A DNA stretch of 64,000 nucleotides, from contig JAZNDS010000034.1 of the NCBI GenBank assembly GCA_045588145.1, positions 4,840-68,839 on the forward strand. The letters run 5' to 3'. This DNA comes from Eubacteriales bacterium (GTDB lineage: Bacteria > Bacillota > Clostridia > Oscillospirales > CAG-272). The position numbers and the translations under genes were made by a program. Of the stretch, positions 1 to 64,000 are shown one piece after another. How positions within the stretch are numbered: the first letter of the stretch is position 1; the number at the start of each line of letters is the position of its first letter. Under the pieces are notes generated by a model, which saw only the letters and a list, made by a program, of their open reading frames with translations, was not told the origin of the DNA and made no database searches.

Positions 1-263
1 TATCCTCGACCTTGTCGCAGCGATCGCAAATGAAATGAACGTGGGGGGCAAGGGTCTTATCAAATCGGTCACGCTCGCAATCCGAAATACGGAGGATATC
101 GCCGTTTTCGGCCAAGCGGGTAAGATTGCGGTAGACGGTTCCAAGGCTGATGTTGGGATATACCTTTCGCAGATCCTCATAGATCATATCGGCCGAGGGG
201 TGGTCACACCGTGATCGGACGTTATCCAGGATCGCCTGTCGCTGCTGCGAATATCTCTGCACG
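1..263 (-). CDS. Fur-family transcriptional regulator (Fur/PerR/Zur-like). GTG start at 263; 3' end lies beyond the window start.
   Basis: Reverse-strand translation from GTG at 263 reads VQRYSQQRQAILDNVRSRCDHPSADMIYEDLRKVYPNISLGTVYRNLTRLAENGDILRI...HFICDRCDKV, a Fur-family winged-helix N-terminus followed by a CxxC motif. GGAGG lies 7 nt upstream. Confidence 0.7.
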
Positions 264-278
264 CCTTCCCCTCCTTAA

Positions 279-300
279 TAGTAATCATTATCATTATCTC
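279..300 (-). promoter_or_regulatory. Fur-box-like operator between the -10 element and the RBS of the Fur-family gene (autoregulation site).
   Basis: The minus strand reads GATAATGATAATGATTACTAT, which matches about 17 of 19 positions of the classical Fur box GATAATGATAATCATTATC. Confidence 0.55.
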
Positions 301-308
301 TTGATTGT

Positions 309-337
309 ATTGTAGCACATTTCTTTTTGCTTGTCAA
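309..337 (-). promoter_or_regulatory. Sigma-A-type promoter for the Fur-family gene.
   Basis: Minus strand carries TTGACA, a 17-nt spacer and TGcTACAAT. Confidence 0.5.
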
Positions 338-402
338 GGCGTTTTTTCAAAAAAATAAAAAAGATTTTGGATCCTTTTCCTTGCTTAAAAAAGCGAAAAG
401 GA

Positions 403-432
403 CCCCGAAAAATCGGGGTCCTTTTTTGCGAA
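403..432. terminator. Bidirectional intrinsic terminator downstream of uvrA.
   Basis: AGGACCCCG-aaaaat-CGGGGTCCT, a 9-bp stem flanked by an A-run and a T-run. Confidence 0.6.
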
Positions 433-435
433 AAA

Positions 436-3273
436 TTATTCTTCCTTCAGCTTTTCTTTTAAGAAACGGCCGGTGTGCGAGGCTTCGACACGGCTGACCT
501 CCTCGGGGGTACCGCAGGCGACCAGCGTGCCGCCGCCGTCTCCGCCCTCGGGCCCAAGATCAACGATATAGTCGGCGGTCTTGATCAGGTCAAGGTTATG
601 CTCGATCACGATCACGGTGTTCCCGGCATCGGTAAGCCGCTGCAGGATCCCGATCAGCTTTTCCATGTCGGCGGTGTGCAGGCCGGTCGTCGGCTCATCC
701 AGCACGTAGAGGGTACGGCCGGTATCGCGCCGCGAAAGCTCGGTGGAAAGCTTGATGCGCTGGGCCTCGCCCCCCGAAAGGGTGGTCGAGGATTGGCCGA
801 TCTTCAGGTATCCAAGGCCCACGTCATACAGCGTTTGCAGCTTTTTGGTGATAGCGGGGATCCCCGCGAAAAAGGAGAGCCCACTCTCGACCGTCATCTC
901 CAGCACCTCGTAGATGTTCTTCCCCTTGTAGCGCACCTCCAAGGTATCGCGGTTGTAGCGCATGCCGCGGCATACGTCACACTTGACGTATACGTCGGAA
1001 AGGAAGTGCATCTCAATGCAGCGCACGCCGTCTCCCTCGCAGGCCTCACACCGCCCGCCCTTGACGTTAAAGGAGAAGCGGCCGGGGCCGTATCCCTTTT
1101 GCCGCGCGTCGGCGGTCTTGGCAAAGAGGTTGCGGATCTCGGTGAAAAGTCCTGTGTAGGTCGCGGGGTTGGAGCGAGGGGTGCGCCCGATGGGGCTTTG
1201 GTCGATCGAGATGATCTTATCGAGGTGCTCCTGCCCCGTAACGCTTACACATTTTCCGGGGCGCGTGATCGCGCGATTCAGGTCCCGCGAAAGCGTATCC
1301 CGCACGATCGAATTGACGAGCGAGGATTTCCCGGAGCCCGATACCCCCGTAACGGCGATAAAGCAGCCGAGGGGAAAGTCAACGTCGATGCCCTTCAGGT
1401 TGTTCTGGGCGGCGCCCTTCACCGAAAGAAGCTTTCCGTTCCCACGTCGTCTTGTGCGGGGAACAGCGATGCGGCGGCGGCCCGAGAGAAATTCCCCGGT
1501 CTGCGAATCGCGGCAGGCGGCTACCTCGGCAGGTGTCCCCTTCGCGACGACGTAGCCGCCGTGAATGCCCGCCCCGGGGCCGATATCCACGATGTAATCG
1601 GCTTCCCCGATGGTCTCCTCGTCATGCTCAACGACAATAACGGTGTTGCCAAGGTCACGCAGGCGCTTCAGGGTGGCGATCAGCTTGCGGTTATCGCGCT
1701 GATGCAGGCCGATGCTCGGCTCGTCCAGAATATACATAACGCCCGTCAGTGCCGAGCCGATCTGGGTCGCGAGACGGATCCGCTGGGCCTCGCCCCCCGA
1801 AAGCGTTCCCGCCTTGCGGGAAAGAGAGAGATAATCCAGCCCCACGCTGCAAAGGAAGCCAAGGCGCGCGCGGATCTCCTTCAGGATCTCACGGGCGATC
1901 GCCTCCTCGGTCTCATTCAGCGAAAGGCTGTTCACAAACTCCAGCATACGGGCGATCGAAAGGCGGCAGATCTCGTCGATATTCAGCCCCCCGACCGTTA
2001 CCGCCAGAATGGCGTCCGAAAGGCGCCTGCCGCGGCAGGTGGGGCAAGGGATCTCCTCAAAAAGATCGTCATAGCCCTCGGAAAGGATCCCGCCCGTGTT
2101 CACGCGGCGGGTGATGGTGGGGATCAGCCCCTCAAAGGCGGTCACCTGCTCGTGCCTCTCCTTGCCGAAATAGCGTACCACATGATAGCGCTTGTCGGTG
2201 CCGTACAGCAGCGCGCGCTCGGCCTCCTCCGAATACTCGCACAAGGGGGTATCGAGGGTATAGCCGAAATCCGCCAGCATCGCGGCCGCGAGGGGCCCCG
2301 TCCAGCTTTGCTCGTTCATGGTCTTGAAGCCGTTGCAGGCGATCGCCCCCTCCCGAAGCGAAAGCCGCTTGTCGGGAATGATGCGGTCGGGCGAGATCTG
2401 GCGCTTTTCGCCAAGCCCCGCGCAGGCGGGGCAGGCCCCCTGCGGGCTGTTGAAGGAGAACATGCGGGGCTCCAGCTCCCCGAAGCTGAACTTATGCTCC
2501 TCGCACGCGTAGCGCTGGGAAAACTCCAGCTCGGGCTGGGGCTCCTCTCCCTCTCTTGCCAGGGGGGCCACGATCACGCGTCCCTCCGAAAGCGAAAGAG
2601 CGGTCTCCACCGACTCCGAAAGGCGGGCGCGGATGCCCTCCCGCATGATCAGGCGGTCGATCACCACGTCAATATCGTGCTTTTTGTTTTTATCCAGCTT
2701 GATCTCCTCCGAAAGATCAAGGCTCTCTCCGTCGATCCGTACACGCGCGAAGCCGCGGCGGCGGATGTCGGCAAGCAGTTTTTCGTGCATGCCCTTTGCC
2801 CCTCTTGCTAAGGGGGAGAGCACCAGAAAGCGGGTCCCCTCCGGAAGCTCCAGAATGCGCGCGACGATGCGGTCCTGATCCTGCCCTCTTATCTCCTTGC
2901 CGCACACGGGGCAGTGGGGGATCCCGATACGGGCGTAAAGAAGGCGCAGATAATCGTAGATCTCGGTCACGGTGCCAACCGTCGAGCGCGGGTTCTTTGA
3001 GGTGGTCTTCTGGTCGATGGCGATGGCGGGGGAAAGCCCCTCGATGGTATCGACGTCGGGCTTATCCAGCTGCCCGATGAACATGCGGGCGTAGGAGGAC
3101 AGCGATTCGACGAAGCGGCGGTGCCCCTCGGCATAGAGGGTATCAAAGGCCAGCGACGACTTGCCCGAGCCCGAAAGCCCGGTCATCACGATGAGGCTGT
3201 CGCGCGGCAGATCGATATCGATGTTTTTCAGATTGTTTTCTCGGGCACCCCGAATACGAATGGTTTTTGCCAT
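436..3273 (-). CDS. uvrA: Excinuclease ABC subunit A.
   Basis: 945 aa; begins [45 protein letters not shown] and contains two ABC ATPase modules and zinc-finger cysteines. Confidence 0.97.
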
Positions 3274-3284
3274 AGTCTTTTCCT

Positions 3285-5267
3285 TTATTTTTCGTTTTCC
3301 GAAAGCTCTCGGATGCGGTCGCGCAGATACGCCGCCCGCTCAAATTCAAGCCGCCGCGCGGCATCCCGCATCTCGCCCTTTAAGCGCTCGATCGTCTTTT
3401 CCTTTTCCTTCTTCGAAAGCTTCTTTTTGGGCGTATCGGGGCGGCTCGTGTCCTCGTCTCCTGCCTTGCCAAGCGAGATGATGTCGCGGATATCCTTCAC
3501 CACGCTCTTTGGCGTGATGCCGTTCTTCTCGTTGTAGGCGCTTTGCACGGTGCGGCGGCGGTTGGTCTCGTCGATCGCTCGCTTCATTGAGCCCGTCACC
3601 GTATCGGCGTACATCACAACGCGGCCGTTTTGATTACGGGCGGCACGCCCGATCGTTTGAATAAGCGAGGTTTCAGAGCGCAAAAAGCCCTCCTTATCGG
3701 CGTCAAGGATCGCGACGAGCGACACCTCGGGAATATCCAGCCCTTCCCGAAGCAGGTTGATGCCGATGAGAACGTCAAACTTTCCAAGGCGCAGATCGCG
3801 CACGATCTCCATTCGCTCCATGGTCTCGACCTTATGGTGGATATACTTCACCCGAATGCCGACGCTGCCGAGATAATCGGTAAGATCCTCGGCCATTTTG
3901 GTGGTAAGCGTCGTGACGAGCGCGCGCTCACCTCGCGCCGTCACTTGCCGCAGCTCCTCAATGAGATCGTCGACCTGTCCCTCCACGGGATGCAGGCGGA
4001 TGCGGGGATCCAGAAGCCCCGTCGGGCGGATCAGCTGCTCGGCCACGCCGTCGCTATGCTCGTTTTCATAGGGGCCGGGCGTCGCGCTGACAAAGACGGT
4101 CTGTCCCATCTTCGCTTCAAACTCCTCAAACCGAAGCGGGCGGTTGTCGTAGGCCGAGGGCAGGCGGAAGCCGTAATCGATCAGATTTTTCTTGCGGGCC
4201 ACGTCCCCCCCGCTCATGCCCCGTACCTGGGGCAGCGTTACGTGCGATTCATCGACGAAAAGCAAATAATCCTTCGGGAAATAATCCAGAAGCGTATAGG
4301 GGGTCGATCCAACGGGCCGCCCCGCTAAAATGCGTGAATAGTTCTCCACACCCGAGCAGAAGCCCACCTCGCGCAGCATCTCCAGGTCGTAAAGCGTCCG
4401 CTGCTCGATGCGCTCGGCCTCCAGCAGCTGATGGTTTGCCTTGAAGTATTCCACCCGCTCACGCATCTCAGCCTCGATCTCACCGAGCGCCCGCTCCCGA
4501 TGCTCGCTTGACACCGCGTAGTGCGTGGCGGGAAAGATCGCGACGTAGCTCAAGGGGCGAAGCACCTCGCCCGTCACCGTATGGATCTCGCTGATGCGCT
4601 CGATCTCGTCGCCAAAGAATTCGATCCGCAGAGCCGACTCGCGGAAGGAGGCGGGAATGATCTCCACAAGGTCCCCATGCACGCGGAATTTGCCACGCGT
4701 AAGGTTCAGGTCGTTGCGGGTATAGCCGATCCCGACCAGCCGGCGGAGAAGCTCGTCCCGCTCCATCGTCTGCCCACGGCGGATCGAAACCAAAAGCCCC
4801 TCGTATTCCGCGGGATCCCCCAGCGAATAGATGCAGGAGACCGAGGCCACGATAATAACGTCGCGCCGCTCGTAGAGCGAGGAGGTGGCGCTGTGGCGAA
4901 GCTGGTCGATCTCGTCGTTCACCATCGCGTCCTTTTCAATATACATATCGCGCCCGGGGATATAGGCCTCGGGCTGGTAATAGTCGTAATAGGAAACAAA
5001 AAACTCCACCGCGTTGTCGGGGAAGAATTCCCGCAGCTCCGAGCAGACCTGGGCGGCGAGGGTCTTGTTCGGCTCAAGGATCAGGGTGGGGCGGTTGCAG
5101 CGCGCGATCACGTTGGCCATCGTAAAGGTCTTGCCCGATCCCGTTACGCCAAGTAAGGTTTGCATTTTTTTGCCGTTTTTAATTCCGCTCACCAGTTTTT
5201 CGATCGCTTCGGGCTGGTCCCCCGTCGGCGAAAAGCTGCTTTTTAAGGAAAAAACACCCTCTTGCAT
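3285..5267 (-). CDS. uvrB: Excinuclease ABC subunit B. Start taken at MQEGVFSL; the track ORF extends further 5'.
   Basis: Contains the UvrB helicase motif [16 protein letters not shown] and the C-terminal UvrB/UvrC interaction region. The RBS AAAGGAGAGG precedes the ATG at 5267. Confidence 0.95.
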
Positions 5268-5307
5268 ACCGCCTCTCCTTTCTCTTTTTATATCATACAG
5301 TATTTTT

Positions 5308-5336
5308 ATTATAAGCCACCCGTATGCGCTTGTCAA
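5308..5336 (-). promoter_or_regulatory. Sigma-A promoter for uvrBA.
   Basis: Minus strand reads TTGACA-17-TATAAT, immediately downstream of a terminator hairpin at 5345-5375. Confidence 0.5.
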
Positions 5337-5344
5337 GAAAAAAA

Positions 5345-5375
5345 GAGAGTGAAAGAAGCGTTCCCTTCACTCTCT
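5345..5375. terminator. Intrinsic terminator following the Gfo/Idh/MocA gene.
   Basis: AGAGAGTGAA..TTCACTCTCT, a 10-bp stem flanked by an A-run and a T-run. Confidence 0.55.
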
Positions 5376-5384
5376 TTTTGCGGC

Positions 5385-6440
5385 TTACAGAAGGATCTCT
5401 TTTCCTTCCTCGCCCGATTGATATACCGCGTCGAAAAAGCGCATCAGCTCATAGGCCATCTCGGCGCTTGCCAGCTCCTCGACCCCGCCCTTCACGCAGG
5501 CGGCGAAGTGGGCGGTCTCATACGCGAAGTGGATCTTCATAAAGTCACCCTCCTCGCGGAGAAGCTCTTCCTCCCGGAAGCCCTCCTCCTCCAGCAGGAC
5601 GGTCCTTGTCGGCCGGCCGCTTTCGATCAGACCGCCGCCCTTGGTGCCCGAAAGCTCGATGCGGCAAGGCTCCTTTACCGTGCAAAGGGCCGAGGAGGAA
5701 CGGAAGACGAGCGGCGTTCCGTCACAAAGCGTTACGAAAACGGTGGACGAGGTCTCGACCGAGGAGGAAAAATCCCCCGTCGATTGCGAGGCCCAGGCGG
5801 CCCCCGTCAGCCTCAGCTTTGTATGCAGATCGGCGTTTTCGTAGCCGAGATAAGCGCGGACCGATCGGATCTTCGGATAGCCGAGGATAAAGAAGAGCGC
5901 GTCGATCTCGTGGATGGCGGCGTCAAAGAGCGTGCCGCCCTTGGTGTAGCGCTTGTCGTTGAACCAGCCGCCGGGGTTGATGCAGCGATTGACGCGCATG
6001 GCCTCCCCGTATTTGATATCCCCGAATTTTCCCTCGGCCGCCAGCCGACGAAGTGTGAGAATATGCTCGTCAAAGTGGCAGACAAAGCCGTACATCAGGG
6101 TAAGCCCCCGCTTATCCCGCTCCTTGATGCATGCGGCGATCTCCTCGGCCGACATAGCCGGGGGCTTTTCGCACAGCACGTGCTTGCCCGCGCGGAGCGA
6201 GGAAAGCACAAGCGGGGTGTGCGAGGAGACGGGGGTGCAGATCGAGACCGCGTCGATCTCCCCGTCGGCCAGCATCGCGTCGGTTTCGCTGTAAAATTTC
6301 TTAATGCCGTATTTCTCGGCGACCGCGCGGGCCTTTTCCGCGGTGCGGTCACAGACCGCCACGACCTCGATCCCGTTTTTCTGATAGCCCTCGATATGAT
6401 AGGCGCTGATCGCGCCCCCGCCGATAATACCAACCTTCAT
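5385..6440 (-). CDS. Gfo/Idh/MocA-family NAD(P)-dependent oxidoreductase. Start taken at MKVGIIGGG; the track ORF starts at TTG 6494.
   Basis: Carries the Rossmann motif MKVGIIGGGAISAYHIEGY and the typical Gfo/Idh/MocA C-terminal domain. Confidence 0.85.
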   Translation of the reverse strand: MKVGIIGGGAISAYHIEGYQKNGIEVVAVCDRTAEKARAVAEKYGIKKFYSETDAMLADGEIDAVSICTPVSSHTPLVLSSLRAGKHVLCEKPPAMSAEEIAACIKERDKRGLTLMYGFVCHFDEHILTLRRLAAEGKFGDIKYGEAMRVNRCINPGGWFNDKRYTKGGTLFDAAIHEIDALFFILGYPKIRSVRAYLGYENADLHTKLRLTGAAWASQSTGDFSSSVETSSTVFVTLCDGTPLVFRSSSALCTVKEPCRIELSGTKGGGLIESGRPTRTVLLEEEGFREEELLREEGDFMKIHFAYETAHFAACVKGGVEELASAEMAYELMRFFDAVYQSGEEGKEILL

Positions 6441-6545
6441 AAAGGAAAGACCTCTTTTTCTTCGTATTGCCTCTATTATATCAAAAAAATTCAAAAATGC
6501 AAGATTTTCGCAAAAAAAATATAAGAAAAATAAAATTTTTTTCGG

Positions 6546-6574
6546 TTGACATTCATTTTCCGCGGTGCTATACT
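6546..6574 (+). promoter_or_regulatory. Sigma-A promoter for the PIG-L deacetylase gene.
   Basis: TTGACA-17-TATACT. Confidence 0.5.
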
Positions 6575-6603
6575 GGAGGAAAACCGATAAAGTGAGGATT
6601 TTT

Positions 6604-7458
6604 ATGAAGATTTTAATGATCGGCGCGCATCAGGACGACGCCGAGTTTTGCGGAGGCGGTCTGGCCGCCCTGTACCGTGAGCGGGGGTACAGCGTGCGCT
6701 TTCTTTCGGTCTGCAACGGCTGCGGCGGGCATCATATCATGAGCCCCGAGGAGACCTCGCGCCGCCGCGCGGGCGAATCGCGCGCGGTCGCCGCATACCT
6801 TGATATCGAATACGAGATCTTTTCGGATATCGACGATTGCTCCATCACCCCAACGCTGGAGCTTCGCCGTCGGCTTATCCGCTATATCCGCGCCTATTCA
6901 CCCGATCTTGTCATCACCCACCGTACGAACGATTACCACGCCGACCACCGCACCGTCGGTATGCTGGTGCAGGACGCATCGTATATGCTGACAGTCCCGC
7001 ACGAGTGCCCCGACGTACCCGCGATGAGAAAGATGCCGGTCATTATGTTCTTCGAGGATGGATTTAAGGTGCCGCCCTTTGCGGTATCGGTCGTTGTCGA
7101 TATTGACAGCGTCATTGAAAAGAAATTCAGGATCGCCGATCTGAACGTTTCGCAGGTGTACGAATGGCTCGCCTATGAGGAAGAGGAAACGCCGCCGCCC
7201 GCCGACCGTCCCGAGGAGCGCTTTGCCTGGTTAAAGGGCGCCGAATATACGAACGATACGACCGACGAAGAGGTCGAAGCGACCGAGCGCGGCTACGCCA
7301 AGCGGTACGCTATGCCCGCCGTCCGCTTCCGCCGCGAGCTGATCGAGCGCTATGGGGAAGAAAGAGGAGGCCGTGTCCGCTTTGCCGAGGCCTTTGGCGA
7401 AAGCGAGTACGGCGCGCCCCTGACCGAGGAAAAGAAAAAAGAGCTTTTCCCCTTCTGA
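6604..7458 (+). CDS. PIG-L/LmbE-family N-acetylglucosaminyl deacetylase with an acidic C-terminal extension.
   Basis: Begins MKILMIGAHQDDAEFCGGGLAA with the HxDD motif; the second half has further His/Asp residues. Confidence 0.85.
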   Translation: MKILMIGAHQDDAEFCGGGLAALYRERGYSVRFLSVCNGCGGHHIMSPEETSRRRAGESRAVAAYLDIEYEIFSDIDDCSITPTLELRRRLIRYIRAYSPDLVITHRTNDYHADHRTVGMLVQDASYMLTVPHECPDVPAMRKMPVIMFFEDGFKVPPFAVSVVVDIDSVIEKKFRIADLNVSQVYEWLAYEEEETPPPADRPEERFAWLKGAEYTNDTTDEEVEATERGYAKRYAMPAVRFRRELIERYGEERGGRVRFAEAFGESEYGAPLTEEKKKELFPF

Positions 7459-7522
7459 ATCGGCCTCAAAATGAAAAAAGGAAGAGAACACCTATGCGCT
7501 CTCTTCCTTTTTATTTGTGCTT

Positions 7523-7741
7523 TTACGTAAGCTTTCTCGGCGTTTCAATAAGGCCCGCCAGATAATCGATCGATACGTTATAAAAGCGCGCAAGCGTTTT
7601 GTAGTGCTCGATCGGCATTTGAAACGCGCCGCTTTCCCAACGCGCATATTGCTGCTGCCGCGTTCCCAATACGGCCGCTATGTCGGTCTGTGTCTTGTCG
7701 GCGTCCTCTCGAAGATCTCGGAGTCTTTGGTAAAATTGCAT
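7523..7741 (-). CDS. XRE-family helix-turn-helix transcriptional regulator (72 aa).
   Basis: Contains the HTH motif KTQTDIAAVLGTRQQQYARWESG. Confidence 0.85.
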   Translation of the reverse strand: MQFYQRLRDLREDADKTQTDIAAVLGTRQQQYARWESGAFQMPIEHYKTLARFYNVSIDYLAGLIETPRKLT

Positions 7742-7806
7742 AGTATATCCCTCAATATGAGCTACAAAAACGGCTCTCTTTTGTGTAGTAAGTAGATTAT
7801 ATCATG

Positions 7807-7876
7807 CAACATATATGTTGTATTTGACTTTACACCGTAAATGGTGTAAAATAGTTTAAAAACAACAAAAATGTTG
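7807..7876. promoter_or_regulatory. Divergent switch region. It holds two CAACA-N4-TGTTG dyad operators, 7807-7820 and 7863-7876, flanking a TTGACT-17-TAAAAT promoter at 7824-7852. The minus-strand TGATATAAT promoter of the XRE gene overlaps operator 1.
   Basis: Perfect palindromes CAACATATATGTTG and CAACAAAAATGTTG, plus a third dyad ACACCGTAAATGGTGT inside the spacer. Confidence 0.5.
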
Positions 7877-7893
7877 TAAAAGGAGGGATCGTG

Positions 7894-8259
7894 ATGAATG
7901 GAATTTTGGAAAAGCTATGGGATGACTATTTTTGTGAAGAATGCGCCCCGATCAATACGGAAGAGGAGCGCGAGCTGACGAAAAAGACGGCCGCGCTACA
8001 CAAAAAAGCGACCAAGCTCCTTACGAAGAAGCAGGAGAGGGCGGTCGAAGAATACATGGACGCTTTGATTGATCTGGAAGCGTTTTTTGTGAAAAAGGCG
8101 TTTTTCAAGGGATGCGAGGTTACCGCTTCGTTTCTCTTGGAAACCTGTGTGTTTGGAAAAAGACGCTGTGAGGAAAAAAGAGGGAGTAAAAAAAGAGCGG
8201 AGATCCCGCTCTTTTTTGCTATGTTTTATTTACAAAAAACGATTATTTTACGATCTTAA
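7894..8259 (+). CDS. Small acidic hypothetical protein divergent from the XRE regulator. A terminator hairpin overlaps its 3' end, so the true stop may lie earlier.
   Basis: ATG preceded by GGAGGG at 6-nt spacing. Reads MNGILEKLWDDYFCEECAPINTEEERELTKKT and is predicted helical. Confidence 0.5.
   Translation: MNGILEKLWDDYFCEECAPINTEEERELTKKTAALHKKATKLLTKKQERAVEEYMDALIDLEAFFVKKAFFKGCEVTASFLLETCVFGKRRCEEKRGSKKRAEIPLFFAMFYLQKTIILRS
8194..8218. terminator. Bidirectional terminator between the small protein gene (+) and the cupin gene (-).
   Basis: AGAGCGG-agatc-CCGCTCT followed by TTTTTT. Confidence 0.55.
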
Positions 8260-8734
8260 ATTTTTCTTCCTCTTTAAAGTCTACGACGATGCAATCGTTG
8301 ATGTAGGTGCATTCGGGGAGAACGACCATGGCGTACAGCTCGTCAACGTTCGCGGGCAGGGGGGCCAAGTGCCACACGCAAGCGTTCATCTTGACCACCG
8401 TGTGCTTCGGAACGAGGAAGGCCTTGGTATAGGCGGGGACGGGCGTGCCGGCCGAGGGCGGGGCCACGTGCAGGATCATATCGTCGTTCAGCGGCATCAG
8501 CACCTCACAGGTGGTGGTATGGTATTCGGCCTGGGTGATGATCATCTCCTCGGGCTTTTTGACGAGCAGGGGGGAGAAGGCGACCGTATGTCCCTCGTAG
8601 GCGACGAGGCGGTCGGGGAAGAAGCGGTGCAGCGCGCCGCAAAGCGGGTATCCGTCGGGATTTTCCATTTCATAATACTGACCGAAGGGGGCAAAGGCTT
8701 CCTTGGTCAAGGGCTCAAGCTTGATTTCTCTCAT
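8243..8734 (-). CDS. Cupin-fold protein that looks like ureidoglycolate lyase (AllA).
   Basis: Reads MREIKLEPLTKEAFAPFGQYYE, which resembles AllA N-termini (MKLxVEPLTxEAFAPFGDVIE). Strong RBS AAGGAGGAAACT. Confidence 0.65.
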   Translation of the reverse strand: MREIKLEPLTKEAFAPFGQYYEMENPDGYPLCGALHRFFPDRLVAYEGHTVAFSPLLVKKPEEMIITQAEYHTTTCEVLMPLNDDMILHVAPPSAGTPVPAYTKAFLVPKHTVVKMNACVWHLAPLPANVDELYAMVVLPECTYINDCIVVDFKEEEKFKIVK

Positions 8735-8904
8735 AGTTTTCCTCCTTTTCGCCCGTGGGCGATCCTTTCTTTCATTATAAAGAATCAGACGGAAAAAATC
8801 AAGCGCTTTTTGGAAAAGCGATAAAATCAACAAAAAATACGTTTTTTACTATGGTTTTTTTAAAAGGGATATGCTACAATGAAGAAAAAACAAGGAGTTA
8901 TTCT

Positions 8905-9774
8905 ATGGTTACGCGCAAAGATATAGCCGAGGCCCTTTTCCGCCTCGGGGTCAAAAACGGCGACATTCTCCTTTTTCACTCGTCCCTCAAAAGCCTTGGG
9001 GAGGTCGAGGGGGGCGCCGATGCCGTGATTGACGGTATGCTCGATGCCCTTTCGCCCGACGGCACGCTGGTGGCCCCCACCCTTGTGCAAAAGGATTTTC
9101 ATAACGCGTATAAAAACTGGGATATCAAAAAAACACCCTCCGACGTCGGGTATCTGACCGAGGTTTTACGCCTTCGCCCGAACGCCTATCGCTCAAATCA
9201 AGCGACGCATAGCGTCGCGGCGATCGGAAAGGATGCCGAAAGCTTGACGGTCGGGCATACCGCCTACGGCCCCCGTCATCATCTGTACGGCCGCTATGCC
9301 TTCTCGGAAAGCTCTCCCTGGCAGAAGATGTACGATCGGGGCGGAAAGCTCCTTTTCCTGGGGGTCACCCCCCGCTGCGCCACCTACCACCATTTCGTGG
9401 AGGCGCGTATGATGCAGGCTCGGATCGAAAAAATGCCCGAGGGGGGCGAAAAGCAAGCGCTGATCGGCCGCCTTGCCACCTGGGAGGATCGCGAGGAATT
9501 CACCCGCCAGCATAACGAGCGGCGGCTCAACGGCGTACCGATGACGGTGCTGGCTCCGATGATCACGGGGGATAAGGTCCTCTTAATGCAGGAGATCTTT
9601 CGTGAAAGAGGGCTTGAAAAAAGCACGACGTGTGGCAACGCGACGCTTCTTCTTTACGATGTGCGGGAATTTGTTGACGCAATGGAAAAATTGGCCTCCG
9701 AGGAGCCCGAAAGATGGTTCCCGCCCGAGGAGGCGGCGTGGTTCCGTGAGGCCGACGCCCTGATCAAACAATGA
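8905..9774 (+). CDS. AAC(3)-family aminoglycoside N-acetyltransferase-like protein.
   Basis: Reads MVTRKDIAEALFRLGVKNGDILLFHSSLKSLGEVEGGADAVIDGMLDALSPDGTLVAPT, which aligns with AAC(3) N-termini. Its stop overlaps the rlmH start (ATGA). Confidence 0.8.
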   Translation: MVTRKDIAEALFRLGVKNGDILLFHSSLKSLGEVEGGADAVIDGMLDALSPDGTLVAPTLVQKDFHNAYKNWDIKKTPSDVGYLTEVLRLRPNAYRSNQATHSVAAIGKDAESLTVGHTAYGPRHHLYGRYAFSESSPWQKMYDRGGKLLFLGVTPRCATYHHFVEARMMQARIEKMPEGGEKQALIGRLATWEDREEFTRQHNERRLNGVPMTVLAPMITGDKVLLMQEIFRERGLEKSTTCGNATLLLYDVREFVDAMEKLASEEPERWFPPEEAAWFREADALIKQ

Positions 9775-10250
9775 TAGAATTAACGCTTATTACGGTCGGC
9801 ACGCTGAAGGAGGGCTACCTTCGCGAGGCGGTCGCCGAATACGAAAAACGCCTATCGGGGCTATGCCGCCTGCAGGCCGTATCCTTAAAGGAAGAAAAGA
9901 TCCCCGACGAAGAAAACCCCGCGGCCGTAGCCTCGGCCCTTGAAAAAGAGGGAGAGAGGATCCTTTCCGCGATCCCCGAGGGGGCCTATACCGTCGCGAT
10001 GTGTGTCGAGGGAAAAACGATGGATTCGCCGACCCTTGCCCGCACGCTTGCCGAGGGGGCGGGAAAAAGCGGAAGGCTTTGCTTTATCATCGGCTCCTCG
10101 CACGGCCTTTCCCCCGCCGTTAAGAAGAAAGCCGATCTTCGCCTTTCGGTCAGTCCCCTTACCTTTCCGCATCAGCTTATGCGCGTGATGCTTGCGGAGA
10201 TCCTTTACCGAAGCTTCTCCATTATGGCGGGGAAAAAATACCATAAATAA
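9771..10250 (+). CDS. rlmH: 23S rRNA (pseudouridine1915-N3)-methyltransferase RlmH.
   Basis: SPOUT-family motifs LSPAVKKKADLRLSVSPLTFPHQLMRVMLAEILYRS; 159 aa. Confidence 0.9.
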   Translation: MIELTLITVGTLKEGYLREAVAEYEKRLSGLCRLQAVSLKEEKIPDEENPAAVASALEKEGERILSAIPEGAYTVAMCVEGKTMDSPTLARTLAEGAGKSGRLCFIIGSSHGLSPAVKKKADLRLSVSPLTFPHQLMRVMLAEILYRSFSIMAGKKYHK

Positions 10251-10276
10251 AAAAAGCCGATCTCGGCTTTTTTTAT
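10250..10276. terminator. Bidirectional terminator.
   Basis: AAAAAAGCCGA-tc-TCGGCTTTTTTT. Confidence 0.6.
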
Positions 10277-10282
10277 TTTCCG

Positions 10283-10645
10283 TCAGCGCCCCAAAAGCGC
10301 GCTGATCACATAAAGATCGATAAAATCCATCGCAAAGACAAAGAGAATGGCAAGGCAAACGGTCGGTACCCAACGAAGCTTCTCCTGACGGCGGGTGATC
10401 TTCTCGCGCAGGGCCTCGTATTCGGCGGTGTTCACCGTGGGGGGCGCCTCCTTCGGCAGGGGGGTGTTGAAATAGCCGCGGGTCAGGATGACGTAGGCGA
10501 TCAGCAACGCCGAAAAAAGCCCGACGTAGGTCCAGCAGATGAAGACGGCGCCGACCGAAAGCAAAAGGCAATAGATCACCCACAAAGCGGCGGCCGCCGC
10601 AAAGAACAGAAATAAGGGAGAGGAGAGGATCCTTTTCAGCTTCAT
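10283..10645 (-). CDS. Small integral membrane protein, hypothetical (3 predicted TM segments).
   Basis: Hydrophobic segments; its start overlaps the upstream DUF1015 stop by 4 nt (ATGA). Confidence 0.55.
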   Translation of the reverse strand: MKLKRILSSPLFLFFAAAAALWVIYCLLLSVGAVFICWTYVGLFSALLIAYVILTRGYFNTPLPKEAPPTVNTAEYEALREKITRRQEKLRWVPTVCLAILFVFAMDFIDLYVISALLGR

Positions 10646-11910
10646 GCCTTTATTTTCCGCCCTTCCAGATAATAGCGCTTGTCACGCGCGTGCCCCATCG
10701 AGAAGGTCTTGCGGGGCAGGGCACCCCCCGCGACGATCGCGGGGAAGAGACCGTCCTTTTTCATGCCTTGGAACAAAAATCCAAGCGAGGAGGGCTTTTC
10801 GGAAAGCGCGCGAAGAGAGTCTTCGCCGTGGATATAATCGACCTCGACCTCGGGATGAAGGCGGAGGTATTCGTCCAAAAAGAGCTGCAGCGTGCCGACC
10901 GGCTGGGGGTGCAGCCCCGCCTCTACCGAAAGGGAGACCTCCTTTTTGCCGAAAACGGCGGTAAAGCACTGCTCCCCGAAGGGGCCCTTATGCTTTTCGG
11001 CAAAAAGGCGAAGCGCCTGCAGCATCGTCTCGGGCTCTACCCCAAAGGCCACGCGGTATATCGGCTCAAAGTCAAGGGCGTCGTCGTGCAGGTTCACGAC
11101 CTCGCACAGGGCATAGCGGGCGGGGTGGACACGGGCGGCCTCCTCGCCGATCGTGGCCTTCAGCTCCTCGTAGGTGGCCTTGGCGGTCGCCAAGGAGTGG
11201 TTGCCGTCTCCCACCGCGAAAAGCAGGGGGTTATCCCCCTCGCCGTATTTTTCCTTCTGCGTTTCTTCGTCGGCAAGCGAGGAAAGGGCCGAAAGCACAT
11301 TCTCGATCCGCTTGCCGTCAAGCAGCCAGCCGGCGATATGGCCGCCGCCCAGCATCAGGTCGAAATCGTATACCCCCGTGAAGCATTCCTTGCAGGCGGT
11401 CAGCGGCTCGATCACGCTCTTTTTTTCGTCGTCGATCAGCAGCATGACGTGCGGCAGCTCGATCGGGGCGTCGCGGCGGATCTCCATGCGGGGCGGGATA
11501 CGCTCCAGCACCGTGCCCTCGGTCGCGCGGATGAGGGGCTTTTCCCCCTTCGTATAGCTGTAGCAATCGAGATCCACCATACCGACAAGGCCGCGCCGTA
11601 CCCGCCCGTCGGGGCAGGTCCGCTCCAGATACAGCAGCGAATCGGGATACTCGCAAAAGAAATGATTTTGCAAAAGGCGGCGCATCTCGGCGTTGACGGT
11701 CGGGATCCTTTCGGCCCGCTCCGAAAGATAGCATTCGGGCAGGATGAGGCGAAGCGTGGAGGGGGAATCGCCCACCAGGCGGTCGGCCTCCTCCCAATAA
11801 GCGGGCTCGGCCGTGAACTGGTCGCAGGCGATCGCGGCGTAGGCGGTGCCGTCGACCGACTGAAAATCGGGCAGGAGGATCGTGGCGGGATAAAATCCGA
11901 TCGGTTTCAT
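10642..11910 (-). CDS. DUF1015-family protein.
   Basis: 422 aa, globular and non-repetitive; the family assignment is recalled from its architecture. Confidence 0.8.
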   Translation of the reverse strand: MKPIGFYPATILLPDFQSVDGTAYAAIACDQFTAEPAYWEEADRLVGDSPSTLRLILPECYLSERAERIPTVNAEMRRLLQNHFFCEYPDSLLYLERTCPDGRVRRGLVGMVDLDCYSYTKGEKPLIRATEGTVLERIPPRMEIRRDAPIELPHVMLLIDDEKKSVIEPLTACKECFTGVYDFDLMLGGGHIAGWLLDGKRIENVLSALSSLADEETQKEKYGEGDNPLLFAVGDGNHSLATAKATYEELKATIGEEAARVHPARYALCEVVNLHDDALDFEPIYRVAFGVEPETMLQALRLFAEKHKGPFGEQCFTAVFGKKEVSLSVEAGLHPQPVGTLQLFLDEYLRLHPEVEVDYIHGEDSLRALSEKPSSLGFLFQGMKKDGLFPAIVAGGALPRKTFSMGHARDKRYYLEGRKIKA

Positions 11911-12045
11911 ATTTTTTCCTTTTTCCTTTTTTCGTTTTTTTCGTATAGATCAAAGTGAAGGGGATACAATAAGCTACGGAAGAGAGATCCGACGGGTGTA
12001 CGGAGGGTTTCGCTTCCGTACTCATACTTTCGGAGGAATCCCGTT

Positions 12046-12240
12046 TTGGATCAAAGGCTTCCCTACGGTTTTATGTTGGAATTGGCAGGGAATAAAGCGG
12101 CGATGCGGCATTTTTCGGCCCTTTTGGCCGAGGAGCGCGAGCGTGTGGTTTCAAGGGCTCGCCTTTGCCGTACCAAATCGGATATGCGCCTTCTGGTCGA
12201 TTCGCTCGACCGAAGCATTGAGGCGCAGGAGTTCTACTGA
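12046..12240 (+). CDS. Candidate small ORF (55-64 aa, helical) between nifS and the DUF1015 gene on the opposite strand.
   Basis: Alternative start TTG at 12046 with GGAGG 9 nt upstream, or ATG at 12073. A plus-strand intrinsic terminator at 12268-12300 follows the stop. Confidence 0.25.
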   Translation: MDQRLPYGFMLELAGNKAAMRHFSALLAEERERVVSRARLCRTKSDMRLLVDSLDRSIEAQEFY

Positions 12241-12309
12241 CGGCCCGTTGATATAACCGTCGGGAAAGCGTGGGGCCGGTCTGCCTTTTGGCAGGCCGGT
12301 TTTTCTTTT

Positions 12310-13479
12310 TTATCGGGCCCTTTGCAGGCGGGAAAGGTTTTTCTTCAGCGAAAGCAGGAAAAGATCGATCTCTTCCTTTTCGTTTTTGTGCGAAAGGCTG
12401 ACACGGATCGCGCAATCGGCCTCCTTCTCGGATAGGCCATAGGCGATCAGCGCCCCGCCGCGGTGCGAACGGTCGTTTGACGAGCAGGCCGAGCCGCTGG
12501 AAACGAAGATCCCATCGCCGGAGAGCGCGTGCAGCATGATCTCGCTGCGGATGCTTGGCAGAACAAGCGAAAGAATGTGCGGGGCAAAAGCGGGCGGTGT
12601 GATCGGCTTGACCCCAGAAAACGCGGGATCCTCTTGCAGGGAAGCAAGCAGATAGGCGCGAAGGGCGGCGAGCTTTTCCGAAAATTCGGCAAAATGCGCC
12701 TTGTTGTATTCGACCGCCTCGGCAAAGGCGGCGATGCCCGGCACGTTCTCGGTGCCCGAGCGGAAGCCCCCCTCCTGCCCGCCGCCGAGCAGACAGGGGA
12801 CGATCCCCTTCTCCTTGATAAGAGAGGGATCGATAAAGAGGGCGCCAAGCCCCTTCGGCCCCTCGATCTTGTGCGAGGAGAGGGTGATGAGGCGTGCCCC
12901 CAGGGCACGCACCGAAAGCGGCAGCTTGAAGAAGGCCTGCGTCGCGTCGATATGCAGGGCGCAATCGGGGCATTTTTGCTTGATAAGCGCGGAAAGGGCG
13001 GGAATATCGTAGAGCGCCCCGGTCTCATTATTGACCATCATCACGCTGACAAGGATCACCTCGGGCGAAAGGGCCGAGGACAAAAATTCCATATCCAGCC
13101 TTCCGCCCTTGGTCGGGATCTCGTCTACCCGCATGCCCATTTTTTGCAGGGCGGCAAGCGGCTCGGTGATCGAAGCATGCTCTCCCGCCGTCGTCAGGAT
13201 CCTTTTGCCGCGGTAGCGGTCCTTGGCCAGGACACGGCCGAAAAGGGCGAGGTTGTTGGCCTCGGTGCCCGAGGAGGTAAAGACAAGGGACCCCCCTTCG
13301 CCCCCGATCGCCGAAAGAAGGCTTTTTCGGGCCGCCTTCAGGATATCCTCGGCCTCCTTTCCCTTTTTATGAAGCGAGGAGGGATTGCCGAACGAGGCTT
13401 GACTTACTTCAATATAGCGCTCGAGCGCCGGGGGGCAGATCGCGGTCGTCGCGCTGTTGTCCAAATAGATCTCTTTCAT
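12310..13479 (-). CDS. Cysteine desulfurase (NifS/IscS class V aminotransferase).
   Basis: Reads MKEIYLDNSATTAICPPALERY...SSGTEANNLA...SHKIEGPKGLGALF with the PLP-lysine context and the C-terminal SGSACSS active-site cysteine loop. Confidence 0.9.
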   Translation of the reverse strand: MKEIYLDNSATTAICPPALERYIEVSQASFGNPSSLHKKGKEAEDILKAARKSLLSAIGGEGGSLVFTSSGTEANNLALFGRVLAKDRYRGKRILTTAGEHASITEPLAALQKMGMRVDEIPTKGGRLDMEFLSSALSPEVILVSVMMVNNETGALYDIPALSALIKQKCPDCALHIDATQAFFKLPLSVRALGARLITLSSHKIEGPKGLGALFIDPSLIKEKGIVPCLLGGGQEGGFRSGTENVPGIAAFAEAVEYNKAHFAEFSEKLAALRAYLLASLQEDPAFSGVKPITPPAFAPHILSLVLPSIRSEIMLHALSGDGIFVSSGSACSSNDRSHRGGALIAYGLSEKEADCAIRVSLSHKNEKEEIDLFLLSLKKNLSRLQRAR

Positions 13480-13483
13480 ACCG

Positions 13484-14542
13484 TCAACGAAAAACGAAGC
13501 GTTCCTGTATACGCGTAAGGTCTTCCCAATACGTGGCGTAGCAGTCCGCCTTGGCGGTGTAGGTAAGCGTATAGATATAAACGCCCTTGATGGTCACGAT
13601 CTCGGCCGCCTTATAGGCTTCGCCGTTTACCGTGAAGGTGTATACGTAGCGGACAGCGGGGACCTCTCCCAAAAAGACGGTGACGTCCTCCAGCTTCTCA
13701 ACGGGGTCGGCCTCGCATTCCTCGGTCACCACCGTAAAATTCTCGTATATTTCGGCATAGGTCGCCTTGCGGGCCTCCCACAGATCGGGAATGTTGTCGA
13801 CCTCGGGTACCTCATAGGAAAGCGAAACGGCGGCCTCGTTCCCCTTTTTCGCGGTCGTGATCCCGGTTGAAAGATCCTTTTCCCAGGAAAGGGGCACGTA
13901 CAGGCGGTAGCGCGAAACGGCGGGGTCGGAGACCTCGTACATACCGTCCGCAGCGGCAGGCGGGGCTTCGGTCACGGGGGGTGTCGCGGTCCCTTCAAAG
14001 GAGAAGGCCGCGATCGCCGCCATCGCCTCCTCCAGATGCGTATCGAACAGCGAGGTCTTGCCGTTTTCCGTGTCGTTTTCGGCCGTATAGGTCAGAAGAT
14101 ACAGATAGCCGTCCCTTTGGCAAAGCACCTGCATAAACTTATAGGGCTTTCGGTTTACCGTGGCGGTATAGATACGGCGGATCGCCGAAGCGCCGCCAAG
14201 GCTCGTCCCGTCGCTTCCCTCGGCGGGAAGCGGGGTATAGTCCGAAAGGCGCGAAGAAAGCTCCCCTTCGTTATCGGCAAAATAGGCGGCGGCGGTCTTG
14301 TCGCTCACGACCCGCACGCAGGTAAGGCTCGTGCCGTTTACCGCGGAGACCGAGGCGGTCGGGATCCCCCCTGCCGTCGTCACGTCCCACCTCTCGGGGG
14401 CGTAAAAGGTATAGCCGTCCCCTATAAAGCCGAGTTGCATTCCCTCGGGCAGGGGGTCGGTGGGATCCTTGCCGCCGCAGGCGGTAAGAAGGGTGCTTCC
14501 CAGCAGGAGAAGGGTCAGTAAAAGGGCGATCTTTCTTTTCAT
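13484..14542 (-). CDS. Lipoprotein with two tandem copies of an unknown ~150-aa domain.
   Basis: Lipobox LLTAC; two halves share the order Y..T.TVN...YK......GY.Y.LTYTA. Confidence 0.7.
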   Translation of the reverse strand: MKRKIALLLTLLLLGSTLLTACGGKDPTDPLPEGMQLGFIGDGYTFYAPERWDVTTAGGIPTASVSAVNGTSLTCVRVVSDKTAAAYFADNEGELSSRLSDYTPLPAEGSDGTSLGGASAIRRIYTATVNRKPYKFMQVLCQRDGYLYLLTYTAENDTENGKTSLFDTHLEEAMAAIAAFSFEGTATPPVTEAPPAAADGMYEVSDPAVSRYRLYVPLSWEKDLSTGITTAKKGNEAAVSLSYEVPEVDNIPDLWEARKATYAEIYENFTVVTEECEADPVEKLEDVTVFLGEVPAVRYVYTFTVNGEAYKAAEIVTIKGVYIYTLTYTAKADCYATYWEDLTRIQERFVFR

Positions 14543-14581
14543 ACTTCCTCCGCGGCCAAGGGCCGCATTTTTTTCGGTGGA

Positions 14582-15946
14582 TCAGAGCATACGGCACAGC
14601 GCCGCAAAGCGCCGTCCGCGTGCTTCGTAATTTTCAAATTGGTCAAAGGCGGTGGCGGCAGGGGATAAAAGCAGGCAGTCCCCGCTTTTACAAAGCCCGA
14701 GGGCTTTTTTCGTCGCCTCGTCAAAAAGCGGCTCGTAAAGAAGCGGGAGCCTCTTTTTATCATACAGCGGATGCGATCGGATCGCCGCCATCAGCGAGGG
14801 GGCGATCTCTCCGTACAGAACGACGGCCTTCGCCCGCTTGCAAAGCGCCTCCGCAAGCGGCAGGGGGGAAAGGTTTTTCCCGCGCCCCCCGCAAAGCACG
14901 ATCGGCCTTTCCCGAAAGGACGAGAGGGTCGAGGCGCTTCTCGTTGGGGTGGTGTCGATCGAGGAATCGTAGCAGCGGATCCCGTGAAAGCAGCCGATAA
15001 GCTCACAGCGGTGCGGGGCGCCCCGAAAGGCGCGTATGGCTTCCTCAATGGTCTTTGGCGAAGCGTCCTTTTGGCATAGGGCGGCGGCGCACATGGCGTT
15101 TTCAAGGTTATAAAGCCCCGGCAGGGAAAGCGCGTCCTTCGCAAAGAGCGGCAGGCGTTCTCCGCCTTCTCCCCAACAGACGGTATCCCCCTCTAAAAAA
15201 ACAAAGGGAAGATCGCCCCATCGGGCCTTAAGCTCGGTATAGCTCCGCTTGGCCGAAAACAGGACGGCGGGGCGGTGGGAAAGAATTTTTTCGGTCAGGG
15301 GACAATCGGCCGGCAAAATGGCGCGCTTGGCCGAAAGAAGCCCGTTAAGCTTGGCCTTTTCGTATTCGGCAAGGTCGCGGTGCCAATCGAGGTGGTTTTC
15401 CGAAAAGGAGGTCAGGGCCGCCCCGTCCGACGGTGGGGAAAGGTCCATCAGCTGGAAGCTGGAAAGCTCCATGACCGAAAGGTCCTCTTTCTTCATCAGA
15501 TCAACAAAGGGCAGAAGCGGGGTGCCGATATTCCCCCCCACGAAGCAACGCCGCCCCGCGGCGCGCAGAATGGCCCCCGTCAGCATCGTAACCGTGGTCT
15601 TTCCGTCACTGCCGGTTACCGTAAAAAGCCTTGTCGGGCATAAAAGAGAAAAGAAGCGTGCCTCGGTCAGGATCAGCGCGCCCCGCTCTTTGGCCTTCGC
15701 AAGCGCGGGCGTATCGGGGCGGAGAGAGGGGGCGCGGAAGATGACCCCCGCCGCGAGCCCCTCCAGATACCCCTCTCCCGTCAGCAGGGTGACCCCCTCG
15801 GCCGAAAGGATGGGATGCTGCCGAAGCGCCGCGGGGCTTTTTCGGTCACGCGCCTCGATCCTGTGTACCCCCCGCACGTACAGCCATTCAAGCAGCGGAA
15901 GGTTGGCCTTTCCGAGGCCGCATACGGCGACCCCCTCCCTCTTCAT
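14582..15946 (-). CDS. murD: UDP-N-acetylmuramoylalanine--D-glutamate ligase. Start taken at MKREGVAVCGLGK; the track ORF extends to 16033.
   Basis: Mur-ligase P-loop VTGSDGKTTVT, plus NIGTP..VMELSSFQL..HLDWH..YEKAK. Confidence 0.85.
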   Translation of the reverse strand: MKREGVAVCGLGKANLPLLEWLYVRGVHRIEARDRKSPAALRQHPILSAEGVTLLTGEGYLEGLAAGVIFRAPSLRPDTPALAKAKERGALILTEARFFSLLCPTRLFTVTGSDGKTTVTMLTGAILRAAGRRCFVGGNIGTPLLPFVDLMKKEDLSVMELSSFQLMDLSPPSDGAALTSFSENHLDWHRDLAEYEKAKLNGLLSAKRAILPADCPLTEKILSHRPAVLFSAKRSYTELKARWGDLPFVFLEGDTVCWGEGGERLPLFAKDALSLPGLYNLENAMCAAALCQKDASPKTIEEAIRAFRGAPHRCELIGCFHGIRCYDSSIDTTPTRSASTLSSFRERPIVLCGGRGKNLSPLPLAEALCKRAKAVVLYGEIAPSLMAAIRSHPLYDKKRLPLLYEPLFDEATKKALGLCKSGDCLLLSPAATAFDQFENYEARGRRFAALCRML

Positions 15947-16127
15947 TCGTTCCAGAAGGGCTTGGCGGTCAAGGGGGGAAGAGCGATCTTCTTCCTTTTT
16001 CAAACAGTCTTGATCGGAATCATGTGAAATCATATTCCATTATATGCGCTCCTTCGCTCTTTTGCAACAAACAATTTGTAAACTTACTGTTTATAAGCAA
16101 AGAAATAAGAAAAAGAGCAAAAAAACA

Positions 16128-16156
16128 TTGACAAGGGCCCGCCTTCGTGCTATAAA
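16128..16156 (+). promoter_or_regulatory. Sigma-A promoter for the transporter gene.
   Basis: TTGACA-17-TATAAA. Confidence 0.45.
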
Positions 16157-16177
16157 AGGAGCTGTTTGCATCCAAAA

Positions 16178-16201
16178 GCGGGGCAAAGCCCCGCCTTTTT
16201 T
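16178..16201 (+). terminator. Intrinsic-terminator-like hairpin inside the short 5' leader of the transporter gene (possible attenuator).
   Basis: GCGGGGC-aaa-GCCCCGC-c-TTTTTT, about 20 nt before the start codon. Confidence 0.45.
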
Positions 16202-16217
16202 GAAAGAAGGACCGTTT

Positions 16218-17516
16218 ATGCTTGCTTTGATCCTGTGCGTCCTGACCTGCCTTTTGATGATCGCGGCGCTCCTCTTTTTTCCCAAGATACGCCTTTTCGG
16301 CCTTTCGGTCTCCTCTTATTGGGTGGTGGCCGCGGCGGGGGCGCTTCTCTTGCTGCTGACGGGGTGCATCGGCGGGGAAAGCGTGCTTGCCGCCTTTCTT
16401 TCCGACAGCGCCGTCAACCCCTTGAAGATCCTCGTGCTTTTCATCAGCATGACGCTGCTTTCGGTGTTTCTTGACGAGATGGGGCTTTTCCGGTATCTCG
16501 CGTACCGCACGCTCAAGCGGGCGGGGCATGACCAGCACAAGCTTTTTCTTCTTCTTTACACCGTCGTGTCGGTGCTGACCGTCTTTACCTCCAACGACGT
16601 GATCGTTCTTTCCTTTACCCCCTTCATCTGCTATTTCGCCGTGGCCGCCCGCATCGATCCCCTGCCGTATCTTGCGGCCGAGTTCGTGGCCGCCAATACC
16701 TGGAGCATGATGCTGGAGATCGGGAACCCCACGAACATTTACCTGGCCGAGTCCTACGGCATCTCCTTCCTCTCCTATGTCGGTGTCATGGCCATCCCCA
16801 CATTCGTCGCGGGGGTCGTTTCGCTTCTTTGCCTGTGGCTTTTGTTCCGCCGCCGCCTTTCGGCCCCGCTTTATGGTGAGGCAACGCCGGTCACCCTTCC
16901 CGATAAGCCCTCGCTCTTTATCGGCCTTTTCTTCCTGTCCGCTTGCACACTGCTTCTGGCCTTCGGGTCGTATATCGGCGTTCCGATGTGGCTGGTCTCG
17001 CTGCTGTCGCTTTTGGGGCTTTGCCTTTCGGTGCTTCTTCTTTCGCTCCTTCGGCACCGCCGCCCCGTCGCGCTGGCCGTTCTTTTTCGCCGCGCCCCCT
17101 GGGAGCTGGTTCCCTTTCTCCTTTCCATGTTTGTGATGGTCCTCTCGCTTTCCGAGAGCGGAATAACGGACGATCTCTCTTCTTTGCTTACTTTTGAAAA
17201 CAAAACCTTACATTTTGGCCTTCTCTCTTTCCTGGCTGCCAACCTGATGAACAACATCCCGATGAGCGTTTTCTTCGCGTCGCTTTTGGAGGGGGTAAAC
17301 GGGGAAGGGCTGACGGGCGCGCTCTACGCCACGGTCATCGGCTCTAACCTTGGGGCCTTCTTCACCCCGATCGGGGCTCTGGCGGGCATTATGTTCGGCG
17401 GGATCCTTGCCAAGAACGGCCTTCGCTTCGGGTACCGCGGCTTTCTGAAGATCGGCCTTACTGTGGCGGTGCCAACGCTTCTTTCCTCGCTTTTGGCCCT
17501 GCAGCTGTGTATTTAA
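16218..17516 (+). CDS. ArsB/NhaD-superfamily permease (anion or citrate-type transporter).
   Basis: About 12 TM segments in two inverted repeats typical of the ArsB/NhaD/SLC13 fold. The annotated start follows the leader. Confidence 0.75.
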   Translation: MLALILCVLTCLLMIAALLFFPKIRLFGLSVSSYWVVAAAGALLLLLTGCIGGESVLAAFLSDSAVNPLKILVLFISMTLLSVFLDEMGLFRYLAYRTLKRAGHDQHKLFLLLYTVVSVLTVFTSNDVIVLSFTPFICYFAVAARIDPLPYLAAEFVAANTWSMMLEIGNPTNIYLAESYGISFLSYVGVMAIPTFVAGVVSLLCLWLLFRRRLSAPLYGEATPVTLPDKPSLFIGLFFLSACTLLLAFGSYIGVPMWLVSLLSLLGLCLSVLLLSLLRHRRPVALAVLFRRAPWELVPFLLSMFVMVLSLSESGITDDLSSLLTFENKTLHFGLLSFLAANLMNNIPMSVFFASLLEGVNGEGLTGALYATVIGSNLGAFFTPIGALAGIMFGGILAKNGLRFGYRGFLKIGLTVAVPTLLSSLLALQLCI

Positions 17517-17520
17517 AAAA

Positions 17521-17552
17521 ATTTTTTCATCAAAAAAAGCCCTTATTTCGGG
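17521..17552. terminator. Terminator after the transporter gene.
   Basis: AAAAAAAGCCC..GGGGCTTTTTT. Confidence 0.55.
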
Positions 17553-17615
17553 GCTTTTTTCTTCTTTTACCGTTTTTTGGCGCACGGTATCCCGCCCCGC
17601 GCGCGTGCGCGCCCC

Positions 17616-17644
17616 TTGACAAGGGTTCCATAATGTGTTACAAT
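17616..17644 (+). promoter_or_regulatory. Sigma-A promoter at the head of the polysaccharide locus, followed by an AT-rich ~60-nt leader.
   Basis: TTGACA-17-TACAAT, followed by AATAATTACATTAAATTTATATTATAATATTATAATTT and a hairpin TTCGGC-ttt-GCCGAA overlapping the RBS. Confidence 0.5.
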
Positions 17645-17726
17645 TATACAATAATTACATTAAATTTATATTATAATATTATAATTTAAGCAAGGAGACG
17701 GTTCGGCTTTGCCGAAGGGGAAAACG

Positions 17727-18407
17727 ATGAAGAAGGTATTGGTAATTGCGGCGCATCCCGACGATGAGGTCCTCGGTATGGGGGGGACCATCGCCAAAAT
17801 GGTGGCGGAAGGGGCGGTCGTCGATCTGTTGATCGTGACAGACGGCAGCACGGCCCAATACAGGGATAGCCATAAGATCTTCGATATCATCAAGGAGAAG
17901 AAGGCCGAGACCCGCGCCTCCTGCGATATTCTGGGGATCCGTGATGTGTATTACGGCAACCTTCCCGATATGAAGCTGGACGTAACGCCGCATATCCAGG
18001 TCAACGGGGTCATCGAGAAGGCGATCGATATGCTCAAGCCCGACACCGTATTCACCCACTTCTGGGGGGATCTGAATATGGACCATCAGTGCGTATACCG
18101 CTCGACCCTTGTCGCCGTTCGCCCGATCGCCGAGCAATGCGTGAAGGAGATCTTCTGCTACAGCGTCCCCTCCTCGACCGAGTGGATGCCGAACGTGACT
18201 GCCGTGACCTTTATGCCGAACGTGTACGTTGATATCAGCGAATACGCCGAGCAGAAGTACCGTGCCTTCTCGGCGTATAAGACCGAGATGAGGCCCTTCC
18301 CCCACCCCCGCTCGGTCGAATATCTGCGCCGCGGGGACTGCACGAACGGGCTGCAGGTCGGCCTTTCCTGCTCCGAGCGGTTCGTGCAGCTGCGCCGTTT
18401 TTTGTGA
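17727..18407 (+). CDS. PIG-L/LmbE-family sugar N-deacetylase; first gene of the polysaccharide locus.
   Basis: Reads MKKVLVIAAHPDDEVLGMGGTIAKM (HPDDE motif). Confidence 0.85.
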   Translation: MKKVLVIAAHPDDEVLGMGGTIAKMVAEGAVVDLLIVTDGSTAQYRDSHKIFDIIKEKKAETRASCDILGIRDVYYGNLPDMKLDVTPHIQVNGVIEKAIDMLKPDTVFTHFWGDLNMDHQCVYRSTLVAVRPIAEQCVKEIFCYSVPSSTEWMPNVTAVTFMPNVYVDISEYAEQKYRAFSAYKTEMRPFPHPRSVEYLRRGDCTNGLQVGLSCSERFVQLRRFL

Positions 18408-18420
18408 AAGAGAGTAAGCT

Positions 18421-19104
18421 ATGATCTTTTCCTTTTTGAAAAGGGCCTTTGATATCCTTTTTGCCCTTGTGTTTATCGCTGTTTTTTCCCCTGTCTACAT
18501 ACTGACCGCCCTCATCATCGTGCTCGTCAGCCCGGGCTCGCCGATCTACAAGGCCAAAAGGGTCGGACGCGGCGGCAAGGTCTTTACCTGCTATAAATTC
18601 CGCTCGATGCATAAGAAAAGCGGCGCCGTCCGCCTGACCACCCTGAAGAGTGACGAGCGCATCTTTCCCTTCGGCCGCTTTATCCGAAAAACCAAGATCG
18701 ATGAGTTCCCGCAGGCCTTTAACATCCTTTTCGGGCAGATGTCGGTGGTCGGCCCCCGCCCCGAGGATCAGGCCATCGCGGAAAGGAACCCCGAGGCGTA
18801 TTTGCCGCTTACCGCCGTGAAGCCGGGGCTGACAAGCCCTGCCAGCGTATACGACTATACGCACGGAGAGCGGTTTGAAACCGTGGAGGAATACGAGGAA
18901 AGCTTCCTGCCCCAAAAGCTGGCCTTGGAGCGCTATTACGTTGAGAACCGTTCGCTTTTTTACGACCTTCGGGTCATTTTGCGGACCTTTTTCACCATTA
19001 TCGGTATGCTTTTCGGTAAGAAGAGCTTTAAGGAGCCGAAGGAGCTTTCGACCGCCCTTTCCTCCTTTCCCGTCACCCTGCGGCAAGAAGAACCCATCGC
19101 CTAA
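18421..19104 (+). CDS. Small monotopic phosphoglycosyl transferase (bacterial sugar transferase; PglC/WbaP C-terminal-domain type); the priming enzyme.
   Basis: One N-terminal TM segment, then KRVGRGGKVFTCYKFRSM...DEFPQAFNILFGQMSVVGPRPE. Confidence 0.85.
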   Translation: MIFSFLKRAFDILFALVFIAVFSPVYILTALIIVLVSPGSPIYKAKRVGRGGKVFTCYKFRSMHKKSGAVRLTTLKSDERIFPFGRFIRKTKIDEFPQAFNILFGQMSVVGPRPEDQAIAERNPEAYLPLTAVKPGLTSPASVYDYTHGERFETVEEYEESFLPQKLALERYYVENRSLFYDLRVILRTFFTIIGMLFGKKSFKEPKELSTALSSFPVTLRQEEPIA

Positions 19105-19171
19105 TAAAAGCTCGGGTACTCCGCTTATGCGGAGCGCTCCCTTTGCGTTTTAAACGAAAGGAAAAGACGAA

Positions 19172-20353
19172 ATGAACCAAAAAACAAAGTATAAAAAAAG
19201 AATTTTGATCACCGACGGAGATGCGCGGCAATCGCTGACGATGGCCCGTGCCTTCCGTCGGCTCGGCTGCCACGTGACGGTGCTTTGCTATTCGCGGCTT
19301 GACGTTTGCTACGCCTCCTTTTATCCCAACAACAAAATCCTTATGCCCTGTGGGCACCGCGAGTTTGACCGTCAGCTTGCGTTTCTTTTGGAGCTGGTGC
19401 AAAAAGAAAGCTATGACCTTTTGCTGCCGATCGACGATTTTACCGCCCGCTTCGTTTCCGAGAACAAGGAGCTTTTCGCCAAATACGTCAAGCGGGTCGA
19501 GGTGAACGATTGGTCGGTCTTTTCGAAGATCATCGACAAGAAGGAGACCATGCGCATTTGCGAGGAGAACGGGCTTCCCGCGCCGAAGACGGTTCTTACG
19601 GCCGATCCCATTGCGGCGATCACCGAAAAGGGGCTCTCCTATCCCGTCGTTATCAAGCCGAGGACCGAGTGCGGCTCGATCGGCTTTTCGGTGATCGAAA
19701 GCGAGGAGAAGCTTCGCGCCGTGATCGAAGCGCGGGGCGAGGGCTTTTCGGAAATGCTGGTACAGGAGTATATCAAGCCGGTGGAGGGCGCTTATCAGTA
19801 CAGTGCCGAGGTCTTTCGCGACGATATGGGCATTTACCGTTCGGTCGTGGCGGTCGAAAAGCAACGCTGGTTCCCGCTTGACGGCGGGTCCGCCGTTGTT
19901 TGCCGCGCCATACGCCACCAAGAGATCGAGGATATGTGCAAAAAGCTTCTTACCATTCTCGGCTTTCACGGGTATGCCAACTTCGATTTTTTGGTCGATA
20001 AAGAGGGAAGGATGCGCATTCTTGAGATCAACGGGCGCATCTCGGCGATCGTCCTTTTGAATTTTCGTCTTGGCATCAATATCGCCAAGCTGATCCTCGA
20101 TAATGCCTTCGGGGGCGACCTTTGCGAATGCTACGAGGTTAAAAAAGAGAATAAGCGCATTTGCTGTAAGCTTGTCGATCTTCTTTGGTTCGTAAAGGCT
20201 CCGCAACGCTTTCGGGCAAGGCCCTCGTGGTTCCGTCGTTTTGGGTTGAAGGATGTCATCTTTGCGTGGAGCGATCCCTTGCCCTCTTTTGCCTTTTTCC
20301 TGCAAAGTCTTAAAAAATATAAAAAAGCGATGAAGGAAAGAGAAAGAGAATGA
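19172..20353 (+). CDS. ATP-grasp domain protein; putative sugar N-acyl or aminoacyl ligase.
   Basis: ATP-grasp signatures YPVVIKP, MLVQEYI and E.N.R; the stop overlaps the next gene's start. Confidence 0.75.
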   Translation: MNQKTKYKKRILITDGDARQSLTMARAFRRLGCHVTVLCYSRLDVCYASFYPNNKILMPCGHREFDRQLAFLLELVQKESYDLLLPIDDFTARFVSENKELFAKYVKRVEVNDWSVFSKIIDKKETMRICEENGLPAPKTVLTADPIAAITEKGLSYPVVIKPRTECGSIGFSVIESEEKLRAVIEARGEGFSEMLVQEYIKPVEGAYQYSAEVFRDDMGIYRSVVAVEKQRWFPLDGGSAVVCRAIRHQEIEDMCKKLLTILGFHGYANFDFLVDKEGRMRILEINGRISAIVLLNFRLGINIAKLILDNAFGGDLCECYEVKKENKRICCKLVDLLWFVKAPQRFRARPSWFRRFGLKDVIFAWSDPLPSFAFFLQSLKKYKKAMKERERE

Positions 20354-21186
20354 TAAAAGAGATCAAGTTTTCCGCCTATATGTGCGTGTGGGCGGGAGAT
20401 AAAGCGCCCTTTGTCCGCATGGCGATGGAGAGCCTTCTTCACCAAACGCTTCTGCCAAGCGAGCTTATCGTGGTATCCGACGGGCCGATTCCCGATGAAT
20501 TAAAGGCGGTGATCGAGGATCCTCTCTTTGCGCCTCTTTCGGTCAAGCCGATCTATCTTAGCGAGCACGTCGGGGTGGGCAATGCCCGCGGGGTGGCGCT
20601 TAACGCCTGCGAAAACGAGCTGGTCGCCATTATGGACAGCGACGATTTTTCGATGCCTGACCGCTTTGAAAAGCAGATACGCTTTATGAGCGAGCATCCC
20701 GATATTGATATTCTCGGCGGGACCAACGGGTATTTTACCGAGGATCCCAAGGAGATCATCACCTGCTGCATCAGCCCCGAAACGCACGAAGAGATCCTTA
20801 CGGAGATTCGGACGCACTGCCCCTTCTCCAACGTGACCGTGATGTATCGCAAAAGCCGTGTTTTAGAGGCGGGCGGGTATATCGATTGGTTTTACGAAGA
20901 GGATTATTATCTGTGGGCCCGTATGCTGAAAATGGGCTGCCGCGGCCATAATTTACGGGATATTCTCGTAAACGTACGCACCTCTCCCGACCAGATGGGG
21001 CGGCGCGGCGGCTGGCGCTATTTCAAAAGTGAGCGGCGCATGCACCGTTATCTGTATCAGGCGGGCTTTATTGGCTTTTTCGGCTATATGCGGAATATTT
21101 CGCTTCGCTTTGTGGCCGAGGTGCTTTTAACCAAGCGCATGCGCTATATTGCCAGGCGCTTGCTTATCTGGAAGAAAAAGAAGTAA
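20350..21186 (+). CDS. Family-2 glycosyltransferase.
   Basis: GT-A motifs including the DSDD (DXD) motif. Confidence 0.85.
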   Translation: MIKEIKFSAYMCVWAGDKAPFVRMAMESLLHQTLLPSELIVVSDGPIPDELKAVIEDPLFAPLSVKPIYLSEHVGVGNARGVALNACENELVAIMDSDDFSMPDRFEKQIRFMSEHPDIDILGGTNGYFTEDPKEIITCCISPETHEEILTEIRTHCPFSNVTVMYRKSRVLEAGGYIDWFYEEDYYLWARMLKMGCRGHNLRDILVNVRTSPDQMGRRGGWRYFKSERRMHRYLYQAGFIGFFGYMRNISLRFVAEVLLTKRMRYIARRLLIWKKKK

Positions 21187-21195
21187 AGGGGCTAT

Positions 21196-22494
21196 ATGAA
21201 CTTCCCAAGAATTCTCCTTATCGCTTCCGAGCCCTATCGGGCCGATTCGACCTCGCGCTACCTTGCCACCTTTTTCGGGGGCTGGGATCCCGAGAGGATC
21301 GCGCAGATCTATACCGTGGATACCCTCCCGACAGAGGGCTTTTGCCGGCAGTATTACCGTGTGACCGATATGGAAATGATAGGCCGCCTTTTCGGCGGGA
21401 AGCCGGCCGGCCGGCGGGTGAGGGTAGGTGAAAAAGTACAGGTGCCCGCCGAAAAAAGAAAAAAGGAAAACCGATTTTTTGCTTTCTTCAAGCGCTTAAA
21501 CAGCCATCCGACGATGCTGTATTTCCGCTCGCTTCTTTGGAAAAGAAAGCGGTGGGATACCGAAGAATTCCGTCGATTTGTCGATGAATTCGATCCCGAG
21601 CTCCTCTTTTTCCCGATGGGGCGCAATCTCTTTGATGCTAAGATCGCCCTCTCGATCGCCGAGGAAAGAGGCATTCCGCTGATCACCTTTTTTCCTGATG
21701 ACTATTATTATCGCTACAAAAGCGATTTTTCGCCCTTTTCCTTTTTGTACCGTCGCCGTCTTTCTCGGCTTTTGAAGAGCCTTTTCGCAAAAAGCGCTTA
21801 CAATATCACGGTCTGCGAAAAGATGACCGAGCAATACGAAAAGGGCTTCGGGGCCCCCTGCCAAGCGATGTATTTTTCTTCCGGCATTACCCTTGACGGG
21901 CAGGAGAAAAGAGATCCCTGTCGCTTTGCCTTTCTCGGCTCGCCGGGCTACGGCCGCTGGCGCACGCTTCTTGCGCTCGGAAACGCCCTGCAAACCATCT
22001 CCAAGAATCTGTATATTGACGTGTACGCCAAGCCCCACGATCACGAAAAATACGAAGGGGCGCTTTCCGCCTGCCCCGCTATTCGTTTACATAAGGCCAT
22101 CCCCTATGAGGAGGTCGTTTCGGTGATGAAAAGCAGCCGCTTCGTTCTGCACGTCGAGGATTTTCGGGAAAGCAGCAAAAAGCAAACGCGCTATTCGCTT
22201 TCGACCAAGGTCTCCGACTGTCTTTCGTCGGGCGCCTTGACGGTAGCGATCGGTCCCTCGGACGTTGGGTCGATCGACTATCTTCAAAAGAACGGCGCGG
22301 CGCTTGTCTTTACCGATCCAAAGACACTGGTGGAGGAGCTTTCCCGTCAGCTTTTTGACGAGGGGCTGATCGGTAAGACGCTCGAGAGGGCGGCGGCGGT
22401 CGCCCGGGAGAATTGCGATCCGATAAAAAACAGGGAACGCTTTTTGGCGATATGCCAAGAGGCGCTCTCCCGCGCCCAAGAAAAAAAGATCTGA
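21196..22494 (+). CDS. Glycosyltransferase, GT4-like (GT-B fold).
   Basis: C-terminal region SLSTKVSDCLSSGALTVAIGPSDVGSIDYLQKNGAALV resembles a GT4 donor-binding motif. Confidence 0.65.
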   Translation: MNFPRILLIASEPYRADSTSRYLATFFGGWDPERIAQIYTVDTLPTEGFCRQYYRVTDMEMIGRLFGGKPAGRRVRVGEKVQVPAEKRKKENRFFAFFKRLNSHPTMLYFRSLLWKRKRWDTEEFRRFVDEFDPELLFFPMGRNLFDAKIALSIAEERGIPLITFFPDDYYYRYKSDFSPFSFLYRRRLSRLLKSLFAKSAYNITVCEKMTEQYEKGFGAPCQAMYFSSGITLDGQEKRDPCRFAFLGSPGYGRWRTLLALGNALQTISKNLYIDVYAKPHDHEKYEGALSACPAIRLHKAIPYEEVVSVMKSSRFVLHVEDFRESSKKQTRYSLSTKVSDCLSSGALTVAIGPSDVGSIDYLQKNGAALVFTDPKTLVEELSRQLFDEGLIGKTLERAAAVARENCDPIKNRERFLAICQEALSRAQEKKI

Positions 22495-22508
22495 GGAAAG
22501 GAAAAACG

Positions 22509-23591
22509 ATGCAATACCATCTTCTCTTATTGGTAAGCCTATGCGTGATCGAGGCTTTTTTCAGTCTTTTTTCCTCCTCCCCTAAGCAGGAGCGCTTCTT
22601 AAAGGTCTTTTTTATGGGCCTTATGCTCTTTCTGTTCGCCGCGCTCCGTAAGGAAACGGTCGGGATTGATGTTATGAGCTATTTCAAGGATTTTACGAAG
22701 GACGCCAACTGGACGATTTCCGAGATCCTTCACGCGGGACTCAACTATTCGCAATCGCGCGACCCCGTTTTTCACGTCTTTTTGCACATGCTTTCTTGGA
22801 TAAGCCGCGATCCGCAGATCATGCTGGTGGTGATCGGGCTTCTCGTCGCCCTCGGGTTTTCGGTGTTTGTGTATTATCAGAAGGGAAGCGTGCTTGTTTT
22901 TTATATCCTCTTTATCACGCTGCGTATTTTTCCCTTTACGCTTTCGGGCTTGCGGCAAGCGACGGCTATGGCCTTCATCTTCTTGGCTTTCGCCGCCCTG
23001 CAGAACCGAAAGCATATCCTCTTTCTGCTGCTTACCGTTCTCGGTGGGCTCTTCCACGAATCGGCTTTTATCTTCCTACTGGCTTTTCCGATCTTCAAAT
23101 TTAAAAGCACGATGGTCGTGGGGGTCTCAACGATGACGCTTGCTTTTGTCAATATGGTGATGAAGAACCGTTTGGTGGCAGGGGTTGCGTTTAATCTTTT
23201 CGGGGGGCGGTTTGCCAGCTACGCCAACACAGCGATCGGCGGGGATTTCGAAGGGAGCACCACCTTTTTGCTATATATGCTGCTCTTTGCGTTCGTGATG
23301 CTGTTTTATCCCGTCTTAAAGCAAAGCTACGAGGATACGGGGGCGATGTTCCGCCTTTCTTCTACCGCTATGATGTTTTCGATCATCGGGCAAAGCATGC
23401 CCAACATGTTCCGTATCGCTTATTACTTTATTTTTGCGCTTCTTTCCTTTGTGCCGCGACTGATTGAACGGATGTTTGAGCCGAAGATCCGTATCCTTGT
23501 GATCTTTTTGTTTGTTTTCCTTATGAGCGCGCAGTATATCCTGCTCGGGCCCGGCGCCGGGGTTGAAAACTACGTGTTTTATTGGCAGTGA
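22509..23591 (+). CDS. wzy: EpsG-family O-antigen/EPS polymerase (Wzy-like).
   Basis: About 10 TM segments; EpsG-like pattern with a conserved-looking FHESAFIF segment. Confidence 0.75.
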   Translation: MQYHLLLLVSLCVIEAFFSLFSSSPKQERFLKVFFMGLMLFLFAALRKETVGIDVMSYFKDFTKDANWTISEILHAGLNYSQSRDPVFHVFLHMLSWISRDPQIMLVVIGLLVALGFSVFVYYQKGSVLVFYILFITLRIFPFTLSGLRQATAMAFIFLAFAALQNRKHILFLLLTVLGGLFHESAFIFLLAFPIFKFKSTMVVGVSTMTLAFVNMVMKNRLVAGVAFNLFGGRFASYANTAIGGDFEGSTTFLLYMLLFAFVMLFYPVLKQSYEDTGAMFRLSSTAMMFSIIGQSMPNMFRIAYYFIFALLSFVPRLIERMFEPKIRILVIFLFVFLMSAQYILLGPGAGVENYVFYWQ

Positions 23592-23598
23592 GGGCAGC

Positions 23599-24765
23599 AT
23601 GAAGATCGGAATTCTGACGCACTATTATAAGTCGTCCAATTACGGGGGCAATCTGCAGGCCTTTGCGCTTTGTCAGGCGCTTTCCCGCATGGGCTATAAC
23701 TGCGAGCAGATCTCGTACGATTCGGCCTACGGGCAGAACCGCGGGCGCCTTTGCCGCCTGCTTTCGCTTTCCCCCCGCCGCTTTTTTCAAAAAATCGTCT
23801 CCCGCCTTTTCGGAAAGCGTTCCAAAACGCCGCCCGCGGTCGCGGCCCTGTTAGAAAAAAGAAGGCAGGCGATCGGGGTTTTTAACCGAGAGAGCATCCC
23901 CCATAGCGAGGAGGTCTATAACGTCGATACGATCAAAGAGGCCTCGTCACTTTACGATGTTTTTATCACGGGAAGCGATCAGGTCTTTACCCGCGGCGCG
24001 GTATGCCCCGCGTATTTATTAAGCTTTTTGCCCGAGGGAAAGCTTCGCTTTTCCTACGCTGCCAGTATGGCGCAAAAAAGCTTGACAAGGCAGGAGGAAA
24101 AGACCTTTCGGGAGGCGCTTGCCGCTTACCGCGGGCTTTCGGTGCGTGAGCAAAGCACGCTTTCTTTGCTTTCCCCCCTTTACGCGGGAAAAACCGTTCT
24201 TTCGCTGGATCCAACGCTTTTGCTTGCCCCCTCGGCGTGGGAGGAGCTTTGCCCCCCTCGCCTGATCGAAGAAAAATACCTTTTCTGTTATTTTCTCGGC
24301 AAGGACAAAAAGGAGCGGGAGCTGGCAACGGCTTATGCTAAGGAAAAGGGGCTTGTTGTTGTAACGCTACCGCATCTTACGGGCTTTTGCGAGGAGGACA
24401 TGGGCTTTGCGGATAAACCGCTTTACGATATTTCTCCCCTGCAGCTGCTTTCCTTGATCCGCTATGCCGACATAGTCTTTACCGACAGCTTTCACGCAAC
24501 CGTTTTTTCGGGCATCTTTCACCGCCCCTATTTCACCTTTGAACGGGCGGGAAATCGCGAGGCCGGGACTCGGATCGAGACGCTGGCTTCGCTCTTCGGC
24601 CATGTGGGGCGCTTTTGCGACAGCGAGGAAAAGCGCACGCTTTCCTATCTGCTTTCGGCAGAGAAATTGGATTATAAGAACGAAATGAATACCCTTCTTG
24701 AGGCGCGAAGCGCGTCGGAGGCATATCTTTTGGATATGCTTCGGGGGGTGGAAGGAGACAAATGA
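23599..24765 (+). CDS. Polysaccharide pyruvyl transferase-family protein (CsaB/WcaK-like).
   Basis: Reads MKIGILTHYYKSSNYGGNLQAFAL, a typical PS_pyruv_trans N-terminus. Confidence 0.8.
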   Translation: MKIGILTHYYKSSNYGGNLQAFALCQALSRMGYNCEQISYDSAYGQNRGRLCRLLSLSPRRFFQKIVSRLFGKRSKTPPAVAALLEKRRQAIGVFNRESIPHSEEVYNVDTIKEASSLYDVFITGSDQVFTRGAVCPAYLLSFLPEGKLRFSYAASMAQKSLTRQEEKTFREALAAYRGLSVREQSTLSLLSPLYAGKTVLSLDPTLLLAPSAWEELCPPRLIEEKYLFCYFLGKDKKERELATAYAKEKGLVVVTLPHLTGFCEEDMGFADKPLYDISPLQLLSLIRYADIVFTDSFHATVFSGIFHRPYFTFERAGNREAGTRIETLASLFGHVGRFCDSEEKRTLSYLLSAEKLDYKNEMNTLLEARSASEAYLLDMLRGVEGDK

Positions 24766-26306
24766 AGGTCAATCAGCTGAAGATGGGCTCGTTCCTCTCT
24801 TACGCGCAGATGGCGCTGGGGCTTCTGATCGGAATCCTATACACTCCCTTGATGATCCGCGCCCTCGGGCAAAGCGAATACGGGCTTTATAACACCGTTT
24901 CCTCCACCATCTCCATGCTGTCTCTTTTAAGCCTTGGGTTCGGCAGCGGCTATATCCGCTATTTCGCGCGCTACAAAAAGGAAAACGACCAAGAAAGCAT
25001 TTATAAGCTGAATGGGCTGTTCCTTCTCATTTTCCTTGTCATTGGTCTTGTGGCGCTTGGCTGCGGGCTCTTCCTTTCCGAAAATCTTACCCTGGTTTTT
25101 GACGAGGGGCTGACGGCGGAAGAATACCGCATCGCCCGCGTTCTGATGCTGCTTCTCACCTTTAACCTTTCGGTCTCCTTCCCGATGAGCGTGTTCGTCA
25201 GCATCATCTCGGCGCATGAGCGCTTCGTTTTCCTGAAAACGCTCGGCATGCTGAAGACGGTGGTGGGGCCGCTCGTCACGCTTCCGCTTCTCCTTCTGGG
25301 ATACAAATCCATCGCTATGGTGGCGGTGACGGTCGGCATCACGCTCTTTACCGATCTCTTATATGGCTATTACGTCATAAGAAGGCTCCGTATGCGCTTT
25401 GTCTTTCGCGGCTTCCCCCGCGGGATCTTTCGGGAGCTTTTTACCTATACCGTCTTTATCGCCATCAATATTTTGGTCGACCAGCTGAACTATAACGTCG
25501 CTAAGATCCTCTTGGGCCGCTTTCGCGGCACGGGGGCGGTGGCGATCTATTCGGTCGGCTATACGCTTTACACCTATTATATGATGTTTTCGACCTCGGT
25601 CTCCGGGGTCTTTACCCCGCGTGTGCATCACCTGATCGAAAGGACCTCCTCGGATCCCGCGGCGCAAAGAAGCGCCTTGACCGATCTTTTTACCAAGGTC
25701 GGGCGGATCCAATTCCTGATCCTCGGGCTGATCGCCACGGGAGTTATTTTCTTCGGTCGCCCCTTTATCGCGATCTGGGCGGGGGAGGGATACGAGGATT
25801 CGTATCTTGTGGCGGTGCTTCTGATGATCTCGGCCTCGGTGCCCCTGATGCAAAACGTGGGGATCGAGATCCAGCGCGCCGAAAACCGCCATCGGTTCCG
25901 CAGCATCGTCTATATTGTCATGGCGATCATCAACGTGGCGGTTACGGTATTCCTCTGTCAGCTCTATGGGGCGGTGGGGGCCGCGATCGGCACGGCGGCT
26001 TCGCTTCTTTTGGCGAACGGTTTAATTATGAATATCTATTACCATAAGCGCTGTAATATCGACGTTCTCTTTTTCTGGCGAAACATTCTGCGTGTTTCGC
26101 TCGGCCTTTTGCCGCCGATCGCCGTCGGTGTCCTGATCAATCACCTTTTTGCGGTAGAGGGGCTGCTTTCTTTGGCGGTCGCCGCCGCGGTCTACACGCT
26201 GATCTACGTCGCCTCGATGTGGCTTTTCGGCATGAATGCCTACGAAAAGGATCTTGTGCGCCGCCCTTTGCGGAAGCTTTTTCATAAAAAGGAGGCGGGG
26301 CTTTGA
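24762..26306 (+). CDS. wzx: MOP-superfamily oligosaccharide flippase (Wzx).
   Basis: About 14 TM segments with a polysaccharide-biosynthesis-protein pattern; overlapping stop/start with its neighbours. Confidence 0.85.
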   Translation: MKVNQLKMGSFLSYAQMALGLLIGILYTPLMIRALGQSEYGLYNTVSSTISMLSLLSLGFGSGYIRYFARYKKENDQESIYKLNGLFLLIFLVIGLVALGCGLFLSENLTLVFDEGLTAEEYRIARVLMLLLTFNLSVSFPMSVFVSIISAHERFVFLKTLGMLKTVVGPLVTLPLLLLGYKSIAMVAVTVGITLFTDLLYGYYVIRRLRMRFVFRGFPRGIFRELFTYTVFIAINILVDQLNYNVAKILLGRFRGTGAVAIYSVGYTLYTYYMMFSTSVSGVFTPRVHHLIERTSSDPAAQRSALTDLFTKVGRIQFLILGLIATGVIFFGRPFIAIWAGEGYEDSYLVAVLLMISASVPLMQNVGIEIQRAENRHRFRSIVYIVMAIINVAVTVFLCQLYGAVGAAIGTAASLLLANGLIMNIYYHKRCNIDVLFFWRNILRVSLGLLPPIAVGVLINHLFAVEGLLSLAVAAAVYTLIYVASMWLFGMNAYEKDLVRRPLRKLFHKKEAGL

Positions 26307-27457
26307 TCCAAATCGACGATAAAAGGAATTGCAGCGGCTGCGCCGCCTGCGCCTCTGTATGCCCGAAGCAATGCATCACGATGCAGTCGGACGAAGAGGG
26401 ATTTTTATATCCTTCGGTCGATCGGGAAGCCTGCATCAACTGTGGCTTATGCGAGCGCGTATGCCCGGTTATAAAGAATAAAGAAAAGGCGGACAAGCCC
26501 TTTTTGGGCGAAGCCTACGGCGCCTATGCCCGTGACGGGGCGCTGCGCGAAAAAAGCTCGTCGGGCGGGCTTTTCACCCTGCTGGCGACCGAGGTGCTTC
26601 GCCGAGGCGGTTTCGTTTTCGGCGCGGCGTTTGACGGGGAAATGAAGCTTTCCCACCGCGCGATCGAAAAAGAAGAGGAGCTTTCGCTTCTTCGCGGCAG
26701 TAAATACCTGCAAAGCGAGATCGGCGACAGCTACCGAAGGGCAAAGGCCCTTCTCACCGAGGGGCGGCTTGTGTACTTTTCGGGCACCCCCTGTCAGATC
26801 GCGGGGCTCCGCGCTTATCTTCAAAAGGACTATGAGGGGCTTATTACGCAAGACCTTATCTGCCACGGCGTTCCCTCGCCCTTGATATTCCGAAAATATC
26901 TTGCCTATAAGGGTAAGGATCACCAAGGGGTAAGGGGTATCTCCTTCCGTGATAAAAGAGAGGGCTGGCACCGCTACGGCTATGCGCTTTCCTTTGGAGA
27001 CGGGAGTGAAAGCTTCGCGCCTTCCTCTCAGGATGAGATGGGGCAGCTTTTTGCGAAAAACCTTTGCCTGCGCCCCTCTTGCTATGATTGCGCGTTCAAG
27101 GGGATAAGCCGAGAGAGCGATATCACACTTGCCGATTTCTGGGGTGTTGAGAAGATCGCCCCGACGCTTTATGACGGAAAGGGGACCTCACTTTGTATCC
27201 TGCATACCGAAAAGGGAAAGCGACTTTTCGACGCGATAAAGGAAAAGACCGTATGCGAAGCGGTAAGCCTTGAGGCCTCTTTGCCGTATAACGCCTCGAT
27301 GCTGCGCTCTTCACCCATGCCCAAGGGGCGGCAGGGCTTTATGCGGGCGGCTTGCGAGGGGGATTTTTATCCCGCCTATCGCCGCTATACGAGGGTCTCT
27401 TTCCCTCGGCGTCTTATAAGAAGACTTAAAAGAGAGATAAAAAGGATATTCCGATAA
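26303..27457 (+). CDS. Protein with a 4Fe-4S ferredoxin domain and a coenzyme F420 hydrogenase/dehydrogenase beta-subunit-like domain; the usual partner of pyruvyl transferases in EPS loci. TTG start.
   Basis: CSGCAACASVCP and CINCGLCERVCP cluster motifs at the N-terminus; TTG start with AGGAGG 9 nt upstream. Confidence 0.7.
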   Translation: MIQIDDKRNCSGCAACASVCPKQCITMQSDEEGFLYPSVDREACINCGLCERVCPVIKNKEKADKPFLGEAYGAYARDGALREKSSSGGLFTLLATEVLRRGGFVFGAAFDGEMKLSHRAIEKEEELSLLRGSKYLQSEIGDSYRRAKALLTEGRLVYFSGTPCQIAGLRAYLQKDYEGLITQDLICHGVPSPLIFRKYLAYKGKDHQGVRGISFRDKREGWHRYGYALSFGDGSESFAPSSQDEMGQLFAKNLCLRPSCYDCAFKGISRESDITLADFWGVEKIAPTLYDGKGTSLCILHTEKGKRLFDAIKEKTVCEAVSLEASLPYNASMLRSSPMPKGRQGFMRAACEGDFYPAYRRYTRVSFPRRLIRRLKREIKRIFR

Positions 27458-27487
27458 AATAAAATGCTGAAAGAAGAGGTGCAACCA

Positions 27488-28537
27488 ATGTCACTTTTCG
27501 CAAACAAAACTTTGCTTATCACCGGTGGGACCGGGAGCTTCGGGAACGCGGTCTTAAACCGCTTCCTTACCTCGGATATCGGCGAGATCCGCATTTTCTC
27601 GCGCGATGAGAAGAAGCAGGACGATATGCGCCATGAGTATCAGGCCAAATTTCCCGAGCACGCGGGAAAGATCAAGTTTTATATCGGGGACGTCCGCAGC
27701 ATCGATTCGATCCGCCCCGCGATGGTGGGGGTCGATTACGTCTTTCACGCGGCGGCCTTAAAGCAGGTCCCCTCGTGTGAGTTCTTCCCGATGGAGGCGG
27801 TCCGCACCAACGTCATCGGTACCGAGAATGTGCTGACCGCCGCTGTTGACGCGGGGGTCAAAAACATCGTCTGCCTTTCGACCGATAAGGCGGCTTATCC
27901 CGTGAACGCGATGGGCACCAGTAAGGCGATGATGGAGAAGGTGATCGTTGCCAAGTCCCGCACGGTCGACCCCGAAAGGACCAAGATCTGCTGCACCCGC
28001 TACGGCAACGTGATGTGCAGCCGCGGCTCGGTGATTACGCTGTGGATCGACCAGATCCGTGCCGGCAAGCCGATCACGGTGACCGACCCAAAAATGACCC
28101 GCTTTATCATGTCGCTGGAGGAGGCGGTCGACCTTGTCCTCTTTGCCTTTGAAAAGGGCGTCAGCGGCGATATTCTCGTCCAAAAGGCCCCCGCTTGCAC
28201 CATCGAAACACAGGCCAAGGCGGTCATTGAGCTGTTCGACAAGGAGAAAAAGACCGAGATCCGGATCATCGGTATCCGCCACGGCGAAAAGATGTACGAA
28301 ACGCTTCTTACGAACGAGGAGTGCGCGAACGCCATCGATCTCGGCAACTTCTACCGTGTGCCCGCCGACAAGCGAAGCCTTAATTACGATAAATATTTTA
28401 TTGAAGGAAATCCCGAACGCAATACGCTTTCGGAATTCAACAGCAACAACACCGCCCTTCTGGATATCAACGAGGTAAAGGAAAAGCTTCTGGCCCTTTC
28501 GTATATCAAGGAAGAGCTTGCGAAGGCGGAAGGATAA
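27488..28537 (+). CDS. fnlA: UDP-N-acetylglucosamine 4,6-dehydratase/5-epimerase (CapE/FnlA/WbvB type).
   Basis: Colinear with S. aureus Cap5E throughout, including LLITGGTGSFGNAV..EIRIFSRDEKKQDDMR..YIGDVR..HAAALKQVPSCEFFP..TNVIGTENVL. Confidence 0.9.
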   Translation: MSLFANKTLLITGGTGSFGNAVLNRFLTSDIGEIRIFSRDEKKQDDMRHEYQAKFPEHAGKIKFYIGDVRSIDSIRPAMVGVDYVFHAAALKQVPSCEFFPMEAVRTNVIGTENVLTAAVDAGVKNIVCLSTDKAAYPVNAMGTSKAMMEKVIVAKSRTVDPERTKICCTRYGNVMCSRGSVITLWIDQIRAGKPITVTDPKMTRFIMSLEEAVDLVLFAFEKGVSGDILVQKAPACTIETQAKAVIELFDKEKKTEIRIIGIRHGEKMYETLLTNEECANAIDLGNFYRVPADKRSLNYDKYFIEGNPERNTLSEFNSNNTALLDINEVKEKLLALSYIKEELAKAEG

Positions 28538-28538
28538 G

Positions 28539-29393
28539 ATGAAGTATCTGGTTTTAGGCTGTAACGGTATGGCGGGCCACACGATCTCGCTGTACCTGCA
28601 TGAGAGAGGACACGAGGTCATCGGCTTCGCGCAGGAGCCCTCGCGCTTGGTGAAGAGCGTGGTGGGCGATGCCCGCGACAGCGAGGGGCTTTCCCGTATC
28701 GTTCGCGAGGGGGAATTCGACGCCATCATCAACTGCATCGGCATTCTCAATCAGTTTGCCGAAAGCAACAAGGCGCTGGCCACCTACTTAAACGCCTATC
28801 TGCCGCATTTTCTGGCCGGCATCACCAAGGACACCAAGACCCAAGTCATTCATATGAGCACCGACTGCGTTTTTTCGGGTAAGCGCGGCGCTTACACCGA
28901 AAGCGATCTGCCGGACGGCGAGACCTTTTACGATCGCTCGAAGGCGCTGGGGGAGCTTAACGACGAAAAGAATATCACGCTTCGCAATTCGATCGTCGGC
29001 CCCGATATCAACGAGAACGGCATCGGGCTTCTTAATTGGTTTATGAAGCAGAAGGGGACGGTGAACGGCTACACAAAGGCCATGTGGACGGGGCAGACCA
29101 CCCTGCAGCTGGCCAAGACCATGGAAAAGGCCTCGCTTTCGGGGGCCACGGGGCTTTATAACACGGTGCCCGACCGCTCGATCTCCAAATACGAGCTGCT
29201 GTGCCTTTTCAATAAGTATCTGCGGGGCGATTCGATAAGGATCGAGCCGGTGGAGGGGGTCAATCTCGATAAATCCCTGAAAAGGACCCGCGCGGGGTTC
29301 GATTATATCATCCCCGACTACGAGACCATGGTAAAAGAGATGGCCGAATGGATCCTTGGCCATAAGCAATTATATCCGCATTACGAACTGTGA
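28539..29393 (+). CDS. RmlD-like SDR C-4 reductase. It is short like WbvR and lacks the cupin domain of CapF/FnlB.
   Basis: Reads MKYLVLGCNGMAGH (Rossmann fold) and carries a Y..SK catalytic pair; 284 aa. Sits between the fnlA and fnlC homologues. Confidence 0.7.
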   Translation: MKYLVLGCNGMAGHTISLYLHERGHEVIGFAQEPSRLVKSVVGDARDSEGLSRIVREGEFDAIINCIGILNQFAESNKALATYLNAYLPHFLAGITKDTKTQVIHMSTDCVFSGKRGAYTESDLPDGETFYDRSKALGELNDEKNITLRNSIVGPDINENGIGLLNWFMKQKGTVNGYTKAMWTGQTTLQLAKTMEKASLSGATGLYNTVPDRSISKYELLCLFNKYLRGDSIRIEPVEGVNLDKSLKRTRAGFDYIIPDYETMVKEMAEWILGHKQLYPHYEL

Positions 29394-29401
29394 GGGGAAA
29401 A

Positions 29402-30544
29402 ATGAAAAAGCTTAAACTGATGACGATCCTCGGCACGCGCCCCGAGATCATCAAAATGTCGGCCATTATCAAGAAGTGTGACGAGTATTTCGATCACGTC
29501 CTCGTGCATACGGGGCAGAACTACGATTATACCCTGAACGAGGTCTTTTTTCATGAGCTCGGCCTTCGCGCGCCCGATCATTATCTTGGGGTCGTGGGCG
29601 AGAACCTCGGGCAAACGATGGGGAACGTTATCGCCAAATCCTATGAGATCATGGATAAGGAAAAGCCCGACGCCCTGATCGTTCTCGGGGACACCAATTC
29701 CTGCCTTTCGGTGATTTCCGCCAAGCGGTTGAAGATACCCGTATTCCATATGGAGGCGGGCAACCGCTGCAAGGATGAGAACCTGCCCGAGGAGGTCATC
29801 CGCCGCATCGTCGACGTGACGAGTGATGTCAACCTTTGCTACGGCGAGCATGCGCGCCGCTATATCCTTGATTGCGGTGTGAAGCCTGAAAACACCTACG
29901 TCGTCGGCTCTCCGATGGCCGAGGTATTGAAGGCGAATTATGAAAAGATCGAGGAAAGCGATATCCTTTCGCGCCTTGGGCTTACGGCGAAGAAATACAT
30001 CCTTCTTTCCGCCCATCGCGAGGAGAATATCGACATTGAAAAGAACTTCCTTTCGCTGATGAGCGCCATCAACGAAATGGCAAAAAAGTACGATATGCCC
30101 GTGCTGTATTCCTGCCATCCGCGCTCGCGTAAGAGATTGGAGCAAAGCGGGTTTGCGCTGGACGAGCGTGTCGTGCGGCACGAGCCGCTTGGCTTCCACG
30201 ACTACAACTGCCTGCAGATGAATGCCTTTGCCGTGGTGTCGGACAGCGGTACCCTGCCCGAGGAGAGCAGCTTCTTCACCTCGGTCGGCAAGCCCTTCCC
30301 GGCCATCAGCATCCGCACCTCGACCGAAAGGCCCGAGGCGATCGACAAGGGATGCTTTGTCATCGCGGGGATCGACGGCGATTCGCTGCTTCAGGCGGTC
30401 GATACGGCGGTTTCTCTCAACGAGGAGGGCTGCCTCGGCCTGCCCGTTCCCGCTTATACCGATGAAAACGTGTCGGTGAAGGTCGTTAAGATCATTCAGT
30501 CCTATACGGGCATCATCAACAAAATGGTCTGGCGCAAGGGGTAA
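29402..30544 (+). CDS. fnlC: Non-hydrolysing UDP-HexNAc 2-epimerase (CapG/FnlC/WbvD type).
   Basis: Near-colinear with Cap5G: KLKLMTILGTRPEIIKMS..VHTGQNYDYTLN..LGDTNSCLS..HMEAGNRC..SAHREENID..SDSGTLPEES..IRTSTERPE..KVVKIIQSY. Confidence 0.9.
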   Translation: MKKLKLMTILGTRPEIIKMSAIIKKCDEYFDHVLVHTGQNYDYTLNEVFFHELGLRAPDHYLGVVGENLGQTMGNVIAKSYEIMDKEKPDALIVLGDTNSCLSVISAKRLKIPVFHMEAGNRCKDENLPEEVIRRIVDVTSDVNLCYGEHARRYILDCGVKPENTYVVGSPMAEVLKANYEKIEESDILSRLGLTAKKYILLSAHREENIDIEKNFLSLMSAINEMAKKYDMPVLYSCHPRSRKRLEQSGFALDERVVRHEPLGFHDYNCLQMNAFAVVSDSGTLPEESSFFTSVGKPFPAISIRTSTERPEAIDKGCFVIAGIDGDSLLQAVDTAVSLNEEGCLGLPVPAYTDENVSVKVVKIIQSYTGIINKMVWRKG

Positions 30545-30586
30545 GCCCCTTCGCTTATAAAAATAAGGAAAGAAAGGAGAAAGGCT

Positions 30587-31699
30587 GTGAAATATATCCC
30601 CTCTTCTTTCTTTTCGTTTATTCGCGCCGCCGCGCTTTCCGAGACGCCCCCGCGGCTTCCTCCGCTTGAGGAGAGGGCGGCCTCGCTGTCGCTTGCCAAG
30701 CGCTATGACCTTTCCCCCCTGCTTGCCGAAGGTATGCTTTCGGCAGGGCTTGATGAGGGCGATCCCGATTACGACGCCTTTCTCCGTGAGCAGCTGAAGG
30801 GCGTTCTTCGCTATACGCGCCAAAGCGAGGCCGAGGCGAGGGGCGAGGCCCTTCTTTCGGAGGCGGGGATCGTTTATATGCCCCTGAAGGGGGCGGTTTT
30901 GCGCGCCCTTTACCAAAAGCCCTACCTGCGTACCTCCTGCGATACCGATTACCTGCTTCCCAAGGCCGAAAGCGAGCGGGCGGTCGCGCTTCTGACCGAG
31001 AAGGGGGGCTATACCGTCCTTTCGGCTACCCCGCACGACGTGGCGGTCGGTATTAAGGGGCAGGTCACGCTTGAATTGCACAGCACCCTTTTTGAGGAGG
31101 GGGATTACGGCGCCTCCTGCCCCTCCCCCCTGGAGCTGACCGAGGAGAAGGGGATCCGGCGCACGATGCCCCCCGATTACCTTCTTTTTTATCATATCGC
31201 CCATATGGCCAAGCATTTTTCGATGGGTGGCTGTGGCCTGCGCCCCCTGCTGGATCTTTGGCTTTTAGAGAGGGGAAGGGCGCTTTCGGACGGCGCGCTT
31301 ACGCTTTTGCGAAGCGCGGGGCTATATCGCTTCTACCGTGCGATGCACGCGCTTTCGCTTTCCTATTTTGAGGGGGTCCCCTTTGATGAAGACGGGGAAG
31401 CCCTGCACGAATACCTTCTGACGGGTGGCCTTTACGGCGAGAGAGAGCGGCGCCTTGCCGCGGCCGAGGAAAAGAAGGGCGGGCGGCGAGCTTATCTCCT
31501 TTCACGTCTCCTTCCAAAAAGGGAAAGCCTTGAGAAGCGCTATCCCCGCTTGCGGGGGCGGCCGTACCTTTATCCCCTTTACGCCTGCCGTCGCCTCTTT
31601 TCCTATCTCCTTTCCCCCGACAAAAAAAGCCAGCTTTCGACCCTTTCGTCGGAGCAGGTCGAGCGGGAAAGAGAGCTGCTTGACCGATTGGGGCTTTAG
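30587..31699 (+). CDS. Uncharacterised nucleotidyltransferase-family protein (NTP_transf_5-like).
   Basis: GTG start with RBS AAGGAG; the pattern YMPLKGAVLRALYQKPYLRTSCDTDYLLPK matches the NTP_transf_5 core. Confidence 0.6.
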   Translation: MKYIPSSFFSFIRAAALSETPPRLPPLEERAASLSLAKRYDLSPLLAEGMLSAGLDEGDPDYDAFLREQLKGVLRYTRQSEAEARGEALLSEAGIVYMPLKGAVLRALYQKPYLRTSCDTDYLLPKAESERAVALLTEKGGYTVLSATPHDVAVGIKGQVTLELHSTLFEEGDYGASCPSPLELTEEKGIRRTMPPDYLLFYHIAHMAKHFSMGGCGLRPLLDLWLLERGRALSDGALTLLRSAGLYRFYRAMHALSLSYFEGVPFDEDGEALHEYLLTGGLYGERERRLAAAEEKKGGRRAYLLSRLLPKRESLEKRYPRLRGRPYLYPLYACRRLFSYLLSPDKKSQLSTLSSEQVERERELLDRLGL

Positions 31700-31827
31700 A
31701 CCTTTCGCGGCGATCTGCCACGGAAGGTCTTTTTTCTTTTGTCGAAAAAAGAAGGATACACCAAAGCGCTATCTCCTTTCATAAAATGGTAAGGGGGAGT
31801 GATCCCCCGAACAGAAAGGAGAAAAAG

Positions 31828-32676
31828 ATGGCAATCTTTACGAATCGGGCCACCCTTATTTACGGAGGGCTCGTGCAGAATTCCAACACCGTGACCGGGG
31901 AGATCGTGCAGGTCCTGGGGCTGGCGAAGGAGGCCCTTAACGCCACCTATAACGCGGGGGAGGACATCACCTATGTCTTAAGCCTTACCAACACCGGTAC
32001 CGCTCCCTACACGGGCCTGACACTCATCGATGATCTCGGCGCCTATCCCTTTGGCACCGAAACACGCTATCCTCTGGCGTATGATGCGGGAACTATTCGC
32101 TATTATGTAAACGGGACCTTACAATCCGCCCCTGCCGTCACGGCTACCCAGCCCCTGACGGTCACGGGCATCAGCGTCCCCGCGGGCGGCAACGCGCTGA
32201 TCCTTTACAGCGCCACCGTGACCGCGGTCGCCCCGCCCAACGTAGGCGGCGTGATCACCAACACCGCCACCCTTCTTGGGGGCTGTGAGCCGATCACCGC
32301 CACCGAGACCGTCAGCGCGCGGGAGGCGCCCGCGCTTCGCATCACGAAGGGGCTTTCCCCCGTAAGCGTGGCGTGTAACGGAAGCGTCACCTATACGCTG
32401 ACGATCGAGAACTACGGCAACGTGGCGGTGGTCGCCACCGATAACGCCGTTGTGACCGATACCTTCGATCCGATCCTTTCGGATCTTTCGGCCAGCTTTA
32501 ACGGCACGCCGCTTACCGTCGGCACGCAGTACGTCTATGATCAGGCGACCGGTGTCTTTACGACGCTTGGCGGCACGGTGACCGTGCCCGCTGCCACCTA
32601 TACCGAGGATCCCGTCAGCGGGGAATTCACAGTCACCCCGGGGGTATCGACCCTTGTGATCACGGGAACGGTGTGA
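31828..32676 (+). CDS. DUF11 / conserved-repeat-domain protein, Thr/Gly/Val-rich, with no signal peptide.
   Basis: Two Ig-like repeat units with patterns such as SVTYTLTIENYGNVAV. Confidence 0.65.
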   Translation: MAIFTNRATLIYGGLVQNSNTVTGEIVQVLGLAKEALNATYNAGEDITYVLSLTNTGTAPYTGLTLIDDLGAYPFGTETRYPLAYDAGTIRYYVNGTLQSAPAVTATQPLTVTGISVPAGGNALILYSATVTAVAPPNVGGVITNTATLLGGCEPITATETVSAREAPALRITKGLSPVSVACNGSVTYTLTIENYGNVAVVATDNAVVTDTFDPILSDLSASFNGTPLTVGTQYVYDQATGVFTTLGGTVTVPAATYTEDPVSGEFTVTPGVSTLVITGTV

Positions 32677-32684
32677 AAATGAAA

Positions 32685-32715
32685 AAGAAAAAGGTTGCGA
32701 AAAGCAACCTTTTTC
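32685..32715. terminator. Terminator after the DUF11 gene.
   Basis: AAGGTTGC-gaaaa-GCAACCTT followed by TTTTCTTTTC. Confidence 0.55.
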
Positions 32716-32761
32716 TTTTCTCCCGAAAACACAAAAAGGCGCCCTCGATTGAAGACGCCTT

Positions 32762-32837
32762 TGGAGCTGCTAATCAGATTCGAACTGATGACCTCATCCT
32801 TACCAAGGATGTGCTCTACCAACTGAGCCATAGCAGC
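32762..32837 (-). tRNA. tRNA-Thr (anticodon GGT).
   Basis: Minus strand reads GCTGCTATGGCTCAGTTGGTAGAGCACATCCTTGGTAAGGATGAGGTCATCAGTTCGAATCTGATTAGCAGCTCCA. It has a 7-bp acceptor stem, a T-arm GGTCATCAGTTCGAATCTGATT and a U-GGT-A anticodon loop; CCA is encoded. Confidence 0.85.
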
Positions 32838-32932
32838 ATACGAACGGTTATTATTATAGCAAAGGTTTTTTTGTTTGTCAAGATGTATTTTGCGTAAATT
32901 TTGTAATTTCTTGTATTTTTCCCGCTTCTTCC

Positions 32933-32961
32933 TTGACAGAGTGGGGGGGTTGATATATAAT
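32933..32961 (+). promoter_or_regulatory. Consensus sigma-A promoter for leuS.
   Basis: TTGACA-17-TATAAT; the ~35-nt leader has no T-box. Confidence 0.55.
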
Positions 32962-32994
32962 AAGGAAGGACTATACAAAAGAGAGGTTTCCTTC

Positions 32995-35397
32995 ATGAAA
33001 TACGATTTTAGCGCGATCGAAAAGAAATGGCAAAAGAAATGGGAGGAAGAGGGGGCTTTTTTAGCCAAGGATAACAGCGACAAGCCGAAGTTCTACGGTC
33101 TTGTGGAGTTTCCCTATCCCAGCGGTGCCGGGATGCACGTCGGCCATATCAAGGCGTATTCGGGGCTTGAGGTCATCAGCCGCTGTCGCCGTATGCAGGG
33201 CTATAACGTCCTTTTTCCCATTGGGTTTGACGCCTTCGGGCTTCCCACCGAGAACTACGCCATCAAAACGGGTACCCACCCGCGCGCCGTTACCGATACG
33301 AATATCAAGCGCTTTACCGACCAGCTGAAGAAGGTCGGCTTCTCCTTCGATTGGACGAGGGTCGTCGATACGACCGAGGAGGATTATTATAAGTGGACGC
33401 AGTGGATCTTTTTGCAGATGTTTGAAAAGGGCCTTGTGTTCCGTGACAGCGCTCTTGTCAACTACTGCCCCTCCTGCCGCGTCGTTCTTTCGAACGAGGA
33501 TAGCCAGGGCGGCCGCTGCGACATCTGTAAGAGTGAGGTCGTGCAAAAGTCGAAGGACGTGTGGTACCTGCGTATCACCCGCTACGCCGACAAGCTGTTA
33601 GAGGGGCTTGAGGGGGTCGATTACCTGCCTGCCATCAAGCAGCAGCAGGTCAACTGGATCGGCCGCTCGAGCGGGGCCTTCGTCAACTTCCCGCTGGAGG
33701 GGAAGGCGGATACGCTTCGCATCTACACCACCCGCCCCGATACCCTTTTCGGTGTCACCTTCATGGTCGTCGCGCCCGAGCATCCGCTTATCGATAAGTA
33801 CGAAAACAGCATCGCCAATATGGACGAGGTGCGCGCCTACCGCGAGGCCTGCGCGAAGAAGACCGAGTTTGAGCGTACGCAGCTCGTTAAAGAAAAGACC
33901 GGTGTCCGCCTTATGGGCTTTGACGCCGTTAACCCCCTGAACGGAAAGAAGATCCCCGTCTATATTGCCGACTATGTTATGATGGGCTACGGCACGGGCG
34001 CCATTATGGCGGTCCCCGCGCACGACGGGCGTGACTACGACTTTGCCAAGAAATTCTCGATCCCGATCGTCGAGGTCATCAAGGGCGGCGATATCGAAAA
34101 AGAAGCCTACACCGGTGACGGTGAGATGATCAACTCGGACTTTTTGAACGGCTACCTGAACAAAAAGGATTCGATCGCCAAAATGATCGAGGAGCTGGAA
34201 AAGCGCGGCATCGGGGAAGAGGGCGTTCAGTACAAGATGAAGGACTGGGCCTTCAACCGCCAGCGCTATTGGGGAGAGCCGATCCCGATCGTGCATTGCG
34301 ACAGCTGCGGCATGGTCCCCGTTCCCTACGAGGAGCTTCCGCTGCTTCTGCCGAAGGTCGAGAACTTCGAGCCCGGCGAGGGGGGCGAATCGCCGCTTGC
34401 CAAGATCGAATCCTTCGTCAAGTGTAAATGCCCGAAGTGCGGCAAGGATGCCCGCCGTGAGACCGATACGATGCCCCAGTGGGCCGGCTCCTCGTGGTAC
34501 TTCCTCCGCTATATCGATCCCCACAACGATAAGGCGTTGGCCGATCCCGAGAAGCTTAAATACTGGATGCCGGTCGACTGGTATAACGGCGGTATGGAGC
34601 ATGTCACCCGCCATATGATCTATTCGCGCTTCTGGCACAGCTTCCTCTACGACATCGGTGCCGTCAACACCAAGGAGCCCTACGCCAAGCGGACCGCCCA
34701 GGGTCTTATCCTCGGGCCCGACGGCGAGAAGATGAGCAAATCGAAGGGCAATGTCGTTGACCCCTTGGATATCGTAAACGAATACGGGGCCGACGTGCTT
34801 CGCACCTACGTTCTCTTTATGGGCGATTACGGCTCGGCCGCGCCCTGGAACGAAAACTCGGTCAAGGGCTGCAAGCGCTTTTTGGAAAGAGTCTGCGACC
34901 TTGCCGAAATGGCGAAGGGAGAAGGGGTTACCCCTGCCCTTGAGAGTGCCTTCCATAAGACGATCAAGAAGGTCTCCTCGGATTTTGAGGAGATGAAGTT
35001 CAATACCGCCATCGCCGCGCTTATGGAGCTTCTCAATAAGATCTTTGAGGTCGGCAGCCTTACGAAATGTGAGCTGATCACCTTTATCAAGCTTCTTTGC
35101 CCCGTGGCGCCCCACCTTTCGGAGGAGATCTACGAGGGGCTGGGCGGCAACGGCCTTCTGGCCCTCGCCGAGTGGCCGAGCTACGACGAAGCCAAGACCG
35201 TGGATTCGACGATCGAGATCGCCGTCCAGCTGAACGGCAAGCTTCGCGACGTCATCATGCTGCCCGCCGAGGTCGACAAGGATACCGCCATCGCCACCGC
35301 CAAGGCAAGCCCGAAGGTGGCCGACGCGCTCAACGGCAAAACGATCGTTAAGGAGATCTACGTCCCCAAACGCATCGTTAACATCGTTGTAAAGTAA
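32995..35397 (+). CDS. leuS: Leucine--tRNA ligase.
   Basis: HVGH(I) HIGH motif, KMSKS, and the CP1 editing domain. Confidence 0.97.
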   Translation: MKYDFSAIEKKWQKKWEEEGAFLAKDNSDKPKFYGLVEFPYPSGAGMHVGHIKAYSGLEVISRCRRMQGYNVLFPIGFDAFGLPTENYAIKTGTHPRAVTDTNIKRFTDQLKKVGFSFDWTRVVDTTEEDYYKWTQWIFLQMFEKGLVFRDSALVNYCPSCRVVLSNEDSQGGRCDICKSEVVQKSKDVWYLRITRYADKLLEGLEGVDYLPAIKQQQVNWIGRSSGAFVNFPLEGKADTLRIYTTRPDTLFGVTFMVVAPEHPLIDKYENSIANMDEVRAYREACAKKTEFERTQLVKEKTGVRLMGFDAVNPLNGKKIPVYIADYVMMGYGTGAIMAVPAHDGRDYDFAKKFSIPIVEVIKGGDIEKEAYTGDGEMINSDFLNGYLNKKDSIAKMIEELEKRGIGEEGVQYKMKDWAFNRQRYWGEPIPIVHCDSCGMVPVPYEELPLLLPKVENFEPGEGGESPLAKIESFVKCKCPKCGKDARRETDTMPQWAGSSWYFLRYIDPHNDKALADPEKLKYWMPVDWYNGGMEHVTRHMIYSRFWHSFLYDIGAVNTKEPYAKRTAQGLILGPDGEKMSKSKGNVVDPLDIVNEYGADVLRTYVLFMGDYGSAAPWNENSVKGCKRFLERVCDLAEMAKGEGVTPALESAFHKTIKKVSSDFEEMKFNTAIAALMELLNKIFEVGSLTKCELITFIKLLCPVAPHLSEEIYEGLGGNGLLALAEWPSYDEAKTVDSTIEIAVQLNGKLRDVIMLPAEVDKDTAIATAKASPKVADALNGKTIVKEIYVPKRIVNIVVK

Positions 35398-35417
35398 TTT
35401 TTACAAAAAAACAGAGA

Positions 35418-35442
35418 GGGATACGATTTTCGTATCCCTTTT
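35418..35442 (+). terminator. leuS intrinsic terminator. A second hairpin with a T-run lies at about 35477-35520.
   Basis: GGGATACGA-tttt-CGTATCCC-TTTT. Confidence 0.65.
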
Positions 35443-35590
35443 CAAAATTGAGAAGACAAAGCGCTCCTTTCAAGAGACGGGCAAAGAAAAGGTAGGGGCG
35501 GCCATTGGCCGTCCGTTTTTTTGATACCGAATGCATATGGAAGAAAGCCAACAGCTTTCAACCTTAAAAACCGCAGAATTTCGAAGAAGC

Positions 35591-35630
35591 AAAAAAGGGA
35601 CTATACGTAAAGCACGTATAATCCCTTTTT
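35591..35630 (-). terminator. glnA(III) intrinsic terminator.
   Basis: GGGACTATACGT-aaagc-ACGTATAATCCC, a 12-bp stem; a U-run follows on the minus strand. Confidence 0.6.
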
Positions 35631-35657
35631 CTCTTGTTTACAAAATCCGAAGCCTCA

Positions 35658-37745
35658 TCAATAATAAAGCATGTCGGTATACGAAGGATAGGGCCAAACG
35701 GCGCTCGGCATCAAGCCCTCGGCCTCGTCGACCGATCTGCGCAGGCGCTCCATCGCGGGCACGACCTCCTCGGAGAAGGCCTTGGCCGCTTCGGCCTGAT
35801 CGGCAAGGGCGGTTGCTGCTTCGGCACGTTGGTAGACCGCCTCCCCCTCCTTCGCGATGTCGCAGGCAAGCGACGTCAGGCGGGTCAGAAGCCCCTTTTC
35901 ATAGGAGGAGGGGATCCCGATGATCTCGCGGTCGCAAAGCAGCGAGGAGAGCGTTCTCTCGTAGGAAACGATCGCGGGCAGGATCTCGCGCTTGGTCATA
36001 TCCGCCATCGTGAGGGCCTCGATATGCACGGTCTTGCAGTAATTTTCAAGCAGGATCTCCTGGCGGGAGGCGATCTCCTCCTTCGTGAAGATGCCGTGGC
36101 GGGTAAAGAGCGAAACGTTCTTTTCGTCCAGGTAATGGGTGAGCGCGTCGGCGGTGTTCTTCCGCATGGGAAGCCCGCGCGCCTCGGCCTCCCTCCGCCA
36201 TTCCTCGGAATAGCCGTTCCCGTTAAAGACGACGCGCCGATGGGCAAGATAGGTCTTGCCGATCAGCTTTCCGATGGCCTCGGCCTTGTCGGTGGCACCC
36301 TCAAGCTCATCCGAGAAGCGGTCAAGGATCTCGGCAACGGCGGTATTCAGGATGATGTTGGGCTCCGCGACCGAGGCCGACGAGCCAAGCATACGGAACT
36401 CAAACTTGTTCCCCGTAAAGGCGAAGGGGGAGGTACGGTTCCGGTCGGAATTATCCTTGGGGATGCGGGGCAGGACCGAAGCGCCCAGCGCCATTCTGGC
36501 CTTTTTCTTTTTGGAATAGTCGATATGCCCGGCGGCAAACTCCTCCAGCACCGCGGTAAGATCCTCGCCTAAAAAGACCGAAAGCACCGTGGGCGGGGCC
36601 TCATACCCGCCAAGGCGGCAGTCATTCCCCGCCGAGGCGACCGAAAGGCGCAAAAGGTCCGCGTATTCGTCGACCGCCGCCAGGACCGCCGTCAGAAAGA
36701 GCAAAAAGCGCATCATCTCCTCGGGCGTTTTGCCGGGCTTCAAGAGGTTCGTGCCGTCCTTCGTCGAGACCGACCAGTTGTTATGCTTACCGCTGCCGTT
36801 CACCCCTTCAAAGGGCTTCTCGTGTAAAAGGCAAACAAAGCCGTGGCGGGTGGCCACCTTCTTCATCATCTCCATCACGAGCTGATTGTGGTCGCATGCG
36901 ATGTTGGTGGTCTCAAAGACGGGCGCCAGCTCATGCTGGGCGGGGGCCGCCTCGTTATGCTCGGTCTTGGCCATGACGCCAAGGCTCCAAAGCTCGCGGT
37001 CCAGCTCCTCCATATACGCTTTGACCTCGGGGCGGATCGCGCCGAAGTAGTGGTCGTCCAGCTCCTGGCCCTTCGGGGGGCGCATACCGAAAAGGGTACG
37101 CCCGCAAAGGCGCAGATCGCGCCGCTTTTCGAAAAGGGCACGGGGAATGAGAAAATATTCCTGCTCGGCCCCTACCGTCGTCGTGACCTCGGCTTCGATC
37201 CCCAGCACCGACAAAAGGCGCCCGGTCGAGCGCTCCACACAGTCCATCGAGCGAAGAAGCGGGGTCTTTTTATCCAGCACCGCGCCGCCGAACGAGCAGA
37301 AGGCGGTGGGAATATAGAGCGTGCCCTCTTTTACAAAGGCGGGGGAGGTCGGATCCCAGGCGGTGTAGCCGCGCGCCTCAAAGGTGGCGCGAAGGCCGCC
37401 CGAGGGGAAGGAGGAGGCATCGGGCTCTCCCTTGATCAGCGATTTGCCCGAAAATTCCATCAGGATCTTCCCGCTTTCGGCGGGCTCTAAAAAGCTATCG
37501 TGCTTTTCGGCGGTGATGCCGGTCATCGGCTGGAACCAATGCGTAAAGTGGGTAGCCCCCCGCTCCATCGCCCAGACCTTCATCGCCTCGGCTACGGCAT
37601 CGGCTACCTCCTGCGTCAGCTCCTCTCCCCGCTCGGTGGTCTTTTTGAGGGAGGCGTAGACCTCGGGGGAAAGAGAGGCGCGCATCACGTCGTCTCCAAA
37701 AACCATACACCCGAAGCGTTCGGGTAAACGGCTTGCGTTCTCCAT
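35658..37745 (-). CDS. glnA: Type III glutamine synthetase (GlnN-like; 695 aa).
   Basis: Length and internal GS catalytic-domain motifs are typical of GSIII from Clostridia and Bacteroides. Confidence 0.88.
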   Translation of the reverse strand: MENASRLPERFGCMVFGDDVMRASLSPEVYASLKKTTERGEELTQEVADAVAEAMKVWAMERGATHFTHWFQPMTGITAEKHDSFLEPAESGKILMEFSGKSLIKGEPDASSFPSGGLRATFEARGYTAWDPTSPAFVKEGTLYIPTAFCSFGGAVLDKKTPLLRSMDCVERSTGRLLSVLGIEAEVTTTVGAEQEYFLIPRALFEKRRDLRLCGRTLFGMRPPKGQELDDHYFGAIRPEVKAYMEELDRELWSLGVMAKTEHNEAAPAQHELAPVFETTNIACDHNQLVMEMMKKVATRHGFVCLLHEKPFEGVNGSGKHNNWSVSTKDGTNLLKPGKTPEEMMRFLLFLTAVLAAVDEYADLLRLSVASAGNDCRLGGYEAPPTVLSVFLGEDLTAVLEEFAAGHIDYSKKKKARMALGASVLPRIPKDNSDRNRTSPFAFTGNKFEFRMLGSSASVAEPNIILNTAVAEILDRFSDELEGATDKAEAIGKLIGKTYLAHRRVVFNGNGYSEEWRREAEARGLPMRKNTADALTHYLDEKNVSLFTRHGIFTKEEIASRQEILLENYCKTVHIEALTMADMTKREILPAIVSYERTLSSLLCDREIIGIPSSYEKGLLTRLTSLACDIAKEGEAVYQRAEAATALADQAEAAKAFSEEVVPAMERLRRSVDEAEGLMPSAVWPYPSYTDMLYY

Positions 37746-37847
37746 AGCTTTCTCCTTAAAAATAACATGCTTGATACTTATATTATATAATTTATTTTAT
37801 TCTTGTCAAGGAATTTTTGTGTCGGGCGGCTTTTTTTGGGAATACAA

Positions 37848-37876
37848 TTGACAAAGAGAGGGAAATCTTTTATAAT
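37848..37876 (+). promoter_or_regulatory. Sigma-A promoter for the exonuclease gene.
   Basis: TTGACA-17-TATAAT. Confidence 0.5.
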
Positions 37877-37907
37877 AATCGGGTGAGTATATATCGTAAG
37901 GAGACCT

Positions 37908-38894
37908 ATGAATTACATAATGCTGGACCTCGAATGGAACCAGACCTACCAGCAGAAGGCGCTTGCCGTCCAACGGCGCATCGGCGCGCACCTGCATGGG
38001 GAGGTCATCCAGATCGGGGCTGTGAAATTAGACGAGGAAATGAATATCATCGGCAGCTACAGCGTCATCGTGAAGCCGACCTTTTTCTGCCGTATCCACC
38101 GCCACGTGCGTGACCTGACGCATATCACCCAGGCAATGCTTGATCGCGGCATTCCGTTGCCCGAGGCGGCCGAAAGCTTCCGCCGTTTTTGCGGAAAGGA
38201 CTTCGTGCTGCTGACCTGGGGGCCGGACGATGTGCCGATGTTCCGTGAAAATCTTTCCGCCCATAACATCAAATCCGAATGGCTGGACTGCGATTACGAC
38301 CTGCAAAAGATCTACAGCCGCCAAAGGGAGGGGGGCGCCAAGAAGCAACGCTCGCTTGAATTCGCGATGGAGGCGCTTGGGATCCCCCAGAACCTGCCCG
38401 CGCACGACGCGCTGAACGACGCGTATTTTACCGCCCTTGTCGCCACGCGGCTCGACGTTGTTTCGGGCGTTCGTGACTACGGCGAGCGGGGGGAAGGCTA
38501 TCTTCTTGACAAGACCTACGGGGACGCCGATATCGGCGAGGTTGGCTACAAGACCACCGAGGAGATCCTCGCCTCTCCGCATTTTTCGATCCCGCCCTGT
38601 CCCGTCTGCGGCGGCGGGCTTATAGCCCTTACCAAGGCCCTGCAGGGAAGGGGTCACCGTTATTCCACGCTTTGCAGCTGCGAGCGGGATGGGGAAATGT
38701 TTTTGAACGTGCGTATCTTTCGCAATTGCGACGATACGCTTCGCTTCCGCAAAACGATGACGGTGGCGGACCCCGAGGAAAGCGCGCAGCACAAGAAAAA
38801 GCTGCAGGAGGCCTCGGCCAAGCGCCGCCGTCGCCGCGTGCGTCGGAAGAAGCCTGTTCGAGCCGAAGGGACACCCGCCGAGGCTCCCAATTAA
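37908..38894 (+). CDS. DEDD-family 3'-5' exonuclease-domain protein with a C-terminal Cys cluster and a basic tail.
   Basis: Exo I motif MLDLEWN and HDALNDAY (Exo III-like); C-terminal CPVCGGG...CSCE. Confidence 0.7.
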   Translation: MNYIMLDLEWNQTYQQKALAVQRRIGAHLHGEVIQIGAVKLDEEMNIIGSYSVIVKPTFFCRIHRHVRDLTHITQAMLDRGIPLPEAAESFRRFCGKDFVLLTWGPDDVPMFRENLSAHNIKSEWLDCDYDLQKIYSRQREGGAKKQRSLEFAMEALGIPQNLPAHDALNDAYFTALVATRLDVVSGVRDYGERGEGYLLDKTYGDADIGEVGYKTTEEILASPHFSIPPCPVCGGGLIALTKALQGRGHRYSTLCSCERDGEMFLNVRIFRNCDDTLRFRKTMTVADPEESAQHKKKLQEASAKRRRRRVRRKKPVRAEGTPAEAPN

Positions 38895-38911
38895 CCGCCG
38901 AAAGAAACAGA

Positions 38912-38947
38912 GGCACTTATGGCAAAATCGTCATAAGTGCCTTTTGC
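38912..38947. terminator. Bidirectional terminator between the exonuclease gene and the cysteine-rich peptide gene.
   Basis: Perfect 10-bp palindrome GGCACTTATG-gcaaaatcgt-CATAAGTGCC followed by TTTTG. Confidence 0.55.
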
Positions 38948-39023
38948 TACCTAACGGGAGGCGCTAAAGCGAGCAACAAAATCATCGGCTTGAATGCTTT
39001 ATACGGTGCGGTAGCGCCGTATG

Positions 39024-39188
39024 TCAGTCTTTTTGATCAAATTCGGGAAAACAAAGAGAATAGTAGTCGCACTCGTCGCAGCAGCATTCAAAGCCCTGCT
39101 CCCCGTTGCCAAGACAAACGTCGGGCTCTCCGGGTGTAAGCTCTACGCCGGTAACATCGATTACCTTTTTGGAAAGATCTTTACTCAT
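39024..39188 (-). CDS. 54-aa acidic six-cysteine peptide/protein of unknown function.
   Basis: Reads MSKDLSKKVIDVTGVELTPGEPDVCLGNGEQGFECCCDECDYYSLCFPEFDQKD. RBS GAGGAG lies 5 nt upstream, with a dedicated promoter and leader (next two features). Confidence 0.6.
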   Translation of the reverse strand: MSKDLSKKVIDVTGVELTPGEPDVCLGNGEQGFECCCDECDYYSLCFPEFDQKD

Positions 39189-39357
39189 TATTCTCCTCTG
39201 TGTATAAAAAAGTGCACCCCCGAAGGAATGCACCGAAAAAATGTTCCCCCTCGAATGCTGCTACACAAACTCTCAACGATGGTACGAGAAAAGAGAGAAA
39301 ACACTTTTTACCAAAGTATTTTCCCATCGTTGAGAAAAAATATGCAGTTTGTGTAGC
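39189..39357 (-). promoter_or_regulatory. Structured ~170-nt 5' leader of the cysteine-rich peptide gene. It has nested long-range helices followed by a UUCG-tetraloop intrinsic terminator with a U6 run 22 nt before the AUG. It is a candidate attenuator or riboswitch.
   Basis: RNA stems: CUACACAAAC/GUUUGUGUAG (39260-70 / 39347-57), CUCAACGAUGG/CCAUCGUUGAG (39271-82 / 39324-35), and GUGCAUUCC-UUCG-GGGGUGCAC-UUUUUU (39212-39233). Confidence 0.45.
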
Positions 39358-39363
39358 GTAAAC

Positions 39364-39411
39364 AGTATACCATGTTTTAGCCGATTTGTCAACGGCGTGA
39401 GAATTTGACAA
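39364..39411 (-). promoter_or_regulatory. Sigma-A promoter with a dyad operator for the peptide gene.
   Basis: TTGACA-17-TATACT, with TTGTCAA-N11-TTGACAA overlapping the -35 element. Confidence 0.5.
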
Positions 39412-39454
39412 AAGCATGATTGTTTCTGCTTTTTCCATCAAGGCGGTGGTTGTC

Positions 39455-39491
39455 AACAAAAAAGGACAGAGAACGTAAAAATTCTCTGTCC
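39455..39491 (-). terminator. Intrinsic terminator of the DedA-Cls gene.
   Basis: GGACAGAGAA-cgtaaaaa-TTCTCTGTCC, with a U-run following on the minus strand. Confidence 0.6.
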
Positions 39492-39550
39492 TTTCCTGTT
39501 TGTGTGTCTATACCGCTCTGTCGCAGACATCCTTCTACGGAGCTTTTTCA

Positions 39551-41824
39551 TTAAAATAATGGAGCAAACAGCGAGAAAAGGCGGTGGATCCATACCTCAA
39601 AGCGGTTCATGCGGTAGTTTTCGCTCGTTACCTCCTCACTCACCTTGAAAAGCGAATCGAAATCGCGGCGGATGGCCTGCAGCGAGGGGTCGCGGCAGAT
39701 CACGGCGCCACACTCGAAGTGATGCGAAAAGCTACGGTAATCAAGATTGATGGTACCAACGAAGCCGAGATTCCCGTCCGCGAGAAGCTGCTTGGCGTGA
39801 AGAAAGCCGGGGGTATACTCGTAAATACGGATGCCCGCCGCCAAAAGCCCGCGGTAGGAGGCGCGTGTCATGGCAAAGACCACCCTCTTATCGGGGATAT
39901 GGGGGGTCACGATCCGTACGTCCACCCCACGCAGGGCGGCGTTCTTCAAGGCGGTCTCCAGGGTATGGTCCATCACGAGATAGGGGGTCGTGATATAAAG
40001 GTATTCCTTGGCCGAGGCGATCATCGAAAGGAAATTGTTTTGCTGGGCGCCCTCCTTATAATGGGGCAGGGGGCCGCCGCCAAAGGGGTGGATATAGCCG
40101 CCCGCCGTTGCCTCCTCGCGGTAGCTTTGAAAATAACGGCTGTAATCCTCGTCGGCCGCAGGGGCCCTTCCCGAGGTGTCGTAGGCCTGCAAAAAGAGGA
40201 AGGTAAAGTTCGCCACGGCCGAGCCGCGGAAGCTGATCGCCGAATCCTTCCATTTTCCGAAGGGCTCCGCAAGCCCCGCGTACTCGTCGGCAATATTGAT
40301 CCCGCCGGTATAGGCGACCTTCCCGTCAATCACGGCGATCTTGCGGTGGTCACGGTAGTTGTAGATGCCCGAAAGGATCGGGCGGATCGGGTTGAATTTG
40401 CGGCATTTGATCCCCTCCTGGGTGAGGATGAAATCAAAATCCCCGGGCAGATCCCCCAGCGTGCCGACATCGTCGTACAAAAGGCGGACCTCGACCCCCT
40501 CCCGGACCTTCTCGCGAAGGATCGCGTGAAGCTCGTCCCAGATCCTCCCCTTTTTGATGATAAAATACTCAAGGAAGATAAAGGACTCGGCCGCGCGGAG
40601 CGAGGCGAAAAGATCCTCGAAGAAGGCGGCCCCGTCTCCGAAATAGCTGACGCGGTTGCCAAGATGCCCGTGGGAGTAGGCCGTGCGGTTCAGCGTTTTT
40701 TCGATCCCGCCGTATTCGGCGAGCGTCTCCTCGATCGCGCGGCGGTAGGCAAGGTCGGCTGTAAGGTAGGTCTGCCTTTGCTTTTCAATGCTTGAGAGGG
40801 CGCGGCTTTGCTTTTTCCGCACCTTGGGGTTGGCCAAGAAAAGATACAGCACCGCCCCCAGCATCGGGAAAAGAAGCAGGATCACCAGCCACACCAGCTT
40901 AAAGCCGGGGTCGGTATCCTTTTCGGTCAGATGAATGAAGATCCCAAGCGAAAGAAGGGTGTTCAGGATCGCGATAACGGCGTAATATTGGATAAAACGC
41001 GCCATAAGAAAGACGAGCGTCGCGACCTGTAAAAGAATGGCAAGTCCGAAGATCAGTCCGCGCGAAAGCAAAAGCTTAAAGATCTTTCTCGGCTTCCCCT
41101 TCAGAAAGGTGGGGATCTTGGCGGCCACGTAATCGGTGAAAAGATCGAATTTTTCGGCCAGAAGATCGGCGTGGCGGAAGCAGACGTAGAAAAGAAGGAT
41201 CCCAAGAAGCGTAGCCACCACGATGATCGGGATCCCCCAGCCCTCAAAGGGGATCAGCTCTCCCGAATAGAAGACCAGCGTGCAGCCGATCGAGGTGATC
41301 CGGGTCGAAAGCTGCATCAGGAGAAAGACCGAGAAGGGAATCGGCAGGACCCCCGCGATGAGTGAAATGAGATCGTCGGGAAACATCGGGAACAAAAACA
41401 TAAAGAAAACGGTGACCGCTTCCTTATTGCGGGAGCGCATAAGGATCGAATCGACCTTTTGGGGGTCGCCCGACAGCCAGTACACGAAGCGCTTGCCGAA
41501 AACTCTTCCCAGAAAGAACGCGAAAAGAGAGCCGCAAACGATCCCGATGTAGGAATAAAAGAAGGAGGGAAGCGCCCCGAAAAGGTAGGCCCCGCCGAGA
41601 ATGGTCACGGTGGAGGGGATGGGAATAAAGGTCACCTGCAAAAAGGATAAAAGGATAAAGATAAGCGGGGCCGCCGCCCCATAGGCCGCAAGGGCCTTTT
41701 GCAGGGATTCCTTCGAAAGATCGGTGAATCCGAGCGCGCGGAAAAGAAGCCAGCCCCCAAGCAGCAAAAGAAGAATGCCGAGGACCGACAGCGTTTTCTT
41801 GAGAATAAGCTTTTTATCCTTCAT
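39551..41824 (-). CDS. Fusion protein: N-terminal DedA/TVP38 (SNARE-associated) membrane domain joined to a C-terminal cardiolipin synthase with two PLD HKD domains.
   Basis: N-terminus resembles VTFIPIPSTVTILGGAYLFG...RVFGKRFV (DedA). C-terminus has the Cls TM pair and HRKIAVIDGKVAYTGGINIAD and HAKQLLADGNLGFVGTINLD HKD motifs. Confidence 0.85.
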   Translation of the reverse strand: MKDKKLILKKTLSVLGILLLLLGGWLLFRALGFTDLSKESLQKALAAYGAAAPLIFILLSFLQVTFIPIPSTVTILGGAYLFGALPSFFYSYIGIVCGSLFAFFLGRVFGKRFVYWLSGDPQKVDSILMRSRNKEAVTVFFMFLFPMFPDDLISLIAGVLPIPFSVFLLMQLSTRITSIGCTLVFYSGELIPFEGWGIPIIVVATLLGILLFYVCFRHADLLAEKFDLFTDYVAAKIPTFLKGKPRKIFKLLLSRGLIFGLAILLQVATLVFLMARFIQYYAVIAILNTLLSLGIFIHLTEKDTDPGFKLVWLVILLLFPMLGAVLYLFLANPKVRKKQSRALSSIEKQRQTYLTADLAYRRAIEETLAEYGGIEKTLNRTAYSHGHLGNRVSYFGDGAAFFEDLFASLRAAESFIFLEYFIIKKGRIWDELHAILREKVREGVEVRLLYDDVGTLGDLPGDFDFILTQEGIKCRKFNPIRPILSGIYNYRDHRKIAVIDGKVAYTGGINIADEYAGLAEPFGKWKDSAISFRGSAVANFTFLFLQAYDTSGRAPAADEDYSRYFQSYREEATAGGYIHPFGGGPLPHYKEGAQQNNFLSMIASAKEYLYITTPYLVMDHTLETALKNAALRGVDVRIVTPHIPDKRVVFAMTRASYRGLLAAGIRIYEYTPGFLHAKQLLADGNLGFVGTINLDYRSFSHHFECGAVICRDPSLQAIRRDFDSLFKVSEEVTSENYRMNRFEVWIHRLFSLFAPLF

Positions 41825-41918
41825 AAAATATCCCTCCAAGGGAAAGTATAGCACAAGCGCCAAAAAAAGGCAAAGCAATTGATAAAAAATTTACAAATGG
41901 GGCGGCCGCATTTTATTC

Positions 41919-41947
41919 TTGACGGCGACGCCCATTTATATTATAAT
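41919..41947 (+). promoter_or_regulatory. Sigma-A promoter for rimI-tsaD.
   Basis: TTGACG-17-TATAAT. Confidence 0.5.
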
Positions 41948-41982
41948 GAGAAGTAGAAATTTTAAAGAAAAGAGGATGGGGT

Positions 41983-42420
41983 GTGAAGCTTTCGGTCCGT
42001 AAGGCGACCCTTGCCGATAAAGAGACCCTCCTTCGTTTGGAGAGGGAGTCCTTTCCCGACCCCTGGGGAGAGGGGGCGGTCATCGCCCATCTTTCCTCAA
42101 ACAGCACGCTGACCCTTTTACTAAAGAAGGGGGAGGAGGCCGTGGGGCTTCTTTTCGGCGTTTGCCTTCTCGGGGAGGGGGAGCTATACCGCATCGCGGT
42201 GAAGGAAAGCGAAAGAAAGCAGGGGGGCGGAAGGCTTCTTTTGCAAAGCTTTCTTGACACTCTGGAGGAAAGGGGCGCCCCTGTTTGCTTTTTGGAGGTA
42301 AGGGAATCCAACCTTGCCGCCCTGTCTCTTTACCGCTCGCTCGGCTTCCTTTCGGTGGGGCGGCGGAAAAAATATTACAAGGATCCGCCCGAGGACGCGC
42401 TGCTGCTTCGGCGGGGATGA
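41983..42420 (+). CDS. rimI: Ribosomal-protein-alanine N-acetyltransferase (GNAT). GTG start.
   Basis: GNAT motif RIAVKESERKQGGGRLLL; sits immediately upstream of tsaD. Confidence 0.8.
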   Translation: MKLSVRKATLADKETLLRLERESFPDPWGEGAVIAHLSSNSTLTLLLKKGEEAVGLLFGVCLLGEGELYRIAVKESERKQGGGRLLLQSFLDTLEERGAPVCFLEVRESNLAALSLYRSLGFLSVGRRKKYYKDPPEDALLLRRG

Positions 42421-42426
42421 GGAAAT

Positions 42427-43530
42427 ATGTATATTTTATCGATCGAAAGCTCTTGTGACGAAACGGCCGCCGCCGTCGTACGGGGGGAGGGAGAGACCCT
42501 TACCCTTCTTTCCGACGTGGTCTTCTCGCAGGCCGATATCCACGCACTGTACGGCGGGGTCGTGCCCGAGATCGCCAGCCGCGCCCATACCGAGGTGATC
42601 TCGCGTATCACCTACGAGGCGCTGTCGAAGGCGGGGATCTCGGTCTCGGATCTCGGCGCTGTCGCCGTTACCGATCACCCGGGGCTGATCGGCGCGCTTC
42701 TTGTGGGGGTGAACTTTTGCAAGGCGCTGGCCTTTGCGAACCGTATCCCGCTTGTGGGGGTGGACCATATCAAGGGGCATATCGCCGCCGCGTATCTCAC
42801 CGAAAACGCGCCGAAGCCGCCCTTTCTTGCCTTTGTTGTCTCGGGGGGGCATACCGCCCTTTATCACGTAAAAAGCTATACCGAGCATCACTTGATCGGC
42901 ACGACGCGTGATGACGCGATGGGCGAGGCCTTTGATAAGGTCGGCCGCCTTTTCGGGCTTCAGTATCCCGCGGGCGCCGCCTTTGACCGCCTTTCGACCG
43001 AGGGGCTTCTCGCCGCCGTCGGGCAAACGCCCACCCCAACGGAAAACGGGGAAAGCGAACGGGTAAGGGAGGCCTATCTTGCCTTCCCGAGGACCGAGGC
43101 CGCCCGTCTTTATAAGCTGCCCTCTCCCGCTTTGATCGGGGAAAACTACGATTTTTCCTTCTCGGGGCTGAAGACGGCCGCCGTCAATCTCTTGCATAAC
43201 GCCGAGCAAAGCGGGAAGAAAGTGGATAATTCTCTCTTTGCCGCCGCCTATACCCATACCGCCGTTGAGGGGGCGATCAAAAAGCTTTCCGCGGCGCTTG
43301 AGGGGTATCCCTCTCTTCCCTTGGTGCTGGGGGGCGGTGTGGCGGCCAACTCCCACCTTCGCGGGGCGGTACGGGCGCTTTGCGAAAAGCGGGGAACGCC
43401 GCTGCATATCCTGCCGAGAAGCCTTTGCGGGGATAACGGCGGTATGATCGGGGCCGCCGGGTATTACGAATATCAAGCGGGCGCGCGCGCGGCCGAGGAT
43501 TGCAACGCCAGCGCCGCCGACTCGCTTTAA
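42427..43530 (+). CDS. tsaD: tRNA N6-adenosine threonylcarbamoyltransferase.
   Basis: Reads MYILSIESSCDETAAAVV, plus HIKGHI and SGGVAAN motifs. Confidence 0.95.
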   Translation: MYILSIESSCDETAAAVVRGEGETLTLLSDVVFSQADIHALYGGVVPEIASRAHTEVISRITYEALSKAGISVSDLGAVAVTDHPGLIGALLVGVNFCKALAFANRIPLVGVDHIKGHIAAAYLTENAPKPPFLAFVVSGGHTALYHVKSYTEHHLIGTTRDDAMGEAFDKVGRLFGLQYPAGAAFDRLSTEGLLAAVGQTPTPTENGESERVREAYLAFPRTEAARLYKLPSPALIGENYDFSFSGLKTAAVNLLHNAEQSGKKVDNSLFAAAYTHTAVEGAIKKLSAALEGYPSLPLVLGGGVAANSHLRGAVRALCEKRGTPLHILPRSLCGDNGGMIGAAGYYEYQAGARAAEDCNASAADSL

Positions 43531-43667
43531 GCCAAAGAACGAAATACGGCACGCTTTTCTCTTTTATCCGATTTTTCGACAGAAATTCGGTGGAAAACTC
43601 GGTTGAAAAGGTGCAGAACTATTACATAGAGCCTCCTTTTTGGGGAGGACGAGAACGGAAAAGACCA

Positions 43668-44666
43668 ATGAAGAAGAAACGCTATGAACTGAAAAACAGC
43701 GAAGCCCGAGGGCTGCCGTCCCTGCTTGGTACCCCCCTTCTGAAGGAGGCGGGCGGGGACGAGCTGCGGGTGCTTTTCGCCCTTTGCGAGCTGGGGGGCG
43801 GTACCGCCGAGGAGCTGGCGGAGCCTACGGGCCTTGCGCCCTTAAGCGTGGAAAGCGCGCTCTCCTTCTGGCGCGGGGCGGGCATTGTGTGCCTTTCCTC
43901 GGGAGAAAGGCAGGCGGAAACGGCTCCCCCTCCGCCCTCGGCCCCCAAAAAGCCGAAAAGGAAGCAGGAGATCGCCGAAAGAAACGCCGAGGAGCTGGCC
44001 GAAAGCATCGAGAAAAGGAATCTTACCTCGCTTATCGACGCGGCCCAGGGCCAGTGTGGGCGCATCTTCAACACCGCCGAGCTTTCGATCCTTGTCGGCC
44101 TTGTGGAGGAGCTGGGGCTGGATGACGCGTATATCCTTACCCTTCTGGCTTACTGTGACGGGGAAAACGGCGACAAAAAGCCACTTCGCTACGCCGAGCG
44201 GGTGGCCTTCCGCCTGTATGAGCTGGGGATCGATACGTACGACGCTTTGGAGGAATACATCGAGAAGCAGACCCGCATGCGGTCGCTGGAGGGGCGGCTT
44301 CGGAATATGTTCGGCATCGGGAGCCGCCGCCTTTCGGTAAGAGAGGAAAAGGCGTTTATGTGCTGGTGCTGTGAATACGGCTACGGGGAAGAGCTGATCG
44401 GGGCGGCCTATGACGTCACCGTCAACGCGACGGGGCAAGCCTCGGTCAGCTATGCCGCGAAGATCCTTGCGCATTGGCACGAAAGCGGGGTAAGGACCGT
44501 CGAGGAGGCCGAGGCCCTTCTGCAAAGAGAAAGAGAAGAGAAGGGCGCGAAGCGGGGAAAAAGAGCAAGGACCGAGCCAAAGAAGGATGAGCTTCATTCC
44601 AGCTTCGACGATGGGGAGTTCTTCCGCCGCGCTTTAGCGCGCAGCTTTAAAAGCAAATCGGAATAA
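43668..44666 (+). CDS. DnaD/DnaB-domain replication initiation or membrane-attachment protein. Start uncertain.
   Basis: Winged-helix N-terminus (LRVLFALCELGGGTAEELA) and a C-terminal DnaD-like region; followed by a DnaC/DnaI-like loader. Confidence 0.7.
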   Translation: MKKKRYELKNSEARGLPSLLGTPLLKEAGGDELRVLFALCELGGGTAEELAEPTGLAPLSVESALSFWRGAGIVCLSSGERQAETAPPPPSAPKKPKRKQEIAERNAEELAESIEKRNLTSLIDAAQGQCGRIFNTAELSILVGLVEELGLDDAYILTLLAYCDGENGDKKPLRYAERVAFRLYELGIDTYDALEEYIEKQTRMRSLEGRLRNMFGIGSRRLSVREEKAFMCWCCEYGYGEELIGAAYDVTVNATGQASVSYAAKILAHWHESGVRTVEEAEALLQREREEKGAKRGKRARTEPKKDELHSSFDDGEFFRRALARSFKSKSE

Positions 44667-44687
44667 GAGAGGCCTGAAGGAGGCAGT

Positions 44688-45656
44688 ATGGGATACAATA
44701 TTGAGAATTACCGTAAGGTAAAGGAAATGCTGGAAAAGCGCCGCTCCGAGGCGCTGCAAAGGGCGTCCGAGCGCCGCGGGGCGTTGCATCTCTCGGTCCC
44801 CGAGATCGAGGAGATCGATCGGGCCCTTTCTTCGACGGGTATGCGGCTCTTCCGTGCCGCCACCGAGGGGGGAGAGGGGCTTTCTTCGCGCATCGCCGCT
44901 ATTAAAGAGGAGCATGAGGCCCTGCGCCTGCGCCGCGCTTCGCTGCTTGCCGAGCGGGGATACCCCGCCACCTATACCGAGCCGGGCTACACCTGTAAGA
45001 AATGCAACGACACCGGCTTTTTCGAGGCGAAGATGTGCGACTGCATGAAGGAGGCCCTGATCTTGGAGGGGATCCGCTCCTCGGGGCTCGGTCGGCTGAT
45101 CGACCGCCAGCGCTTTGAAAACTTTTCGTTGGACTACTATAAGAACGCCCCCGAGCATTACGAGCGGGCGAGCTACGCCCTGCAAAGGACCAAGGCCTAT
45201 GCCGAGGAATTCGGGGCCGAGGCGAAAAACCTTCTTCTGATGGGCCCGACAGGGCTTGGGAAGACCCACCTTTCGACCGCCCTTGCCCGCCGCGTGATCG
45301 AGCGGGGGTTTGACGTGGTATACGAAAGCGTGCAGGATCTGATCCTGGATTTTGAGTACGACCGCTTCAAAAGCGGATACGGCGAGGCCGGCAAAAGGGC
45401 CGACCGTTATCTTGGCTGTGAGCTGCTGATCCTTGACGACCTTGGCACCGAGCAGACCAATCAATTCGTGATCACCTCGCTCTACCATCTCATCAACACC
45501 CGCATCAATCAGGGGAAAAGCACCGTCGTCAGCACCAATCTCATCGGTGACCGCGAGCTGCGGGAGCGGTACGGAGACCGCATCAGCAGCCGCCTTTTGG
45601 GCGAATTTGAGATCCTTTTGCTTTCGGGTACCGATATCCGTATGCAAAAGCTTTGA
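44688..45656 (+). CDS. DnaC/DnaI-family helicase-loader ATPase (IstB-like AAA+).
   Basis: Walker A LLMGPTGLGKTHL, Walker B LLILDDLG, and an N-terminal zinc-binding CKKCNDTGF..CDC. Confidence 0.8.
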   Translation: MGYNIENYRKVKEMLEKRRSEALQRASERRGALHLSVPEIEEIDRALSSTGMRLFRAATEGGEGLSSRIAAIKEEHEALRLRRASLLAERGYPATYTEPGYTCKKCNDTGFFEAKMCDCMKEALILEGIRSSGLGRLIDRQRFENFSLDYYKNAPEHYERASYALQRTKAYAEEFGAEAKNLLLMGPTGLGKTHLSTALARRVIERGFDVVYESVQDLILDFEYDRFKSGYGEAGKRADRYLGCELLILDDLGTEQTNQFVITSLYHLINTRINQGKSTVVSTNLIGDRELRERYGDRISSRLLGEFEILLLSGTDIRMQKL

Positions 45657-45672
45657 TTTTTTTAAAAAATCC

Positions 45673-45701
45673 TTGCTTTTTTCGGTAAAGGGTGCTATAA
45701 T
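45673..45701 (+). promoter_or_regulatory. Sigma-A promoter for the permease gene.
   Basis: TTGCTT-17-TATAAT. Confidence 0.45.
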
Positions 45702-45753
45702 CGCCTTATCCTGCCGAAGGATCCCCCCAATTCATATGTGAAGGAACAACAAA

Positions 45754-47166
45754 ATGAAAAATGAACTGAAGCGTAAATACGGCCTTTTCACCGCCATTTG
45801 TATGGTGGTCGGCATCGTGATCGGCTCCGGCGTATTCTTCAAGGCGGGGAAGGTCCTTGAAAGCAATAACGGCAGCATGGGCAAATCGATCCTGACGGTG
45901 GCGCTTGTCGGCGCGGTCATGACGGTCTGCACCTATGTGTTCTCGCTCTTTGCCCAACGGCATGAGCGTGTGAACGGTATTATCGACTACGCCGAGGTCT
46001 CCTGCGGGCCGATGTACGCCTACGGGCTCGGGTGGTTTTTATCCACCATCTACTATCCGTCGCTTACCTCCTGCCTTGCCTGGATCTCCGCCCAGTATAC
46101 CTGCGAGCTGTTCTCGTGGGATGTCACCTCGGATATCCACCTGGCGATCGGCGCCTTCTATCTTGTGGCGGGCTATGCTTTAAACGCCCTTTCGCCGAAG
46201 ATCGCGGGTAAATTTCAGGTTTCCACGACCGTTATCAAGCTGATCCCGCTTGGGATCATGGCGGTGGTCGGTACAGCCGCCGGTCTTATCAACGGTAAGA
46301 CGGTCGCCTCCCTGGGAGAGAGTTCTTCCTTAAGCGGGGCCGCGGGCGGCGGCATTCTGGCGGCGGCGGTCGCCTTCGCCTTCGCGTACGAGGGCTGGAT
46401 CATCGCGACCTCGATCAACGCGGAGCTGAAGAATGCCAAGCGAAACCTGCCGATCGCGCTTGTCGCGGGCTCGCTTATCGTGGTGGCGGTCTACGTCTTT
46501 TATTTCCTTGGCCTTACAGGGGCCTTAACGAGCGAGGAGATGATGGCCTCTCCCAACATTCCGAAGGAAGCCTTCGGTAAGCTGTTTGGCAGTCCCGTAT
46601 TCGGCACGGTCGTGTACGTTTTTATCGTGATCTCCTGCCTTGGCACCATGAACGGGCTGATGCTTGGCTGCTGCCGCGGCATGTATTCGGTGGCGATACG
46701 CGGACAGGGCCCCGCCCCCCGTTTGTTTGCCGAGGTCGATAAACAGACCAATATGCCCACGAACTCGGCGATCCTCGGCCTAATCTTCTGCGGCTTCTGG
46801 TTCATGCAGTGGGAGCTGGGGCTGATCCGCGGGGTCCTGCCCGATATCATCGCCTGGGAAAATGACGAGCTGCCGATCATCACGCTCTACGCCTCCTATA
46901 TTCCCATTTTTGCCGTTCTGATGGTAAAGGGGAAGGACCTGCATCCCGTCAAGCGCTTTCTTTTGCCAAGCCTTGCGATCGTTGGCTGTATCTTTATGGT
47001 ATACGCCGCCTTCGCGGCCTATCGGATCGAGGCGGTCTATTATCTGATCGTTTCGACCGCCGTACTTCTTATCGGAATGCTTTTCTACCGAGGGAAGGAC
47101 GGAAAAACGGTTCTTGACCGTGTGCTCCGCCAAAAGGGCGGGGAAGCGGAAGGCACCGATCCGTAA
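45754..47166 (+). CDS. APC-superfamily amino acid permease.
   Basis: 12 TM segments; N-terminal G..GSG motif FTAICMVVGIVIGSGVFF. Confidence 0.85.
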   Translation: MKNELKRKYGLFTAICMVVGIVIGSGVFFKAGKVLESNNGSMGKSILTVALVGAVMTVCTYVFSLFAQRHERVNGIIDYAEVSCGPMYAYGLGWFLSTIYYPSLTSCLAWISAQYTCELFSWDVTSDIHLAIGAFYLVAGYALNALSPKIAGKFQVSTTVIKLIPLGIMAVVGTAAGLINGKTVASLGESSSLSGAAGGGILAAAVAFAFAYEGWIIATSINAELKNAKRNLPIALVAGSLIVVAVYVFYFLGLTGALTSEEMMASPNIPKEAFGKLFGSPVFGTVVYVFIVISCLGTMNGLMLGCCRGMYSVAIRGQGPAPRLFAEVDKQTNMPTNSAILGLIFCGFWFMQWELGLIRGVLPDIIAWENDELPIITLYASYIPIFAVLMVKGKDLHPVKRFLLPSLAIVGCIFMVYAAFAAYRIEAVYYLIVSTAVLLIGMLFYRGKDGKTVLDRVLRQKGGEAEGTDP

Positions 47167-47223
47167 AAAAGCGAACACATCGGTCCGCTGTTACCTTTTG
47201 TTTTTTGAGAAAGAAGGAATCCT

Positions 47224-48054
47224 ATGTCTTACAAAAGAATTCTAACCGTGCAGGATATCTCCTGCGTTGGCCAATGCTCACTGACCGTGGCCCTGCCGAT
47301 CCTTTCGGCGGCGGGGGTCGAGACCTCGATCCTGCCTTCGGCCGTGCTTTCCACGCACACCGCGGGCTTTTCGGGCTATACCTTCCGTGATCTTTCGGCG
47401 GATATGCCCGCGATCCTTGCCCACTGGGTCAAGGAGGGGATCGCCTTTTCGGCGGTGTATACGGGGTATCTCGGCAGCCGTGAGCAGTGCGACAGCGTGC
47501 TTTCGATCGTTGACGGTACGCTGAAGGACGACGGGCTTTTCATCGTGGATCCTGCGATGGCCGATAACGGTCGCCTGTATCCCGGCTTTGACGGGGCGTA
47601 TGTGGAGGCGATGAAGAAGCTTTGCGCCCGCGCCGATTATCTTTTGCCGAATATCACCGAGGCCTGCTTTCTGACAGGGCTCCCCTACCGCGAAAGCTAT
47701 GACGAAGACTATATCGGGGAGTTGATCGGGGCCCTTTTGGCCCTTGGCAGCCGAAACGTCATCCTGACAGGGGTCTCCTATCGGGAAGGAAGGACGGGGG
47801 TCGTCGTTAAGGAAGGGGACAGCTGCCGCTATTACGAGCATAAAAAGCTCCCGAACAGCTGCCACGGCACCGGCGATATCTACGCCTCGGCCTTCGTTGG
47901 GGCGATGATGAAGGAAAAGGGCGCCTACGAAAGCGCGCGCATCGCCGCCGATTATACCGTTTCCTGCATCGAAAAAACGGCCGAATGCCCCGACCACTGG
48001 TACGGCGCGGCCTTTGAGCCGATGCTGCCGAGGCTGATCGAGCTTCTGAAATAA
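47224..48054 (+). CDS. pdxK: Pyridoxamine/pyridoxal kinase (ribokinase superfamily).
   Basis: Reads ILTVQDISCVGQCSLTVALPIL with the GTGD anion hole near the C-terminus. Confidence 0.8.
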   Translation: MSYKRILTVQDISCVGQCSLTVALPILSAAGVETSILPSAVLSTHTAGFSGYTFRDLSADMPAILAHWVKEGIAFSAVYTGYLGSREQCDSVLSIVDGTLKDDGLFIVDPAMADNGRLYPGFDGAYVEAMKKLCARADYLLPNITEACFLTGLPYRESYDEDYIGELIGALLALGSRNVILTGVSYREGRTGVVVKEGDSCRYYEHKKLPNSCHGTGDIYASAFVGAMMKEKGAYESARIAADYTVSCIEKTAECPDHWYGAAFEPMLPRLIELLK

Positions 48055-48126
48055 AGCGGTAAAAAAGAAAAAGGATAGCAAGAGGTATCTTCCATAAAGC
48101 AGGTTTTACCTTCCGAAAAATCAAAA

Positions 48127-48158
48127 GGAGTACGGACGTTTCGTTCGTACTCCTTTTC
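48127..48158. terminator. pdxK terminator.
   Basis: GGAGTACGGACG-tttc-GTTCGTACTCC-TTTTC. Confidence 0.6.
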
Positions 48159-48226
48159 ACACGCCTTGCCTGCAAGGTATAGTGTGTTACACCTTTTAGG
48201 CGTATTGTCGGGTGGTGAGCATATCA

Positions 48227-48435
48227 GTGAAATGTTTTGCCAAGCAAAACGTGAAATAATGTGCTATTGCACATTGTGAAATATCTCACTTCGTTCGATG
48301 TGAAATGAAATTTGCCCACGTTCGCACAGCGAACATTTCACATTTGCGAAGCAAATATTTCACCGCGAAGCGACATCCCTTGCCCGAATGGGCAAATTTC
48401 GTTGGCGCACCTGCTTTATCGCAGGTGCGCCAACG
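48227..48435. repeat. Array of GTGAAAT (x4) then ATTTCAC (x2) 7-mers interleaved with small GC-closed hairpins. It ends in a 15-bp GC-rich hairpin at 48400-48435.
   Basis: GTGAAAT copies at 48227, 48251, 48276 and 48300. Palindromes GTTTTGCcaaGCAAAAC and AATGTGCtattGCACATT lie between them. ATTTCAC copies at 48335 and 48357 flank ATTTGCgaaGCAAAT. These are followed by TTGCCCgaatGGGCAA and CGTTGGCGCACCTGC-tttatc-GCAGGTGCGCCAACG. Confidence 0.6.
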
Positions 48436-48471
48436 CAGCCGTCTCTCTGTTCTTTTTTATGGGTCTTTTTC

Positions 48472-49914
48472 TTATCTTTTTTTCCAGGTGGAGCGGGAAA
48501 AAAGGATCAGCATCGGGAAGATCTCCAGACGCCCGACGAGCATCACGAAGGAAAGCCAAAGCTTGGATAGGGGCGCGTAGCCCGAAAAATTCCCCGCGGG
48601 GCCGATGACCCCAAGCCCCGGGCCTACGTTGTTAAGGCAGGTAAGCGAGGCCGAAAAATGGGTCTCGAAGCCACCGAAGCCGTCCAAGGATAAAAGGACC
48701 GTAGAGGAAGAAAGGATCAAAAGGTAGAGCGCGAGATAGCTGACGGTCGAGCGTACGGTCTCCTCGGGTAAGACCTCTCCGTCCAGCCTTGTCAGATTGA
48801 CCGAGCGGGGGCGCACCGCCTGCCGTACCTCCCGGATCGCGTTCTTGAAAAGGATGATCACACGGGAGACCTTCAAGCCCCCCGCCGTAGACCCCGCCGA
48901 GGCGCCGATCGCGGTAAGGACCAGCAAAAGGACCTTGGAAAGGGTGGGCCAGGCGTCGTAATCCAGCGTCGTGAAGCCCGTGGTCGAGGAAACGCTCGTT
49001 ACCTGGAAGAAGGCGCCACGCACACAGTCCGAAAAGCTTGCGGAAACCGAAAGCGTATTGGCGGTGATAAGAACCGTCGAAGCCGCGATGATCAGAAGAT
49101 ACACGCGAAGCTCCTCGCTGCGGAAGAATTCGCGGAAGCGCCCGATCAGCACGAAGAAATAGAGATTGAAATTGATGCCGAAGAGCAGCATAAAGATACC
49201 GATCACCCATTCGGCCGCGGGATTACCGTAGCCGCCGATCGAAGCGTTCAGAACCGAAAAGCCTCCGGTTCCGGCCGTAGCAAAGGTGCTGACGAGCGCG
49301 TCGTAAAAGGGTAACCCGCAAAGAAGCAACGCAATGATCTCTATCACGGTAAGCGCAATGTAAATGCCGTAAAGGATCAGGGCGGTCTGCCGTGCCTTCG
49401 GCACAAGCTTGCCCGTTTGCGGCCCCGGGACCTCGGCCCGAAGCAGGACCATCGAGCGGCTGTTGTCGTTCGGGAAAAGGGCCAGCATCAGCACAAGGAC
49501 CCCCATCCCGCCGACCCAGTGGGTGAAGGAGCGCCAGAAGAGGATCCCCTTCGGCAGCCCTTCGATCTCGGCAAGAATGGTAGAGCCCGTGGTGGTAAAG
49601 CCCGAAACCGTTTCAAACAGCGCGTCGATATACGAGGGAATCGCCCCCGAAAGAACGAAGGGGAGCGCCCCGAAAAGCGACAGAAGGATCCAGCCGCCCG
49701 CCACCATAACGAAGCCGTCCTTCGCGTAGATGCGGCGATCCTTCGGCCTTAAGAGCAAAAGAAGGACCCCGACAAGCAGAAGGATGCCCATCGTATAGAG
49801 GAAGGGCAGGGGGGATTCGTGATACACGACCGATACCAGCATGGGCAGGGTAAGCAAAGCGCCCTCCAACAGCAGCAAAAGGCCCAAGAGGTATCCAAGC
49901 ATTCGATAATTCAT
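48472..49914 (-). CDS. TrkH/KtrB-family K+ uptake membrane subunit.
   Basis: Four repeats of M1-P-M2 with GFTTTG/GF(S)TTG selectivity-filter-like motifs; the start overlaps the trkA stop (TAATG). Confidence 0.85.
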   Translation of the reverse strand: MNYRMLGYLLGLLLLLEGALLTLPMLVSVVYHESPLPFLYTMGILLLVGVLLLLLRPKDRRIYAKDGFVMVAGGWILLSLFGALPFVLSGAIPSYIDALFETVSGFTTTGSTILAEIEGLPKGILFWRSFTHWVGGMGVLVLMLALFPNDNSRSMVLLRAEVPGPQTGKLVPKARQTALILYGIYIALTVIEIIALLLCGLPFYDALVSTFATAGTGGFSVLNASIGGYGNPAAEWVIGIFMLLFGINFNLYFFVLIGRFREFFRSEELRVYLLIIAASTVLITANTLSVSASFSDCVRGAFFQVTSVSSTTGFTTLDYDAWPTLSKVLLLVLTAIGASAGSTAGGLKVSRVIILFKNAIREVRQAVRPRSVNLTRLDGEVLPEETVRSTVSYLALYLLILSSSTVLLSLDGFGGFETHFSASLTCLNNVGPGLGVIGPAGNFSGYAPLSKLWLSFVMLVGRLEIFPMLILFSRSTWKKR

Positions 49915-51272
49915 TATTTTATAATGTCTCCGATATTTTTCAGCTGTCCGCCAAGGGCGACGACCAGCACCGTATCGCCGTTTTCGATCACGTCATCGCC
50001 CTTCGGGATCACGATCTCGTTTTCGTGCATGATGCAGGCAATGAGGATCCCTTCCTTCGCGCGAAGATCCTTCAGCGGGATCCCCGTCAGGCCCTCGATC
50101 TCCTCCTTCACAAGGAATTCAAGCACCTCCACGCTCCCGTCAAAGAGCTTGTAAAGCGACTCGATCTCCGAATCCTTTTCCCCGTTGATCGAGCGGACGT
50201 AGCGCACAAGGCCCGCCGCGGTCGAAAGCTTTGGGGAAACGACGCCGAGCAGCCCCGCGCTTTTGAAGAAGTCGATGTAGGAGATGGTCCCGATCAGGGT
50301 AACGATCTTCGGGACCTCCTTCGTCTTGGCGTAGAGCGAGATGATGGCATTCTCCTCGTCGATATCCGAAAGGGCCAGAAACGCGTCGGTGCTTTCGATC
50401 CCCTCCTCCAAGAGGGTCTCCTGCTTCGTGCCGTTATCGCAAACGACGGTACAGGCGGGAAAATGCTCGGCCAGAAGGTGGCAGCGCTCCTTGTCCTTTT
50501 CAATGACCGTCGCCTCGATCTTGCTCTTTTGCAGAAGCTCACACAGATAATAGCTGACACGGCCGCCGCCCGCGATCAGAACGCGGCGCACGGGGTGCTT
50601 ATACAGGCTGATCGCGCGGAAGAAGGCGCCGATCTCGGCCTCGGGCGCCGTCACGCTGACAAGATCCCCCTCCCGCAGCACGAAATTACCCGAGGGGATA
50701 TAGGGGACCCCGTCCCGCATCACGGCGCAGACGAGGAAGTGCAGGTTCAGCTCGTTTCGCAGGTCGTACAGCGATTTGCCGACCAGAGGGCATTCCTCGC
50801 CCAGCGAAAACTCGGCCACCTCGACACGGCCGCGGCAAAAGGTATCGATCTTGGCGGCGGCGGGAAAGCGAAGCGTGCGGTAGATCTCGCGGGCGGCCGC
50901 CAGCTCGGGATTGATGGTGAAGGAAAGGCTATGCTCCTTCCGCATCAGCTGGACCAGCTCTCCGTACGCGGGGTTGCGCACCCGCGCCACGGTATGGCGG
51001 GTCCCCAGACGCCGCGCCGCCATGCAGGAAAGAATATTGATCTCATCCTCCGCCGTAATGGCGATAAGCAGGTCGGCCCGCTCGGCCCCCGCGCGGCGAA
51101 GCACCGAAATATCGGCCCCGTTCCCCGCGACCCCGAAAACGTCACAAACGTTCGTGACCTCGGTAAGCAACGAGGGCTCCTTATCGATCAGGGTGATGTT
51201 ATGCCCCTCCTCGGACAGTTGGGTACAGACCGCCGAGCCGACGGTTCCCCCACCGATAATAATGATATTCAT
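49914..51272 (-). CDS. TrkA/KtrA-family K+ uptake regulatory subunit with two RCK/NAD-binding domains.
   Basis: Reads MNIIIIGGGTVGSAV, with a second Rossmann motif VLIAGGGRVSY. Confidence 0.85.
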   Translation of the reverse strand: MNIIIIGGGTVGSAVCTQLSEEGHNITLIDKEPSLLTEVTNVCDVFGVAGNGADISVLRRAGAERADLLIAITAEDEINILSCMAARRLGTRHTVARVRNPAYGELVQLMRKEHSLSFTINPELAAAREIYRTLRFPAAAKIDTFCRGRVEVAEFSLGEECPLVGKSLYDLRNELNLHFLVCAVMRDGVPYIPSGNFVLREGDLVSVTAPEAEIGAFFRAISLYKHPVRRVLIAGGGRVSYYLCELLQKSKIEATVIEKDKERCHLLAEHFPACTVVCDNGTKQETLLEEGIESTDAFLALSDIDEENAIISLYAKTKEVPKIVTLIGTISYIDFFKSAGLLGVVSPKLSTAAGLVRYVRSINGEKDSEIESLYKLFDGSVEVLEFLVKEEIEGLTGIPLKDLRAKEGILIACIMHENEIVIPKGDDVIENGDTVLVVALGGQLKNIGDIIK

Positions 51273-51486
51273 ATCCATTCCCCCTTCGGGTCCTTCGTTT
51301 TTTGTTTTTACAAGTATAGCATATTCTTTTAAAAAATACAAGAACTATTTATGGGGCCGGGGCGCCCCCTTCGTTTGAGCATCACTCTTTTGTGCTATTT
51401 TTTCGTTCTTTTGTGCTTGTTTTAGCGCGTTTTCCGTGTTATGCTATACGTAAAGAGATCATACGATCCAAAAAAGGAGAACCGCT

Positions 51487-52536
51487 ATGAGACCGGTATT
51501 CGACAGCCATTTTCATTATTTGCACATTCATCCGCTTCACGAATCCGCCGCCCTTTTGGAGGAGGAATGCCGCTTGCGTGACGTCACCCGACTGGGTATC
51601 CTCGCCTGCCCCTCCGAGGGAACGCCGCAGGACCCCATTCAGAACGCGCAGGGGATCGGCTTGAAGAAGCTTCTTTTCCCCAAGGCCTATGCCTTTGCGG
51701 GGCTGATGCATAACAAAGAGCTCTCGGACGAAGAGCAGGCCAAGGATTTTGTGCGCCAAGCCGCCCTTTATTACGAGGCGGGCTTTGACGGCATGAAGAT
51801 GCTGGAGGGCAAGCCCTTTAATTACCGGATCATCGGCCGCAAGCTTGACGAGGAGGTCTTCGATCCCTTTTACAGCTTTTGCGAGGAAAAGGGCTTTCCG
51901 ATCGTGATGCACATCGCCGACCCGAAGGAATTCTGGGATATAAACAAGATCGACAAATACGCCTTGGAGCACGGTTGGTTCTGCGACGAGAGCGTGCCCG
52001 CCTTCGACGCGATCTACGATTCGCTTTTCCATCTCTTGGATAAGCACAAAAAGCTTACGCTGATATTGGCGCACTTCGGCTTCTTCAGCTACGAAAAGAG
52101 CCGCGCCGAGCGCTTTTTGCAGTACGAAAACACCTACATCGACACCACCCCCGCTCCCTCTGAAGTGCTGGCGATGTGCCGGGAGCTTGATTTCTGGGGG
52201 CCCTTTATCAAGAGCCATGCCGACCGCTATATCTTCGGTACCGATTCCTACAATCATATTTGCTCGCCTATCCGCCCGACGATCGTGCGTAACTTCTTTG
52301 AAAGTGAGCCGACCGATATCCACGATTACGTCGGCAAGCCCTATTGCGGCATCGGGGCCGATGAGGAGCTGATCCAAAAGGTATACGGCGAAAACGCCTA
52401 CCGCGTCCTCGGCGCCGAGCCCGCCCCGATCAACGAGGAGGCCGCCCGAAAAATCGTTGAGGAGGCGCGCCCCAAGGTCGCGCCCGGCTCCTTTGAGGAA
52501 GAGGAGATCAACACACTCGCCGAGCTTTTCAAATAA
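51487..52536 (+). CDS. Amidohydrolase-family (TIM-barrel metal-dependent hydrolase) protein.
   Basis: N-terminal DSHFHY metal-binding motif; later His and Asp residues (HIAD, AHFG, FGTD). Confidence 0.65.
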   Translation: MRPVFDSHFHYLHIHPLHESAALLEEECRLRDVTRLGILACPSEGTPQDPIQNAQGIGLKKLLFPKAYAFAGLMHNKELSDEEQAKDFVRQAALYYEAGFDGMKMLEGKPFNYRIIGRKLDEEVFDPFYSFCEEKGFPIVMHIADPKEFWDINKIDKYALEHGWFCDESVPAFDAIYDSLFHLLDKHKKLTLILAHFGFFSYEKSRAERFLQYENTYIDTTPAPSEVLAMCRELDFWGPFIKSHADRYIFGTDSYNHICSPIRPTIVRNFFESEPTDIHDYVGKPYCGIGADEELIQKVYGENAYRVLGAEPAPINEEAARKIVEEARPKVAPGSFEEEEINTLAELFK

Positions 52537-52544
52537 GAAAGGTT

Positions 52545-52590
52545 TTGTTTACAGAAACAAGAAAAAGAGCAGAAAATTCTGCTCTTTTTC
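52545..52590. terminator. Tandem hairpins between the convergent amidohydrolase and fucosidase genes; the second is a member of the AGAGCAG hairpin family.
   Basis: TTGTTT-acag-AAACAA and AGAGCAGA-aaat-TCTGCTCT followed by TTTTTCTTTTT. Confidence 0.55.
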
Positions 52591-52593
52591 TTT

Positions 52594-53925
52594 TTAATCA
52601 AGATAGACCTCGATGACGGGATAGAGGCTGTCGGGCGGGGTGATGGGAAGATCGAAGGTAACGGTATCTTCGACCACCTCGATCTTTTGCAGGTCGGTGT
52701 GCAGCTCGTTCTTGCGGTAGGTAAGCTCGCTGCCGTCGAAGAGGAACACGGCAAAGCGGATGCGATCGGTGATCCCCTTGATGGGGAGCTGCTTTAAGGG
52801 GTAATTCAGGATATGGATATACAGGCGCTTTCCGTCCTCGCTTTGGGTAAGCAGGCACCCGTCGGGCGCCTTGAGCCCCTCCTCGGCCATGGTACAGCCG
52901 TAGATCGCGCGGCCGTTATACTTCATCCAGCGGCCGTATACGCGGAGGGCATCAAGCGCCGCCTCAGGGAAGCAGCCGCGGGCGGTGGGGCCGACGTTCA
53001 TCAAAAGATTACCGCCAAGCGACACCGAATGGATCAGCATACGGATCATCATCTCGGGGGATTTGACGGTCTTATCCTCGCGGCAATAGCCCCAGTTCCC
53101 CGAATGCATGGTCTGGCAGGCCTCCCACACCACCTTTTCCCCCGTCTCCTCGTGGCGGAGCCACTCGATCGGAGAAACCTGCTCGGGCGTGCGGATATCG
53201 CCCTCGATCCCCAGGCGGTTGTTGACGAGAATATGTGGCTGCAGGTGGCGGATGAGCGCCATCAGCTTTTCGCTCTCCCAGTCCTCTTTTCCTTTTCCCT
53301 TGAAGAGCTTGGCAAGCTCGGGGAAATTTTGGGGGTTGGGGCCGTTAAAGGAAAAATCAAACCACAAAAGGTCGATCTTACCGTAGTTGGTGAGAAGCTC
53401 CTCGACCTGATTTCGCATATATTCGTTGTATTTCTTCTGGTCGCGTCCCGCTTGGCGCTCCTCGATCCCCGCGGTGGGGCGGGAGCGGGGGTGCGGCTCG
53501 TCGATGAGATAGGCCGGGTGATGCCAATCCAGCAACGAATAATAGAAGCCGACCTTCAGCCCCTCGGCGCGGAAGGCCTCGACGTATTCCTTGACAAGGT
53601 CGCGCCCGAAGGCGGTGTTGGTGATCTTATAATCGGTATAGGCGCTGTCAAAAAGGCAAAAGCCCTCGTGATGCTTGGTGGTAAGGACGGCATATTTCAT
53701 GCCCGCCTCCTTGGCGGCCCTTGCCCATTCGCGGGCGTCGAAAAGATCGGGGTTGAAATAGGTGAAATACTTTTCATACGCCTCCTCCGAGATAAATTTG
53801 GTGCGCTTGCACCATTCTCCCGTGGCGTTGATGGCATAGGTGCCGAAATGGATAAAAAGGCCAAGGCGATCGTGTGTGAACCAGGCGCTGTCGCCCGCCG
53901 TTTTGCGTACGTTGTGTAAGGGCAT
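52594..53925 (-). CDS. GH29 alpha-L-fucosidase.
   Basis: Reads FGTYAINATGEW...YAVLTTKHHEGFCLFDS...FYYSLLDWHHP, the canonical GH29 catalytic-domain motifs. Confidence 0.85.
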   Translation of the reverse strand: MPLHNVRKTAGDSAWFTHDRLGLFIHFGTYAINATGEWCKRTKFISEEAYEKYFTYFNPDLFDAREWARAAKEAGMKYAVLTTKHHEGFCLFDSAYTDYKITNTAFGRDLVKEYVEAFRAEGLKVGFYYSLLDWHHPAYLIDEPHPRSRPTAGIEERQAGRDQKKYNEYMRNQVEELLTNYGKIDLLWFDFSFNGPNPQNFPELAKLFKGKGKEDWESEKLMALIRHLQPHILVNNRLGIEGDIRTPEQVSPIEWLRHEETGEKVVWEACQTMHSGNWGYCREDKTVKSPEMMIRMLIHSVSLGGNLLMNVGPTARGCFPEAALDALRVYGRWMKYNGRAIYGCTMAEEGLKAPDGCLLTQSEDGKRLYIHILNYPLKQLPIKGITDRIRFAVFLFDGSELTYRKNELHTDLQKIEVVEDTVTFDLPITPPDSLYPVIEVYLD

Positions 53926-54029
53926 GCTTCTTCTCCTTTTCTTTTTGGTCTTCTCCTTTATTATACCCGAGCGTCAGCGGAGGCGTTATGCCGAAAGTAT
54001 CCAATATTTGTCTTATATTGCCGCACAAA

Positions 54030-54058
54030 TTGACAAAAGGCTTCCCCTTTGCTATAAT
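54030..54058 (+). promoter_or_regulatory. Consensus sigma-A promoter for the AraC-family regulator.
   Basis: TTGACA-17-TATAAT. Confidence 0.5.
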
Positions 54059-54082
54059 GAAGAAAAAAGAAAGGAAGAAGCC

Positions 54083-54871
54083 GTGAAGAACAGTCCTCCC
54101 TTTTTTCTCTCGGTCGATTATTGCTTCGGGGACAAGACCGCCCTCTCCCCCCGTTGGTGGCACGCCGAGAATACCGTCAGCCCCACCTCCAAGTTCTATT
54201 ACGTCACCGAGGGCGAGATCTCGGTTTCCACCGAACGGGAGAGCGTCATCGGGCAAAAGGGGGATCTTCTTTTCATTCCCGCCGGGGTCAGGCACAGCTT
54301 TCGTCTGACCGAAAAGGGGATCGGCGAAAAATACTGGTTCCATTTTTCGCTGCTTGCGGGGGAAGAGAACGCCTTTTCCCGCCTTCGGATCCCACTTTGC
54401 CTGCATACGGAGAAGGAGGCGGAGCTCCCCCGCCGCTTTGCCCGTATTATTGATCTTTCCAAAAAAAACGGCCTTCTGGAGCGGGCGGAGCTTTCCCGGG
54501 AGATCCTTTCGCTCGTTATTTTTTATCTTTCCAAGGCAGGGTACGAGGAAAAAAGCGGGGCAGAGGATCCCATCGAGCGGGCGCTTCGCCTGATCCGCGT
54601 GGGCGATGCCCCCGTGACCCTTCGAGAGATGGCCAGGCTTTCGGGCTACAGCCGCAGCTATTTCGTGCGGAAATTCAAGCAGCGCACCGGCACCTCCCCC
54701 ATTCGGTACCTCAACCGCATCCGGTTAGAGCGGGCACGCGGCCTTCTGCAAACGACCGACGCGCCGATCGGACAGATCATGGAGGAGGTCGGCTTTTGCG
54801 ACCCCGCCGCCTTCTCGAAAAGCTACAAGGCCCTCTTCGGCTATCCCCCGCGCCACGAGCGAAGCAAATAA
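54083..54871 (+). CDS. AraC-family transcriptional regulator (cupin sensor plus HTH), divergent from the fucosidase gene. GTG start.
   Basis: AraC-type HTH LREMARLSGYSRSYFVRKFKQRTGTSPIRYLNRIRLERARGLL; RBS AAAGGAAG. Confidence 0.8.
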   Translation: MKNSPPFFLSVDYCFGDKTALSPRWWHAENTVSPTSKFYYVTEGEISVSTERESVIGQKGDLLFIPAGVRHSFRLTEKGIGEKYWFHFSLLAGEENAFSRLRIPLCLHTEKEAELPRRFARIIDLSKKNGLLERAELSREILSLVIFYLSKAGYEEKSGAEDPIERALRLIRVGDAPVTLREMARLSGYSRSYFVRKFKQRTGTSPIRYLNRIRLERARGLLQTTDAPIGQIMEEVGFCDPAAFSKSYKALFGYPPRHERSK

Positions 54872-55060
54872 GCGTGTTATAACACGCTAAACTATGATTG
54901 CCCTTGGGGGCAAGTTATGAGTTATGATATGCTTCGCATAGTTATGATTGGCTTCGCCAAGTTTTAAGCTATAAGGGCAATCATATCATAACGTTTGCGC
55001 AGCAAATTCATAACGGCTCGGAGAGTTGCTTAGCAACAAAGGGAGGCTCATAAGTCTAAA
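54872..55060. repeat. A 16-bp palindrome, then an array of GTTATGA (x3) followed by TCATAAC/TCATAAG 7-mers interleaved with small GC-closed hairpins that have TTC, TTA or GCA loops.
   Basis: GCGTGTTATAACACGC (54872-87); TTGCCCttggGGGCAA; GTTATGA at 54914, 54921 and 54941; hairpins ATGCttcGCAT, TTGGCttcGCCAA, TTTGCgcaGCAAA and GTTGCttaGCAAC; inverted TCATAAC at about 54987 and 55009; outer inverted repeat CTATGATTGCCC/GGGCAATCATA. Confidence 0.55.
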
Positions 55061-55077
55061 GTAAAACCAACAAAAAA

Positions 55078-55130
55078 AGAGCAGACACAAACGGCGGTTT
55101 GATGCCTTGCGTGTTTGCTCTTTTTCTTTT
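55078..55130. terminator. Terminator between the AraC and MATE genes; a variant of the AGAGCAG hairpin family.
   Basis: AAAAAAAGAGCAGACACAAACGG...CCTTGCGTGTTTGCTCTTTTTCTTTT. Confidence 0.5.
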
Positions 55131-55149
55131 ACGGAAGCAAGCAAAGCTT

Positions 55150-56523
55150 TTATCCGCGCTCGTAGGGGAGAATTTTCTCCCTTTTTCTATCCCATTTCCG
55201 CTGATAGAAGAAATAGGGGATACAGACGGTAAGCAGGGCGCCGAGCCAGGCGGCGGGCTCCGCGAAGAAGAGGGCGTCGGTTGAAAAAGGAAGGATCAGG
55301 ATCTTCGCCATGATAATGCGCACCAGGCACTCCGAAAAGCCCGAAAGCAGCGACCAGTGCGAGATACCCATGGATTGAAGCACGTTGCGGAAGATGTGGA
55401 TCAGATAAAGAACAAAGAGGAAGACGCCGAGTATATGAAGGAACCGAAGCGCGATCGGCAGGGCAAGCGGGGTGGCGGGATCGCTTTTATCGAGGAAAAG
55501 CGAAAGCAGCTCCTCACCGAGAAAGAAAACGAGAGCACCGAAAAGAAGCGCAAACAAAAGACAAAGAAGCGAGCTGACGTACACCCCTTTTTTGATACGC
55601 CCGAAGTTCCCCGCGCCGTAGTTTTGCGCCGTGAAGGTGGCAAAGGCCATCCCGAGGGCGATCGAGACCGCCTCGAGGAGACCGTAGAGCTTGGAGGTGG
55701 CGGTATAGCCCGCAACGAACACACTCCCCTGGACGTTCACCGTCGATTGCAGAACGATCCCACCGAGTGACAAAACGATATACTGCAAGGCGATCGGCAG
55801 GGCAAGGGCGAGCATTTCCCTTTGCATACCGGGAGAGGGGCGGCCACGGCCGCGCGAAAGGTCGATCCCCTCGGTCCCACGGATCCGAAAGAAGCAATAA
55901 AGGAAGGCGAAAAGCTGGGAGATGAGAGAAGCCGCCGCGGCGCCGAACACCCCAAGGGGAAGCACCAGCACGAAAAGAAGGTCGAGCCCCACGTTAAGGC
56001 CGGCGGCGATCAGCATCGCGAAAAGCGGGGTCTTTCCGTCACCGAGGGCGCGCAGGATCGAGGCGGCCATATTATAGGCCATAACGATCGGCAGGCCTCC
56101 AAGCATCGTAAGAAGATAGGTGGCCGATTGTCCGATGATATCCGCGGGGGTATGAAGCAGCCGAAGCAGCGGCCACACCGACAAAAGCCCCACGGCGGTA
56201 AGCAGCACCCCGATGATGGCGCAAAGGCGGATCGAGGCGCCGATCGCGCGGTTCATGCTCTCCTCATCCCGATTGCCGAAATGGCGGGAGATAAAGGTGG
56301 CGAACGCCCCCGTCGCGCCAATGACCGTCCATAAAAAGAGCCAATAGCACCAGTCGGTCGCGCCAACGGCCGCCAGGGCGCGTACCCCCAGCCCCAGCCC
56401 GACGATCGAAGCGTCGGCGATCATATACAGCTGTTGCCCGATGTTCGAAAGGATCAGGGGAAAGGCAAAGCGCAAAAGGCGAGCGGCTATATTCCCGTTC
56501 GTCATATCGGTCACGCGGCTCAT
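55150..56523 (-). CDS. MATE-family multidrug or metabolite efflux transporter.
   Basis: 12 TM segments with a two-repeat MATE signature. Confidence 0.85.
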   Translation of the reverse strand: MSRVTDMTNGNIAARLLRFAFPLILSNIGQQLYMIADASIVGLGLGVRALAAVGATDWCYWLFLWTVIGATGAFATFISRHFGNRDEESMNRAIGASIRLCAIIGVLLTAVGLLSVWPLLRLLHTPADIIGQSATYLLTMLGGLPIVMAYNMAASILRALGDGKTPLFAMLIAAGLNVGLDLLFVLVLPLGVFGAAAASLISQLFAFLYCFFRIRGTEGIDLSRGRGRPSPGMQREMLALALPIALQYIVLSLGGIVLQSTVNVQGSVFVAGYTATSKLYGLLEAVSIALGMAFATFTAQNYGAGNFGRIKKGVYVSSLLCLLFALLFGALVFFLGEELLSLFLDKSDPATPLALPIALRFLHILGVFLFVLYLIHIFRNVLQSMGISHWSLLSGFSECLVRIIMAKILILPFSTDALFFAEPAAWLGALLTVCIPYFFYQRKWDRKREKILPYERG

Positions 56524-56588
56524 GCGATCCCCCCTTTCAAAATTCCTTTCTCTTTATACCACAAAAGAAGAAAGAAAGCAAGAAGAAA

Positions 56589-56618
56589 AGAGCAAAACCG
56601 CGGTTCTGCTCTTTTCGT
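56589..56618. repeat. Hairpin-family terminator (AGAGCAaAACC-gc-GGTTCTGCTCT).
   Basis: 11-bp stem with one mismatch, followed by a T-run. Confidence 0.55.
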
Positions 56619-56624
56619 TTTCTT

Positions 56625-56984
56625 TTATTCCGAGGGCCACTCAATAGGCTGGTGACAAAAGGGGCACTCTTCTGTTCCGTATTCGATTTCCGCTTGGCAC
56701 CATGGGCATTGATGCTGCCGAACGTTTACCGGGTATTGATCTTCTTGCCGCAGCGTTTCTCTCGCTTCGCCGCGCAAGCAAGTTCTCGTGCCGGTAAGAT
56801 CCGGCAACGCAATGACGTATAAATACCCCACCACGCCAAGCCAAAAGCACATCGCACAGGTATGCTTTTCTTCCCCGTATCCCTTTTGCTTGGCTATCTC
56901 CTCAAATTTTTTTGCGACGATATACTGAACAAAAAGGGCCGCTCCGACGATTACCAACCACAGGAAAACAAGAAAACCTTCCAT
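56625..56984 (-). CDS. Small membrane protein (2 TM segments) with a C-terminal zinc-ribbon (CPWC...CPFC); hypothetical.
   Basis: Reads MEGFLVFLWLVIVGAALFVQYIVAKK...HQCPWCQAEIEYGTEECPFCHQPIEWPSE. RBS GGGAGG; a paralogue remnant lies at 63111-63425. Confidence 0.6.
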   Translation of the reverse strand: MEGFLVFLWLVIVGAALFVQYIVAKKFEEIAKQKGYGEEKHTCAMCFWLGVVGYLYVIALPDLTGTRTCLRGEARETLRQEDQYPVNVRQHQCPWCQAEIEYGTEECPFCHQPIEWPSE

Positions 56985-57063
56985 TTTTACCTCCCAATAA
57001 TGCCGTAGCAGCGGCAAATTAACGAGCCTTTTTCAAAATTTAACGATTTGCTTTCTCTTATTA

Positions 57064-57104
57064 TACTCAATCTTTGAGTAATTGTCAATACTCAATTTTT
57101 GAGT
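57064..57104. promoter_or_regulatory. Two perfect dyad operators, ACTCAA-N3-TTGAGT, in the divergent region between the zinc-ribbon membrane gene and the XRE gene.
   Basis: TACTCAATCTTTGAGTA (57064-80) and ACTCAATTTTTGAGT (57089-57103). Confidence 0.5.
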
Positions 57105-57144
57105 GTGTTAAACTTTTTACATACCGTATTGCAAGGGGGAAGCC

Positions 57145-57351
57145 ATGAATTATCGCACAAGAATGCGGCATTTGCGGGAAGACAGAGATCTAACACAACG
57201 AGAGGTAGCCGCGGTTATAAACAAATCGCAGCAGGGATACAGCCACATCGAGGACGGAAGGGCAGAATTAAAAATCGACGACTTGATCAAGCTTTGTCAT
57301 TTTTACAAGGTGAGTGCCGATTATTTCATTGGTCTTTCGGATGAAAAATAA
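57145..57351 (+). CDS. XRE-family HTH transcriptional regulator (68 aa).
   Basis: HTH LTQREVAAVINKSQQGYSHIEDG; C-terminus FYKVSADYFIGLSDEK resembles the XRE at 7523. Confidence 0.8.
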   Translation: MNYRTRMRHLREDRDLTQREVAAVINKSQQGYSHIEDGRAELKIDDLIKLCHFYKVSADYFIGLSDEK

Positions 57352-57353
57352 AA

Positions 57354-57383
57354 AGAGCAGAACCTCGGTTCTGCTCTTTATTA
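57354..57383. repeat. Hairpin-family terminator (AGAGCAGAACC-tc-GGTTCTGCTCT).
   Basis: Perfect 11-bp stem followed by TTTATT. Confidence 0.55.
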
Positions 57384-57446
57384 TAGCCAATGGAAAGAAC
57401 GCAAGCTTTTCATTAAACGGTTTAGGACAATGGGGGCTTCGGTTGA

Positions 57447-58127
57447 TTATATTTTCTTTTCCAATATACTTTTCAAATAATCCTTCTTAAACCTTCTTTT
57501 ACTGCCAAAGAATTCTTTTTCCCATTTAGACGGCGTATTTTCTTCAAATTTTTTCGCAACAAGCTCCAGGGTGCAAATCAAATCGGCGGCTTGGAAAAGG
57601 ATATAATCTTTAGGCTGCACCTTTCGGAACTCTACGTTTGAAAACAGGGCATTGAACACAGAGGTCAAGATCTTGGTTAATTCAATTTGCCCGTTATCGT
57701 AATAAATAACAATCTCCTCGAATTGCTCCCAATACGTCATGTTTCTTCGTAGGCTGTCCGCGATCGCTTTCGAAACAGGGGAGGTCAAGTGGATAACGTC
57801 CGGGCTTTCGGATTTTTTGATCAAAACAAAATCGTAGTGCAGATCCAAGGTTCTTACAAAATGAAACAGGGCATTGAACAATCGCTTTCTATCTTCCATG
57901 CGATCGTTTGAATAAATCGATTCCCGGCGGATCAGAGGTCCTGCGTGGATGGCGTGATCTTCATAGCCTATATTCTTTACGTGCTCATAAAAACGAGAAA
58001 TTTGATGACCTATATTCACCCTTTGATCATGCAAAACCATCGTTACAAGATAATAGGGCGAATGTGCCGCATATTCTCCGAAATCTCCGGATTCATCAAT
58101 AAAAATGCTCAATCTTCTTGTAGACAT
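57447..58127 (-). CDS. DUF3800-family protein in a low-GC islet.
   Basis: Reads MSTRRLSIFIDESGDFGEY, a DUF3800 N-terminal acidic motif. Local GC is far below that of the surrounding genome. Confidence 0.7.
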   Translation of the reverse strand: MSTRRLSIFIDESGDFGEYAAHSPYYLVTMVLHDQRVNIGHQISRFYEHVKNIGYEDHAIHAGPLIRRESIYSNDRMEDRKRLFNALFHFVRTLDLHYDFVLIKKSESPDVIHLTSPVSKAIADSLRRNMTYWEQFEEIVIYYDNGQIELTKILTSVFNALFSNVEFRKVQPKDYILFQAADLICTLELVAKKFEENTPSKWEKEFFGSKRRFKKDYLKSILEKKI

Positions 58128-58412
58128 CCGTGCTCTCCGTCGGTAAAAAAAGTGGCGGGGAAATTCCCCGCCTTTCGGTGGACCAGGGTCTTTCGACCAG
58201 CCCTACTAGTAAACACTAGCTTTTTGTGTTTTTATTATACCATGGTTTTTGCGGAATGTCAATAGCTTTCTGTAGACTTCATTTCTATTATATGCTGCTT
58301 TGAAAAAACAATGCATCTATAAGCACTTTCAAATTTTCTGAATCCGCTTTCAATTTATATAAAGATTATAGCAAATGTTTCAGTATAAATGGGGCTTTTT
58401 TCGCTTCGGTCA

Positions 58413-58445
58413 ACAAAAAAAAGAGGACAAATTTTCGTCCTCTTT
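58413..58445. terminator. Bidirectional terminator downstream of the LRR lipoprotein gene.
   Basis: AAAAAAAAGAGGAC-aaattttc-GTCCTCTTTTTTG. Confidence 0.55.
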
Positions 58446-58463
58446 TTTGTTAAAAGGCGTTTT

Positions 58464-60146
58464 TTATTCCGAAAGGGTAAGGGTGGTGATGACGGTGATA
58501 TACTCGTTGGAGTTATCGAAAAGGAGCTTGCCGTTTTCGATGGTGAAGAGAAGCTCCTCGGTGATGCCGTTGTAGATCTTCTCGCCGTCGACCTCCACGT
58601 ATTCGGTGGGATAGGGGCTGATACCCACGACGTTCCCGCCCGCAAAGGAAACCGAAAAGGCGGTGTAATCCTCGTTCATCGCGGTTTGGACCTTTTCTTC
58701 AAACTCTTCTTTCGTTTCGCTGTTTTGATAGAAGAAGAGCTGCTCACCCTCCAGGACGTATTCCAGCATTCCCTGTGCTTCGGCGGACTCTAACATATAC
58801 CAGTATTCGTCCGAGATCTCGACCTCGGTGCCTCCGTGGACATAGGTCTTTCCGTCTACCGTATCGGTGATGTTAAAGCTCCAGAAAACCGGCATACCGT
58901 TCTCATCGAAGTGCCAAAGCTTTTCCCCGGCGGCAAAGGCGAAGAGATCGCCCTCCTCCGAATAGTAGAATTTCTCGGCTTCAAAGAGGAAGTAGTTGCT
59001 GGGACCGTCGGAGTTGTCGATATGGATGGGCCCCCAGCTTGAAGCCGTCCCCTTATAATACACGGTCTCAAGGGCGGTGGATTCGTAGAACCCGTCCTTG
59101 CCGACCGATTCAAGGCCGCTGCCGAGGATGACGGTGGTAAGGTTCGGGCAAAGCTGGAACGCCTTATCCCCGATCGTGATGACCGAATCGGGAAGGACCA
59201 GGGTCTCCAGCGGCATACGCATAAAGGCCTTCGGGTTGATCGCCGTGACGCCCTCGGGGATCACGAGCGTGCCGCTGCCGGTCACATATTCCCCGTTTTC
59301 ATCCTTAAAGTAAAGGGTATCGGCGTTATCCAAGGGATGAGAGGAAGAGCCCCAGCTGTCGTCAAAGGCGATTCGGCAGTATTCGGCCAGCGTGCCGTTG
59401 AAATATACCTCCTCCAGCGCTTCGCACATGTCGAAAGCGTTATACCCGATCGAAATAACGGTAGCGGGCAGATACACGGTTTCAAGATTCTCGCAATACG
59501 AGAAGAAGGCGTACGGGATCGCCGTGCCCGAGGTGAGCGTCACCTCGGTAAGCGGAACATTTTGCGTTGAGTAAAGAGAGGAGAGAAAAACGTTTTCAAG
59601 AGCGGGAAGAGAAAGCTTGGTAAGCGCCGTGCAATTCTCGCTGAAAAGGCGATTGTAGATCTTGGTGACCGAATCGGGAACGGTGATCGAGGTGATGGCG
59701 GCGCTGTCAAACACGGGTAATTCCCCCTCGTTACCAACGGCAACGACCGGCTGACCGTTGTGGGTTGCGGGAATGACGACGCTTGCTTTGCTTCCCTTAT
59801 ACGCGCTCAAGCAATAGCCGCCCTCGCACGGCGCAAACACGAAATGCGCCTGGCGGTATGCGATGCTCGATCCGTCAGCCAGCGTATAGGTATAGACGGT
59901 TTCGTCGTTCTCCTCACTGACTGAAAGACGGCTATCGGAAAGGGCAGGGAAGCTTTCGCCTTGCTTGCAGTTCAAGCAAGAGATCATCCCCTCGCTGTTC
60001 TCAAAGGGATCCATAACAAATCTCCAGCTGTGCGCGCAAGTGCTTTGGGGCCCGGTTCCGACCCCGGGGTCACCCCCGTCGTCACACGCGCAAAGGAGGC
60101 AAGCAAAGGCAAGCAATACGATCAAAAAAGGCAGAATGCGTTTCAT
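58464..60146 (-). CDS. Leucine-rich-repeat (BspA-type LRR) surface lipoprotein.
   Basis: Lipobox LLCAC. Repeated ~23-aa units I.IPDSVT.IG..AF..C..L..V.LP; the C-terminal third is non-LRR. Confidence 0.75.
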   Translation of the reverse strand: MKRILPFLIVLLAFACLLCACDDGGDPGVGTGPQSTCAHSWRFVMDPFENSEGMISCLNCKQGESFPALSDSRLSVSEENDETVYTYTLADGSSIAYRQAHFVFAPCEGGYCLSAYKGSKASVVIPATHNGQPVVAVGNEGELPVFDSAAITSITVPDSVTKIYNRLFSENCTALTKLSLPALENVFLSSLYSTQNVPLTEVTLTSGTAIPYAFFSYCENLETVYLPATVISIGYNAFDMCEALEEVYFNGTLAEYCRIAFDDSWGSSSHPLDNADTLYFKDENGEYVTGSGTLVIPEGVTAINPKAFMRMPLETLVLPDSVITIGDKAFQLCPNLTTVILGSGLESVGKDGFYESTALETVYYKGTASSWGPIHIDNSDGPSNYFLFEAEKFYYSEEGDLFAFAAGEKLWHFDENGMPVFWSFNITDTVDGKTYVHGGTEVEISDEYWYMLESAEAQGMLEYVLEGEQLFFYQNSETKEEFEEKVQTAMNEDYTAFSVSFAGGNVVGISPYPTEYVEVDGEKIYNGITEELLFTIENGKLLFDNSNEYITVITTLTLSE

Positions 60147-60271
60147 GGTAATATCTCCTTTAAAAAACAATTACGGTATCAGTATAGCACACCGCGTGCC
60201 GTTTTGCAAGGCACGAGCAAAGAAAACGACCGATCAAAAAGGGGGCTCTCCCGAAGCGAGGGGCGCAAAAA

Positions 60272-60301
60272 AGAGCAGAACCGAGGTTCTGCTCTTTTTT
60301 G
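60272..60301. repeat. Hairpin-family terminator (AGAGCAGAACC-ga-GGTTCTGCTCT-TTTTTT).
   Basis: Perfect 11-bp stem followed by a T-run. Confidence 0.55.
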
Positions 60302-60324
60302 TTTTTGTAAAGTTTTCTTTCTGA

Positions 60325-61722
60325 TTATTCGTCTGCTTCAGCCTTTTCCTCGACCGAAGCGCTTTCTTCCCTCTTTTTCCCGAGGATCGAGGGCAGCGAC
60401 ATACCGGCCATCGAGAAGACCTCGTCAAGCGGGGGTACGCTCTTCATCATACCCGAGAGAAAGCCGGCGGTAGCGGTCTTTCCGTCGCCACTTGCGCCGT
60501 TATCCCACACCGTGACCTTGTCGATCTTGATATTCGAGATCGCGTCGACCTGGATCTTCATCAGCTCCTCAAGCTTATCGGCGATCATCAGGCGGAGCGC
60601 CTCGTCGGCCCCGCCACCCGCGGCGCGGACCAGCTCCTCAAAGCCGTCTGCCTGCTTGGTCAGCATTTCCTTCATACCGTTTGCCTCGGCCTGCATCTTG
60701 GCAAAGATCGCGTCAGCTTCACCCTTTGCCTTACGGCGGATCTGCTCGGCCTCGGCCTCGGCGGCCAGCTCCAAGCGGCGCTTTTCGATCTCGGCCTTTA
60801 CGATAACGTCGGCTTCCAGCGAGGCCTTTTCTCTGGCTTTACGGGCTTCTTCCGCGGCCTTTTCGGCGGCGTAGGCCTCCTCTAACGCCTTGGCCTCCTG
60901 GATCTTTTCGGCGGCGATGGCGATCCTTTGCGCCTCGGCCTCCTTTTCACGCAGTTGGGCGTTCGACAGAGCGATCTCTCCCTTGGCGTCGTTTTCACCC
61001 TTTACGGCGACCGAGTTGGCCTGGGCCACGTTGATACGCTCATCCTTCTGGGCGTTGGCTTCGCCGATCGCGCCGTCGCGGTTCTTTTCGGCAACCGACT
61101 TCTTCGCGTCGTTGATCGCCTTAGCGGCGGCCTCGCGACCGAGAGCGGTGATATAGCCCGACTCGTCCGAGATGTCGGTGACGTTTACGTTGATAAGACG
61201 AAGACCGATCTTCTTCAGCTCGCTTTCTACGTTGCGGCTGACCTCGTCAAGGAACTTATCGCGGTCGGTGTTGATCTCCTCGATATCCATCGTGGCGATA
61301 ACCAAACGCAGCTGACCGAAGATGATATCCTTCGCAAGATCTTGGATCTCGGAGAGCTGGAGGCCGAGAAGACGCTCGGCGGCGTTTTGCATCACGCCGG
61401 GCTCGGTCGAGATACCGACGGTGAAGCTCGACGGCACGTCGATACGGATGTTCTGGCGGGAAAGGGCGTTTCGAAGGTCTACGCCGATCGAGATGGGCGT
61501 CAGATCCAAGAATTCCACCGATTGAATGACCGGCACGATAAAGCGGGCGCCGCCGTGCATACAGGTCGCGCTTCTTGCGGTGCCGTCCTTGTTTTTACCG
61601 ACCTTACCGTAAATGACCATGATCTTATCCGAGGGGCACTTGCGATAGCGTGTGCAGGCCCAGAGCAGAATGGCCAAGGCGATAACGACGATGATGATGA
61701 GTGCGGTTAAAATGGGTCCCAT
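60325..61722 (-). CDS. Flotillin/SPFH (band-7) family protein, YqiK/FloA-like.
   Basis: N-terminal TM segment, SPFH domain, then a long Ala/Glu-rich coiled coil (EAEAQRIAIAAEKIQEAKALEEAYAAEKAAEEARKAREKA). Confidence 0.9.
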   Translation of the reverse strand: MGPILTALIIIVVIALAILLWACTRYRKCPSDKIMVIYGKVGKNKDGTARSATCMHGGARFIVPVIQSVEFLDLTPISIGVDLRNALSRQNIRIDVPSSFTVGISTEPGVMQNAAERLLGLQLSEIQDLAKDIIFGQLRLVIATMDIEEINTDRDKFLDEVSRNVESELKKIGLRLINVNVTDISDESGYITALGREAAAKAINDAKKSVAEKNRDGAIGEANAQKDERINVAQANSVAVKGENDAKGEIALSNAQLREKEAEAQRIAIAAEKIQEAKALEEAYAAEKAAEEARKAREKASLEADVIVKAEIEKRRLELAAEAEAEQIRRKAKGEADAIFAKMQAEANGMKEMLTKQADGFEELVRAAGGGADEALRLMIADKLEELMKIQVDAISNIKIDKVTVWDNGASGDGKTATAGFLSGMMKSVPPLDEVFSMAGMSLPSILGKKREESASVEEKAEADE

Positions 61723-61758
61723 AAAAATTCCTCCTTATATGGTAAAAATTTTGTTCTC

Positions 61759-62376
61759 TTATTTCTTCGCAACGACCAGGGTGCTTTCCCCCGAAACACC
61801 GACCACGACGATCTCGGTGCCGTAGGGAAGCGGCTCCTTTTCGTCGGTCACGGCATCCCTTTCGACCAAGGCACCCTGCAGCATCACGTTGACCTTGCCG
61901 TGGCCGATCCGCCCCGCGGGAACCGTGAGATACACCGTGCCCGAGGAGCCGAGGGCGTTACGGTTGTTGGCCGTGCCGTCGGATTGCAGGCGAAGGACGC
62001 CCCACATCAAGAAAGCGACCAGCGCCATCATGATTAGCCCGAAGGAGATCGAGATCAGCATTTGCGCCCAGGGGGGAAGCGTGCCGCCCGCCAGCGAAAC
62101 GCCCATCCACCCGAAGGACACGAAGAAGGCCATCACCGTGCGAAGCGTAAAAATATGAAAGCCGCCGAGATCGACGTCGCCGGCTGAAAAATCCTCCGGG
62201 CCGTCGGGAATATCAGGCAGGGCGTCGTCTGCCCCGTCGGGCAGGTCCATGCCGCCGTCCGAAAGGCCGATCAGCGACAAAACGATCTGTACGAGCAGAA
62301 CGATCGAGGCGGGAAAAGCGAAGCAAAGGCAGATCTGCCCAAAGAGGCCGAGGGCCTCAAACCATTGTCCTAACAT
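61759..62376 (-). CDS. NfeD/YqiJ-like membrane protein that partners the flotillin.
   Basis: TM segments, an acidic PDG-rich linker, and a C-terminal OB-fold-like segment GTVYLTVPAGRIGHGKVNVMLQGALVERDAV. RBS AAGGAGG. Confidence 0.7.
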   Translation of the reverse strand: MLGQWFEALGLFGQICLCFAFPASIVLLVQIVLSLIGLSDGGMDLPDGADDALPDIPDGPEDFSAGDVDLGGFHIFTLRTVMAFFVSFGWMGVSLAGGTLPPWAQMLISISFGLIMMALVAFLMWGVLRLQSDGTANNRNALGSSGTVYLTVPAGRIGHGKVNVMLQGALVERDAVTDEKEPLPYGTEIVVVGVSGESTLVVAKK

Positions 62377-62390
62377 ACGAAACTCCTCCT

Positions 62391-62945
62391 TTAATCCAAG
62401 CTGCGAAGCAATTGATCGATCCTTTGTTGCGCGGTGGAGCAAAGATGCGCGTAGACCATGACCGAAAGCACCCGCCCGATCCGCTTTTTATCTCCCGCGT
62501 AGCGCTCGGGGAAGCCCTCCAGCTCCTTTTGTGTGGCGGCCTTGATCGCCTCCCTTGAGGGATATCCCTCGCCGATCGCGCACAGCACGTTGGCGAACAT
62601 ATTGTAAAGGGTGGGGTCGTCGATGCGATCATCCGCCTCATCCGAAAGCTTTCCGTTGATCGAGGACAAAAGCGCTACGATCTTATCGATCTGCATGCTC
62701 TGCCGCAGAAGATTGATAATGACCACACGCGCAAACTGCCGCTCGCTGTATTGGCGGTGCTGCGGCGGAGACAGAAAGCCGCGCTTGACCCAGTTCTGAA
62801 CCGTGTGCGGCTCCAGCCCCGTCATATGCGAGATCTGCGAAAGCACGACCCCGCCCGCGGAGAAAATATTCGAAAAAACGTATCGCGCGCCGTCCTTTTC
62901 GATGTGGGAAACCTCGATCGTGGTTCCCGGCAAGGTACCAAGCAT
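62391..62945 (-). CDS. DUF1836-family protein (putative DNA-binding), first gene of the flotillin operon.
   Basis: Reads ISHMTGLEPHTVQNWVKRGF, the DUF1836 HTH-like core. Confidence 0.65.
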   Translation of the reverse strand: MLGTLPGTTIEVSHIEKDGARYVFSNIFSAGGVVLSQISHMTGLEPHTVQNWVKRGFLSPPQHRQYSERQFARVVIINLLRQSMQIDKIVALLSSINGKLSDEADDRIDDPTLYNMFANVLCAIGEGYPSREAIKAATQKELEGFPERYAGDKKRIGRVLSVMVYAHLCSTAQQRIDQLLRSLD

Positions 62946-62996
62946 CGTCGCCCCTCCTTCTTGCGGTATTTTGACCCCTTTCGGGGTTCATAATGA

Positions 62997-63025
62997 TTAT
63001 ATCACACGGTCACGTGACTGTCAAG
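62997..63025 (-). promoter_or_regulatory. Consensus sigma-A promoter for the DUF1836-nfeD-flotillin operon, with a 10-bp palindrome GTCACGTGAC in the spacer.
   Basis: Minus strand reads TTGACA-gtcacgtgaccgtgtga-TATAAT. Confidence 0.5.
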
Positions 63026-63074
63026 AGGGTTTACAAAAAAATTTTTGCCTTTTTTTATTGTATGCAAAAGGAAA

Positions 63075-63104
63075 AGAGCAGAACCGCACTTCTGCTCTTT
63101 TCCT
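63075..63104. repeat. Hairpin-family terminator (AGAGCAGAA-ccgcac-TTCTGCTCT).
   Basis: 9-bp stem with a T-run. The sequence continues into a duplicated segment shared with 56589-56640 (..TTTTCTTTTATTCCGAGGGCCACTCAATA..). Confidence 0.5.
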
Positions 63105-63110
63105 TTTCTT

Positions 63111-63425
63111 TTATTCCGAGGGCCACTCAATAAGCGGATGGCAAAAGGGGCATGCTTCTGCTCCGTATCGGATCGGCAATCGGCAGCAAGGGCACGGATG
63201 CCGCCGAGGTTTTTTGGAACGGGAAGCCGCTTTTTGCTGTATTTTCTTTACCTCGTCGGGTAAAAACATACGATCGGGTAACGCAATAACGTACAAAGCC
63301 CCAAAAACGCCAAGCCAGAAGCACATCGCAAAAGCGTGAGCTTCTTTCCCGTAGCCCTTTTACTTGGCTATCTCCTCAAATTTTTTCGCAACAATATATC
63401 GAACCGTCAGCACAGCACCGCCCAT
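63111..63425 (-). pseudogene. Degenerate paralogue of the zinc-ribbon membrane protein gene at 56625. It has an in-frame TAA where the paralogue has CAA (Gln) and no RBS.
   Basis: The aligned reading is ..RYIVAKKFEEIAK*KGYGKEAHAFAMCFWLGVFGALYVIALPD...CPCC..CPFCHPLIEWPSE versus ..QYIVAKKFEEIAKQKGYGEEKHTCAMCFWLGVVGYLYVIALPD...CPWC..CPFCHQPIEWPSE. Confidence 0.5.
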
Positions 63426-63530
63426 TACCAAAAAAAGAAAAGCAATAAAGGTGCGTACTCTAAAGGACAGTTTTAACGTGTGCTAAACTAACAGGCAAAT
63501 ACCGTTATAAGAATTTTTCAAATCGCTATG

Positions 63531-63559
63531 TTTACACTTCTGTGATTTTATGATATAAT
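63531..63559 (+). promoter_or_regulatory. Promoter with an extended -10 element in the low-GC islet.
   Basis: TTTACA-17-TGaTATAAT. Confidence 0.45.
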
Positions 63560-63615
63560 CAAATCAGATAAAAAACTAATCGATAAACTTGAATTTGACG
63601 AAGGAGTGAAAACGT

Positions 63616-63870
63616 ATGGACAAAGAAACGATTGGAACCGTACTATCTGTTGCAAAACAATGGTGGTTAAAGGTGAATACGAAGCCCATACGAATGGGTG
63701 CCTTGGACGGCGCAACCTTTCCGCATATCATTAAAGTGCAGTATGTTGTGGATGGAAACACCTACACTAAGAGAAAATGGATTGGTGCAGGTAAAGCAGT
63801 TCCTGCTGTTGGGAGCAAACTGACAGTTCTTTATTGTTCCAACAAGCCGAGTAAAGCAAAAATCCTCTAA
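63616..63870 (+). CDS. Hypothetical 84-aa protein in a low-GC islet.
   Basis: RBS GAAGGAG at 8-nt spacing; the promoter above; a terminator at 63913-63944 (AGCCACGG..CCGTGGCT-TTTTT). Confidence 0.55.
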   Translation: MDKETIGTVLSVAKQWWLKVNTKPIRMGALDGATFPHIIKVQYVVDGNTYTKRKWIGAGKAVPAVGSKLTVLYCSNKPSKAKIL

Positions 63871-64000
63871 TTAAACAAATTCCAATTTGTCGAATAAACA
63901 AAATAAAATAGAAGCCACGGATCAATGCGAACCGTGGCTTTTTGTGTGCCCTGAAAGTCTATCTGTTTTTCTTGGCAAGCACTGCATTTGTAGACACAAA

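Follow-up and report, generated by a model that had tools for sequence, protein, structure and literature searches.

The 54-aa peptide gene on the minus strand of the window (i.e., the whole stretch of 64,000 nucleotides analyzed) appears to be part of an expression cassette that is portable and insulated and of which this is one copy. Its structured leader RNA would be a cis-acting, conditional intrinsic terminator, i.e., an attenuator with several hairpins, ahead of the gene for a small, probably metal-stabilized protein. We assign this explanation as a whole, which rests in part on RNA modeling, a probability of roughly 0.7. The cassette would be ordered as follows: hairpin, strong extended -10 sigma-A promoter, leader of ~150 nt, ribosome-binding site, small ORF, 3' UTR, and hairpin. 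Up to 80 independent loci share the whole unit (~38,890-39,505), but not its flanks. Conservation begins at one hairpin (39461..39494) and ends at another (38902..38948), and the comparison of loci supports the peptide locus as a self-contained transcription unit. Outside the leader, the unit consists of these parts:

39461..39494, unstranded: G+C-rich hairpin GGACAGAGAA...TTCTCTGTCC with a T-run, the upstream cassette boundary (terminator scan)
39393..39411, minus: A/T-rich DNA upstream of the -35 element, including the TTGTCAA arm and the conserved box AAATTCTCACGC (24 class-1 cassettes)
39364..39392, minus: sigma-A-type promoter TTGACA-17-TATACT (11/12 match)
39193..39198, minus: Shine-Dalgarno sequence GAGGAG (read directly in the sequence)
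39024..39188, minus: ORF for a 54-aa acidic Cys-rich protein (codon-position differences, homologous clusters, invariant Cys)
38949..39023, minus: 3' UTR, including a hairpin at 39000-39023 (kept in five to seven close loci)
38902..38948, unstranded: bidirectional terminator hairpin GGCACTTATG...CATAAGTGCC, the 3' cassette boundary (seen in the sequence)

The consensus promoter named in the original prediction is present (-35 TTGACA at 39392-39387, 17 nt, -10 TATACT at 39369-39364), and a TG extension at 39372-39371 can be added to it. An extended -10 element lies at a fixed distance in 71 of 73 peptide-linked loci. A -10-like hexamer is found in 109 of 114 unique viral and metagenomic leader copies (93 of these with TG), and the promoter abuts the first leader helix, P1, in nearly all copies. 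The -35 element had also been placed within an operator dyad, TTGTCAA-N11-TTGACAA. Both arms are there (39411-39405 and 39392-39386), although separated by 12 rather than 11 nt, but we reject the operator reading because the left arm varies in homologous cassettes: the 24 class-1 cassettes keep AAATTCTCAAGC, with the left arm appearing as TTGCCAA, TTTTCAA, TTGATAA, TCACCAA, and others. Region 39393..39411 is probably UP-like promoter DNA.

The upstream hairpin recurs on the upstream side of class-1 and on the downstream side of class-2 cassettes, and it is predicted to terminate transcription from, or insulate the cassette from, the cls-like gene upstream. This neighbor, a cardiolipin synthase-like gene (39551..41878), lies on the same (minus) strand as the peptide gene; the neighbors had been described as convergent or divergent, which holds for the downstream one (convergent) but not for the upstream one. 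The downstream terminator hairpin is kept in five loci (L014, L027, L038, L046, and L073), and read-through translations of two homologs (P0022 and P0143) show the sequence of the window's 3' UTR. Housekeeping genes (leuS, a type III glutamine synthetase-like gene, tsaD, and rimI) surround the window copy, with no prophage nearby.

The ORF at 39188..39024 and its ribosome-binding site (39198-39193) read as originally described: the product has six Cys and 13 Asp/Glu against 4 Lys, with a net charge of about -9. Homologs carry AGGGGGA or GGAGGA as the Shine-Dalgarno sequence, at unchanged spacing to the ORF. Differences at the three codon positions (0.08/0.06/0.31) indicate strong purifying selection, and the ORF is a genuine gene, selected as a protein. 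It is no orphan, as had been supposed. One search returned 1,182 homologous clusters and another returned 3,303, so that, at 90% identity, the family has no fewer than 3,300 clusters; identity across species is ~80%, and members are frequently multicopy within one genome. The family consensus is [IV]D.TG..L.PG.P..C.GNG...E.CCD.CD[YH][YF]L.CFPE, with C25, C36, C37, C40, and C46 invariant; variation is confined to the C-terminal tails, which are short and polar and sometimes only two or three residues long. The domain is also found at the C terminus of, or duplicated inside, larger proteins, including fusions to antitoxin-like, HTH, and zinc-ribbon segments. Searches of the peptide and its fused forms against Pfam (E <= 10), NCBIfam, and PADLOC matched no family (zinc ribbons, rubredoxins, and metallothioneins included), a PDB profile search with the peptide gave no match (best E = 0.57), and literature searches on the Cys motif and on Cys-rich small proteins with riboswitch candidates found no description. 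The family has no Pfam entry and ranks with the better-conserved small-protein families that still lack a name. AlphaFold2 gave no confident fold (pLDDT of 43.7 and 60.2 with alignments of 25 and 57 sequences, respectively), so metal binding is read from the Cys pattern, the five invariant Cys being compatible with it; most likely, the peptide would be a small metal-stabilized domain (Zn or Fe-S) that acts via protein contacts. The small Cys-rich proteins of mobile elements in Firmicutes (e.g., Cys_rich_VLP, Cys_rich_KTR, and Cys_rich_CPCC) and the zinc-ribbon mini-domains are likewise tiny and Cys-rich, whereas the peptide has no Pfam match at the above threshold and lacks the CxxC...CxxC pattern of zinc ribbons.

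Several relatives occupy other settings. A divergent relative in L087 retains the leader. Distant relatives lie in a conjugative element, flanked by a DnaB_2 gene on one side and by a resolvase or coupling-protein gene on the other; BLAST of one distant relative against deposited phage genomes and plasmids found nothing. In L061, the peptide gene follows spoIIAA-spoIIAB-sigF. A link to sporulation was considered and dropped, as no second locus supports it and the promoter is of the sigma-A type.

The peptide had also been likened to a ribosomally synthesized peptide precursor of the SCIFF or ranthipeptide-like kind, matured by a radical-SAM enzyme encoded elsewhere. Its CCCDECD cluster does place Cys beside Asp/Glu, as in Cys-Asp thioether peptides; the variable C-terminal tail and the scattered multiple copies per genome, which look like dispersed precursor genes, are further points in favor. 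Like SCIFF (TIGR03973/PF13165), it is a ~50-aa, six-Cys product of Clostridia. However, the HMM search suggested earlier gave no match to TIGR03973 or PF13165 (E <= 10), and the Cys spacing, C-x10-CC-x2-C-x5-C, is different. The peptide gene has no adjacent radical-SAM/SPASM gene and no conserved maturase neighbor among 81 loci, where only generic ABC ATPases clustered, without synteny; no large ORF of the 64-kb window contains a CxxxCxxC motif. One locus (L087) carries a true SCIFF and radical-SAM pair 3 kb from a family member, and the two are clearly distinct. The invariance of the Cys region, the shortness of the tails, and the occurrence of the domain in larger fused proteins also argue against a precursor, which we regard as a highly improbable identity for this family.

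The region between promoter and gene contains the leader, the elements of which are listed below:

39205..39358, minus: structured leader RNA, spanning the predicted 5' end of the transcript through the U-run of the terminator (model R1, 160 bits, E = 2e-36)
39347..39357, minus: P1 5' strand GCUACACAAAC, pairing with 39260-39270
39324..39334, minus: P2 5' strand CUCAACGAUGG, pairing with 39272-39282
39297..39323, minus: P3 hairpin with GGUAA loop at 39308-39312, attenuator segments 1 and 2 (-9.4 kcal/mol, covariation)
39293..39308, minus: segment X, i.e., the P3 3' strand and CU-rich tail, with X' as alternative partner (16-bp duplex, -18.4 kcal/mol)
39237..39259, minus: linker and X' AGCAUUCGAGGGGGAACAUUUUU, pairing with X or with the terminator (antiterminator duplex, -17.4 kcal/mol)
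39206..39234, minus: intrinsic terminator with a 10-bp stem, UUCG loop, and U6 (-14.4 kcal/mol)

Covariance model R1, built from peptide-linked leader copies only, matches the window leader over its full length and on the minus strand only. The minimum free energy of this leader is -61.5 kcal/mol, compared with -37.0 +/- 4 for shuffled sequences (z = -6.1); the corresponding fold uses the antiterminator duplex, and the energies of the four alternative elements listed above are balanced. Two nested helices had been predicted, and they were recovered exactly as P1 (39357-39347/39270-39260) and P2 (39334-39324/39282-39272), with P3 completing the long hairpin as its inner part. The predicted UUCG-tetraloop terminator is likewise in place at 39234-39206 (GGUGCAUUCC-UUCG-GGGGGUGCAC followed by U6), with the G+C-rich stem of at least 5 bp, the loop of 3 to 8 nt, and the U-run expected of such an element.

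Comparison of homologous leaders, the check originally proposed for the two helices, showed strong covariation in both. Compensatory changes were found for 8 of 11 P1 pairs in the peptide-linked set and 10 of 11 in the metagenome set, for all nine modeled P2 pairs in both sets, and for 7 of 9 terminator pairs in the peptide-linked loci. Over the 72 loci in which leader and ORF are conserved together, 95.5% of cells were paired and 30 of 41 pairs showed double changes (slid controls, 37 to 51%). In the independent metagenome set, 93.6% of cells were paired and compensatory changes affected 35 of 41 pairs (controls, 33 to 52%), the pairing percentages being inflated by the fitting of both alignments (A6 and A9) to the model. 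The X:X' helix, which in our model would be a pseudoknot relative to P1 and P2, comprises 12 to 17 bp in nearly all of 50 unique leaders and covaries in sequence (e.g., GCAAGCUCC/GGAGUUUGC, GCAAAUUCC/GGAAUUUGC, and GUACAAGUUUC/GGGGCUUGUGC). Cognate X:X' partners reached -15.6 kcal/mol versus -11.1 for noncognate ones in these 50 leaders; in 145 unique leaders, the values were -14.4 (cognate), -9.7 (noncognate), and -6.4 (shuffled partner). The antiterminator also favors cognate partners (-24.1 versus -19.0 kcal/mol), as does P3, and shows compensatory exchange (CAAUCGGAG/CUUCGGUUG versus CUAUCGGAG/CUUCGGUAG). In some class-2 copies the antiterminator is less uniform, and RNAfold favors the terminator in about half of the platforms. 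Highly conserved unpaired nucleotides include UUGGUAAAA, the CU-rich tail, and CAACAAU; the viral and metagenomic leaders were retrieved by a pattern fixing UUGGUAAAA and UUUUUCGGUGCR, so conservation at these sites, and in part of the terminator, is built in.

The original prediction had not recognized the leader as any known riboswitch class, and an Rfam 15 scan (4,227 families) of the window copy and a prophage copy agrees, with no match: the best hits of the window copy, to implausible miRNA and sRNA models, scored 12 to 24 bits against gathering thresholds of 40 to 92 (E >= 0.7). Literature searches on RNA motifs in Lachnospiraceae prophages yielded no description of the leader, and BLAST of the prophage copy against deposited phage genomes and plasmids found nothing. 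Two catalogs of candidate structured RNAs (one of human microbiomes and one of viruses) do not contain the leader in their text, nor its core sequences in the portion of their supplements covered by our search. The leader thus appears to be a new, seemingly undescribed RNA family.

We propose that P1 and P2 form a scaffold for five segments that could pair in four mutually exclusive ways: (i) segment 1 with X, giving P3; (ii) X with X', giving a long-range pseudoknot-like helix; (iii) the linker and X' with terminator sequences, giving the antiterminator; and (iv) the terminator itself. On leaving the polymerase, X' would gain a toehold on the CU-rich tail of X, which is unpaired, and displace P3. 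Formation of X:X' would then free the terminator to fold, making OFF the default state. An effector that locks the conserved P3 hairpin and CU-rich region would leave X' available to the terminator sequences, resulting in read-through (ON). Trp-type attenuators (1:2/2:3/3:4) and riboswitch platforms similarly follow the promoter directly and place exclusive covarying helices (anti-antiterminator, antiterminator, and terminator in series) before the ribosome-binding site. Unlike these, the leader has no conserved leader peptide and no Rfam match, and one of its competing helices would reach, as a long-range pseudoknot, into a long hairpin at its apex. A leader-peptide (trp/erm-type) attenuator was rejected, as the AUG inside the window P2 is missing from other class-1 leaders. 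A T-box leader was also rejected: no Rfam T-box matched, and pairing of a UGGU loop with the tRNA 3' end (NCCA) was dropped because the natural loop variants (UGUU, UGAC, and UGAU) cannot pair.

The leader is not confined to the peptide gene. Pattern searches of the IMG/VR and metagenome collections each gave at least 120 matches. Among the matches listed, R1 found full-length members in both collections, confirming 99 of 100 loci from IMG/VR and 82 of 91 from the metagenomes. The viral and metagenomic copies precede at least 51 unrelated downstream gene families, mostly hypothetical, exported, or membrane proteins, including PASTA membrane proteins, DUF4839 and other lipoproteins, and zinc-ribbon proteins. 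This diversity weakens the suggestion that the leader responds to something tied to the metal or redox chemistry of the peptide; the regulated-leader part of that suggestion is supported by the conserved terminator RNA. Since most copies of the leader stand before genes other than that of the peptide, the peptide is unlikely to regulate its own expression. These comparisons are best explained by a leader that is not dedicated to the peptide and that may gate accessory or cargo genes in general, both in gut Clostridia and in their prophages.

All confirmed copies are co-oriented with an ORF starting less than 200 nt past the end of the pattern, usually 40 to 75 nt, leaving no space for a second promoter. 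This bears on whether the locus is instead a stand-alone sRNA gene, whose terminated RNA of ~150 nt acts in trans and whose ORFs are expressed incidentally by read-through. The strong promoter, the efficient-looking terminator, the many copies per genome, and two ORF-less copies (L080:5517-5728 and L053:3024-3232) fit such a gene. Against it stand the RBS-bearing ORF soon after the U-run and the covarying antiterminator, which makes sense only if read-through is regulated; we consider an sRNA gene improbable.

Leader copies are found on prophages, in early regions, and on chromosomes without prophage context, as in the window; one prophage backbone offers a fixed slot in which the leader appears with exchangeable cargo. 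The multicopy distribution, often at contig ends or as lone contigs of ~620 bp, the tandem arrays, the exchangeable cargo, and the conserved flanking hairpins could also be those of a DNA-level repeat (a MITE, an attC-like recombination site, or a mobile-promoter element), its pairing conserved as DNA. Yet class-1 leaders score 110 to 181 bits on the forward strand and 15 to 28 bits on the reverse strand, a gap due to G-U pairs. The leader keeps a fixed place after a promoter and before a U-run, and covariation ties it to terminator sequences beyond the palindrome. The two ends of the window unit are two different hairpins, with no terminal inverted repeats or target duplications at the cassette ends, and no recombinase is enriched near leaders. 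We consider a DNA repeat very improbable. The unit resembles phage morons (self-contained units of promoter, gene, and terminator carried by prophages) in having its own strong promoter, terminator hairpins at its flanks, insertion between unrelated genes, and, in one prophage type, variable cargo in a fixed slot; morons, however, are not defined by a common structured leader, and the window copy lies among housekeeping genes.

With a conditional terminator as the preferred reading, two kinds of effector can be considered. If the leader were a classical riboswitch for a metabolite or ion, P1-P2-P3 would form the aptamer; its ligand, e.g., a metal ion, a second messenger, or an envelope-related metabolite, would select between X:X' and P3. 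The strongly covarying structured domain, its coupling to mutually exclusive terminator and antiterminator pairings, the conserved unpaired nucleotides listed above, and the many envelope or exported proteins among the targets are all consistent with a riboswitch, and second-messenger riboswitches are known for broad regulons. The c-di-GMP-I (GEMM) class, for example, precedes many unrelated genes, often surface-related or phage-borne, and the leader is similar in this respect; it differs in having no cmscan match, in being a single irregular hairpin rather than a two-hairpin aptamer, and in including the promoter in its conserved module. A riboswitch is possible but doubtful: the downstream families share no pathway, transporter, or enzyme theme, a diversity that is uncommon among metabolite riboswitches and does not point to any effector; the aptamer would be one long irregular hairpin without a multihelix junction; promoter and leader move as a single module, which is atypical of riboswitches; and no Rfam riboswitch matched.

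Alternatively, a host or prophage RNA-binding protein could recognize the P3 hairpin and CU tail and set termination or antitermination, as in boxB/N, PyrR, TRAP, and LicT-type control. Of 68 unique protein-anchored leaders, 61 carry a GNNAA loop on P3, atop a short A-U closed stem, and sequence conservation of P3 and the CU tail exceeds what pairing requires. The regulon looks less like a pathway than like accessory genes under common control, and the location in prophage early regions also fits a protein-dependent attenuator. The boxB element of lambdoid N systems has a comparable short stem with a G-N-N-A-A pentaloop, and the GACAA variant in our alignments (e.g., L054) is identical to the P22 boxB loop, a likeness that serves as a lead only. 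P3 differs from boxB in joining an alternative pairing with a nearby terminator rather than processive antitermination. No N-like protein was identified, no conserved regulator gene adjoins the leaders, and some copies, such as that of the window, have no prophage context. We regard control by a protein as likewise possible but doubtful.

Both kinds of effector fall within a broader reading that we put forward tentatively, at less than even odds: the leader would be a new class of effector-responsive antitermination switch (a riboswitch or the target of a new RNA-binding regulator) and, with its own promoter, a portable gate of a large regulon that is shuffled horizontally among gut Clostridia and the prophages they carry. 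This regulon would include surface proteins, possible superinfection-exclusion or defense genes, and the peptide, itself a new metal-binding domain family.

If it is a true switch, the leader represents a class of regulatory RNA that is common in Clostridia of the human and animal gut, and its regulon is a list of co-regulated accessory genes, mostly for exported proteins without an assigned role. The promoter and conditional terminator together are compact and portable and could serve as an expression device for anaerobes. Identifying the effector would assign a physiological condition to the whole regulon at once and would also explain the gating of prophage cargo genes.

The 64-kb window contains one copy of the cassette only, with the following elements.

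Layout of the window copy of the cassette
39494-39461, minus strand: upstream hairpin and T-run (terminator scan), followed by an A/T-rich stretch
39392-39387, minus strand: promoter -35 element TTGACA, spaced 17 nt from the -10 element
39372-39364, minus strand: extended -10 element TGgTATACT, followed by the leader
39357-39347 with 39270-39260, minus strand: helix P1, perfect, 11 bp
39334-39324 with 39282-39272, minus strand: helix P2, perfect, 11 bp
39323-39297, minus strand: P3 hairpin with a GGUAA loop, inside P1 and P2
39234-39206, minus strand: intrinsic terminator GGUGCAUUCC-UUCG-GGGGGUGCAC-U6
39198-39193, minus strand: Shine-Dalgarno sequence GAGGAG, read from the sequence
39188 (ATG) to 39024 (end), minus strand: peptide ORF

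The peptide sequence quoted in the original prediction was exact (6 Cys, 13 acidic, and 4 basic residues), and the promoter, two nested helices, UUCG-loop terminator, and ribosome-binding site that it described were all found. Two details were corrected: the spacer of the proposed operator dyad counts 12 nt rather than 11, and the upstream neighbor, taken to be divergent, is codirectional with the peptide gene. The minimum free energy (MFE) of the leader is -61.5 kcal/mol, versus -37.0 +/- 4 kcal/mol for dinucleotide shuffles (z = -6.1). Unique to this copy is a 48-codon frame (39186-39330, minus strand) opened by an AUG within P2; it spans the whole leader, its stop overlaps the main AUG (UAAUG), and it accounts for N-terminally extended gene calls in databases. 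Because its AUG is not conserved among the other leaders, the frame is probably fortuitous.

BLAST comparison of the window with the retrieved loci revealed conservation from ~38,890 to 39,505 and none outside, so the unit that travels together comprises promoter, leader, ORF, and 3' UTR with the hairpins on either side; the neighboring genes are unrelated from locus to locus. Among the matches listed for GTDB species representatives, at least 477 of 598 candidate stretches encode a peptide relative. Within the best 80 loci, several MAGs supply two or three contigs each, and many copies of the peptide gene lie at contig ends; tandem copies occur in two loci (L003 and L006). The exact window peptide is on record elsewhere in one 623-bp contig only, and several peptide clusters are known solely from contigs of ~600-700 bp, which look like a collapsed repeat. 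The cassette-border hairpin GGACAGAGAA...TTCTCTGTCC (window 39461-39494) and a flanking CTGTCGGTAGGTAAC motif recur in either orientation, including downstream of cassettes with longer leaders (e.g., L012:6170-6260), and in many loci the hairpin is followed by a conserved stretch of ~60 nt (TATTCTATTGAATTTCAAAAACTGTCCTTTAGAGTA). Two loci (L080:5517-5728 and L053:3024-3232) retain a complete leader and terminator that have lost the ORF, each just upstream of an intact cassette; these represent either tandem copies that have decayed or RNA-only units.

The regions upstream of the peptide genes fall into two classes, short window-like leaders (class 1) and leaders that exceed these by ~55 nt and contain an additional helix (class 2), and an extended -10 promoter precedes both at a fixed distance (71 of 73 loci). 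A covariance model (R1) of P1, P2, P3, and the terminator, built from 24 class-1 leaders, recovered all peptide-linked leaders (110 to 181 bits for class 1; 40 to 62 bits for class 2), with only 15 to 28 bits on the reverse strand. Across the 72 best matches, 30 of 41 pairs have changed on both sides in a compensatory way, and 95.5% of cells are paired, a percentage inflated by the fitting of this alignment to the model. The covariation score was 0.418, versus at most 0.074 with partners slid by 1 to 3 columns, and none of 500 shuffles reached the observed values. Compensatory changes in both nested helices, which the original prediction had proposed to look for, are strong; in P2, complementarity is kept even where the sequence differs wholly between subgroups, as is visible in the raw sequences. 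A covariance-model scan against Rfam 15 gave no match, in line with the original prediction, which did not recognize the leader as any known riboswitch class. In L087, where the peptide relative is more divergent, the leader is still of class 1, and its P1 and P2 carry compensatory changes.

A core pattern, TTGGTAAAAN{55,85}TTTTTCGGTGCR, matched at least 120 times in IMG/VR and at least 120 times in the metagenome collection. A protein scan of IMG/VR yielded a single relative of the peptide. R1, built from peptide-linked leaders only, confirmed full-length leaders in 99 of 100 viral loci (66 to 122 bits) and in 82 of 91 metagenome loci (27 to 159 bits). Covariation in the metagenome set was even stronger than in the 72 peptide-linked matches (93.6% paired; 35 of 41 pairs with double changes; score of 0.516 versus at most 0.083). 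A -10-like hexamer ends 2 to 11 nt before P1 in 109 of 114 unique copies, 93 of them with the TG extension. All confirmed copies are followed on the same strand by a ribosome-binding site and an ORF whose start lies no more than 200 nt from the end of the pattern (in most cases 40 to 75 nt). The 204 downstream proteins belong to at least 51 unrelated families, including membrane-anchored PASTA-domain proteins (89), DUF4839 lipoproteins (19), a 340- to 354-aa family without known function (17), and the Cys-rich peptide (9, in metagenomes only), along with many more lipoproteins, zinc-ribbon membrane proteins, and an ABC ATPase. The leader is therefore not specific to the peptide, which is the main change to the original prediction. 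Autoregulation by the peptide is unlikely, because most leader copies control other genes.

In one prophage type, the promoter-leader unit occupies a fixed place, with Bro-N upstream and VRR-NUC-like, DUF2800-like, and one large helix-turn-helix protein downstream, and its cargo is exchangeable. In this slot (L091:5140-5922 and about 100 related IMG/VR loci within L089-L207), otherwise near-identical phages carry a PASTA membrane protein, a DUF4839 lipoprotein, or an unknown protein of 350 or 170 aa. The slot looks like an accessory-gene hot spot, possibly with a role in exclusion or defense. We found no copy of the leader in deposited phage genomes and plasmids. One contig (L287) carries two leaders 1.5 kb apart (739-898 and 2262-2421), in front of two different genes for zinc-ribbon or membrane proteins, so arrays of independently gated cassettes exist. 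A shorter, weaker relative of the leader lies in front of a lipoprotein gene in L018 (3732-3876, minus strand; 30 bits) and has an extended -10 promoter and a terminator of its own. The exact pattern and R1 probably do not capture the full extent of the RNA family.

Besides the nested helices, three further pairing relationships covary. The 3' strand of P3 together with the CU-rich tail that follows it (X) pairs with X', a purine-rich linker segment just 5' of the UUUUU preceding the terminator, over 12 to 17 bp in nearly all of 50 unique peptide-linked leaders (mean, -15.6 kcal/mol for cognate versus -11.1 for non-cognate partners). The two sequences change in step (AGUGUUUUCUC/GAGGGGGAACA, GCGCAAGCUCC/GGAGUUUGCG, GCAAAUUCC/GGAAUUUGC, and GUACAAGUUUC/GGGGCUUGUGC). 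The linker and X' are also complementary to the 5' arm, loop, and 3' arm of the terminator, forming an antiterminator that co-changes as well (e.g., from CAAUCGGAG with CUUCGGUUG to CUAUCGGAG with CUUCGGUAG). Finally, P3 and X:X' compete, one strand being common to both. Over the 145 unique leaders of all sets, each pairing was most stable with its cognate partner; the energies for cognate, non-cognate, and shuffled partners were -14.4, -9.7, and -6.4 kcal/mol for X:X'; -24.1, -19.0, and -13.8 kcal/mol for the antiterminator; and -10.9, -6.3, and -5.1 kcal/mol for P3. In the window copy, the energies are -9.4 (P3), -18.4 (X:X'), -17.4 (antiterminator), and -14.4 kcal/mol (terminator), and RNAfold on the whole leader gives the antiterminated form as the MFE structure and the terminated form as the centroid.

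As modeled from these pairings, the leader is a five-segment attenuator, and the whole unit would most likely be a portable cassette that combines a strong constitutive promoter with a conditional intrinsic terminator acting as its gate. That the element acts as a stand-alone sRNA is improbable, and that it is a DNA-level repeat is very improbable, because of the strand asymmetry, the constant orientation, and the covariation that ties the element to the terminator. In the proposed attenuator, the unpaired CU tail of X would offer a toehold for X', which would oust P3 to form X:X'; the terminator would then be free to form, leaving the default state OFF. If an effector locked P3 together with the CU tail, X' would be diverted to the antiterminator and expression switched ON. 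This direction of switching is a guess, at rather less than even odds. P3 and the CU tail are the most sequence-conserved part of the leader, and 61 of 68 unique protein-anchored leaders have a GNNAA loop on P3, a tentative point of resemblance to boxB-type pentaloops. A protein-dependent attenuator and a small-molecule or ion riboswitch are about equally rated, both tentative and individually rather unlikely. The diversity of targets, the absence of a metabolic theme, and the promoter-leader fusion count against a pathway-specific metabolite and are consistent with either a global signal or a dedicated regulator.

Peptide homologs form 1,182 clusters at 90% identity, of which the best 120 are 75 to 91% identical and carry no functional name; a profile search found 536 representatives of 50% clusters, and a profile built on distant members found 3,303 clusters at 90% identity. 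Purifying selection on the protein is clear from the per-site differences among 81 copies (0.081, 0.064, and 0.312 for the first, second, and third codon positions). The conserved core is [IV]D.TG..L.PG.P..C.GNG(4-12)E.CCD.CD[YH][YF]L.CFPE, with five invariant cysteines (C25, C36, C37, C40, and C46); variable parts include the leading Cys of the CCC triplet and the entire tail beyond EFD. The peptide had no match in Pfam, NCBIfam, PADLOC, or PDB, and AlphaFold2 gave pLDDT values of 43.7 and 60.2. The Cys domain is duplicated in tandem within one homolog (P0121) and also occurs at the C terminus of longer proteins; it is further fused to RelB/DUF6290-like antitoxin C termini (E of about 1e-8, below the cutoff), an XRE helix-turn-helix domain, or zinc ribbons. 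Such variants were seen among P0121, P0179, P0191, P0257, and P0259; in P0179, an N-terminal "IVDITGTILSPGE" segment is triplicated.

The original prediction had also considered a SCIFF-like RiPP precursor. The SCIFF HMM did not match the peptide, no neighbor is conserved in 81 loci, and none of the window's large ORFs contains a CxxxCxxC motif; for these reasons, and because of the duplication, C-terminal placement, and fusions, a folded domain is favored over a RiPP precursor. The best-supported reading is that the peptide would be a small acidic domain, stabilized by its Cys cluster and acting via protein contacts. In L087 (8473-10069), a genuine SCIFF gene (PF13165), accompanied by the radical-SAM/SPASM gene that partners it, lies 3 kb from a Cys-rich family member, and, judged side by side, the two families are distinct. 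A distant subfamily resides without the leader in a conjugative element, with a DnaB_2 gene on one side and resolvase and coupling-protein genes on the other. In several loci (L005:4534-4905, L007:5573-5944, L009, L015, L025, L078, and L001), a further domain (~70 aa; ...SKRHKIRMNRIFRERVGGSFLPFPEVDCFYERVRSKIVVKLK...basic tail), unnamed and without a Pfam match, is fused C-terminal to the Cys domain; in L261 (about 549, minus strand) it is a separate gene behind the same leader family. In one MAG (L061:4314-6183), the peptide gene directly follows spoIIAA-spoIIAB-sigF and keeps only a terminator-like hairpin, without the long leader or promoter.

The leader has no Rfam family and the peptide no Pfam or NCBIfam family, and we found no paper on either in the literature. 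The text of two bulk catalogs of unnamed candidate structured RNAs (human microbiomes and IMG/VR) does not describe the leader. Because these catalogs, with thousands of candidates, could include it, "undescribed" here means not characterized or named rather than never computed. Competition between terminator and antiterminator is a well-known principle; the novelty lies in the RNA family itself, in the pseudoknotted arrangement of its five segments, in the joining of leader and promoter into one mobile module, and in a regulon that is very broad and cargo-like.

Follow-up and report, generated by a model that had tools for sequence, protein, structure and literature searches.

In the stretch of DNA analysed here (64 kb, hereafter the window), the convergent gap between a pdxK-like and a TrkH-like ORF is occupied by one more copy of the Gut-1 family (RF01706), and in ∼150 relatives from gut and rumen Clostridia the Gut-1 motif is one arm of a larger, mirrored module. 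The pdxK-like ORF, on the plus strand, ends at 48054, and the TrkH-like ORF, on the minus strand, ends at 48472. The preliminary description of this DNA had put the gap at 418 bp; the convergent arrangement was borne out, whereas the size was measured as 417 bp. An Rfam scan, which had been proposed at the same time, identified the spacer as the published motif; the minus-strand match at 48404..48330 scores 51.7 bits, above the gathering score of 50 (E = 2.7e-7 for the whole window). This match corresponds to arm 2 of the module, whereas arm 1 reaches only a sub-threshold 41.5 bits at 48225..48311 on the plus strand. In all 18 relatives scanned, arm 2 scores 54-79.5 bits on the equivalent strand, and in three of these arm 1 is also above the Gut-1 threshold, on the opposite strand. 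The window copy displays the hallmark of the family, i.e. three short GUGAAAU-joined hairpins with covarying stems, and is among its weakest matches because one linker has decayed.

Gut-1 was classed as a non-coding RNA by Weinberg et al. in 2010, with a model that covers 77 nt of one strand and was filed as a free-standing sRNA from human gut metagenomes only; the flanks in their alignment already display the inverted half (PMC2864571). A literature search found Gut-1 mentioned only in that paper and the heptamer in no relevant paper, and the wider architecture and the associations of Gut-1 appear to be unreported.

The heptamers GTGAAAT and ATTTCAC together occupy 12 sites in the whole window, six of which lie inside 137 bp. 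The suspected excess of these motifs over shuffled sequence is real, as six copies were never reached in 20,000 dinucleotide-preserving shuffles of 48190-48460, in which the heptamer count had a mean of 0.087 and a maximum of 3. When any heptamer was allowed, six copies were seen in 5/5,000 shuffles of the spacer. Folding of 48220-48440 gave z-scores of -8.4 for minus-strand RNA, -8.3 for plus-strand RNA, and -9.6 for DNA; in each case, no equally stable fold occurred among 200 shuffles. Direct reading of the sequence reproduced every motif and palindrome coordinate in the preliminary description, and the family match and the conserved module agree with its view of a discrete element with a constant linker and hairpins that the flanking genes do not explain. 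The conserved unit is larger than its extent of 48190-48460, at ∼48089-48435 by comparison with the related locus L136.

The window block is ∼90% identical to L136, where the gene context is different. On its left, it begins with a lineage-specific extension (48089-48122, plus strand), for which the ∼90% identity also holds despite different flanking genes. The inverted repeat CCATAAAGCAGGT (48092-48104) is complementary to 48409-48424, the loop and inner arm of the terminal GC hairpin. Among fetched loci, the motifs of the left extension are common to the window and L136 only, as is the 11-nt complementarity of the element's ends. Next is a 16-bp inverted repeat, AAAAGGAGTACGGACG-ttt-CGTTCGTACTCCTTTT (48123-48157, both strands), which is kept in L136, followed by a promoter-like TTCACA-16-TATAGT (48156-48183, 10/12 matches), which points toward arm 1 on the plus strand, is identical in L136, and has a small hairpin, CCTTGC-ct-GCAAGG (48164-48177), between its hexamers.

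Arm 1 (48227-48306, plus strand) consists of four GTGAAAT linkers, at 48227, 48251, 48276, and 48300, with three 17-18-nt hairpins between them, and has the same layout in relatives. Two of these hairpins are the perfect palindromes GTTTTGC-caa-GCAAAAC (48234-48250) and AATGTGC-tatt-GCACATT (48258-48275); the third, a 17-nt imperfect palindrome (48283-48299), recurs in several relatives. Arm 1 is followed by GAAAT-X1, GAAATTTGCCCA (48307-48318, plus strand), the 5' strand of a long-range helix that encloses arm 2, and by a central hairpin, GTTCGC-aca-GCGAAC (48320-48334, plus strand), with a counterpart at the same position in relatives. Arm 2, the Gut-1 match on the minus strand (48335-48404), reads on the plus strand as ATTTCAC linkers at 48335 and 48357, the perfect palindrome ATTTGC-gaa-GCAAAT (48342-48356), a hairpin CGC-gaa-GCG (48364-48372), and the decayed linker ACATCCC (48373-48379; GGGAUGU on the minus strand), where L136 has ATTTCAC. 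In all, two of its four ATTTCAC-type linkers are exact and two decayed. The third unit of arm 1, GAAAT-X1, the central hairpin, CGC-gaa-GCG, and the decayed linker had all been missed before. The X2-loop-X' hairpin, the perfect palindrome TTGCCC-gaat-GGGCAA (48380-48395), then precedes ATTTCGTTG (48396-48404), which ends arm 2 in the plus-strand reading. X'-ATTTC, TGGGCAAATTTC (48389-48400, plus strand), is the 3' strand of the long-range helix. The segment 48389-48400 has two alternative partners, 48307-48318 or, for GGGCAA, the local 48380-48385, and both helices covary. The 15-bp GC hairpin noted earlier at 48400-48435 was recovered as an inverted repeat on both strands (48400-48414/48421-48435), 36 nt past the trkH stop. 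It is, on comparative grounds, part of the element, as it differs from that of L136 by compensatory changes, and a hairpin in the terminal position is common to copies of one genome.

The ∼150 relatives share the mirrored module, in which an array of hairpins linked by four GTGAAAT is followed by a centre, an array linked by four ATTTCAC, and a terminal GC hairpin. Written in plus-strand order, the full unit has four GTGAAAT with three hairpins, GAAAT-X, the central hairpin, four ATTTCAC-type linkers, the X-loop-X' hairpin, ATTTCGTTG, and the terminal hairpin. A search that demanded only three direct GTGAAAT retrieved 38 complete elements, and in these the direct array precedes the inverted one without exception. 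In a larger set, 79/149 elements parse as four plus four linkers, and the remainder are mostly interrupted by contig ends. X and X' flank arm 2 in the manner of inversion sites, but the idea of an invertible segment was rejected because a search able to reveal an all-direct array of seven to eight units of the Clostridial type found none. The linker itself resembles GTGAAAC and GGGAAAT, which we take to be half-sites of ParB or Noc; a full palindromic site of the ParB/Noc type is absent.

Covariation supports both kinds of helix. The long-range helix between GAAAT-X and X'-ATTTC (11-12 bp) is perfectly complementary over ≥10 nt in 112/131 relatives; 97.7% of its positions are paired, five pairs have both sides changed, and none of 500 shuffles scored as high. 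Among 292 hairpin units from relatives, ∼95% of pairs are Watson-Crick while the sequences vary. In the window copy, one stem differs from its L136 counterpart by a compensatory change of G-C to A-T. On the strand of the Rfam model, ∼3,140 stem pairs include 51 G-U versus 33 A-C, whereas control terminators from the same loci have 61 G-U versus 18 A-C in 906 pairs. No significant strand bias in wobble pairs was found when these were counted per arm and for the terminal hairpin. Such near-perfect stems on both strands are not the usual signature of an RNA-only structure. As the palindromes are near-perfect and have no strand bias, function as RNA and function as single-stranded DNA are not separable. 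In addition, GNA/GNNA loops and tandem G.A mismatches (26 versus 0) are found on opposite strands in the two arms, which a single transcript does not explain.

Within the family, the module is dispersed. In L177 and L148, copies in the same genome share a discrete block of ∼215 bp at ∼98% identity, while their flanks are unrelated; the JAZTZP01 genome has at least four copies, which break its assembly; and eight clusters of elements that are ≥90% identical each occupy different tRNA or non-tRNA sites. The earlier suggestion of a miniature repeat element holds at the family level, where copies that are nearly identical are found at separate loci and more than once in a genome. In the 64 kb of the window itself, only one copy is visible. 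The element is missing downstream of trkH in the four closest relatives by TrkH (78-82% identity). In these, the gap after trkH is 68-147 bp and lacks a GTGAAAT array, and L243 and L244 have an evident ordinary terminator there instead. No database gene on record encodes exactly the PdxK or TrkH of the window, and no exact empty-site junction was obtained because synteny downstream of trkH is not conserved. Neither a target-site duplication nor a common target was found at the junctions of the four within-genome copies in L148 and L177. The terminal inverted repeats and target-site duplication of a MITE are lacking, and the arms are inverted in architecture only. ORF clustering within 3.5 kb of 149 elements found no recurrently associated transposase, RAYT, integrase, recombinase, or reverse transcriptase; a serine recombinase (five loci) and IS256-like fragments (seven loci) near elements are local only. 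BLAST searches returned no match in a plasmid collection and, in a phage collection, only two short partial matches to unannotated faecal phage contigs. An initial viral scan with GTGAWAT gave largely tandem-repeat noise.

The feature upstream is co-oriented with the element in 30/32 cases, and a co-oriented tRNA lies directly upstream of 49/122 elements (family range 40-50%), with 27 anticodons represented, whereas an anti-oriented tRNA is directly upstream of none of the 122. The tRNA-linked elements begin 0-2 nt past the tRNA end. In L236, the upstream gene is that of RNase P RNA; the sites in relatives are after tRNA, RNase P RNA, or protein genes. On the other side, a PF05635 four-helix-bundle gene on the same strand starts ∼120 nt past the centre in 34/131 elements (∼26%), and it is the sole recurrent neighbor in the ORF clustering. 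The PF05635 family includes the DGR protein Avd and the ORF of 23S rRNA intervening sequences. Beyond the element, most of these PF05635 genes are preceded by a TTGAAA-17-TATAAT promoter of their own, which places many copies in a gap without obvious transcription, and the -35 box TTGAAA adjoins the last ATTTCAC. Plain arrays of GTGAAAT-type heptamers without hairpins also flank PF05635 genes (L139 and L216). The other 74% of elements have no PF05635 gene nearby, and this includes the window copy, as a profile built from 18 element-linked proteins found no such gene in the 64 kb with E up to 10.

Promoter and terminator scans were ambiguous for both strands. The hairpin 48123-48157 looks like a two-way terminator, as it has the features of an intrinsic terminator in both directions, with TTTT on the plus strand, where it comes after pdxK, and with TTTTGATTTTT on the minus strand, where a strong hairpin precedes this tract (48157..48109). 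Next to the terminal hairpin 48400-48435, neither strand has a T run, the plus-strand one being 17 nt off; in ∼80% of relatives, this hairpin does have flanking A and T runs. In the window, a terminator scan reports only the weak TTGCCC hairpin. As a U tract is lacking at this hairpin in the window, the element is probably carried on the minus strand as the 3' UTR of trkA-trkH, ahead of the hairpin 48123-48157. Two other arrangements were discarded. Read in the Rfam direction, just 14/118 elements have a terminator behind arm 1, and no central promoter for divergent transcripts was evident on inspection, the centre varying with X.

The reading that we favor, and to which we give an even chance of being correct, is that the spacer holds a Gut-1 copy of a dispersed, often multi-copy module that lies behind genes, and that the window copy is a solo one in the minus-strand 3' UTR of trkA-trkH. 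The module follows a gene, very often a tRNA, whose transcription runs toward the terminal hairpin, and for about one element in four a PF05635 gene begins just past its opposite end. Its palindromes would form hairpins once the nucleic acid is single-stranded, its heptamers would act as sequence-specific recognition sites and not as mutual pairing partners, and the X/X'/X' triplet would give two mutually exclusive helices. In the window, the element would be part of the trkA-trkH transcript, ending at the shared terminator 48157-48123. Membership of the family and the architecture are established, as is dispersal for the family as a whole; for the molecular role, the candidates are a module that structures or insulates 3' flanks and a platform to which the PF05635 protein would bind. 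Against the proposed direction, the T run found in ∼80% of relatives would stop transcription ahead of the arrays. A bolder version, which we consider rather less probable, is that Gut-1, rather than a free-standing sRNA, is one arm of a mirrored 4+4 module that spreads within genomes of gut Clostridia, docks 0-2 nt past the 3' ends of stable RNAs and is the cognate partner of PF05635 proteins, which would bind the GTGAAAT-linked hairpins in single-stranded form; solo copies would then be non-autonomous.

Two alternatives concern the RNA. A free-standing sRNA on the plus strand would start at ∼48190 from TTCACA-16-TATAGT, run through both arms to the terminal hairpin, and act in trans; its GUGAAAU repeats could, for instance, titrate a protein that binds RNA. 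This reading of the spacer is, in our estimate, unlikely. It agrees with the published classification (PMC2864571), the promoter-like site is identical in L136, and most relatives end, in the plus direction, with an A-run/hairpin/T-run terminator inside the repeated block. As a terminator normally ends rather than begins a transcription unit, this would favor the plus direction. However, the window's terminal hairpin has no plus-strand T run closer than 17 nt, a similar promoter upstream of arm 1 was not found in relatives other than L136, and G-U pairs are not enriched. Moreover, within-genome copies have no common sequence ahead of their first GTGAAAT, so that the element does not carry a promoter along. 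The preliminary description had also proposed that GUGAAAU of one arm pairs with AUUUCAC of the other, which would make a ladder of 7-bp rungs with hairpins at four-way junctions. Each arm has four linkers, which exactly complement those of the other, the GUGAUAU examples of Weinberg et al. have AUAUCAC in the other half (PMC2864571), and a long stem could arise from plain inverted heptamer arrays that lack side hairpins near PF05635 genes in L216 and L217. Some linker-linker pairs do appear in the minimum-free-energy folds of the two strands, but comparative support is nil. Across 149 elements, none of ∼35 single-linker variants is compensated, which speaks against the proposed pairing; the r3/l3 pair, which is free of search bias, has 0/17 variants compensated, and in 16 elements r2 is ATATCAC while its partner is unchanged. 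Some sub-family arms have non-complementary linkers, e.g. ATTTCAC with ATGATGN in L125, and the covarying GAAAT-X/X'-ATTTC helix crosses the ladder, which makes the two incompatible. We therefore regard the ladder as distinctly improbable.

The other two alternatives place the function in DNA. A mobile element of the MITE/REP/REPIN type, with single-stranded DNA hairpins read by a transposase or HUH enzyme encoded elsewhere and copied behind genes, would account for the discrete limits, the near-identical copies, the presence or absence between relatives, and the assembly breaks. It would also suit the perfect palindromic stems without G-U bias, as well as the C-GNA-G/C-GNNA-G loops and the tandem G.A mismatches on the ATTTCAC-sense strand, features that are very stable in DNA hairpins. 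Yet the L148 and L177 junctions lack both a duplicated target site and a conserved target sequence, genes for a transposase, RAYT, or integrase are not recurrent neighbors within 3.5 kb of 149 elements, no empty/filled pair with exact junctions was obtained, and the preference for tRNA 3' ends in a fixed orientation would demand a targeting mechanism; we judge such an element no more likely than the sRNA. Alternatively, GTGAAAT could be an operator array in duplex DNA, bound by PF05635 or another protein that regulates the adjacent promoter, with solo copies as extra sites or remnants. The TTGAAA box that adjoins the last ATTTCAC and the hairpin-free arrays in L139 and L216 fit this idea, as does the position of the element between terminator and promoter in PF05635-linked copies, which may therefore be untranscribed. 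On the other hand, it gives no account of the variable palindromic spacers, compensatory changes, and constrained loops, and the linkers, spaced at 18-20 versus 24-25 bp in the two arms, would be bound out of helical phase. The 74% of elements without a nearby PF05635 gene, the window's included, also weigh against it and, to our knowledge, sequence-specific DNA binding has never been demonstrated for PF05635. Of all the readings, we find this one the hardest to believe.

Gut-1 has been in Rfam since 2010 without a function, cultivated host, or context. Its named hosts now include Oscillospiraceae, Acutalibacteraceae, Ruminococcaceae, and other gut Clostridia, its full anatomy is about twice the size of the model, and it has three testable associations: within-genome dispersal, tRNA docking, and PF05635 adjacency. 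If functional, the PF05635 link would open to experiment a very widespread family of which only the DGR protein Avd has been studied. Should the bolder version hold, which we doubt, it would define a new class of selfish modules on stable-RNA loci and provide the first nucleic-acid ligand of PF05635 outside DGRs. In practice, little changes for the window alone: its trkH-pdxK spacer should carry the annotation of a Gut-1-type repeat element in place of an unexplained sRNA candidate.

By analogy, the element would work most like the REP/BIME/REPIN sequences of Enterobacteria and Pseudomonas, which are likewise short extragenic palindromes with a conserved flanking motif, in alternating or inverted clusters, at 3' gene ends or in convergent gaps, with multiple near-identical copies per genome, as found for Gut-1 in L148 and L177 (two each) and in JAZTZP01. 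REP units, however, are imperfect palindromes of ∼35 bp with a 5' GTAG, linked to RAYT (Y1 HUH) and found in Proteobacteria. The element has none of these three hallmarks (∼35-bp palindrome, GTAG, RAYT): the Gut-1 module has near-perfect palindromes of 9-18 nt, a 7-nt linker, a fixed 4+4 layout, a fixed orientation to the upstream gene, and no RAYT within 3.5 kb of 149 elements. The BOX elements of Streptococcus pneumoniae (boxA-boxB-boxC) are also modular intergenic repeats of Firmicutes, with variable unit number and strong structure; they are non-coding, and their mode of spread is likewise unexplained, but their sequence and units are dissimilar, and we know of no constant heptamer linker and no tRNA or PF05635 gene link in BOX. 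The 23S rRNA intervening sequences with an S23p (PF05635) ORF, of which that of Coxiella burnetii is described as a selfish element (PMC4990558), similarly combine a PF05635 gene with inverted repeats beside or inside a stable-RNA gene. They lie inside helix 45, are excised by RNase III, and have inverted repeats flanking the ORF, whereas Gut-1 arrays are behind tRNA or RNase P RNA genes, upstream of the ORF, and mostly ORF-less; the window copy has no PF05635/TIGR02436 ORF and sits between pdxK and trkH, not in a 23S helix. Two-way terminators are also GC-rich hairpins in convergent gaps, and 48123-48157 fits both directions, but one hairpin suffices for a terminator, whereas the module has nine, joined by constant linkers and mirrored in polarity, as well as a long-range helix that covaries. 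The closest counterpart is the Gut-1 RNA motif itself, given the arm 2 score above the gathering score, the GUGAAAU-joined hairpins, the occurrence in gut Clostridia or metagenomes, and the absence of an assigned function. The published motif is a 77-nt, one-strand model known from metagenomes only, whereas here it is half of a mirrored module of ∼215 bp in named MAGs of human, ruminant, and other animal guts, which adds another array on the opposite strand, a long-range helix with covariation, a terminal hairpin, and ties to tRNA 3' ends and PF05635 genes.

The spacer between the convergent PdxK-like ORF (plus strand, ending at 48054) and TrkH-like ORF (minus strand, ending at 48472, with TrkA behind it) holds all the features reported in the preliminary description. 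Sequence inspection located four GTGAAAT heptamers on the plus strand (48227, 48251, 48276, and 48300), two ATTTCAC heptamers in the same reading (48335 and 48357), four perfect palindromes (48234-48250, 48258-48275, 48342-48356, and 48380-48395), and a 15-bp GC hairpin, inverted repeat I2 (48400-48435). Six of the 12 GTGAAAT sites of the whole window crowd into 137 bp. When 48190-48460 was shuffled 20,000 times with dinucleotides preserved, this heptamer occurred 0.087 times on average and at most three times, which disposes of the objection that six copies might be no more than expected, and six copies of any heptamer arose in 5 of 5,000 shuffles. The 221-nt core folds with z scores of -8.3 to -9.6 relative to shuffles, on both strands and with both parameter sets. 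Chance does not account for this pattern of heptamers and hairpins.

An Rfam scan, as proposed in the same description, matched the spacer to Gut-1 RNA (RF01706) on the minus strand (48404..48330) with 51.7 bits, the gathering score being 50; a second match on the plus strand (48225..48311) is sub-threshold at 41.5 bits. The window locus is a further member of this already known family. Gut-1 originates from 43 human-gut metagenome sequences and was rated a probable non-coding RNA, its function and hosts not being addressed (Weinberg et al. 2010, PMC2864571). The flanks of that alignment already hold an inverted half, which lies outside the model, e.g. GUGAUAU three times and then AUAUCAC four times in BAAZ01000095. 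No account of the extended architecture, its dispersal, or its associations with tRNA and PF05635 genes turned up in the searchable literature.

Relatives were collected from species genomes with three direct GTGAAAT copies as the sole requirement, a set unbiased as to the second arm, which gave at least 120 loci, mostly in gut or rumen Clostridia MAGs. A metagenome collection scanned with the hallmark pattern gave at least 120 more, and a viral collection 11. Among the species-genome matches listed, ∼40 loci display three to four GTGAAAT and, after them, two to four ATTTCAC over ∼150 bp, and the reversed order never occurs. The resulting module is asymmetric. Read along the window plus strand (orientation A), it comprises three GTGAAAT each followed by a 17-18-nt hairpin, then a fourth GTGAAAT (arm 1); GAAAT-X1; a central hairpin; two to three ATTTCAC each followed by a 9-13-nt hairpin, then a last ATTTCAC (arm 2); an X2-loop-X' hairpin and ATTTCGTTG; and a GC-rich terminal hairpin, usually preceded by an A run and followed by a T run. 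Of 149 non-identical elements among the matches listed, 79 resolve into four plus four linkers, and the others are mostly cut by contig ends. The Rfam model corresponds to arm 2 read on the opposite strand (orientation B). Arm 2 scores 54-79.5 bits on this model in all 18 relatives scanned, and arm 1 exceeds the threshold on the opposite strand in three of them.

X1, X2, and X' form a variable repeat triplet (AAATCC, CCACCC, CCGTCC, TTGCCC, and TCGCC are among its forms). In the window, GAAAT-X1 (48307-48318) is complementary to X'-ATTTC (48389-48400), and the two are perfectly complementary over at least 10 nt in 112 of 131 elements among the matches listed. Over 44 distinct triplets, pairing in this long-range helix reaches 97.7%; five pairs differ on both sides, and covariation is 0.443 vs 0.162 in shuffled data (0 of 500 shuffles as high). 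The local X2/X' hairpin is equally well supported (95.1% paired, covariation 0.789 vs 0.282). The two helices are mutually exclusive and could constitute a conformational switch; the triplet could also be simply a conserved triple repeat. The pairing of GUGAAAU with AUUUCAC envisaged in the preliminary description fared less well. Folding bore out a structured core, and some of these pairs are used in minimum-free-energy folds, but the linker pairs lack comparative support. Among the elements listed, none of ∼35 single-linker variants (ATATCAC at one position in 16 elements; ATTTCAT, ATTTTAC, and ATTTAAC; ACATCCC in the window) is compensated in the opposite arm, and at the bias-free linker pair 0 of 17 variants are compensated. 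Related sub-families join arms with non-complementary linkers, e.g. ATTTCAC and ATGATGN at L125. Because linker variants are uncompensated and sub-family arms non-complementary, the heptamers look, from sequence comparison, like conserved sequence signals and not pairing partners.

Counted on the Rfam strand, Watson-Crick, G-U, and A-C pairs number 544, 10, and 10 in arm 2 stems, 1275, 26, and 15 in arm 1 stems, and 1240, 15, and 8 in the terminal hairpin, compared with 827, 61, and 18 in one-way terminator-like hairpins of the same loci under the same symmetric rule. The stems are near-perfect on both strands, the element is without the usual RNA signature in its pair counts, and wobble counts assign no strand to either arm or to the terminal hairpin. 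Unlike these counts, loops and mismatches have a constant strand polarity. Loops read in the GTGAAAT sense comprise C-TTC-G (72), C-TGC-G (35), and C-TTGC-G (15), with a single C-GAA-G, and are therefore GNA/GNNA loops closed by C-G in the ATTTCAC sense. Tandem G.A/A.G internal mismatches in arm 1 hairpins fall on the ATTTCAC-sense strand (26 vs 0). Because the arms are inverted, one arm has these stabilizing features on one strand and the other arm has them on the other. C-GNA-G loops and tandem G.A pairs give stable hairpins in RNA and especially in DNA.

Seen in orientation B, 30 of 32 elements have a co-oriented feature upstream. Among the matches listed, a co-oriented tRNA lies directly upstream of 49 of the 122 elements with enough upstream sequence (27 anticodons), an anti-oriented one of none, and tRNA-linked members occur in 32 of 63 clusters. 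The A run of the terminal hairpin starts 0-2 nt past the tRNA end in 45 of the 49 tRNA-linked elements listed. The upstream stable-RNA gene is not always a tRNA, since in locus L236 it is RNase P RNA (1-201, plus strand; RF00010, 129 bits, truncated where the contig ends). The module is strongly associated with stable-RNA genes. Its terminal hairpin is followed by a T run in 38 of 40 tRNA-linked vs 41 of 56 other elements listed, the window copy belonging to the minority without one. The only tRNA gene detected in the window (32765-32837, minus strand) is followed by terminator-like hairpins and no hairpin array; the module is not behind every tRNA gene of this genome.

Downstream lies a PF05635/TIGR02436 gene (four helix bundle/23S rRNA intervening-sequence protein, ∼115 aa), of a family that includes the DGR Avd. 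In 34 of 131 elements among the matches listed (at L126, L156, L171, L183, and L236, among other loci), it starts on the same strand ∼120 nt past the element centre, shortly after the last ATTTCAC, and conservation between loci ends at its stop codon. It usually has its own promoter-like TTGAAA-17-TATAAT site, whose -35 box abuts the last ATTTCAC; at L236 and L183, the gap from element to ATG is only 16-17 nt and contains the ribosome-binding site. Around the 149 elements among the matches listed, no other gene family recurs. The 64-kb window has no PF05635 gene. PF05635 ORFs are also known in Coxiella 23S rRNA, within its selfish intervening sequence (PMC4990558). Seven metagenome loci (L308 among them) carry an IS256-family transposase fragment 86-374 nt past the centre on the same strand, and may be one locus sampled repeatedly or an insertion hotspot.

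The module is dispersed. Two copies that are ∼98% identical lie 715 bp apart at L177 and 2.7 kb apart at L148. Each pair shares a ∼215-bp block, which begins with the A run of the terminal hairpin and ends one T past the last ATTTCAC; the flanks are unrelated, ordinary genes lie in between, and no target-site duplication is seen. The terminal hairpins at L177 (∼4270-4300 and ∼4985-5015) have the same stem and reverse-complementary loops (TTAC vs GTAA), which suggests a DNA-level event, e.g. template switching or hairpin inversion. The JAZTZP01 genome carries four or more near-identical arms; the repeats are numerous enough for assembly breakage, contigs breaking inside the arms. Four of these contigs (L187, L189, L190, and L200) start or end within near-identical arrays, with a TATAGTTTATC...GATAAACTATA-type palindrome ahead of each array. 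The 149 elements among the matches listed form 83 clusters at ≥90% identity; eight have members at different sites, one of them behind tRNA-Cys, Trp, Val, and Gln.

The comparison with relatives that had been proposed for the window copy gave a divided answer: the family is multi-copy in some relatives, and the nearest TrkH relatives lack the element behind trkH. The copy is ∼90% identical to L136 over 48089-48435, and the flanking genes cannot be aligned. The shared block includes a lineage-specific extension with a hairpin (48123-48157), a plus-strand promoter-like TTCACA-16-TATAGT site, and 11 nt complementary to the loop of the terminal hairpin (I3). At the loci of the four nearest TrkH homologues (78-82% identity), trkA-trkH is retained, with only 68-147 bp after trkH and no GTGAAAT array there; an ordinary terminator is evident at L243 and L244. 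No gene encoding exactly the window PdxK or TrkH is on record.

The trkH-pdxK spacer holds a Gut-1 module as a solo copy. Past the trkH stop on the minus strand come 36 nt, the terminal hairpin without a U tract, both arrays, the hairpin 48157..48123, and UUUUGAUUUUU. The most parsimonious interpretation places the module in the 3' untranslated region of trkA-trkH; the hairpin 48157..48123 and then UUUUGAUUUUU would close this unit, and the same hairpin would serve pdxK from the opposite side. Alternatively, the element could be a plus-strand sRNA, a reading kept open by the TTCACA-16-TATAGT site. Elsewhere in the window, a DUF3800-XI RNA (RF02975, 70.6 bits; 58157-58204, minus strand) lies directly 5' of a DUF3800-type gene (ORF 57447-58127, minus strand, MSTRRLSIFIDESGDFG...), an expected and already described association.

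In other lineages, too, PF05635 genes have arrays nearby, either plain or with different linkers (L139, L216, L217, and L123). Sister hairpin-array families with other linkers occur at L125 (3440-3920), L124 (5680-6050), L121 (4680-4960), and L123 (5900-6200). One joins a GTGAAAT arm to a ATATCATCA arm; the Akkermansia array at L123 has ATATAAC linkers and lies upstream of a PF05635 gene. Tandem heptamers without hairpins, again as inverted pairs, flank PF05635 genes at L139 (880-1500, minus strand), L216 (1-562), and L217 (4900-5600, minus strand); the heptamers are GAGAAAT/TAGAAAT, GTGAAAT/GTGAAAA then ATTTCAC/ATCTCAC, and TTTCTCT then GTGAAGA. The hairpin-array design extends past Gut-1 and past Clostridia. 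Like REP/BIME or BOX repeats, the Gut-1 family is structured, extragenic, multi-copy, and located at gene 3' ends. What sets it apart is a module of fixed, mirrored four-plus-four layout that markedly prefers stable-RNA genes and recurrently has a PF05635 partner.
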